Assembly: GCA_039936295.1 (NCBI GenBank)
Contig: JBDTIP010000102.1
Location: 1-26,022, forward strand
Length of the DNA stretch: 26,022 nt
From: Gemmatimonadaceae bacterium
GTDB taxonomy: Bacteria; Gemmatimonadota; Gemmatimonadetes; Gemmatimonadales; Gemmatimonadaceae
Reading direction: 5' to 3'
The notes below the pieces were generated by a model. It was given only the letters and a program-made list of their open reading frames with translations. It did not search any database and was not told where the DNA came from. Below are positions 1 to 26,022 of this stretch, one piece after another. A program made the translations under genes and the position numbers. Position 1 is the stretch's first letter; every line of letters starts with the position of its first letter.

Positions 1-1013
1 GCGCTATCCAGAACGCCGCGACGGTACACGGCCTCGTGTACCGCGACGCTATCACCGAGCGCGACTCGTTCGCGATCCGCGATAGCCTCCACATCTACTC
101 CGGCTTCGGCGATCGCAATCCTGTCGCGATCGGGCTGCGTCACCGTTCGCGTTGTGTCGATTCCGTCGAATATCGATCGCTCCGACTTGGCCGGCGTCGA
201 TGCGTTGACTCGCGATTCTTCGCGGCGCAGATAATCGATTACCACGCCCTTGCGCGGCACATTGCCGAATCCTTGCGACTTGTGCTGGCTGCGGCTCTCG
301 GCCGCAATCTCCGCGTAGGTGAGGCCAAGAATCGGATCGTACTCGCCCACGTTCATCGAGATCGTGCCGTCCTCGCGCGAGAAGCGAGCGCCGCGGTAGA
401 ACTTGAGTACAGTCCAGGGCGCTCCAAACTTGCGCGCTGGAAAACGCACTGTGTCTGCGGCAGCATCGTACACCACTCGCGACAGAATTCCTGCGACCTG
501 GTGCTGCCCATGCCCATCGCGAGGCGTCCCTGAAAACACGGACACAATGATCTGAGGGCGGAATGCCCGGACCACCTTCACCATGTCCTCCAGAACCGAA
601 TCCCGCGGCCAGTGTGAGAAGCTCTCAGCGGCGGTCTTCGAAAATCCGAAGTCGTACGCACGCGTAAAGTACTGATGTGCACCGTCAATCCTGCGCGCAG
701 CAAGCAGCTCCTGCGTGCGAATAATCCCGAGCGCCTCGCCCAACTCGTTGCCAATGAGATTCTGACCGCCATCGCCACGCGTGAGCGAGAGATAGGCGGT
801 CTCCGCCCGATGACCGCGAGCAAGCCACGCGATCAGTTGAGTATCCTCGTCGTCCGGATGTGCGCCGATTACCAACACCCGATTGTGCACCCCCGCCGCC
901 GCCTTCGCCTCGGCGATAGCGACGATGCCGCGCTCCTGAGCTCTCACGAAGCGCGGCATCGTCACTACACCAAGCGCAACGATCAGACCGAGGTGTACCC
1001 GTCGGTTAACCAC
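1..1013 (-). CDS. PIG-L/LmbE-family deacetylase, secreted; 3'-truncated by window edge
   Basis: Manual translation from GTG 1013 (or TTG 1028, overlapping the sucA stop as TTGA) is open to the window edge. It has a signal-like N-terminus (VVNRRVHLGLIVALGVVTMPRFVRAQ) and the motifs VLVIGAHPDDED, YLSLTRGDGGQNLIG, RAYDFGFSK, DGHGQHQVAG and SRSQHKSQGFG typical of long LmbE-like proteins. Confidence 0.92.
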   Translation of the reverse strand, partial: MVNRRVHLGLIVALGVVTMPRFVRAQERGIVAIAEAKAAAGVHNRVLVIGAHPDDEDTQLIAWLARGHRAETAYLSLTRGDGGQNLIGNELGEALGIIRTQELLAARRIDGAHQYFTRAYDFGFSKTAAESFSHWPRDSVLEDMVKVVRAFRPQIIVSVFSGTPRDGHGQHQVAGILSRVVYDAAADTVRFPARKFGAPWTVLKFYRGARFSREDGTISMNVGEYDPILGLTYAEIAAESRSQHKSQGFGNVPRKGVVIDYLRREESRVNASTPAKSERSIFDGIDTTRTVTQPDRDRIAIAEAGVDVEAIADRERVALGDSVAVHEAVYRRGVLDS

Positions 1014-1024
1014 CGTTGCGCGAC

Positions 1025-3766
1025 TCAACGCGCCGCCGCGCGCGCGCGACCGCCCTGCGGTGGAGCGGGAACCATGAACGCGTCTGACACTATTCTCTCC
1101 TGCTCCATCTTGTGAGGCTCAGCATAACCCTCTGCCGGGCTCGCGCGCTCAGCACGACCGATGTACCTGACGGTGATGGCATTGCCGGTCGAAACTCGCA
1201 GACGCGGCCATACGTAGCTCCATGCACCCATGTTCTTCGGCTCTTCCTGAGCCCAAACCACATCTTCGATTGCCGGATACGAATCGACGATCCGCGCGAC
1301 GTCATCGTGCGGCCACGGATACAACTCCTCCACGCGGACCAGCGCTACGCCGCCGCCGCCATCGCGCTTCCGCTTGTCCAGCAAGTCGTAATAAATCTTG
1401 CCGGTGCAAAACACGATCCGCTTGATGCTCTCGCGCTGCGTGGCAACCGACGCGTCGTCGATCACCGACTGGAAAGCGCCGGCCGTGAGATCGCTCAGCC
1501 GCGACGCAGCTTCCGGCATTCGAAGCAGGCTCTTTGGCTGCATCAGAATCAGCGGTCTGCGTTCGGCTGCGTGCGCCTGGCGGCGTAGAATGTGGAAATA
1601 CTGCGCCGGCGTCGATGGGTACGCGACACGCATGTTGCCCTCGGCGCACAGTTGCAGGTAACGCTCAAGCCGCGCACTCGAATGCTCCGGGCCACCCCCT
1701 TCGTAACCGTGCGGCAGCAGCATCGTTACCGACGAATCCTGCCCCCACTTCGCGCGGCCGGATGAAATGAACTGGTCGACAACTGTCTGCGCGACGTTGG
1801 CAAAATCGCCGTATTGCGCTTCCCACATGACGAGCGTATCGCTCGCCGTCACACTGAAACCGTACTCAAAGCCGAGCACAGCCGTCTCGGAAAGCGGAGA
1901 GTTATAAATCTCGAGACGTCCTTTCGCAGAGTCTATGTGATCGAAGGGGAAGTACTTGACCCCGGAATCGGCGTCATGCAAAACGTCCTGGCGATGCGAG
2001 AACGTCCCGCGCTCGACGTCCTGGCCGGTCAGCCGTACCGAGACTCCATCAATCATGAGCGAGCCAATGGCAAGCGCCTCTGCGTGACCCCAGTCGATGC
2101 CCCCAGCGTCGCGCATCGCATCGCGTCGACGCATCAGCGTGCGCGCGACGCGGCTGTTCGGCTTGAAGTCAGCTGGCCAGTCGAGAAGAGATTCGTTCAG
2201 TGCCTGGAGCTCATCGGCGCTGACGGCGGTCGGCGCTGGAATCGACGCGAACTGCGCACCCGATGCCGGCGGAAGCGCCGCCGGTGTGCGGTCGCTACCC
2301 TGGATCTGCTCCAGCCGCGACATGATGTCGCGTTCGACAGCCTGCATCTCGTCCGCCGTTATCACACCCGCGGCAACGAGCCGTTCGCCCCACACCTCGC
2401 GCGGAGCCTTGTGCGCGCGGATCTTGGCATAGAGCAGCGGTTGCGTGAACGCCGGCTCATCCGTTTCGTTATGGCCGTGCCGACGGTAGCTCACAAGGTC
2501 GATCAATACGTCCTTGTTGAACGTCGATCGATAAGCGATCGCCAGACGCACAGCCTGTACGCACGACCCGGCATCGTCTCCGTTGACGTGAATGATCGGA
2601 ATGTCGTAACCTTTCGCCGGATCGCTGGCGTAGCGCGTGGAGCGTGCACAATCCGGATCGGTGGTGTACCCGATCTGATTATTGACGATGATGTGAACAG
2701 TGCCGCCGGTCCGGAATCCATCGAGCAACGACATGTTCATCGTCTCGGCGACGACTCCCTCGCCGGCGAACGCTGAATCTCCGTGCACACACACCGGAAT
2801 GACAGACGCTTCGTCGATCCTGCCGTCTGCTCCACGCTGTTTGGCGCGCGCCACTCCCTCGAGCACAGCATTCACAAACTCGAGATGGCTCGGATTGGGG
2901 ACAAGGGTGAGTGCCACGCGGCGTCCGCCGATCTCGCGACTGCCGTCTGCACCCTGATGGTACTTGACGTCACCGCTCGTATCGACGGCGCCATCCGGAT
3001 GCTTGCCGTCGAATTCGTCGAATATGGTCGCGTACGACTTGCCCAACACGTGCGTGAGTACGTTGATACGCCCCCGGTGGGCCATGCACATCGCTACCTC
3101 GCGCGCGCCGCCCAGCGCCGCCAGTGCGATGATCTCGTCGAGCATCACCACAAGCGCATCGCTACCTTCTATCGAGAATCGCTTGTACCCCTGATACGCG
3201 CGCCCCAGAAAACGCTCGAGCGCATCGACCTCGGTGAGTCGTGTGAGAATGGCTTTTTTCTCATCCGGCGTCAGATCCTGGTGATAAGCGCCGCCTTCAA
3301 CCGCATCTCGCAGCCACCGACGTTCGACGAAGGAACCGAGATGCTCGAACTCGAAGCCGATCGTTGATGAATAGAGAGCGCGGAGCCGTGCCGTCGCATC
3401 GGCCGCCGTTGCATCCGGCGTACCGAGCGCGCTTCCTGGAATCAATGCGAGCTGAGCGTCGGTCACACCGTGGCTTTCCGGCGTCAGTTCCGGAGAGCCC
3501 TCCGGCGCTGAGCCCAATGGATCGAGGCCGACAGCCAGGTGCCCATACGCACGAATAGCATCGAGGAGGGCCGCTGCGCCAGCCGCAGCCCTTAAGGACG
3601 CGACACCTCCGGCGCCTTGCGTCGACGGCGCGCCGCAAAGTCCTTCCGCAAATCGAAAAAATTGACGCCAGGATTCATCCACCGATGCGGCATCGCGCTT
3701 GTACGCGTCGTACGCCTCGGCGATGTATCCGTCGTTGAAGACGCTTGTGATGGCTTCGCTGCTCAT
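1025..3766 (-). CDS. sucA: 2-oxoglutarate dehydrogenase E1 component
   Basis: 913 aa from ATG 3766 (the ORF track starts at TTG 3775). Motifs: GYKRFSIEG, MAHRGRINVL, GDVKYH, NPSHLE, TPP-binding HGDSAFAGEGVV...NNQIG, WEAQYGDFAN, LPHGYEGGGPEHSSARLERYLQL, QEEPKNMGAW. Confidence 0.97.
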   Translation of the reverse strand: MSSEAITSVFNDGYIAEAYDAYKRDAASVDESWRQFFRFAEGLCGAPSTQGAGGVASLRAAAGAAALLDAIRAYGHLAVGLDPLGSAPEGSPELTPESHGVTDAQLALIPGSALGTPDATAADATARLRALYSSTIGFEFEHLGSFVERRWLRDAVEGGAYHQDLTPDEKKAILTRLTEVDALERFLGRAYQGYKRFSIEGSDALVVMLDEIIALAALGGAREVAMCMAHRGRINVLTHVLGKSYATIFDEFDGKHPDGAVDTSGDVKYHQGADGSREIGGRRVALTLVPNPSHLEFVNAVLEGVARAKQRGADGRIDEASVIPVCVHGDSAFAGEGVVAETMNMSLLDGFRTGGTVHIIVNNQIGYTTDPDCARSTRYASDPAKGYDIPIIHVNGDDAGSCVQAVRLAIAYRSTFNKDVLIDLVSYRRHGHNETDEPAFTQPLLYAKIRAHKAPREVWGERLVAAGVITADEMQAVERDIMSRLEQIQGSDRTPAALPPASGAQFASIPAPTAVSADELQALNESLLDWPADFKPNSRVARTLMRRRDAMRDAGGIDWGHAEALAIGSLMIDGVSVRLTGQDVERGTFSHRQDVLHDADSGVKYFPFDHIDSAKGRLEIYNSPLSETAVLGFEYGFSVTASDTLVMWEAQYGDFANVAQTVVDQFISSGRAKWGQDSSVTMLLPHGYEGGGPEHSSARLERYLQLCAEGNMRVAYPSTPAQYFHILRRQAHAAERRPLILMQPKSLLRMPEAASRLSDLTAGAFQSVIDDASVATQRESIKRIVFCTGKIYYDLLDKRKRDGGGGVALVRVEELYPWPHDDVARIVDSYPAIEDVVWAQEEPKNMGAWSYVWPRLRVSTGNAITVRYIGRAERASPAEGYAEPHKMEQERIVSDAFMVPAPPQGGRARAAAR

Positions 3767-3781
3767 GGGCTTCAATTTAAC

Positions 3782-3787
3782 AGATTA
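3782..3787 (-). promoter_or_regulatory. Candidate sigma70 -10 element (TAATCT) for sucA
   Basis: TANNNT hexamer in the short intergenic gap, 6 nt before TTG 3775 and 15 nt before ATG 3766. No Shine-Dalgarno is visible. Confidence 0.35.
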
Positions 3788-3810
3788 TTCCGTCTGGTTC
3801 TGCACGTGCG

Positions 3811-4248
3811 TCAGCGCGGAGAATCCGTCGCAAGCGCGTCTGAGGACGAAACGGAAAAGCTGGTCACTCCGGGCGTGAATCGCGGGCGCGCAGCGGCAGC
3901 GCGCAGCAGCTTGCAGGCGTCCGACGCGCCAAGGAGGGGCAGGTAGAGAAAACCCGCAATCCCGTTGCAGTCGAGAGGTGCCAGCTCACTCGAGTTGCGA
4001 GTCAGGCTCACGGCAACTATCGGCGCGTAGCGCAGAACCTCGTCGCTTTCCCAGTCGTCGAGAGGTTGTGATGTGAGCAGTTCATACTCGCACACGACGA
4101 CATCCGGCGCGCAGGAGCGCGTCGATGCGATCGCGCCGTGAACACCCACCGCCCCCGTAGTACAAATTCCAGCGCTTTCGAAGAAACGGGCGAGGTGGGT
4201 CGCAAGATATTCGTGACGCGCTACACAGACGACGTACAATGGACTCAA
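3811..4248 (-). CDS. Stand-alone atypical (pseudo-)receiver domain protein
   Basis: 145 aa from TTG with GAGG upstream. The CheY-like strand/helix pattern (YVVCV..., APDVVVCEYELL, APIVAVS, GIAGFLYLP) is present, but the acidic pair is missing, the phospho-Asp position holds Glu and the conserved Lys is replaced. Confidence 0.7.
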   Translation of the reverse strand: MSPLYVVCVARHEYLATHLARFFESAGICTTGAVGVHGAIASTRSCAPDVVVCEYELLTSQPLDDWESDEVLRYAPIVAVSLTRNSSELAPLDCNGIAGFLYLPLLGASDACKLLRAAAARPRFTPGVTSFSVSSSDALATDSPR

Positions 4249-4354
4249 GATTTCGGCCTCTGCGGTCTATCCATGTGAATGATGCCGAACCGCTGCCAAG
4301 TCCGAAAGTGGCAACGGACGGGCGAAAGCTCTGGATCAGAAAGACACAGACACA

Positions 4355-4381
4355 AAAAGGGCGGCCTCGGGCCGCCCTTTT
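4355..4381. terminator. Intrinsic terminator, potentially bidirectional
   Basis: Perfect 12-bp inverted repeat AAAAGGGCGGCC-TCG-GGCCGCCCTTTT with T tracts on both strands, 33 bp downstream of the 4415..4852 gene. Confidence 0.9.
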
Positions 4382-4414
4382 AACTGCCCTAGAGGCAGAA
4401 AATAGCGGAACCGG

Positions 4415-4852
4415 CTACGGGTGGGATACCTTCTTCGTATCTACGTTGTTCCCGAGGATTGCGCCAAGTATTCCCCCGGCGACGCCTCCGATAACGCCGC
4501 CCCTGACCTTGTTCTTGCTGGTCACAGCGCCGAGGACGGCACCAGCACCGGCGCCAATCGCCGCATCACGCTTGGTGTTGCGCACTGTACTAGTCGTAGG
4601 CGCCGGAGCGGCTGATGCGCCGCTGCGGTAGTAGGGTGTCACAGCGTGATGCGTGGCGCCGCTCCGCTCAGCCACCGCATTGGCATGCGCTCTTTCAATG
4701 GCCGACACGCTGTCCGCCGGCGTGACTGGGTGAGCCTGTGCCGCCAGAGAAAGGTCGCTGTTCAAGGCATCGTTGGTCTTGGAGTCAGGACCCTTACAGC
4801 CGAAGGCGAGGAGCACGAACGGCAAAATCGCGACGCGGGAGATGATCTTCAT
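4415..4852 (-). CDS. Lipoprotein with C-terminal glycine-zipper (2TM) domain
   Basis: Signal peptide with lipobox LAFG-C at Cys19. C-terminal RDAAIGAGAGAVLGAVT...GGVIGGVAGGILGAILGN GxxxG repeats. Strong RBS and a terminator flank the gene. Confidence 0.85.
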   Translation of the reverse strand: MKIISRVAILPFVLLAFGCKGPDSKTNDALNSDLSLAAQAHPVTPADSVSAIERAHANAVAERSGATHHAVTPYYRSGASAAPAPTTSTVRNTKRDAAIGAGAGAVLGAVTSKNKVRGGVIGGVAGGILGAILGNNVDTKKVSHP

Positions 4853-4853
4853 A

Positions 4854-4879
4854 ATCCTGATTCCTTATCCTGATTCCTT
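4854..4879. repeat. Perfect 13-bp tandem duplication spanning the lipoprotein RBS
   Basis: ATCCTGATTCCTT at 4854-4866 and 4867-4879. On the mRNA strand this reads AAGGAATCAGGAT x2, then T and ATG. Confidence 0.95.
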
Positions 4880-4920
4880 CGTGAGCACCGGCATGATTGC
4901 CAACGCGCCTATATCCAAAG

Positions 4921-4935
4921 GCAGGGACTATGCCA
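4921..4935 (-). promoter_or_regulatory. Candidate sigma54 (-24/-12) promoter for the lipoprotein gene
   Basis: Minus strand TGGCAT-AGTCC-CTGC matches the TGGCAC-N5-TTGC spacing. An AT tract lies just upstream (about 4948-4960). Confidence 0.35.
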
Positions 4936-5022
4936 GCCCAGCCAAGGATATAAAAAAATTGCCCAGGTGCGTTCCGTAGACCGATTGCGCCCTTGGGCCG
5001 GTTCATCAAGGCCGCGACCAGG

Positions 5023-6168
5023 TTACGAGGGACTTTTGCTCACGAGAAATCGAACCGGTATCCCACCGTTCTTACTATCGAACGAACGATCAAAAGCCAG
5101 GCCGACTTGTCGATCTAGCTCTGGCGACGCCGAGAGCATCCCGAGACGCCAGCCGACGAGTGAAGTGCGCAACAGTGAGCCCAGTTTTGCGTAGAGGTTT
5201 CGAACGTCTGTTCCAACCCTGATTCCGTATGGTGGGTTGGTGATCACCCACCCTCGCTCCGACCCGGGGGTCCACGACTCCGAAAGGGGCCGCTGAACAA
5301 TCTCTATATCCGCAGCGACGTCAGCACGCTCGGCGTTCGACATCGCTGCGGCGACGGCGCCGGCGTCACGGTCGGCTGCAATGATCGCTGCGGGTGCTCG
5401 CGCGAGCATGCCCGCGGTCGCGGCTTCCTGTATCGCGAGCCACGCATTGCTGTCAAAACCGGGCCACCGCTCGAATCGAAATTCGCGGTGCAAGCCAGGG
5501 GGAATATTCCTTGCCAAGAGCGCCGCCTCGATTGGGATCGTCCCGGACCCGCACATCGGATCCAGCAGCTGGTCCGCTGGGGTCCATCCGCTGGATAGCA
5601 GCATGGCGGCAGCCAGCGTCTCACGAAGCGGCGCCTTTGCCAATTCCTGGCGATAGCCCCTTTTGTGCAGGATCGCCCCCGAACTGTCCGCACTAAGCGT
5701 GAGGGTGTCGTGATCGATCCTCACGATGAATAGCTGCTCGCCGCCCAAGCCGTCGTCATCTTCCTGGGCCCGTAACTTTCCGGCCGGCGCGCAGCCTGTT
5801 GCGGCGGCAACGCACTTTGCGAGCCGTTCCGCGACGGCGTCGCTGTGATACAGCGCCGACTTGTGGGATGTAACACGGAACCTGACGTTGTCGCGCGCAC
5901 GCACGAAGCGGCCCCACGGCAGCTTCGCAGCACGGCTCTCGAGCTCCGCGAATGATGATGCGCGGAAACTCGCCACACGCACCAGCACACGCGTGGCTGT
6001 TCTAAGCCATAGATTGGCTCGATAGAGTTCCCGCACTGTGCCGCGCCACGCGACGCCGCCTCGTGACACGTCCAAGCGTGTAAAACCCGCGCGACAGTGC
6101 TCGTCAGCGAGGATCCGCTCGAGACCTGGCGCGGTGATCGAATAGAAGTCGAGAGATCTTTCAGCCAT
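5023..6168 (-). CDS. THUMP-domain class I SAM-dependent RNA methyltransferase (RlmL/YpsC family, single-MTase form)
   Basis: APGLE N-terminus, NLWLRTATRVL, HKRGYR..APLRETLAAAML, SAM motif LDPMCGSGTIPIEAA and catalytic NPPYG. Confidence 0.92.
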   Translation of the reverse strand: MAERSLDFYSITAPGLERILADEHCRAGFTRLDVSRGGVAWRGTVRELYRANLWLRTATRVLVRVASFRASSFAELESRAAKLPWGRFVRARDNVRFRVTSHKSALYHSDAVAERLAKCVAAATGCAPAGKLRAQEDDDGLGGEQLFIVRIDHDTLTLSADSSGAILHKRGYRQELAKAPLRETLAAAMLLSSGWTPADQLLDPMCGSGTIPIEAALLARNIPPGLHREFRFERWPGFDSNAWLAIQEAATAGMLARAPAAIIAADRDAGAVAAAMSNAERADVAADIEIVQRPLSESWTPGSERGWVITNPPYGIRVGTDVRNLYAKLGSLLRTSLVGWRLGMLSASPELDRQVGLAFDRSFDSKNGGIPVRFLVSKSPS

Positions 6169-6206
6169 ATATTTTCGTTTGTGACGTTACGCTCCCCCGC
6201 CCGCGA

Positions 6207-7940
6207 GTGACAGTGCCCCAGGCAATTCTTCCGCGGCATCACTACGTTCTCGGTTTCACGGCGGCCGTGGCGGTCTGCTACGTCACAATTGCGCTCTTTC
6301 GGCACACCGGACCGATTCAGCGGCTGCGGCGTCTCGGTGGCGATTGGACCGCCGCTCTCGTGCCGCGCCTGCTTGCGATCATCACATTTCTTGCCGGCGC
6401 GCTGCTGCTCTTTTCCGGTGCGACGCCGGCAGTCGCGGGCCGGCTGCAATGGCTGAGCGCGTGGATACCACTACCGATCGTCGAGCTGTCGCACTTCATC
6501 GACAACCTCGCGGGGGTGATGCTGCTCGTTCTGGCTCGGGGCGTTGAGCGGCGTCTCGATGCGGCGTACCATCTCACCATCGGGATGCTCATCGCAGGCA
6601 TTGTCCTATCGGTGCTCCGCGCGCTGGACATTGAGCAAGCCCTCGTGTTGATGCTGATTCTGGCCGCCTTCGTTCCGAGCAGAAAGTACTTCTATCGCAA
6701 GAGCTCCCTGATCGAAGAACGCTTTTCAGCGTCGTGGATCGCCGCGATCCTGCTCGTCGCGCTCGGCTCGATCGCTCTGGGTGTCATCTCGTATGCGAAC
6801 CTGCACATCTCGACCAGGACCTTCTTCCGTTTCGCGACGCACGCCGAAGCCGCGCGATTCCTTCGAGCGAGCGCGGGGGTGCTTGCGGCGCTCATCGTAT
6901 TCGCGGTACTGCGCTTGCTTCGGCCCGCCCGGGCGCCGTTGCTGCGCCCGACCAGAGCCGATCTGGATGATGCGAACCGCATTGTGGCAAACTATCCGCA
7001 GGCCGCAGCACAACTGGCATTTCTGGGTGACAAGTACTTTCTCTTCAATCAGAGCCGCTCGGGCTTCATCATGTTCGGTGTACACGGACGAAGCTGGGTT
7101 GCGCTGGGCGACCCAATCGCTTCACCCAATGAGGCTGCTGAGCTGATCAGAGCGTTCATACAGCTGGCCGATCAGAACGGCGGATGGCCGGTATTCTACA
7201 AGGTCGCACCAACGCTGCTGTACCTGTACCTCGATCACGGCCTTAGCGTCGCCAAGTTGGGCGAGGAAGCGCGCGTCCCGCTCAATGGCTTCTCACTCGA
7301 TGGCTCATCGCGCAGAAACCTGCGTCGCGTCTGGCGCAAGATCGTCGATGACGGCTACACCTTCGAGCTGGTTCAACCTGATTCGATCCCATCGTTGCTT
7401 CCAGAGCTTCGTGCGGTGTCGGATGAATGGATCAAGCAGAAGAAGGCCCGAGAGAAATCCTTCTCGCTGGGAGCGTTCGACGAGGACTATGTATCACGCT
7501 ACGCCGTCGCCATCGCGCGGAAGGACGGCCGCATCGTTGCGTTCTCGAACGCATGGGTTTCCGGTGGCAATGTGGAGGTCGAGGCGGACCTGATGCGCTA
7601 TACTGCGGATGCACCGCCGGGCATCATGAGATTCATACTGATCGAGATGATGTTGTGGGCGCGTGGCGCCGGCTTTGCGCGGTTCAACCTCGGCATGGCT
7701 TCGCTCAGTGGGCTAAGCGTGCACCGTGGCGCGCCGATATGGAACCAACTCGCTGTCGCTCTTCGCGGCTACGGGGAGCGGTATTATAACTTTCAGGGAA
7801 TCCGCGAGTTCAAGCAGTGGTTCTATCCAGAGTGGGAGCCGCTCTTTCTGGTGAGCCCGGGCGGACACGCACGTCCAATCATCATCGCCAACATCGCGTC
7901 GCTCGTCTCGGGCGACCTGCGAGGAGTACTCAAGAAGTAA
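6207..7940 (+). CDS. mprF: MprF-like aminoacyl-phosphatidylglycerol synthase (membrane segment plus DUF2156/LPG synthase C domain), lacking the N-terminal flippase
   Basis: LLLFSGATP..RL, ELSHF..NLAG..LL.LARG..RRL, LAFLGDKYFLF, WVALGDP, KLGEEARV, KEKSFSLG-like REKSFSLG, EADLMRY, FNLGMASLSG, YYNFQGIREFKQWF.PEWEP. At 577 aa it is much shorter than full-length MprF of roughly 840-860 aa. Confidence 0.9.
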   Translation: MTVPQAILPRHHYVLGFTAAVAVCYVTIALFRHTGPIQRLRRLGGDWTAALVPRLLAIITFLAGALLLFSGATPAVAGRLQWLSAWIPLPIVELSHFIDNLAGVMLLVLARGVERRLDAAYHLTIGMLIAGIVLSVLRALDIEQALVLMLILAAFVPSRKYFYRKSSLIEERFSASWIAAILLVALGSIALGVISYANLHISTRTFFRFATHAEAARFLRASAGVLAALIVFAVLRLLRPARAPLLRPTRADLDDANRIVANYPQAAAQLAFLGDKYFLFNQSRSGFIMFGVHGRSWVALGDPIASPNEAAELIRAFIQLADQNGGWPVFYKVAPTLLYLYLDHGLSVAKLGEEARVPLNGFSLDGSSRRNLRRVWRKIVDDGYTFELVQPDSIPSLLPELRAVSDEWIKQKKAREKSFSLGAFDEDYVSRYAVAIARKDGRIVAFSNAWVSGGNVEVEADLMRYTADAPPGIMRFILIEMMLWARGAGFARFNLGMASLSGLSVHRGAPIWNQLAVALRGYGERYYNFQGIREFKQWFYPEWEPLFLVSPGGHARPIIIANIASLVSGDLRGVLKK

Positions 7941-7943
7941 TTG

Positions 7944-9875
7944 ATGCGCACTAGCAAGCTCGCTGTCATCCTCATCGGAGTCGCGGCGGCGATACGTCTC
8001 GTACTTGGCACCGTCATCCCGCTTTTCCCCGACGAAACCTACTACTGGGAGTGGAGCCGGCATCTGGCCGCAGGATACTTCGACCATCCGCCCGCAGTAG
8101 CGCTGCTGATCCGCGCCGGCACGGCAATATTCGGACCCACCGTGCTTGGCGTTCGAATCGGCGCAATCCTGGCGGGCGTGGTAGCGTCGTTGGCGGTCGT
8201 GGTCATCGCGCAACGGCTCAGCAGTGATGACGAGGCGGCGGAAGATGATACATCGGAAAACGCTCTGGACGATCCAGGTGCCCGTGCTGCGTTACTCATG
8301 CTCGTTATTCCAGGCGCTCTGGCCGGATTCATCCTTGCAACGCCTGACGCACCACTGCTGGCGGCAATCGCGCTGACGCTTGCCGCTCTCGAGCGAGCAA
8401 TCGCCTCGCCGCCGCGCAGCCGCGCGTCGCTCGGATGGTGGTGTGCCGCCGGAATCGCGCTCGGACTCGCGTTCTGCTCGAAACTTACGTCAGTGCTTGT
8501 CCCAGCCGGCGTGCTTGTCGCACTCCTGTCGCGGCGCGATTTGCGGATACGTCTCGTAGAACCGGGGCCGTACGTCGCTGTGGCGATCGCGCTACTAGTC
8601 CTCAGTCCAACGCTCGTCTGGAATTCGCGGCACGAGTGGATCTCTTTTGCATTCCAGTTGCACCATGGCCTGGGCGCAACACACGGGTCCGCGCTCGCGC
8701 GCGAACTCTCGCTGATCGGCGGACAGCTGGGGTTGATCTCCCCAATCATCGCCGCCATGGCAGCGATTGCGGTAGCCCGGGCATTGCGCTCGACAACAGA
8801 CCCCCGCCGCTTTCTGCTCGCCGTTGTGGCAACCACAATCGCCGCTGTTTTTGTCGTTAGCGCGATCAGGCGCCCGGTCGAACCGAACTGGCCTGTCCCA
8901 GCGCTGGTCGCTGCCCTTCCACTCCTCGCAACGCTGCGGTTGCATCGCCGCTCGCGATCGTGGCTCGCTGCCGGCGCGGTGCTGGGAGCCGTCTGCGTTG
9001 TCATCCTCGCAGTCCAGGGTGTTTCGGGCATCTTTCGTGTTCCGTCGCGCCGCGATCCGGTGTCGAGAGCATACGGCTGGGACGATCTCGCTAGCACCGT
9101 CGAGCATGCGCAACTGTCTGCACGACAGTGCTCAGCCGTCTGGCTCGCGGCGGACCGGTACCAGGACGCTTCCGAGCTTGCGTTCCATTTGCCAAGCAAT
9201 CCACGTGTCTTTGCACTCAATCTTGGCGGCCGGCCCAACCAGTACGACATGTGGAGCAGTATTTACTCACTGGCCGCGCCGTCGGACTGCGCGCTCGTAG
9301 TCGTCGATGAAGGACCCGCTGGTCAGCACGTCGTTCAGCGATTGGGCGCAGCGAGCATGGTGCTCGTCAGCGATGCAGTAATGACCTGGCGCGGGATTCC
9401 TGTCGGACGACGCGCTATCTGGCTGGTCCGCGGAATACCATCGGCGCCGCCTCTTCAGGTAGAGCTCTCGCCGATCGCCAAAGCTGCACTCGCAGCAGCG
9501 ACGACCAATTTCCCACCACATCTCGCGCTACTCGACTCGATAGTGTCGATCTATCGCAGTGGTCCAGTTCCGAACGTGGTCACAACAATCACCACCGCGC
9601 CTCTCTTTAACTCCGACCGGCAGGCGTCGATCAACGCAAAGCTCCATGTACTGCAGCCGTTGTTGCAGCGCGCAGGCTTCAAGGCGGTGTATCGCGACGC
9701 ACGTTACCGCGACTGTACCTTTGTGCGTTCCACCGAGCCCGACAGCACCGACATCGGCTACGTGTACGCGCCAGATGGCTGCAAGCTCGCGGGTGGAATT
9801 GGCGACCGCCTGCTCCAGACCGATCATGCATCCGGTCCGTGGTACTCGTACGCATCGCCGGAGCGACGCGACTAG
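7944..9875 (+). CDS. GT39/ArnT-PMT-like (GT-C fold) integral membrane glycosyltransferase with an extra C-terminal domain
   Basis: DETYYWEWSRHLAAGYFDHPP, TPDAPL, GLAFCSKLT, P.LVWN.RHEWISF.FQ, YQDASELAF, RPNQYDMW and many TM segments. It starts right after the mprF stop (TAA TTG ATG); start 7941 is the alternative. Confidence 0.88.
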   Translation: MRTSKLAVILIGVAAAIRLVLGTVIPLFPDETYYWEWSRHLAAGYFDHPPAVALLIRAGTAIFGPTVLGVRIGAILAGVVASLAVVVIAQRLSSDDEAAEDDTSENALDDPGARAALLMLVIPGALAGFILATPDAPLLAAIALTLAALERAIASPPRSRASLGWWCAAGIALGLAFCSKLTSVLVPAGVLVALLSRRDLRIRLVEPGPYVAVAIALLVLSPTLVWNSRHEWISFAFQLHHGLGATHGSALARELSLIGGQLGLISPIIAAMAAIAVARALRSTTDPRRFLLAVVATTIAAVFVVSAIRRPVEPNWPVPALVAALPLLATLRLHRRSRSWLAAGAVLGAVCVVILAVQGVSGIFRVPSRRDPVSRAYGWDDLASTVEHAQLSARQCSAVWLAADRYQDASELAFHLPSNPRVFALNLGGRPNQYDMWSSIYSLAAPSDCALVVVDEGPAGQHVVQRLGAASMVLVSDAVMTWRGIPVGRRAIWLVRGIPSAPPLQVELSPIAKAALAAATTNFPPHLALLDSIVSIYRSGPVPNVVTTITTAPLFNSDRQASINAKLHVLQPLLQRAGFKAVYRDARYRDCTFVRSTEPDSTDIGYVYAPDGCKLAGGIGDRLLQTDHASGPWYSYASPERRD

Positions 9876-9882
9876 CTGACAG

Positions 9883-9909
9883 TGAGCACGCTGAGCACGC
9901 TGAGCACGC
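9883..9909. repeat. 9-bp tandem repeat (TGAGCACGC x3) ending in a small hairpin, between convergent genes
   Basis: TGAGCACGC at 9883, 9892 and 9901. CGCTGAG-CACG-CTCAGCG inverted repeat at 9898-9915. Confidence 0.9.
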
Positions 9910-9919
9910 TCAGCGCGAC

Positions 9920-10861
9920 CTAGTACCGCGACGGCAGACGGTAGCGCATGACGAACGTTACGATCGAGTCGGTGGCACTCATGTCGCTCGGCGGCCGTGG
10001 GCTGAAGATCCAGCCGCGACCTCCGCCCGGCCATCCATGCTCACCGCCCTCTATGGCGTAGAAGGTCACCGCCGTCGAATCTGCACAATCGTACACCATT
10101 CGAACCACGCGCCCCAATCTGGTCGTTTGCGGCGTTGCTTCACACCTATCACGTTCCGTCCAGAAACGCGTTACCTGGGGTGCGGACAGAGTCGCATGCG
10201 TTCCACGAAGTGCAGCCTGCAGGCCACGCTGGCCTGCGTAGGGAATGTGCGTGTCGCCGGTTCCGTGTATCACTATCGCTGGCACCGGGCGCGACAGGTT
10301 ACACGTCGGAAGCGGATCGAACAAGGTCCCTGAAACAGTTGCTATTGCCGCGATTCGATCGGACATGCCGCACCCGAGCAGCATCGCCAGCGTTCCGCCG
10401 TCCGAATAGCCGGCAGCATAGACGCGCGTCGAGTCGACCCCAAGCCCTGCTTCAAGCTGTGTGATGAGGGCGTGGGCAAACGCAACATCGCTCACCTTCT
10501 CCTCAAACGAATAACGGCAGCACTCGCCGATGTTCCAGCCGCGGTGAAGGCCCTCGGGATATGCCACGATGAAACCGACGGAGTCCGCGAGGGCATCGAA
10601 CCCTGTTTCACGCTCGATCACGGAGGCGCTGGCGCTACTGCCGTGAAATACGAGTAGCAGAGGAAGGGGTCGGGTGCGGTCGAATCCTGACGGTAGATGC
10701 AGCCGAAATTCCCTGCGCCTCCCGGCCACGTCAATCCGCTTGACGTAGTCCCCAGCTACAGTCTCGTGCGCGTAGTAGCCGGGATCCGAAGCAACGAGTG
10801 CAGCGAGTGCCGCTGATAGGACCACAACGAAACCAACTCGAATGTAAGAACGACGTGCCAT
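9920..10861 (-). CDS. LpqC/PHB-depolymerase-like alpha/beta hydrolase (esterase), exported or membrane-anchored
   Basis: 313 aa from ATG 10861 with AGGA RBS; the ORF-track extension to 11065 looks non-coding. Motifs: [17 protein letters not shown], nucleophile GYSDGG, HGTGD and [10 protein letters not shown]-terminal hydrophobic segment. Confidence 0.88.
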
Positions 10862-11074
10862 GTCCTGTGTGTTTTTGAATGCTACCCGCGGATATCCCTG
10901 GCTCCGATTTATCGTATTTCCCGCCTCACCGTAAGCCCGGACCGGTGCGACTGCAATTGCCGGCGGGCGCCGACGGCAGCCGTTCCGGTGGATCGACCGC
11001 CTTCGCACACTCCCGCGCCGGACTTGAGCGCTCGCCAGCGTAGCGGAATGGTTCCTGCCTTGCAACTGGCCTGC

Positions 11075-12577
11075 ATGCCGAAAAAAAACGTTACGGCGGC
11101 CGACCGTGCGTCAGCCCGTCGCCTGCTGTCCAGCCAGTTCGGACACCTCGATTTTCGTCCGGGCCAATGGGAGCCGGTAAAAACGATTCTCTCCGGACGT
11201 GACACTCTGGTGGTGATGCCTACGGGCAGTGGCAAGTCGGTGATCTACCAGTTGCCAGCCGTCCTGACTCCGGGCCTCACGCTCGTCGTGAGCCCGCTCA
11301 TCGCTCTGATGAAGGACCAGCGCGACAAGCTCGACGCACTTGGCGTCGATGCTGTAACGCTACACTCGCATTTGTCGTCGGCGCAGACGAGAGAGGCTCA
11401 CAGGCAGATTGCCGATGGCGAAGGCGAAATTCTGTACGTTACGCCGGAGCGCTTCAAGGACAGAGGTTTCTTCGAACAACTGCTACAACGCAAGATTTCT
11501 CTCTTTGTCGTCGACGAAGCGCATTGTGTATCGCAATGGGGACACGACTTTCGGCCGGACTACCTCACACTAGGCTCGATCGCGCAGCGCGTGGGACGGC
11601 CGCCGATCCTCGCCCTGACAGCAACCGCGACTCAGGTGGTTCGCGACGACATCATCCGTCAGCTTGGCATGAAGGACCCGTACATCGCGGTCACCGGTTT
11701 CGCGCGACCCAACCTGCGCTTCGAAGTTGTGCGCACTGTCAATGACAACCTCAAGGATCGGATAGTCGAGAATATCCTCCGCGACACAGAGGGATCGGGC
11801 GTCATCTACGCGGCGACGGTGAAGGAAGCGATCCGCCTTCACCAGTTGCTCGCCGAAAAATTCGACGGCGAGCAGGATATCGGTCTCTACCACGGTAAAA
11901 TGGCCGCCAACGAGCGGCGCGATACTCAGGACCGTTTCATGAACGGCGCACTCAAGGCGATCGTCGCGACGAACGCTTTTGGCCTGGGGGTCGACAAGCA
12001 GGACATGCGATTCGTGGTTCACTATCACTTTCCAGGCTCCATCGAATCGTATTATCAGGAGGCTGGTCGCGCCGGACGAGATGGTGACCCGGCGACGTGT
12101 ACCCTGCTCTATCGAGTTGAGGACCGGCGCATCCAGTCGTATTTCCTTGGAGGAAAGTATCCCGAAGTAGCCGAAGCCGCCCGCGTCGCAATCGCGCTCG
12201 AAAAGTATCCCGCCGACGCACTGGTTTCGCTTGATGATCTCGCGGACGCGACGGCGGTCGCCAGACGCAAGGTCAAGATCGTCCTGGCGCTTCTCAAGAA
12301 GCACGGGCTCGCGCGGGAGCACCGAGGCAACAACTGGCAACGGCTGCGCGACAATCTCACTTCCATCGATCTCAGCGCAGATCTCACGGATTACGAGGAA
12401 CGCCGCGCACGCGACCAGACGCAGCTCAACACTATAATTCAGTTCTGTCAGACGACGGGGTGTAGAACGGCATTCATTCTCGAGCATTTTGGAGAAACCG
12501 GCCCGCCCGGCTGGTCGTGCGGCAACTGCGACGCTTGCGACCAGCACGCCGACTGGATTCGGCGCCGCACAGCATAA
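11075..12577 (+). CDS. recQ: RecQ-family ATP-dependent DNA helicase (no HRDC domain)
   Basis: [69 protein letters not shown] and Zn site C...CGNCDAC. The start is uncertain (11075, 11048 or 10988). Confidence 0.93.
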
Positions 12578-12588
12578 GGAGCACGTTG

Positions 12589-12594
12589 TAGCTT
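12589..12594 (+). promoter_or_regulatory. Candidate -10 element (TAGCTT) 7 nt before the mscS ATG
   Basis: TANNNT hexamer at leaderless-type spacing from ATG 12602. Confidence 0.3.
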
Positions 12595-12601
12595 TAAGGC
12601 C

Positions 12602-13543
12602 ATGCCAATCCCGCCCCTGGCCAAACAGCTCGCTCGACGGACCGGCCTTCTCTTTCTGATCTTTCTGGCCGCGTGGCTCGTCCCGCAGTTCATCGATTTT
12701 CCGGGGCGATACGCATCCCGCATCGACGTCACCCTCTACTACCTCGCGATTGTTACGCTGTTTCTCCAGGTTGGAATCTGGTGCAACGTCGCTATCAACT
12801 ATTGGTCGCACTCCTACATCCAGCGACACAACCGCGATCGCGCCGACGCCACGACAATTCAGGCGCTATCGGTTCTCATCAAGGTTGTGTTCTGGGTATT
12901 GCTTGCGACCCTCACGATCGAGGAAGGCTTCAAACAGAGTGTAACGGCACTAATCGCGACGCTCGGCGTCGGCGGCATCGCTGTCGCGTTCGCACTCCAG
13001 AATGTCCTGAGCGATCTTTTCGCGGCAATGGCAATCGTAACGGATAAGCCATTCGTCATCGGCGACGCTATCCAGGTCGATGCATTCTCTGGCAAGGTCG
13101 AACACATCGGCCTGAAATCAACGCGTGTGCGGTCAGATACCGGCGAGCAGATTGTCTTCGGGAATAGCGACCTGCTCAAGGGACGCATACGGAATTTCGG
13201 GCGCATGGAGGAGCGCCAGGCCGTCCTCACGACACGCGTATCAGGAAGCACGGAGCCCGATAAGCTTGCCCGCATCCCCGCACTCATTCGTGAGGTCGTG
13301 GAGAGCATTCCCAACACCCGGTTCGTCAGATCAGCAATGACCGCAGTTGGCGATTCGACCATCGACTTCACGACGATCTATTATCTCACCGATCCGGCAT
13401 ACCAAGTGTACGTCGACGCCCAGCAGGCGGTGATGCTCGAGCTGATGCGCCGGCTCAAGGCCGAAGGGACGCGACTGGGAGTGCAGCTCGAGGCCGCCGT
13501 GAGAGAGAAGGCCGGCGGAATGTTCGCGCAGCCACCAGCCTGA
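12602..13543 (+). CDS. mscS: Small-conductance mechanosensitive channel family protein
   Basis: ALIATLGVGGIAVAFALQNVLSDLFA, DKPFVIGD.I, GKVEHIGLKSTRVRS.TGEQIVFGNSDL. Confidence 0.93.
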   Translation: MPIPPLAKQLARRTGLLFLIFLAAWLVPQFIDFPGRYASRIDVTLYYLAIVTLFLQVGIWCNVAINYWSHSYIQRHNRDRADATTIQALSVLIKVVFWVLLATLTIEEGFKQSVTALIATLGVGGIAVAFALQNVLSDLFAAMAIVTDKPFVIGDAIQVDAFSGKVEHIGLKSTRVRSDTGEQIVFGNSDLLKGRIRNFGRMEERQAVLTTRVSGSTEPDKLARIPALIREVVESIPNTRFVRSAMTAVGDSTIDFTTIYYLTDPAYQVYVDAQQAVMLELMRRLKAEGTRLGVQLEAAVREKAGGMFAQPPA

Positions 13544-13552
13544 GATTGCCCC

Positions 13553-14020
13553 TCAGCTTCGCGCGCCACTAGCCACCGCCGCGGCTGCCGCGTGTTTCAG
13601 CCGCACGATCATCGCGTTGAGGCCTGCCTCGCGTGTATTCAGACCCATGCCTTCCATCAGCATGCGCACGAAATCATGCGGTATGGCGAGTGTTACTTCG
13701 GGCGGCTGATCGTTCACCGCTGAGAATATCACCGCCAGCACCGCCGCCACTGTCGGCGACTGCCGCACGTTCACATCGGCGTAGAAGTGCATCGTCCCGT
13801 CATGCACTTCTGGAAATATGTCGACGCGTGTCTGACACTCTGGAATGGTGAAATTGGTTCTGTCGATCGCGTTGTAGCGTTCCGGCAGCGGCTCCAGTTT
13901 TCGCGAGTACTGCACCAGCGCCTGCATCTTGTCCGCTCGCTCCATCGCACGGAAACGTCGCAGTACGCGCTCGACCACCTCTGGAACCTCGTTCTGCGCG
14001 CGTGTCTCCTCACCCACCAC
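13553..14020 (-). CDS. sufE: SufE/CsdE-family sulfur acceptor
   Basis: DKMQALVQYSRKLEPLP, conserved Cys in IPECQTRVDIF, FYAD...V.AVLAVI, GL.TR.AGL.AM. GTG start lies 2 nt after the flotillin stop. Confidence 0.85.
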   Translation of the reverse strand: MVGEETRAQNEVPEVVERVLRRFRAMERADKMQALVQYSRKLEPLPERYNAIDRTNFTIPECQTRVDIFPEVHDGTMHFYADVNVRQSPTVAAVLAVIFSAVNDQPPEVTLAIPHDFVRMLMEGMGLNTREAGLNAMIVRLKHAAAAAVASGARS

Positions 14021-14022
14021 CG

Positions 14023-15294
14023 CTACTTGCCCTCGCCTATTCCGCTTTTGGAGACAAGTTGCGCCGCAAGTACGGTCTGAATCACGCTGGTAATGTTGTT
14101 CGTCGCACCATCAGCTGCGCTGGTGCCGTCGCTCGATATGTTGATCAGCTTGGCCGCGGCAAGTGCGCTCGCTATCACCGGCGCTATCTGCGGCAACAGC
14201 TCGATCTGGCGATACCGGAAGTAACTCTCGCCACCAGCCTGGATCGCCGCATTCACCTTCGCGATACTCTCGGCATTTGCACTTGCAACGCGCGTGATCC
14301 TTATCGCCTCAGCGTCCGCCGCGGCTTCGGCTTCGATTTTCACGCGCTCCGCGTCGGCACGCGCCTGTGCGATCTGCGTCGCCTCGAGCTCCGACGTGCG
14401 CTGCACGGCGAGCGCGTCCTGCTTCAATGCCTCAGCCTTCGCGATCAACGCAGCGTTGGATGCCTTTGTCTGTTCCAGTTCGCGCTGCTTGTCGGATATT
14501 GCGCGCTCAGCATCGAGCTGCGCCTCCTTCGCGCGCCGTGCTTGCTGCGCGGACACGATGTCCGCATTGGCCTGTGCCTCAGCGGCAGACTGCCGGCGGC
14601 GTGCGTCCGCCACTTCCGACTGCACCACCTTGATGTTGAGCGAATTGAAACCGAGGCCGAGATCGGTGAGCTCGCGGGAACACGCCTTGCGAATGATCAC
14701 GGCAAGCGGGTCATCATCATCGTCCACCACCTGCACCGCCGAAATCGTGTTCAGCTGGGACAAGGCCGGTGCCGTCAGCGCCGTAACCGCCAAATCTTGC
14801 GGCGTGGCTACGGGAAGCGCGCGCGGCACCGTCTTGGCCGAGAATAGCTGATCGTGCGTGAGGAGATTGATCGCACGGCGCCCAGAGCTCGAAAGCAGAT
14901 CGGTTATCGTGCTCATCTGATCCGGCTCAGGCTTTGCGAAGAACCTGTTCGCCGCCGTCTTGATCATCGCATCCGTCTCGCCGACAGAAACGATCGCGCT
15001 CGCAAGCACCCGAACCTTGATCGGCTGCGGGTGGCCGTTCTCATCCACATCCGCCGTCTGATCGGTGATGTCCAGATCGACATTGATCACTTTGCTCGAC
15101 AGCGTGGTTCCCGTTGTCAGCAGGGGAATCTCCTTCGATTTCCCCGGGCCGCGATATATCACCGTCCCCCCGCCTGTCCAGCTCACGAGCCTGATCGTGC
15201 CAGCTTCGACATTCCGAAGAAACGATGCTACGATCGTCGGGATGAGAATCAATACGATGAAGATGACGCCGACAATCAACAGCAGAGATTCCAT
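14023..15294 (-). CDS. SPFH/flotillin-family membrane scaffold protein (FloT/YqiK-like)
   Basis: N-terminal TM, SPFH-like domain (GTIRLVS, VINVDLDI, ELTDLGLGFNSLNIK) and a long EA/AQA-rich coiled coil. Confidence 0.88.
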   Translation of the reverse strand: MESLLLIVGVIFIVLILIPTIVASFLRNVEAGTIRLVSWTGGGTVIYRGPGKSKEIPLLTTGTTLSSKVINVDLDITDQTADVDENGHPQPIKVRVLASAIVSVGETDAMIKTAANRFFAKPEPDQMSTITDLLSSSGRRAINLLTHDQLFSAKTVPRALPVATPQDLAVTALTAPALSQLNTISAVQVVDDDDDPLAVIIRKACSRELTDLGLGFNSLNIKVVQSEVADARRRQSAAEAQANADIVSAQQARRAKEAQLDAERAISDKQRELEQTKASNAALIAKAEALKQDALAVQRTSELEATQIAQARADAERVKIEAEAAADAEAIRITRVASANAESIAKVNAAIQAGGESYFRYRQIELLPQIAPVIASALAAAKLINISSDGTSAADGATNNITSVIQTVLAAQLVSKSGIGEGK

Positions 15295-15368
15295 GGCTTA
15301 CACGTCCGTTGGAGGAATTGGTTTGGAAATGGCGCCACTCTTTGCCACAGAGGTCGTCATAGATGACT

Positions 15369-16037
15369 TCACGAATCGATACCGTGTTGTACAAACGAAA
15401 CGGTGCATCTGCTTCGCCTAGCGTCCACGTCTTCCACCCGAAGCACATCACCGGCCCGTACGCGCACACCTAGAGCCATGTCGTCCGAACGAAGTGTTCC
15501 GAGGCACTGCACTATCTGACCATCGACTTCGACCGCAACGAGGCCCTGTCCATTGTTGTCAAATCCGCTCGTGGCGCGAGCCTCGCTCATCAGACTGCCT
15601 TCGAGCGTAGCGGCCGGATTCGATGCGAATCGAAAGAGCGAACGCCACAACGGCGCCACAAGCGCCCACTCGAAAATGATGCCACCCGCGGCGGCGGCAA
15701 TGAGCAATAAGATACCCGACAGAAACGATCGCGCGACCACCCCTGTCAGTCCAAAACCCACCAGAAAGCTGAACAGGACGCGGGGCGACGCGAGCGAGAG
15801 AAGCGCCGACCTGATACCGCCAGCTGTTGAGTGGCCGGCGGAGTGATGCCCGCCTAGATGGGTTGCTACACGCGCATCGCCACTATGACTCGCACCGGTA
15901 TGAGACACCGAATGCGCTCCACCAGCATGGGCGCCGCCTGCTCCTCCATCGTGCGATCCCGAATGCGCCAGACCGGTGGCCGCCATCGCGACCAAGCCGC
16001 CGCCGCCAAGGACGAGCGCGAATGTGTAGGAATCCAT
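15369..16037 (-). CDS. NfeD-like/YuaF-YqiJ-type flotillin partner with His/Gly-rich loop
   Basis: TM segments, FL.GFG..G motif, C-terminal OB-fold-like region (GQGLVAVEVDGQIVQC...GDVLRVEDVD), directly upstream of the flotillin gene. Confidence 0.8.
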   Translation of the reverse strand: MDSYTFALVLGGGGLVAMAATGLAHSGSHDGGAGGAHAGGAHSVSHTGASHSGDARVATHLGGHHSAGHSTAGGIRSALLSLASPRVLFSFLVGFGLTGVVARSFLSGILLLIAAAAGGIIFEWALVAPLWRSLFRFASNPAATLEGSLMSEARATSGFDNNGQGLVAVEVDGQIVQCLGTLRSDDMALGVRVRAGDVLRVEDVDARRSRCTVSFVQHGIDS

Positions 16038-16049
16038 TTGCTCCGAACC

Positions 16050-16055
16050 AATATA
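16050..16055 (-). promoter_or_regulatory. Candidate -10 element (TATATT) of the nfeD-flotillin-sufE unit
   Basis: TATATT lies 12 nt before ATG 16037, followed by a GGAG RBS. Confidence 0.4.
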
Positions 16056-16069
16056 CGCTCGGTCCCGTA

Positions 16070-16093
16070 CGGTCGCCCGTGCGGTCGCCCGTG
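16070..16093. repeat. 12-bp direct repeat (CGGTCGCCCGTG x2) plus a degenerate third copy at 16060-16069
   Basis: Exact copies at 16070-16081 and 16082-16093, with CGGTCCCGTA adjacent. They cover the expected -35 region of the nfeD promoter. Confidence 0.85.
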
Positions 16094-16160
16094 CCCACTG
16101 CCGCCACCGACTGCCTTCCGGCGGGGTTGTGGTGCCAGTTCGTGTTGAAGCCCCGGTAAA

Positions 16161-16661
16161 TTACACCGCTACGGGCAACAGCGCTCGGTGCCAGGCGTCG
16201 GACGCGCGCACCTCGAAGCTCTTGCGCCACTCTCCAACGGTTTGCGCACTTAGATCGAACACGTGTGTATCCGGACCGATAGATCCATCCTGCGCAAGGC
16301 ACGCGAATCCTGCACGATCCGTGACCGAGACAGTTTCGTCCGGCAGCCTGAAGTAAACCAGCGAAGAGCTCAGCAGCGACAGTCCAACGCGGGATTCCAC
16401 ATCGCGCAATACACGGAACAACGCATCAAGCGAGCAGCCCGACGCATTCGTGTCGCGCTGGTCAACGGCTATGGCCAGGAACCGATCATCACGCCATTCT
16501 CGGCCGACGGTCAGTGGTGAGCCGTGCGCGCGCCAACCGGAGAGATAGTCGTCAACTGCGTTGAGAAGAAGGTCCTGGTTGGCCCGATCAAGCGCGCGCG
16601 AGCTGCCAAAAATCCAGACGCGTGCGTCATCCGGAAGGGACGAAAAAACAACAAGGGGCAT
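16161..16661 (-). CDS. Conserved hypothetical protein with W-x-AHG and ASGCSxD motifs (family often mislabelled 'ABC transporter ATPase')
   Basis: F.SLPDDARVWIF, YLSGWRAHGSPL, NASGCSLDALF and HVFDL motifs, recognised from memory of this family. No Walker motifs. Confidence 0.75.
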   Translation of the reverse strand: MPLVVFSSLPDDARVWIFGSSRALDRANQDLLLNAVDDYLSGWRAHGSPLTVGREWRDDRFLAIAVDQRDTNASGCSLDALFRVLRDVESRVGLSLLSSSLVYFRLPDETVSVTDRAGFACLAQDGSIGPDTHVFDLSAQTVGEWRKSFEVRASDAWHRALLPVAV

Positions 16662-16666
16662 GTCGC

Positions 16667-16672
16667 AATATA
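16667..16672 (-). promoter_or_regulatory. Candidate -10 element (TATATT) 5 nt before ATG 16661, leaderless type
   Basis: TTAACC-N18-TATATT-GCGAC-ATG with no Shine-Dalgarno. Confidence 0.45.
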
Positions 16673-16713
16673 ATCGCGATCATGCCCGCAGGTTAATCAG
16701 CGCTACGACGAGC

Positions 16714-17478
16714 CTACACGCCGCTTGCGGCCATGGGCTGCGCTGCGGCCGATCCCGCGTGAACCGGTGATGCCGCCTCGCCCTGTGCCGCCCGATTGCG
16801 TATGGCATCCTGGAACGCCGCCAGCTCGATCACCATCGCTGCGCGCAGGTGTTCGATGTCTTCCGCAGAACCATCGCCCTTCCAAAGCTTGTCAATCTGC
16901 TGGACGGTTCGAATTGCCCCCACGTTCAACGCCGCCCCACGAGCGCGCGTGACGATTGAGTTGAGTAGCGGTATTTCTGGCGGCGACACCTGCCCCTGAG
17001 CAAGCGCATCATCCAGTTCATGCAGCACCTGGTGCGCTATCGCGAGCATAGGCTGAATGGTACGGCTGTAGAAACGCAGACGCTTGCTCATTTCGCGCCA
17101 CGACTCCCAACGCACCGGCGACCTTTCCATCGCGCGATTGATGCGCCCAGCAAAAGACTGAATCGCGATAGGCTTCTTCACGAAATCGATCGCGCCGAAG
17201 CCAAGTGCAGCTTCCACCGTTTCGATATCCGCCTGCGCCGTACAGCACAGCACCGGGATGTCGCGCAGATACGGGAGACTGTACTTCTCTTTCAGAAGGT
17301 CCAGCCCGTTCATGTCTGGCAGCATCATATCGGCGATGACCATGTCGATCGGCTGCGTTCGGAGCTGGTGAAGCGCCTCGGCGCCCGTGTGCGCCTCACA
17401 GTATGCGTAACGCATCCGCTTGAGTAGCGCGGAGATGATGTGACATGTGACGAGGTCGTCTTCGATGATCTGGATCAT
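16714..17478 (-). CDS. Response regulator: intact receiver domain plus C-terminal Hpt-like domain lacking the phospho-His
   Basis: REC motifs IIEDD, ADMMLPDMNG, CTAQ and VKKP. The C-terminal IVTRARGAALNVGA aligns to the Hpt consensus H-x-L-K-G-x-x-x-N-x-G-A with Thr at the His position (codon 16948-16950). Confidence 0.85.
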   Translation of the reverse strand: MIQIIEDDLVTCHIISALLKRMRYAYCEAHTGAEALHQLRTQPIDMVIADMMLPDMNGLDLLKEKYSLPYLRDIPVLCCTAQADIETVEAALGFGAIDFVKKPIAIQSFAGRINRAMERSPVRWESWREMSKRLRFYSRTIQPMLAIAHQVLHELDDALAQGQVSPPEIPLLNSIVTRARGAALNVGAIRTVQQIDKLWKGDGSAEDIEHLRAAMVIELAAFQDAIRNRAAQGEAASPVHAGSAAAQPMAASGV

Positions 17479-17485
17479 AAGCCAA

Positions 17486-17512
17486 TTATCGGCCGTTCAA
17501 TAAGGGACTGTA
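17486..17512 (-). promoter_or_regulatory. sigma28 (FliA) promoter, leaderless spacing
   Basis: TACAGTCC-N11-GCCGATAA versus consensus TAAAGTTT-N11-GCCGATAA: perfect -10 and canonical spacing. ATG 17478 follows 7 nt later. Confidence 0.75.
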
Positions 17513-17553
17513 GGCTAAAAAACATACAATTGCGGGCGAGGCAGATCAGTATG

Positions 17554-19923
17554 TCAAGCGGCGACAGCGTGACTCGGAAAGGCTGTCTCAAGAACTTCAC
17601 GGACGTGCGCGAATTCTCTCTCGGCATCGTCGATGAGCGATCTGGCCCCTTCGACGTCGTGCTTCTCACCAGCGCCCTGCAGAGCGGCGCCGATGGCGGC
17701 CATCGCTGTAGCACCCATGTTGCCGCTACTACCCTTCAGCGCGTGTCCGGTCCGTTCAACGAGTGGCAAATCACCTGCATCGAGCGCCACATGCAGGGTA
17801 ACGATTCTGGACGATGTGTCCGATATATACGTTCCGATCAGCCGCGATACGAAGTCGTCGCCGCTATCGGTCATGGCGGCCAGGTTATCGAGCACTGACA
17901 GGTCGACCGAGGACTGGGTTGCGTGGGGCCCATCGTCGGTCTGAAACTGTGCGGCCAGCGCCGCTACTAGCGCGGGGTCGACAGCGAACGAAGTCGCCGC
18001 CGATTGCGCAGACGTCGCGGCGCCCACATCGGGCCTCGGCGCGATAAACGTGAAATCCTGTGCGTTCGGGGTCGGCGGTTCGGCTCCCGGCTTGGCGTCG
18101 GCGGGAATCCAGCATTCCATAGCCGTTTCAAGTTCTTCGAGCGCGATTGGCTTCGGAATGAACCCGTCCATCCCTGCGTCGAGACAGCGCGCCCGATCCT
18201 CCCGCATGGCGTTCGCGGTCATTGCAATGATCGGTGTGTGCCGGCTCCCCGAATTCTCTCGCTCGCGAATCGCGCGCGTAGCAGAATATCCGTCAAGCTC
18301 CGGCATCTGGCAGTCCATCAGGACGAGATCATACGGAAGCTGTGCGAGCATCTCGACGGCTTCGAGGCCGTTGGAGGCGATGTCGCAACGATAGCCGAGT
18401 TTGTTGAGCATGTGAGATGCAACACGCTGGTTCACCGGATTATCCTCAGCGACCAGTACACGCGCACGTGCCTTTTCGGCTGGGCCGCCAACTGGCTTCT
18501 CGGCTGCGTGCCTCCCGCGTGGTACCAGATCTGGCCGAAGAAGCGAACCAATCACGCCGAGAAGCCTCGTGGGGCGTATCGGAAGCGCAAACGTTGCATC
18601 GATTCCCGCCTGCCGCGCAGTCTCGGCATTAGGTTTTTGTCGGGCAGGCGCGAGCGCGATCACGCTGGAGATGGCGTCACCGACTTCGCGGCGCAAGTCG
18701 CGGATTGCGCGAAGTGGATCGCGTGCAATCGCGGTAAGGTCGACCAGCATCACGTCGTAGCGCTGGCCAGATGCAAGACGTCTCTTGATCAGTGCGCGCG
18801 CCTCCGCAAGCGTACGTGCGCCATCTGCCGTAGCGCCCCAATCTCGCGCGTAGCGCCTTAGAACAATACGTGTGAGTTTTCCAGCAACAAGCACGAGCAC
18901 GCGCGTATTCTTCATCGCAGCTACGGCGGGCGCCTTCAACAGTCGCGGCCCGGGTTGCGCAGCTATCGTGAATTGAAACACGCTCCCCTCGCCGGGCACG
19001 CTAGCGACGTCAATGTCACCGCCGAGGAGGCTCACTAGATGCTTCGAGATGGCCAAGCCGAGCCCCGTACCCCCGTACTTCCGGGTCGTAGAGCTGTCTG
19101 CCTGCTGGAACGGTTGAAAGAGTCGTGAGCGAGCTTCTGAAGTGAGACCAATGCCGGTGTCATTCACATTGAAGCGAAGCTGCACTGCCGCGTCTGTCTC
19201 GGCATCGACAGTGACGTGCACGTAAACGCGCCCCGCAGGCGTAAACTTTATTGCGTTGCCGACGAGGTTGAGGAGAATCTGTCGTACGCGACCCTGGTCT
19301 GTGCGAACGATTGACGGAACGCGCTCGTCAACGTAGCAACCGAGTTCCAGGTTCTTCTGCATCGCCTGCTCGGCAAGCAGCTCAACGACTTCCTCGACCG
19401 TCGTGCGGACGTTGCAGTCAATGATCTCGATCTCCAGCTTGCCAGCTTCGATCTTGGAGAAATCGAGAATTTCGTTGATAATCGTGAGTAGCGCCTCTCC
19501 GGACGACCTCACGGTTCCGACGTATTCACGCTGTTCTTGATCCAGCACGGTATCGAGCAAGAGACCCGTCATGCCGAGTATACCATTCATCGGAGTGCGA
19601 ATTTCATGCGACATGCGCGCGAGAAACTCGCTCTTGGCCTGATTGCCCTGCTCGGCTTTTTCCATCGCCTCTGCCAGCTCGAGAGTGCGCTCGCGAACCT
19701 TATGATCCAACCCGGACAGAATCTGCTGCATCTCGCGCATCAGCGCCTCACGTTCGGTGAGTGCACCGCGAATGCTCTGGTTATTCTGGCGTGAATCCGC
19801 TCTCGTCACCGCGGTCGCAGCAGCGCTAACGAGCTTGAGAGTGCGGACACGCCGCGCGAGCGCTATGACGAGAATGGCCTCGATTGCGATGCCGAGGCCA
19901 AGAACCAGTACGGAGGCGTGCAC
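17554..19923 (-). CDS. Hybrid (unorthodox) histidine kinase: single TM-HisKA-HATPase-pseudoREC-REC-Hpt, with no sensor domain
   Basis: H box [15 protein letters not shown] box [11 protein letters not shown] boxes DTGIG and GGTGLGL. The first REC is degenerate; the second is intact ([24 protein letters not shown]). The Hpt has [13 protein letters not shown]. Confidence 0.93.
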
Positions 19924-19944
19924 GGCGTGGTTGCCTGACCGGCG

Positions 19945-20622
19945 CTAGTGCGCGACGCTGGCGGAATGATCGCCCCAAAACACTGCGTCGGCGGTGGCCT
20001 GCCGCTCGAACGAGTTCTGCGTGGACGCTGATTCACTGAATGTCGGGACCTGGTTGCTGGCGATAATCGCAGCGTCCGCGGTGCCGCCGGAGAGGAGCGA
20101 AGAGATCGCCTGCAACCTGCTCTCGATATCTCGAAGCATCTGCGCTACATGCCCGAGCTGCTGCGAAGTGATGTCCTGAAACTGCAGCGAGCTCATGACC
20201 GCGAAGAGCTCGTCGCGGATTTTCGTACGCACCACGCCGGCTTCGATTGCTACATCACCAGGATTGCCCAGCGGCTCCAGCTCGTCCAGACGATCGACGA
20301 GCGCGTGAGCGCGCTCAAGCCCGTCCATCATGCGAGTCGCGGCAAGTTCTGTGGCCGTCGACACCTCACCGAGCTTCGTAGCACTGTCATGAATTTCCTG
20401 CAGTGTTACCCCCTGAAGCGCTTCGCGACTTGTGTGGAGTGTGCAGAGTATCTGTGCGATTTCGCTCGTTGCGCGTTGCATGACGGCGAGAAGGACGCCC
20501 ACGTTGTTTCCGCGCAGCCCAGCCTCGCGCGCATCGTCACGAAGCTCATCGAGCTCGCTGTCTACGAGGCGCAGCATCGTCTCTGAGTCGTAAAGAACTT
20601 CGGCGATGCGGGAATTGGGCAT
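19945..20622 (-). CDS. cheZ: CheZ-like phosphatase
   Basis: Helical protein with TELAATRMMDGLE and the catalytic signature LQFQDITSQQL (DxxxQ), directly downstream of cheY. Confidence 0.8.
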   Translation of the reverse strand: MPNSRIAEVLYDSETMLRLVDSELDELRDDAREAGLRGNNVGVLLAVMQRATSEIAQILCTLHTSREALQGVTLQEIHDSATKLGEVSTATELAATRMMDGLERAHALVDRLDELEPLGNPGDVAIEAGVVRTKIRDELFAVMSSLQFQDITSQQLGHVAQMLRDIESRLQAISSLLSGGTADAAIIASNQVPTFSESASTQNSFERQATADAVFWGDHSASVAH

Positions 20623-20631
20623 GGTAGTCTG

Positions 20632-21000
20632 TTATGCGGCTCTGGTCGCCAGCACCGCGTCGATCTTCTCGCGCAGCACCTGCGGAGTGAATGGCTTGAC
20701 GACATAGCTGTCAACGCCGGCTTCCATGGCGGTGAGTATGTCGTCGCGAACACTTCGCGCCGTTACCATGATGAGCGGCATTCCCTTCGTCTCATCACAC
20801 GAGCGTATTGCCCGGGTGAGTTCCGCGCCGCTGACCTTGGGCATGTTCCAGTCAGTGATGACGAAATCCACGGAAGCGATCTTTTCGAGGGCTTCCGCGC
20901 CGTCGCTTGCTTCCACCACGTCGCTAAAACCGACGCGCTGGAGTGAATTGACAACGATTCGTCGCATTGTGGCCGAATCGTCAACGACTAGAAAGCGCAT
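20632..21000 (-). CDS. cheY: Chemotaxis response regulator CheY
   Basis: Single-domain REC: LVVDDSATMRRIV, VITDWNMP, MVTA, SYVVKPFT. Located next to cheZ and flgM. Confidence 0.93.
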   Translation of the reverse strand: MRFLVVDDSATMRRIVVNSLQRVGFSDVVEASDGAEALEKIASVDFVITDWNMPKVSGAELTRAIRSCDETKGMPLIMVTARSVRDDILTAMEAGVDSYVVKPFTPQVLREKIDAVLATRAA

Positions 21001-21030
21001 GTGCTTGGCTCCAGAAAGGCTGCAATACTC

Positions 21031-21330
21031 TTACAGATCGCCGCTGCGAATTACAGCACGCGCGACCTGGTCTGCCGATTCAAGCGAGTTGTAGGCTCCC
21101 GCAAGAATCTTCGAACGGATCTGGTCAGCGCGGCTCGGGTCGAGCGTCGATCTCGTCTGCTGCGTCTCGCCGCCTGACGCGAGAGCGAGACCGGCATCGG
21201 AGATCTGAACCGCATCGGTTCCACGAGCTGGCGCGACGGCATCAACGGGTGCCTGGGGCGCAGCCGATCCCTGAGCGCGCTGTAGCGCGTCTGTTGGGAT
21301 CATGTCGGCTGCGGTCTTGTTTACGTGCAT
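21031..21330 (-). CDS. flgM: Anti-sigma28 factor FlgM
   Basis: 99 aa with D.VQIS..G.AL and RADQIRSKILAGAY motifs, a GGAGG RBS and flagellar context. Confidence 0.85.
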   Translation of the reverse strand: MHVNKTAADMIPTDALQRAQGSAAPQAPVDAVAPARGTDAVQISDAGLALASGGETQQTRSTLDPSRADQIRSKILAGAYNSLESADQVARAVIRSGDL

Positions 21331-21351
21331 GTCGTTCCTCCTTCCGTTCTA

Positions 21352-21379
21352 ATGTCGGTTTATGGGGGCCGTTACTTTA
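21352..21379 (-). promoter_or_regulatory. Candidate sigma28 promoter for flgM-cheY-cheZ-kinase
   Basis: TAAAGTAA-N12-ACCGACAT, with the spacer one base longer than the enteric consensus. It lies 21 nt before the flgM ATG. Confidence 0.55.
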
Positions 21380-21414
21380 CTGCCGCCCGGTCGTTCACTG
21401 CCAAAACGCGGTGC

Positions 21415-21693
21415 TCACCTAACCAGATTCAACGTAGGAGCGCCAATTGGCGCTTCCGGCGGCCTGTATGTGGCAAGGTTGTGGGGCGTCCCATCAAGTG
21501 CTTTGAGAGCGTAGGCGACGTGACCACAGAGGTCAGCAAGTGTTTCTCGGGCATCGTTTCCTTGTTCTGGAGCGACGTCCGTGTCTGCCAAATCCGGATC
21601 CGGCACGGCTCCCCGACCAGCACTGATGTTCCTGACGACGGAGTCGATCACGCGATCCAGGTTCTCCTCGAGGAGCGACGTCGGAACTGGCAT
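21415..21693 (-). CDS. Hypothetical 92-aa protein in the late flagellar cluster
   Basis: ATG 21693 lies 2 nt after the fliS stop. Predicted helical segments, and the ORF fills the gap to the flgM promoter. The ORF-track start at 21756 would overlap fliS. Confidence 0.65.
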   Translation of the reverse strand: MPVPTSLLEENLDRVIDSVVRNISAGRGAVPDPDLADTDVAPEQGNDARETLADLCGHVAYALKALDGTPHNLATYRPPEAPIGAPTLNLVR

Positions 21694-21695
21694 AG

Positions 21696-22127
21696 CTAGC
21701 GGCCTTTGGGGTTGTACAGCGAATCGCCGGTCTGAGCCGTGCTTCCGGCCGGCCACTGAGTCCGTGCAGCTATGACCCAGGATTCATGGAGGCTCGACGC
21801 CATTTCCATGATCTTCGTCAACCGGCCAGTGTCGAGCGTACGGCCGACTGCGACGATCTCGGTGCCGAAATAGGCATAGAGGGCCGCCAGGCGTTGAGCC
21901 AGTTCGCCCCCCTTCTCACGATCGAGCGATCCCATCAGTTCAATGACAATTGCAGAAGCCTTTTCCAGGCTCGCGGCTTTTCCCTCGAAGTCGCGCTGCT
22001 GAATCTGGACCTGAGCTCTACGGAGCTGCGCCAGCAGGTGCTCGTACAGTAGCGGAACCAGCCATTCCTTAGATCGGCTGATCACGTCGTTTTCAAGGTA
22101 CTTGGAGGTATAGGCGCTATATCCCAT
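21696..22127 (-). CDS. fliS: Flagellin export chaperone FliS
   Basis: 143 aa from ATG 22127: Y..YLENDV, LV.LLYEHLL..LRRA, KA.AIV.EL..SLD.EKGGELA.RL.ALY.Y, L.E.W. Confidence 0.93.
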   Translation of the reverse strand: MGYSAYTSKYLENDVISRSKEWLVPLLYEHLLAQLRRAQVQIQQRDFEGKAASLEKASAIVIELMGSLDREKGGELAQRLAALYAYFGTEIVAVGRTLDTGRLTKIMEMASSLHESWVIAARTQWPAGSTAQTGDSLYNPKGR

Positions 22128-22135
22128 GTTGCCCA

Positions 22136-22163
22136 GTGTCGGGCGAGCGGACGGAAAACTTGA
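22136..22163 (-). promoter_or_regulatory. Candidate sigma28 promoter for fliS, near-leaderless
   Basis: TCAAGTTT-N12-CCCGACAC, the same geometry as the flgM site. The ATG follows 8 nt later with no SD. Confidence 0.45.
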
Positions 22164-22171
22164 ACGCCACA

Positions 22172-22187
22172 CGGCCTTCGCAGGCCG
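22172..22187 (-). other. GNRA-capped hairpin downstream of the 22200..22667 gene
   Basis: CGGCCT-GCGA-AGGCCG on the mRNA strand. There is no U tract, so it is not a clear intrinsic terminator. Confidence 0.5.
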
Positions 22188-22199
22188 AGTCTGACCGAT

Positions 22200-22667
22200 C
22201 TAACCGCGGCGATCCAGAAAGCGTTGGGAATCGGTGCGATAAGCGGGCGGGAGAGCCGCCTGAGAGCCCGAAGGATGCGTTCCGCGCAACTCTCGGCCCA
22301 TCGCATCGCGCTGTTCTCTGCACGCGGTAGCGAGGTGCGAGGCTGAACCGTCCAGCGTCTCGGCGCGCGACCGCGATGCAAAACTGCGTCGCTTGATCTC
22401 GGCCGCACGCGGGCCAGCAAACTGCTCTGATGCGATTGCGCTGACGAGTGGCGTGAAGCGCTTGCCGCATATTGCAGCGTCGCGCGCGAGTTTGTCTCCG
22501 CGTGATGCCATCTCGAACAACCCCGCAAAGTTCGCCGTCTGAATGTGAACTTGCTGCGTGTCGAGCAGCATTTCGTACTGCGACACCAGCGCGTCGAACT
22601 CGTCCAGGGCCTGCAGCGCCTTGGTGTGGGCTGGAACCGGGACGTCCGCGACGACAAACGTCTTCAC
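22200..22667 (-). CDS. Putative FlgN/FliT-like flagellar export chaperone
   Basis: GTG overlaps the fliD stop (GTGA). Helical pattern L...Y..LL..Q...I...N...L and C-terminal AY.....FLDRRG resemble the ends of FlgN/FliT proteins. The family assignment is inference. Confidence 0.5.
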   Translation of the reverse strand: MKTFVVADVPVPAHTKALQALDEFDALVSQYEMLLDTQQVHIQTANFAGLFEMASRGDKLARDAAICGKRFTPLVSAIASEQFAGPRAAEIKRRSFASRSRAETLDGSASHLATACREQRDAMGRELRGTHPSGSQAALPPAYRTDSQRFLDRRG

Positions 22668-25600
22668 GCGCCGCTCCCACTTGTGACACTACGCGAGGGG
22701 CTGCTGGATGAGCTGTTTTGGTTCGTGGCACCGTTGAGATTTGAGAACGCCGCCAGAAAGGAATTGCCCTGCGCAAGAATTTGCGAGACAGTGCTGTCCA
22801 TCGCCGAGTACTGCGCTAGCAGCGCGGTCCGCTGGAGCGCGATTCGCGAATTGAAGTTGGCGAGCCACGTCTGCTGATTAGTGATCGTGTCGCTCATCTG
22901 CTGCGTCTGCATCGAGATCGTACCGCCGGTCTGCGTCCAGCCGTTGAGCAACTGATCGACGACCGACCCGAAACCTTGGGTAAGCGACAGCGTTCCCGCC
23001 GCACCGGTCGAAGTGCCCAGATACGCCATGCTCAGGCCGTCGACAGGTGTGCCTGTAGCGCCAACCAGCTGTCGCCCAGACCCCGTTGCCGCGAATCCCC
23101 CGATGGTTCCCTGTACGTCGGTACCGTGAAAGCTTCCTGCGGATATGCCGAGTTGAGCGGCGGGGTTACCGGATCCTGAATAGGAGATCGAAAACCCTGG
23201 TCCAGATCCAAACGCATTATCCTGAATCTGGATCTGATTGCCAACTGCAGTGGCGTTGAGCGAAAGAAGCCCATGCCCGGCGGCAGTAACGTTCATTGCA
23301 CCAAGATTGAGCGAGCCACCACCTTCGTTATGTGCTGTGAGCGACAATGTGAGCGGCGAGGCACCGGCGGTATTCGCCTGAACGGCGATCTGCCCGTTGA
23401 CGAACGAAACGGTGGCCCCGCTCCCCACAGCAGTCTGCAGCTGAGTGACGAGATTGGTGATCGTGGATGAGGCACCCACGGTCACGGAACCCGTGAATGG
23501 GGTGCCGCTCGTTCCGGTCCCGCTGAAGCTGATCGTATCGCCAACCGCTACGCCGGATGAAGCGCCGCCAGAGGCATGGAGATCCGTGAGGAGCGTTGAT
23601 GGGGTGGCCTGCGTCGTTCCGCTGGCGTCCATCAGTGTCGCGGACGATTGCAGCGCTCGCGCTTGTGCCGCCCCGAAGGTTGTGGACAGCGCCGCGACTA
23701 TCTGCGCGGTCGTCATGCCTCCGCCCAGCTGGATCTGTGCGCTGGCGCTGGACCCCAGGTCGGTCACGGTCATCGCATCAGCAGCGCCCGGCTGGCTGTA
23801 AACGCCACTGAATCCAGTACCCGTCGCTGCAGCTTGCGATGCGGCCTGGGTAATGTTCACGGCGTAACTTCCCGGCTGGGTCGCGGACGATGCCGCCGTA
23901 AAAACGACTGACGAATCGCTAGCAGTGCCGGACTCCATGAACAGCTTGGTCAGGTCGCTGTAGCGTGTGTTGAACGCTGTCTGGAACTTGCTGCTGTCGA
24001 AGCTAAGATCGCCAGTTGCTGTAAGCGAGATGCCGGCTGTGTCTGGTGTCGCAAGGTCGGATGCCGCACCTGATACTGGCGACAGCATTGCCGAGGACAG
24101 CGCGCTACGAGCGTTTCGAAGCAGCGGGTCGTTGAAAAGAGTCGGGTTGCTGGTGGCGTCGACGCCCGGCGTCTGCTGCGTCTTGATGTAATCGGCGACT
24201 GCGTTGTACGCAGTTACGTAGTTCTGCACCGCAGTCTGAGCTGCGCCTGAATCCAGCGCAACGTTTACCGTAGCGGTCACATTTGGATCGGCCGAAGTCA
24301 ACGTGAGCGTGGTGTTCGCGATGACATCTGAGACGCTGTTGCTCGAACGCGTAAAGGACACACCATCGACCGAAAACTTGGCATCCGAGCCCTGAACAAG
24401 CTCGCGCGCGCGTCCGGTCTCAGCGGTTGTGAATGCACCAAAGTCAAGCCGTCCGCCGCCCTGATTATTCGCGACCATCTGCAGCGATAGGCCGCTCTGG
24501 CCCGCCGTGACGTCGCTCAGTACGATGTGGCCGCCCGCGTCGACCGACGCGGTGGCCGGGCGTGCTCCAGCACCGAAACCAGTGGTTGCGTCGTCCAGCT
24601 TGTTCAGCAGATCCTGCACTGTGCTACCCGAACCGACTGTATATGATACGGTCACGGCGGATCCGTCGCCGCGCGTTCCGGAAATACTGAGCGTATCGCC
24701 AACCTGCGTACCTGAGGCTGCTCCGCCATTCCAAAGATTAGTGAGGAGCGTCGATGCGGTCGCAGCCGTGCTGGCGTTTCCGTCCGTCATTGCGGAGCTC
24801 TGCAGTTGCTGAGCGACCGACGAACGGCCCGCAGCCAGGATCCCCAGCTGCTGAAGCGTGTTGCCGCTGTCGACGAAGCTGGTGGTATTGCGAACGTCGA
24901 GAAAATACTGAGTCGCGCCGTTGACAGTGGTGCTCTGAACCGTTGCCTGTATCCCCGGTAGTGCCGACAGTGACGCCGCGATAGAAGTGAGCGAATCGGT
25001 CGCAAGATTGATCGTGACGTTGTGGCCGCCGATCGAGACAGTCTGCGCACCTGGCGCTATGGTAAGCCCGAGCTGTGATCCGATACTGGCGGTGGCTGAC
25101 GCAAAATCGTCACTCTGGCCGCCCCCGCTGGTCGGATGCTTGAGCGACTCTGTCGAATCGACCCAGCCAAGTTGCCGCGCGGCGCCCTGTGCGCCATCGA
25201 CGAGGTTGATCCCGGCGGAGCCAGTCTGAGAGCTCGTGAGTACAATGCGTTGCGACGCGGATGAATCGTTGACGACCGACGCGACGACTCCGCTGGCATT
25301 GCTGCCAGAGTTTAGGGCATTGATCTTGTTCGCGACAGATGTGAGCGTGTCTGAGGCCGCGATCGTGACGGTACGGCCATTGATTACAAAGTCACCCGAG
25401 ATACCTAGCGGAGCGGCACCGCCGGCGAAGGAGCTGCCGGAGAGTTTTTCCGCCTGCGCTGTCTGAAGCACCTGCACCGCGTATGTGCCGGCAGACGCGC
25501 CGCTGAGGGCAGATGCGGACACCACCGGCTGTCCGTTGGTACCTGTTGCATTTGTCACGCTTGCAGTCACGGCCTGCAACGCGGTTCCGTCGCGCATCGT

Positions 25601-25789
25601 TGCGGTAGTCGCTTCGAGCGTCGAGAGGAGACTGCTGTAATGCTGATACTCGGTGACTTGCGACTGCTCGGTGCCGATCTTGGTCTGCATCGCCGTACCT
25701 GGCTGCGATGCGATGGTGATCAGCGAGTTCACCAGCGACGTATAGTCGAACGAGCTCCCGATGCCGGGAAACGATCCTACTGCTGTCAT
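22664..25789 (-). CDS. fliD: Flagellar filament cap protein FliD, greatly enlarged (1041 aa)
   Basis: FliD_N (G.GS.FDY..LV..L...ASQP), GTY.V.V.Q.AQA, Flagellin_IN-like I.IAASDTL..VA.KINA, FliD_C (DAKFSVDGV...RSSN.V.DVI...TLTL, YV.AYNA), C-terminal L..Q.SAMD..V. Lies between fliC and fliS. Confidence 0.93.
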   Translation of the reverse strand: MTAVGSFPGIGSSFDYTSLVNSLITIASQPGTAMQTKIGTEQSQVTEYQHYSSLLSTLEATTATMRDGTALQAVTASVTNATGTNGQPVVSASALSGASAGTYAVQVLQTAQAEKLSGSSFAGGAAPLGISGDFVINGRTVTIAASDTLTSVANKINALNSGSNASGVVASVVNDSSASQRIVLTSSQTGSAGINLVDGAQGAARQLGWVDSTESLKHPTSGGGQSDDFASATASIGSQLGLTIAPGAQTVSIGGHNVTINLATDSLTSIAASLSALPGIQATVQSTTVNGATQYFLDVRNTTSFVDSGNTLQQLGILAAGRSSVAQQLQSSAMTDGNASTAATASTLLTNLWNGGAASGTQVGDTLSISGTRGDGSAVTVSYTVGSGSTVQDLLNKLDDATTGFGAGARPATASVDAGGHIVLSDVTAGQSGLSLQMVANNQGGGRLDFGAFTTAETGRARELVQGSDAKFSVDGVSFTRSSNSVSDVIANTTLTLTSADPNVTATVNVALDSGAAQTAVQNYVTAYNAVADYIKTQQTPGVDATSNPTLFNDPLLRNARSALSSAMLSPVSGAASDLATPDTAGISLTATGDLSFDSSKFQTAFNTRYSDLTKLFMESGTASDSSVVFTAASSATQPGSYAVNITQAASQAAATGTGFSGVYSQPGAADAMTVTDLGSSASAQIQLGGGMTTAQIVAALSTTFGAAQARALQSSATLMDASGTTQATPSTLLTDLHASGGASSGVAVGDTISFSGTGTSGTPFTGSVTVGASSTITNLVTQLQTAVGSGATVSFVNGQIAVQANTAGASPLTLSLTAHNEGGGSLNLGAMNVTAAGHGLLSLNATAVGNQIQIQDNAFGSGPGFSISYSGSGNPAAQLGISAGSFHGTDVQGTIGGFAATGSGRQLVGATGTPVDGLSMAYLGTSTGAAGTLSLTQGFGSVVDQLLNGWTQTGGTISMQTQQMSDTITNQQTWLANFNSRIALQRTALLAQYSAMDSTVSQILAQGNSFLAAFSNLNGATNQNSSSSSPSRSVTSGSGA

Positions 25790-25810
25790 CTATAACTTCC
25801 TCCGTATGCG

Positions 25811-25850
25811 ACGAGCCCGTAGGAGCCAGGATAGGCCCCTACGGTCTCGT
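25811..25850. other. Long stem-loop in the fliC-fliD spacer
   Basis: mRNA strand ACGAG-A-CCGUAGG-G-GCC-UAUCCU-GGC-U-CCUACGG-G-CUCGU, ending about 10 nt before the fliD RBS (GGAGG). Confidence 0.7.
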
Positions 25851-25859
25851 AGCCAGGCT

Positions 25860-25898
25860 CGGGGAGGACGGAGATTCCTCTCCGCCTGCCTTCCCCCG
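25860..25898 (-). other. GC-rich GNRA-capped stem-loop just after the fliC stop
   Basis: Core GGCGGAGA-GGAA-UCUCCGUC (25867-25886), extendable with GGGG/CCCC arms. No U tract. Confidence 0.6.
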
Positions 25899-25908
25899 GT
25901 TAGCTCAT

Positions 25909-26022
25909 TTACTGGAAGAGCTTCAGCACGCTCTGCTGGCTCGAGTTGGCCTGCGCGAGCATGGCCGTTCCAGCCTGCTGCATGATCTGCAGCTTGCTGA
26001 AGTTGGTGAATTCCTGCGCCAT
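25909..26022 (-). CDS. fliC: Flagellin, C-terminal 37 aa (5'-truncated by window edge)
   Basis: Manual translation [37 protein letters not shown] is the conserved flagellin D0 C-terminus. Confidence 0.96.

Follow-up and report, generated by a model that had tools for sequence, protein, structure and literature searches.

The cheY and cheZ genes of a soil Gemmatimonadales bacterium, together with a hybrid histidine kinase gene and a REC/pseudo-Hpt gene that follow them, form a conserved four-gene cassette, which seems to supply ordinary, CheA-based chemotaxis with an additional input and not to replace CheA. The reading favoured here, held with moderate confidence, is that of a late-flagellar cassette beside CheA, in which the kinase would relay phosphate to the REC/pseudo-Hpt protein and so modulate CheY/CheA signalling.

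The DNA belongs to a metagenome-assembled genome (MAG; 67% complete, 263 contigs), and the window, i.e. the whole stretch that was analysed, is 26 kb long. On its minus strand the flgM-like gene, cheY, cheZ, the hybrid kinase gene and the REC/pseudo-Hpt gene follow each other in this order, with gaps of 30, 9, 21 and 75 nt as read from the sequence. The remaining large ORFs of the window are housekeeping genes unrelated to the cassette. No che genes beyond cheY and cheZ were found in the window, and profile searches gave no match to PF02895 (CheA), PF01584 (CheW) or PF00015 (MCP) on its contig. A preliminary description of this DNA had reported the same gene order, domain architectures, sigma28-type promoters and lack of cheA, cheW and MCP genes in the window, and sequence and profile searches confirmed it in these respects.

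Genes, domains and promoter-like sites

The features of the cassette and its surroundings are as follows.

21352..21379, minus strand: sigma28-type promoter-like site upstream of flgM, TAAAGTAA-N12-ACCGACAT as read from the sequence
21031..21330, minus strand: flgM-like gene, 99 aa, probable anti-sigma28 factor (profile matches below cut-off)
20632..21000, minus strand: cheY, 122 aa, motor response regulator (Response_reg, 93.9 bits)
19945..20622, minus strand: cheZ, 225 aa, CheY-P phosphatase (Pfam CheZ, 34.3 bits, above the cut-off of 30.7)
17554..19923, minus strand: hybrid histidine kinase, 789 aa, HisKA-HATPase-REC-Hpt by Pfam
19441..19638, minus strand: HisKA domain of the kinase (78 bits, above cut-off)
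18961..19299, minus strand: HATPase domain of the kinase (HATPase_c, 99 bits, above cut-off)
about 18535..18906, minus strand: pseudo-receiver of the kinase, without acidic pocket (19.7 bits, below cut-off)
18118..18459, minus strand: REC domain of the kinase (Response_reg, 118 bits, above cut-off)
17605..17841, minus strand: Hpt domain of the kinase (38 bits, above cut-off)
17486..17512, minus strand: sigma28-type promoter-like site of the REC/pseudo-Hpt gene, TACAGTCC-N11-GCCGATAA as read from the sequence
16714..17478, minus strand: response regulator REC254, 254 aa (Response_reg, 79 bits)
17149..17475, minus strand: intact REC domain of REC254, with E6, D7, D8, D50, T80 and K102
16786..17055, minus strand: C-terminal four-helix, His-less Hpt-like domain of REC254
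16161..16661, minus strand: orf166, a conserved gene bounding the cassette (no Pfam or NCBIfam match)

The 99-aa flgM-like gene comes after fliS and is probably an anti-sigma28 factor gene. The matches of its product to TIGR03824 (23.3 bits, where 40.75 are required) and to Pfam FlgM (14.7 bits, where 25 are required) fall below the cut-off, and precomputed FlgM matches exist on homologous genes in L081, L083, L084 and L103. The motif TAAAGT...CCGATAT/GCCGATAT upstream of flgM was kept in relatives of the genus and in Gemmatirosa-like loci. The promoter-like site of the REC/pseudo-Hpt gene ends 7 nt before the ATG, and an SD sequence is absent. Its -10 element (GCCGATAA/GCCGATAC) and the spacing to the ATG were kept in 10 loci of the genus, and in L081 the sequence TAAACGTC-N11-GCCGATAC precedes the orthologous gene. 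The kinase gene is strung with cheY-cheZ, and REC254 has its own promoter; by operon logic, this would be just as compatible with a link between the kinase and CheY. A search of RNA runs listed none containing the locus.

The top NCBIfam match of CheY was CheY PRK10610 (123 bits; cut-off 189), and residues D7, D8, D50 (in a DWNMP motif), T80, Y99 and K102 are present. The protein is 95-98% identical across the greater part of the genus, and other Gemmatimonadaceae have a cheA-linked CheY with 61-70% identity to it. In the CheZ motif QFQDITSQQ, D150 and Q154 are spaced like the catalytic pair; cheZ was detected in 19 of the 21 other genus genomes searched.

The kinase begins with a TM helix followed by a coiled coil, and a domain search of residues 1-100 revealed no sensory domain. 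H106, D537 and H727 were invariant in eight orthologues, and conservation extends to all catalytic residues. The nearest named models were BarA (448 bits) and TorS (435 bits), with scores well below the respective equivalog cut-offs of 890 and 676, and the reverse best-hit test for kinase orthology between genera failed. The closest sequence relatives of the kinase in other genera sit at other loci, and hybrid kinases are numerous in the genomes examined (dozens of matches per genome).

The C-terminal domain of REC254 may be Hpt-like, an assignment drawn from weak scores. In the AF2 model (pLDDT 84; 89 for this domain alone) it is a four-helix bundle, for which the best Foldseek matches were Hpt proteins, with weak E values of 0.05-0.5; a VIA comparison gave a Z of about 10 for Hpt, tied with unrelated four-helix bundles. 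The match to Hpt in hhalign was likewise weak (E 0.086), and three of 25 members of the REC/pseudo-Hpt family had a Pfam Hpt match (E 0.0024). In an HMM alignment to AHP2, T177 falls in the phospho-His column and RGAALNVGA faces KGSSSSVGA; a His at this column was absent from every family member. Thus the His-less Hpt-like domain noted in the preliminary description was recovered by HMM alignment and fold search, at weak scores. Neither the model nor Foldseek gave a DNA-binding or enzymatic fold for the output domain, which must therefore act by protein binding. The family comprises 23 clusters among 1.84 billion representatives and occurs in two of 127 genera sampled, and no published description of it was found in the literature.

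Distribution of the cassette and of CheA clusters

The order fliD..flgM-cheY-cheZ-kinase-REC..sufE was kept in all 10 same-genus loci inspected, and the cassette was also present in metagenomic relatives. Since the gene order and residues H106, D537 and H727 are both kept in relatives, the cassette is more than a chance arrangement. Two flagellated species (G004 and G011) retained fliD-fliS-flgM-orf166 and FliM, while cheY, cheZ, the kinase and REC254 were missing as a single block. In both species the orf166 orthologue lies directly after flgM, indicating that cheY to REC254 constitute one insertion or deletion block. The joint absence of the four genes argues for a functional link to CheY and CheZ.

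In the complete genome of a sister-genus member (G307) the order is flgM-cheY-cheZ-HHK-REC249/pseudo-Hpt-cheA-MCP-cheW-cheR-cheD, and the hybrid kinase between cheZ and cheA (488 aa) has the HisKA-HATPase-REC-Hpt architecture. In L081, L083 and L084 the same slot is occupied by a 230-aa core-only kinase without Hpt, followed by the REC/pseudo-Hpt gene (REC245) and then cheA, with cheY, cheZ and REC245 unaltered. The REC/pseudo-Hpt gene directly follows the kinase gene downstream of cheZ in four of the five related loci inspected outside the genus; the fifth, L104, lies on a contig of 2x coverage on which cheZ and the kinase gene were not called. In all loci inspected with gene context, the REC/pseudo-Hpt gene was in a flagellar che locus downstream of cheY. 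Synteny of the kinase with cheYZ, on which the preliminary description depended, holds in the genus loci, the metagenomic relatives and the sister genus.

Three Gemmatimonadales lineages have HisKA-type kinases downstream of cheYZ. G039 has two hybrid kinases at this position, with CheY as the sole separate regulator there; it also carries relatives of the window kinase (40-44% identity) inside a che cluster of the order cheR-cheX-cheY-cheB. The genes immediately after cheZ are cheA-cheW-cheR-cheB in 14 related loci.

A whole-genome search revealed that the MAG itself encodes CheA, CheW, CheR, CheB and CheC/X, in a conventional cheW-cheY-cheA-cheC/X-TPR-cheR-cheB cluster on two contigs (C127 and C174) whose ends overlap. 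This CheA type is probably not flagellar, because it groups in the CheA tree with the single CheA of order members without detected FliM. Cassette-bearing relatives in the genus also hold a cheY-less cheA-cheW-(GAF)MCP-cheB-cheR cluster; in G012, G015, G016, G018 and G020 it shares a contig with cheYZ, at a distance of 64-85 kb. Its CheA joins the cheYZ-linked CheAs of other Gemmatimonadaceae (100/100). Most near-complete cassette-bearing genomes of the genus have two CheA and two MCP. The GAF-MCP type of the second cluster was present in 17 of 20 cassette genomes, the other three, including the MAG studied here, being 67-90% complete; the cassette-less G004 and G011 yielded neither this MCP type nor the CheA type of that cluster.

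In its strict form, the preliminary description held that the hybrid kinase alone serves CheY, as a CheA-independent switch without adaptation or receptor array. This is now extremely improbable. It is true that cheY and cheZ are the only che genes in the window, and that neither the cheY-less CheA cluster nor any MCP was found in the MAG, but the MAG is just 67% complete, and the frequency of the GAF-MCP type in the genus, the Che proteins encoded in the MAG and the cheA gene beside the sister-genus kinase all speak against it. The expressions 'instead of cheA', 'CheA-independent' and 'receptor-array-free' were not supported, given the CheA cluster of the same genome and the cheY-less cluster of the cassette-bearing relatives. 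Nor does the kinase Hpt replace the P1 domain of a missing CheA, as had been proposed, since in G307 the kinase with its Hpt lies between cheZ and cheA.

Proposed signalling role and alternatives

In the favoured reading, cheY, cheZ, the kinase and the REC/pseudo-Hpt gene would form one late-flagellar (sigma28-class) signalling cassette alongside a conventional CheA. Within this scheme, in which we infer every phosphotransfer step, the pseudo-Hpt partner and an input signal to the kinase, CheY would most likely be phosphorylated by the CheA of the cheY-less cluster and reset by CheZ. For the membrane-anchored kinase, autophosphorylation at H106 is the likeliest first step, after which phosphate would most probably travel via D537 and H727 to residue D50 of the REC/pseudo-Hpt protein next door, the constant genomic partner of the kinase. 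Phosphorylation of the REC domain would alter exposure of the His-less bundle, a putative non-transferring Hpt/P1 mimic that may dock either on CheA or on a receiver, most likely CheY but perhaps CheB. Such docking would bias both the amount of CheY-P and the switching of the motor, with no involvement of the receptor array.

Direct donation from the kinase Hpt (H727) to CheY, giving a receptor-independent second motor input parallel to CheA with CheZ as common reset and REC254 as competing acceptor or decoy, is considered unlikely. It would fit the position of the kinase 21 nt after cheZ, within a run of co-oriented genes downstream of the flgM promoter, the joint absence of all four genes in two species, the kinases after cheYZ in three lineages and both G039 arrangements; moreover, the ArcB Hpt domain reportedly passed phosphate to CheY in vitro. 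However, the same architecture, Hpt included, shares a gene string with cheA in G307, the Hpt is missing from the kinases of L081, L083 and L084 while their cheY, cheZ and REC245 are unchanged, and it is the REC/pseudo-Hpt gene that invariably adjoins the kinase gene. Control by the pair of late flagellar expression or another motor property (FlgM/sigma28, stator, brake or clutch), with CheY-P left aside, is more doubtful still; such control would be akin to the HptB-HsbR-HsbA-FlgM pathway of Pseudomonas aeruginosa. The location beside flgM and fliS and the sigma28-type promoter of the REC gene would suit a feedback loop on the regulon, and an output domain without DNA-binding or enzymatic fold is compatible with it, but the sister-genus pair lies inside the che string, and in G004 and G011 the pair is absent along with cheY and cheZ while flgM, fliS, fliD and FliM are kept, so that it tracks the chemotaxis genes and not those for flagellar assembly. 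That an ordinary two-component pair lies beside cheYZ by chance, with no motility role, is very unlikely; the abundance of hybrid kinases and the location of the nearest kinase relatives at other loci would agree with it, whereas the position kept in two genera, the coming and going of four genes as one block, the sigma28-type promoter on the REC gene and the constant flagellar che context of that gene all disagree.

Comparison with known systems

In the HptB-HsbR-HsbA-FlgM pathway of Pseudomonas aeruginosa, motility is influenced by hybrid kinases that act, together with an Hpt step, on a non-DNA-binding regulator encoded close to flgM. A hybrid kinase, an Hpt domain and a non-DNA-binding regulator are likewise encoded near flgM in the window, but PP2C, STAS and anti-sigma-antagonist domains are absent, and the pair tracks cheY/cheZ and not flgM.

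The window kinase shares with the tripartite BarA, ArcB and TorS kinases the HisKA-HATPase-REC-Hpt order and, in the relay proposed here, a His-Asp-His-Asp flow to a separately encoded, adjacent regulator. It differs from them in having an added pseudo-receiver between HATPase and REC, a partner with just a His-less Hpt-like bundle in place of a DNA-binding domain, and a location inside a flagellar che locus. It also lacks a periplasmic, PAS or HAMP input and has just a single TM helix plus a coiled coil.

Plant AHP6-type pseudo-Hpt proteins have the Hpt fold without the phospho-accepting His, and are thought to compete for receiver domains instead of relaying phosphate. The C-terminal domain of REC254 is similarly an Hpt-like bundle without phospho-His; however, its sequence similarity to Hpt is weak, and it is fused to an apparently functional receiver and encoded in a bacterial flagellar che locus, whereas the plant proteins are stand-alone and eukaryotic. 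PMC10267837 names pseudo-Hpt proteins as a class.

According to PMC3868531, the Che3 cluster of Rhodospirillum centenum encodes a non-CheA kinase, CheS3, which exchanges phosphate with receivers of the pathway alongside CheA3. Che3 thus resembles the present cases in having a non-CheA kinase encoded in a che cluster beside CheA, but it governs cyst development instead of flagella, CheS3 combines REC and kinase and lacks an Hpt, and the system has no REC/pseudo-Hpt protein or CheZ.

With the canonical cheY-cheZ-cheA order of flagellar chemotaxis loci, which other Gemmatimonadaceae have as well, the window shares flgM-cheY-cheZ in a late flagellar locus, the DWNMP motif of CheY and the D/Q motif of CheZ. 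In this genus, by contrast, the kinase and REC/pseudo-Hpt genes fill the slot after cheZ, and cheZ and cheA of the sister genus are separated by the inserted pair.

Gene string and putative promoters of the cheYZ locus

The window is one complete 26-kb contig (C102) of an assembly of 1.97 Mb in 263 contigs, which is 67% complete. On the minus strand, the genes are arranged in the order fliD, two unknown ORFs, fliS, a flgM-like gene, cheY, cheZ, a hybrid kinase gene, the gene of a response regulator (REC254), orf166, orf222, orf423 and sufE. The spacers from flgM to cheY, cheZ, the kinase and REC254, read from the sequence, are 30, 9, 21 and 75 nt. Gene order, domains and promoter motifs had been listed in a preliminary description, and every detail that was checked (by sequence, Pfam and NCBIfam) proved correct.

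Features of the cheYZ locus
21330..21031, minus strand: flgM-like gene, weak FlgM similarity
21000..20632, minus strand: cheY, Response_reg 93.9 bits
20622..19945, minus strand: cheZ, PF04344 34.3 bits
19923..17554, minus strand: hybrid kinase gene, 789 aa, with HisKA, HATPase_c, Response_reg and Hpt
17478..16714, minus strand: gene of the REC254 response regulator, 254 aa, with an intact receiver and a C-terminal domain

The flgM-like product reached 23.3 bits with TIGR03824 and 14.7 bits with Pfam FlgM, under the respective cut-offs of 40.75 and 25. The assignment is supported by the place of the gene after fliS, by its putative sigma28-type promoter and by FlgM matches on positional homologues in related loci. 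CheY is a single receiver with D7, D8, D50 (DWNMP), T80, Y99 and K102; its best NCBIfam model, the curated equivalog PRK10610, gave 123 bits, under the cut-off of 189, and the assignment is supported by orthology to the cheA-linked CheY of related Gemmatimonadaceae (61–70% identity, same locus). CheZ passed the Pfam gathering score of PF04344 (34.3 vs 30.7 bits), and its QFQDITSQQ motif carries D150 and, four residues further on, Q154, the counterparts of D143 and Q147 of E. coli. The C-terminus of CheZ (..DAVFWGDH..) is well kept within the genus and can be used as a search pattern.

The consensus of sigma28 (FliA) promoters is TAAAGTTT-N11-GCCGATAA. Sigma28-type motifs were found upstream of flgM (TAAAGTAA-N12-ACCGACAT) and upstream of the REC254 gene (TACAGTCC-N11-GCCGATAA, ending 7 nt from the ATG), and both are conserved in relatives. 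The REC254 motif matches the consensus at 8 of 8 positions in the -10 and at 5 of 8 in the -35 element, the -10 element of flgM being weaker in the window. Judged by the motif, the REC254 gene has a putative leaderless sigma28 start.

FliD (22664-25789, minus strand) has 1041 aa in the window, 1038–1040 aa in two relatives of the genus (loci L102 and L103) and 453–481 aa in Gemmatirosa-like loci (L081, L084 and L104), a contrast which makes the enlargement specific to the window's genus. Three conserved genes lie 3' of the cassette of cheY, cheZ, kinase and REC254 genes, all on the minus strand, namely orf166 (16161-16661), orf222 (15369-16037) and orf423 (14023-15294). Their products (166, 222 and 423 aa) had no Pfam or NCBIfam match. 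As orf166 still adjoins flgM in species that lack the cassette, it may be a flagellar-locus gene.

The hybrid kinase and the REC254 regulator

In the 789-aa kinase, all four Pfam domains (HisKA, HATPase_c, receiver and Hpt, in the unorthodox order) scored above cut-off, and H106 of HisKA, D537, T569 and K591 of the receiver and H727 of Hpt are invariant in 8 orthologues. The N-terminus consists of one hydrophobic helix plus a coiled-coil-like stretch some 70 residues long; residues 1–100 gave no significant Pfam family and no recognisable sensory input domain. An extra, degenerate receiver lacks the acidic pocket and scored 19.7 bits, below cut-off. By its domain order the protein belongs to the unorthodox hybrid kinases, but it scored far below the cut-offs of the BarA and TorS models. 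The possibility that the 789-aa gene is a cheA, as in Pseudomonas-type cheY-cheZ-cheA loci, was rejected, since neither PF02895 (P3) nor PF01584 (P5) was detected in the kinase; matches to both models are located on other contigs of the genome.

The receiver of REC254 is intact (E6, D7, D8, D50, T80 and K102). In AlphaFold2 models (pLDDT 84 over the full length and 89 for the C-terminal domain folded by itself), this C-terminal domain is a four-helix bundle. Because receiver domains filled the list in a fold search with the full-length model, the C-terminal domain was folded and searched separately. Foldseek against the PDB then placed Hpt proteins (rice, maize, Medicago and AHP2) in six of the eight top rows, at weak E-values of 0.05–0.25, and HptB (7c1i) at rank 11 (E 0.29, TMq 0.71), all E-values of the search being weak (0.05–0.5). 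With an independent aligner, VIA, the Z-score was about 10, level with unrelated helical bundles.

The Pfam Hpt model matched 3 of 25 members of the REC/pseudo-Hpt family (E 0.0024). When the domain was compared with the kinase's Hpt by hhalign (E 0.34 for the single sequence, 0.086 for the profile), the right motif was aligned at a level too weak to prove homology. The domain profile also matched AHP2 and ShpA weakly, with RGAALNVGA opposite KGSSSSVGA, and the HMM alignment to AHP2 put T177 of REC254 in the phospho-His column. Throughout the family this column holds T, L, V, S, K, R, E or A and in no member His. In the absence of the His of the HxxKG phospho-acceptor motif, the domain is a pseudo-Hpt at best, and 'His-less Hpt-like domain' is the best description of the modelled bundle, whose homology to Hpt is unproven. 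Pseudo-Hpt proteins occur in plants. The protein class is mentioned in PMC10267837.

The REC/pseudo-Hpt family is small, with 23 clusters in a profile search of 1.84 billion representative proteins, and it was present in only 2 of 127 genera in a sample of 301 Gemmatimonadota genomes. In four divergent members (P0100, P0102, P0103 and P0109; alignment A6) the receiver phospho-Asp is replaced by Ser, Ala or Glu, while the LPD motif, the P-x-RWE linker and the R-x-R..VGA-x-R motif are retained; these may be doubly 'pseudo' proteins, and their genes are on contigs that are too short to show any neighbours. The most divergent members (P0096, P0098 and P0102) are encoded on contigs of 1–1.6 kb, too short for gene context.

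CheA systems and conservation of the cassette

A missing cheA in a window of 26 kb gives little information on the whole genome, and the proposal that CheA is missing was not borne out. The genome of the window carries a chemosensory system, here called system B, with cheW-cheY-cheA on contig C127 (L004). Another contig, C174 (L005), carries a CheA P5 domain, cheC/X, a DUF4388-TPR gene, cheR and the start of cheB. The two contigs overlap end to end (the 42 C-terminal residues of the CheA fragment on C127 correspond to C174 4048..3923 at 100%), and joined they form one cluster, cheW-cheY-cheA-cheC/X-DUF4388/TPR-cheR-cheB. Most near-complete cassette-bearing genomes of the genus possess two CheA and two MCP; the genus-wide counts include two unpublished genomes (G007 and G017), on neither of which any conclusion rests.

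The second system of the genus relatives, system A, consists of cheA (Hpt-P3-HATPase-P5), cheW, a cytoplasmic GAF-GAF-MCP, cheB and cheR, with no cheY inside. In five of them (G015, G016, G018, G020 and G012), it shares a contig with cheYZ, at a distance of 64–85 kb. Its MCP (671–680 aa) was detected in 17 of 20 cassette-bearing genomes, the other three being 67–90% complete. System A was not found in the window's own MAG, which at 67% completeness says little. In a maximum-likelihood tree, the system A CheA grouped with CheAs linked to cheYZ elsewhere in the Gemmatimonadaceae and with one CheA of G039, a genome of another family of the order (support 100/100). The system B CheA grouped with that of order members which have one CheA only and gave no FliM match, and system B is therefore probably a non-flagellar chemosensory system. 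System A, without a CheY of its own, would be the natural kinase for the flagellar CheY. The alignment of CheA P1 domains (A5) was of poor quality and was left out of the results. Beside the cheY-less cheA cluster of G015 (L066, G015:C3:449000-468900) lies a divergently oriented HDOD-domain gene (12583-13473); an HDOD gene is also found in a che cluster of G039 (L110), between the che genes and hybrid kinases, and che systems of this type may regularly have such a partner.

The synteny, which the preliminary description had proposed to test, recurs in relatives: the order fliD..flgM-cheY-cheZ-kinase-REC..sufE was found in each of the ten loci inspected within the genus and also in two metagenomic relatives. 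Two further species of the genus, G004 (96% complete) and G011 (98%), possess FliM, fliD, fliS, flgM and orf166, and there flgM is followed directly by orf166. No orthologue of cheY, cheZ or REC254 was found genome-wide in either, the kinase is absent from the locus, and neither the CheA nor the MCP type of system A was detected. The joint absence of the four genes indicates that the cassette is one insertion/deletion unit, and the absence of system A from the same genomes that the cassette travels with this system. The pattern supports a functional link of the kinase pair with CheY and CheZ, and of all of these with CheA.

The loci of these two genomes (L100, G004:C1:741000-760900; L101, G011:C16:7000-26900) have kept the flagellar genes, with no cheY or cheZ found. 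No CheA match at all was obtained in G011, which may be flagellated without chemotaxis. In the three-contig assembly of G012 (L029, G012:C3:2764500-2779500), kinase, sufE and orf166 were each recovered in several tblastn pieces, probably reflecting indel errors of long-read assembly and not real pseudogenes. In one metagenomic relative (L103, ena:ERZ27252315, 6008-8933), a 145-aa gene called after cheY, without a CheZ match, overlaps an 848-aa kinase call; a frameshift or a fusion of cheZ with the kinase gene may lie behind this.

Elsewhere in the Gemmatimonadaceae, 14 loci have cheA-cheW-cheR-cheB directly after cheZ. In the sister genus, cheZ and cheA are separated by a kinase gene and, after it, a REC/pseudo-Hpt orthologue of about 55% identity. 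This kinase is a HisKA-HATPase core alone (227–238 aa) in three loci, one of them labelled Gemmatirosa sp., and a soluble HisKA-HATPase-REC-Hpt protein of 488 aa in the complete genome G307, where it is followed by the REC/pseudo-Hpt gene, cheA, an MCP, cheW, cheR and cheD. The coexistence in G307 of cheA and a hybrid kinase with its own Hpt in one gene string is the strongest argument against the earlier view of the Hpt as a substitute for an absent P1. Whatever the length of the kinase, its constant partner is the REC/pseudo-Hpt protein, which is therefore the likeliest acceptor of the phosphate; the core-only kinase would pass it on directly, the hybrids via REC and Hpt.

The 230-aa kinase of the sister-genus locus L083 had the window kinase as its best hit (106 vs 93 bits). 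The reverse test failed, since in both G307 and G039 the window kinase has better matches among other hybrid kinases, and the kinase next to cheZ in G039 is not its best hit either. Orthology of the kinases across genera thus rests on position and architecture only, and the kinase may have been exchanged for another hybrid kinase between genera. In G039, representing a third lineage, contig C54 (L031) carries cheY-cheZ and, after them, the genes of two hybrid kinases that lack an Hpt, HisKA-HATPase-REC and PAS..REC. A second cluster (L110, G039:C14:27000-42000), with the order cheR-cheX-cheY-cheB-REC(203 aa)-orf-HDOD-HHK(GAF..Hpt)-HHK(CHASE4..Hpt), includes relatives of the window kinase. Classical hybrid kinases thus seem to recur in che loci of Gemmatimonadales.

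Proposed signalling and alternatives

In the proposed pathway, CheA of system A would phosphorylate CheY, and CheZ would reset CheY-P. The membrane-anchored, apparently sensor-less kinase would pass phosphate from H106 via D537 and H727 to D50 of REC254; its input might come through the TM helix, through the pseudo-receiver or from a partner protein. In phosphorylated REC254, the His-less bundle would dock on a receiver, most likely CheY, or on CheA, and this docking would shift CheY-P and motor bias. We hold this reading as a whole, in which all phosphotransfer and docking steps are inferred, with moderate confidence. A more specific form is put forward tentatively, as a possibility: REC254 may be a phosphorylation-gated decoy of CheA P1, the bundle being freed by the kinase to dock on CheY or the CheA core and so set the bias without receptors.

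The alternatives differ in the target of the kinase. Its Hpt has an invariant His and is encoded beside cheYZ, and might also feed CheY directly; the core-only kinases of the sister genus have no Hpt and keep the REC/pseudo-Hpt partner, and such a branch appears rather unlikely. Strict CheA-independent motor control, suggested by a window with no che gene besides cheY and cheZ, is highly improbable given the two CheA of most near-complete relatives and the gene string of G307. An action of the pair on late flagellar expression or on another motor property would suit its place behind flgM and sigma28-type motifs; the absence of the pair, together with cheY and cheZ, from genomes that keep flagellar genes speaks against such an action, which is considered improbable. 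That the pair is unrelated to motility could be argued from the large number of hybrid kinases in these genomes; given its joint absence with cheY, cheZ and system A, this is very unlikely. The reading with CheA and CheZ acting on CheY and a kinase relay to REC254 is a less surprising finding than CheA-free motor control would be.

Bacterial chemotaxis is a reference model of signal transduction, and to our knowledge few cases exist of extra inputs to the CheA-CheY-motor line from outside the receptor array. Extra kinases encoded in che clusters are known, among them CheS3 of R. centenum Che3 (PMC3868531). The open-access full texts searched gave no account of a che system from Gemmatimonadota, of a REC/pseudo-Hpt regulator encoded in a che locus or having a sigma28-type promoter within a cheYZ locus, or of a CheY kinase independent of CheA such as had been proposed for the window. 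If the decoy reading is true, it would represent an undescribed route for a second signal into flagellar chemotaxis, and if the pseudo-Hpt is a P1 mimic, a new regulatory principle for bacterial two-component systems. The cassette is compact and conserved, with a classical phosphorelay and a fusion of a receiver to a His-less Hpt-like domain wired into the flagellar cheYZ locus. Its kinases form a natural series of core-only, soluble hybrid and membrane-anchored hybrid proteins, the last with a pseudo-receiver.
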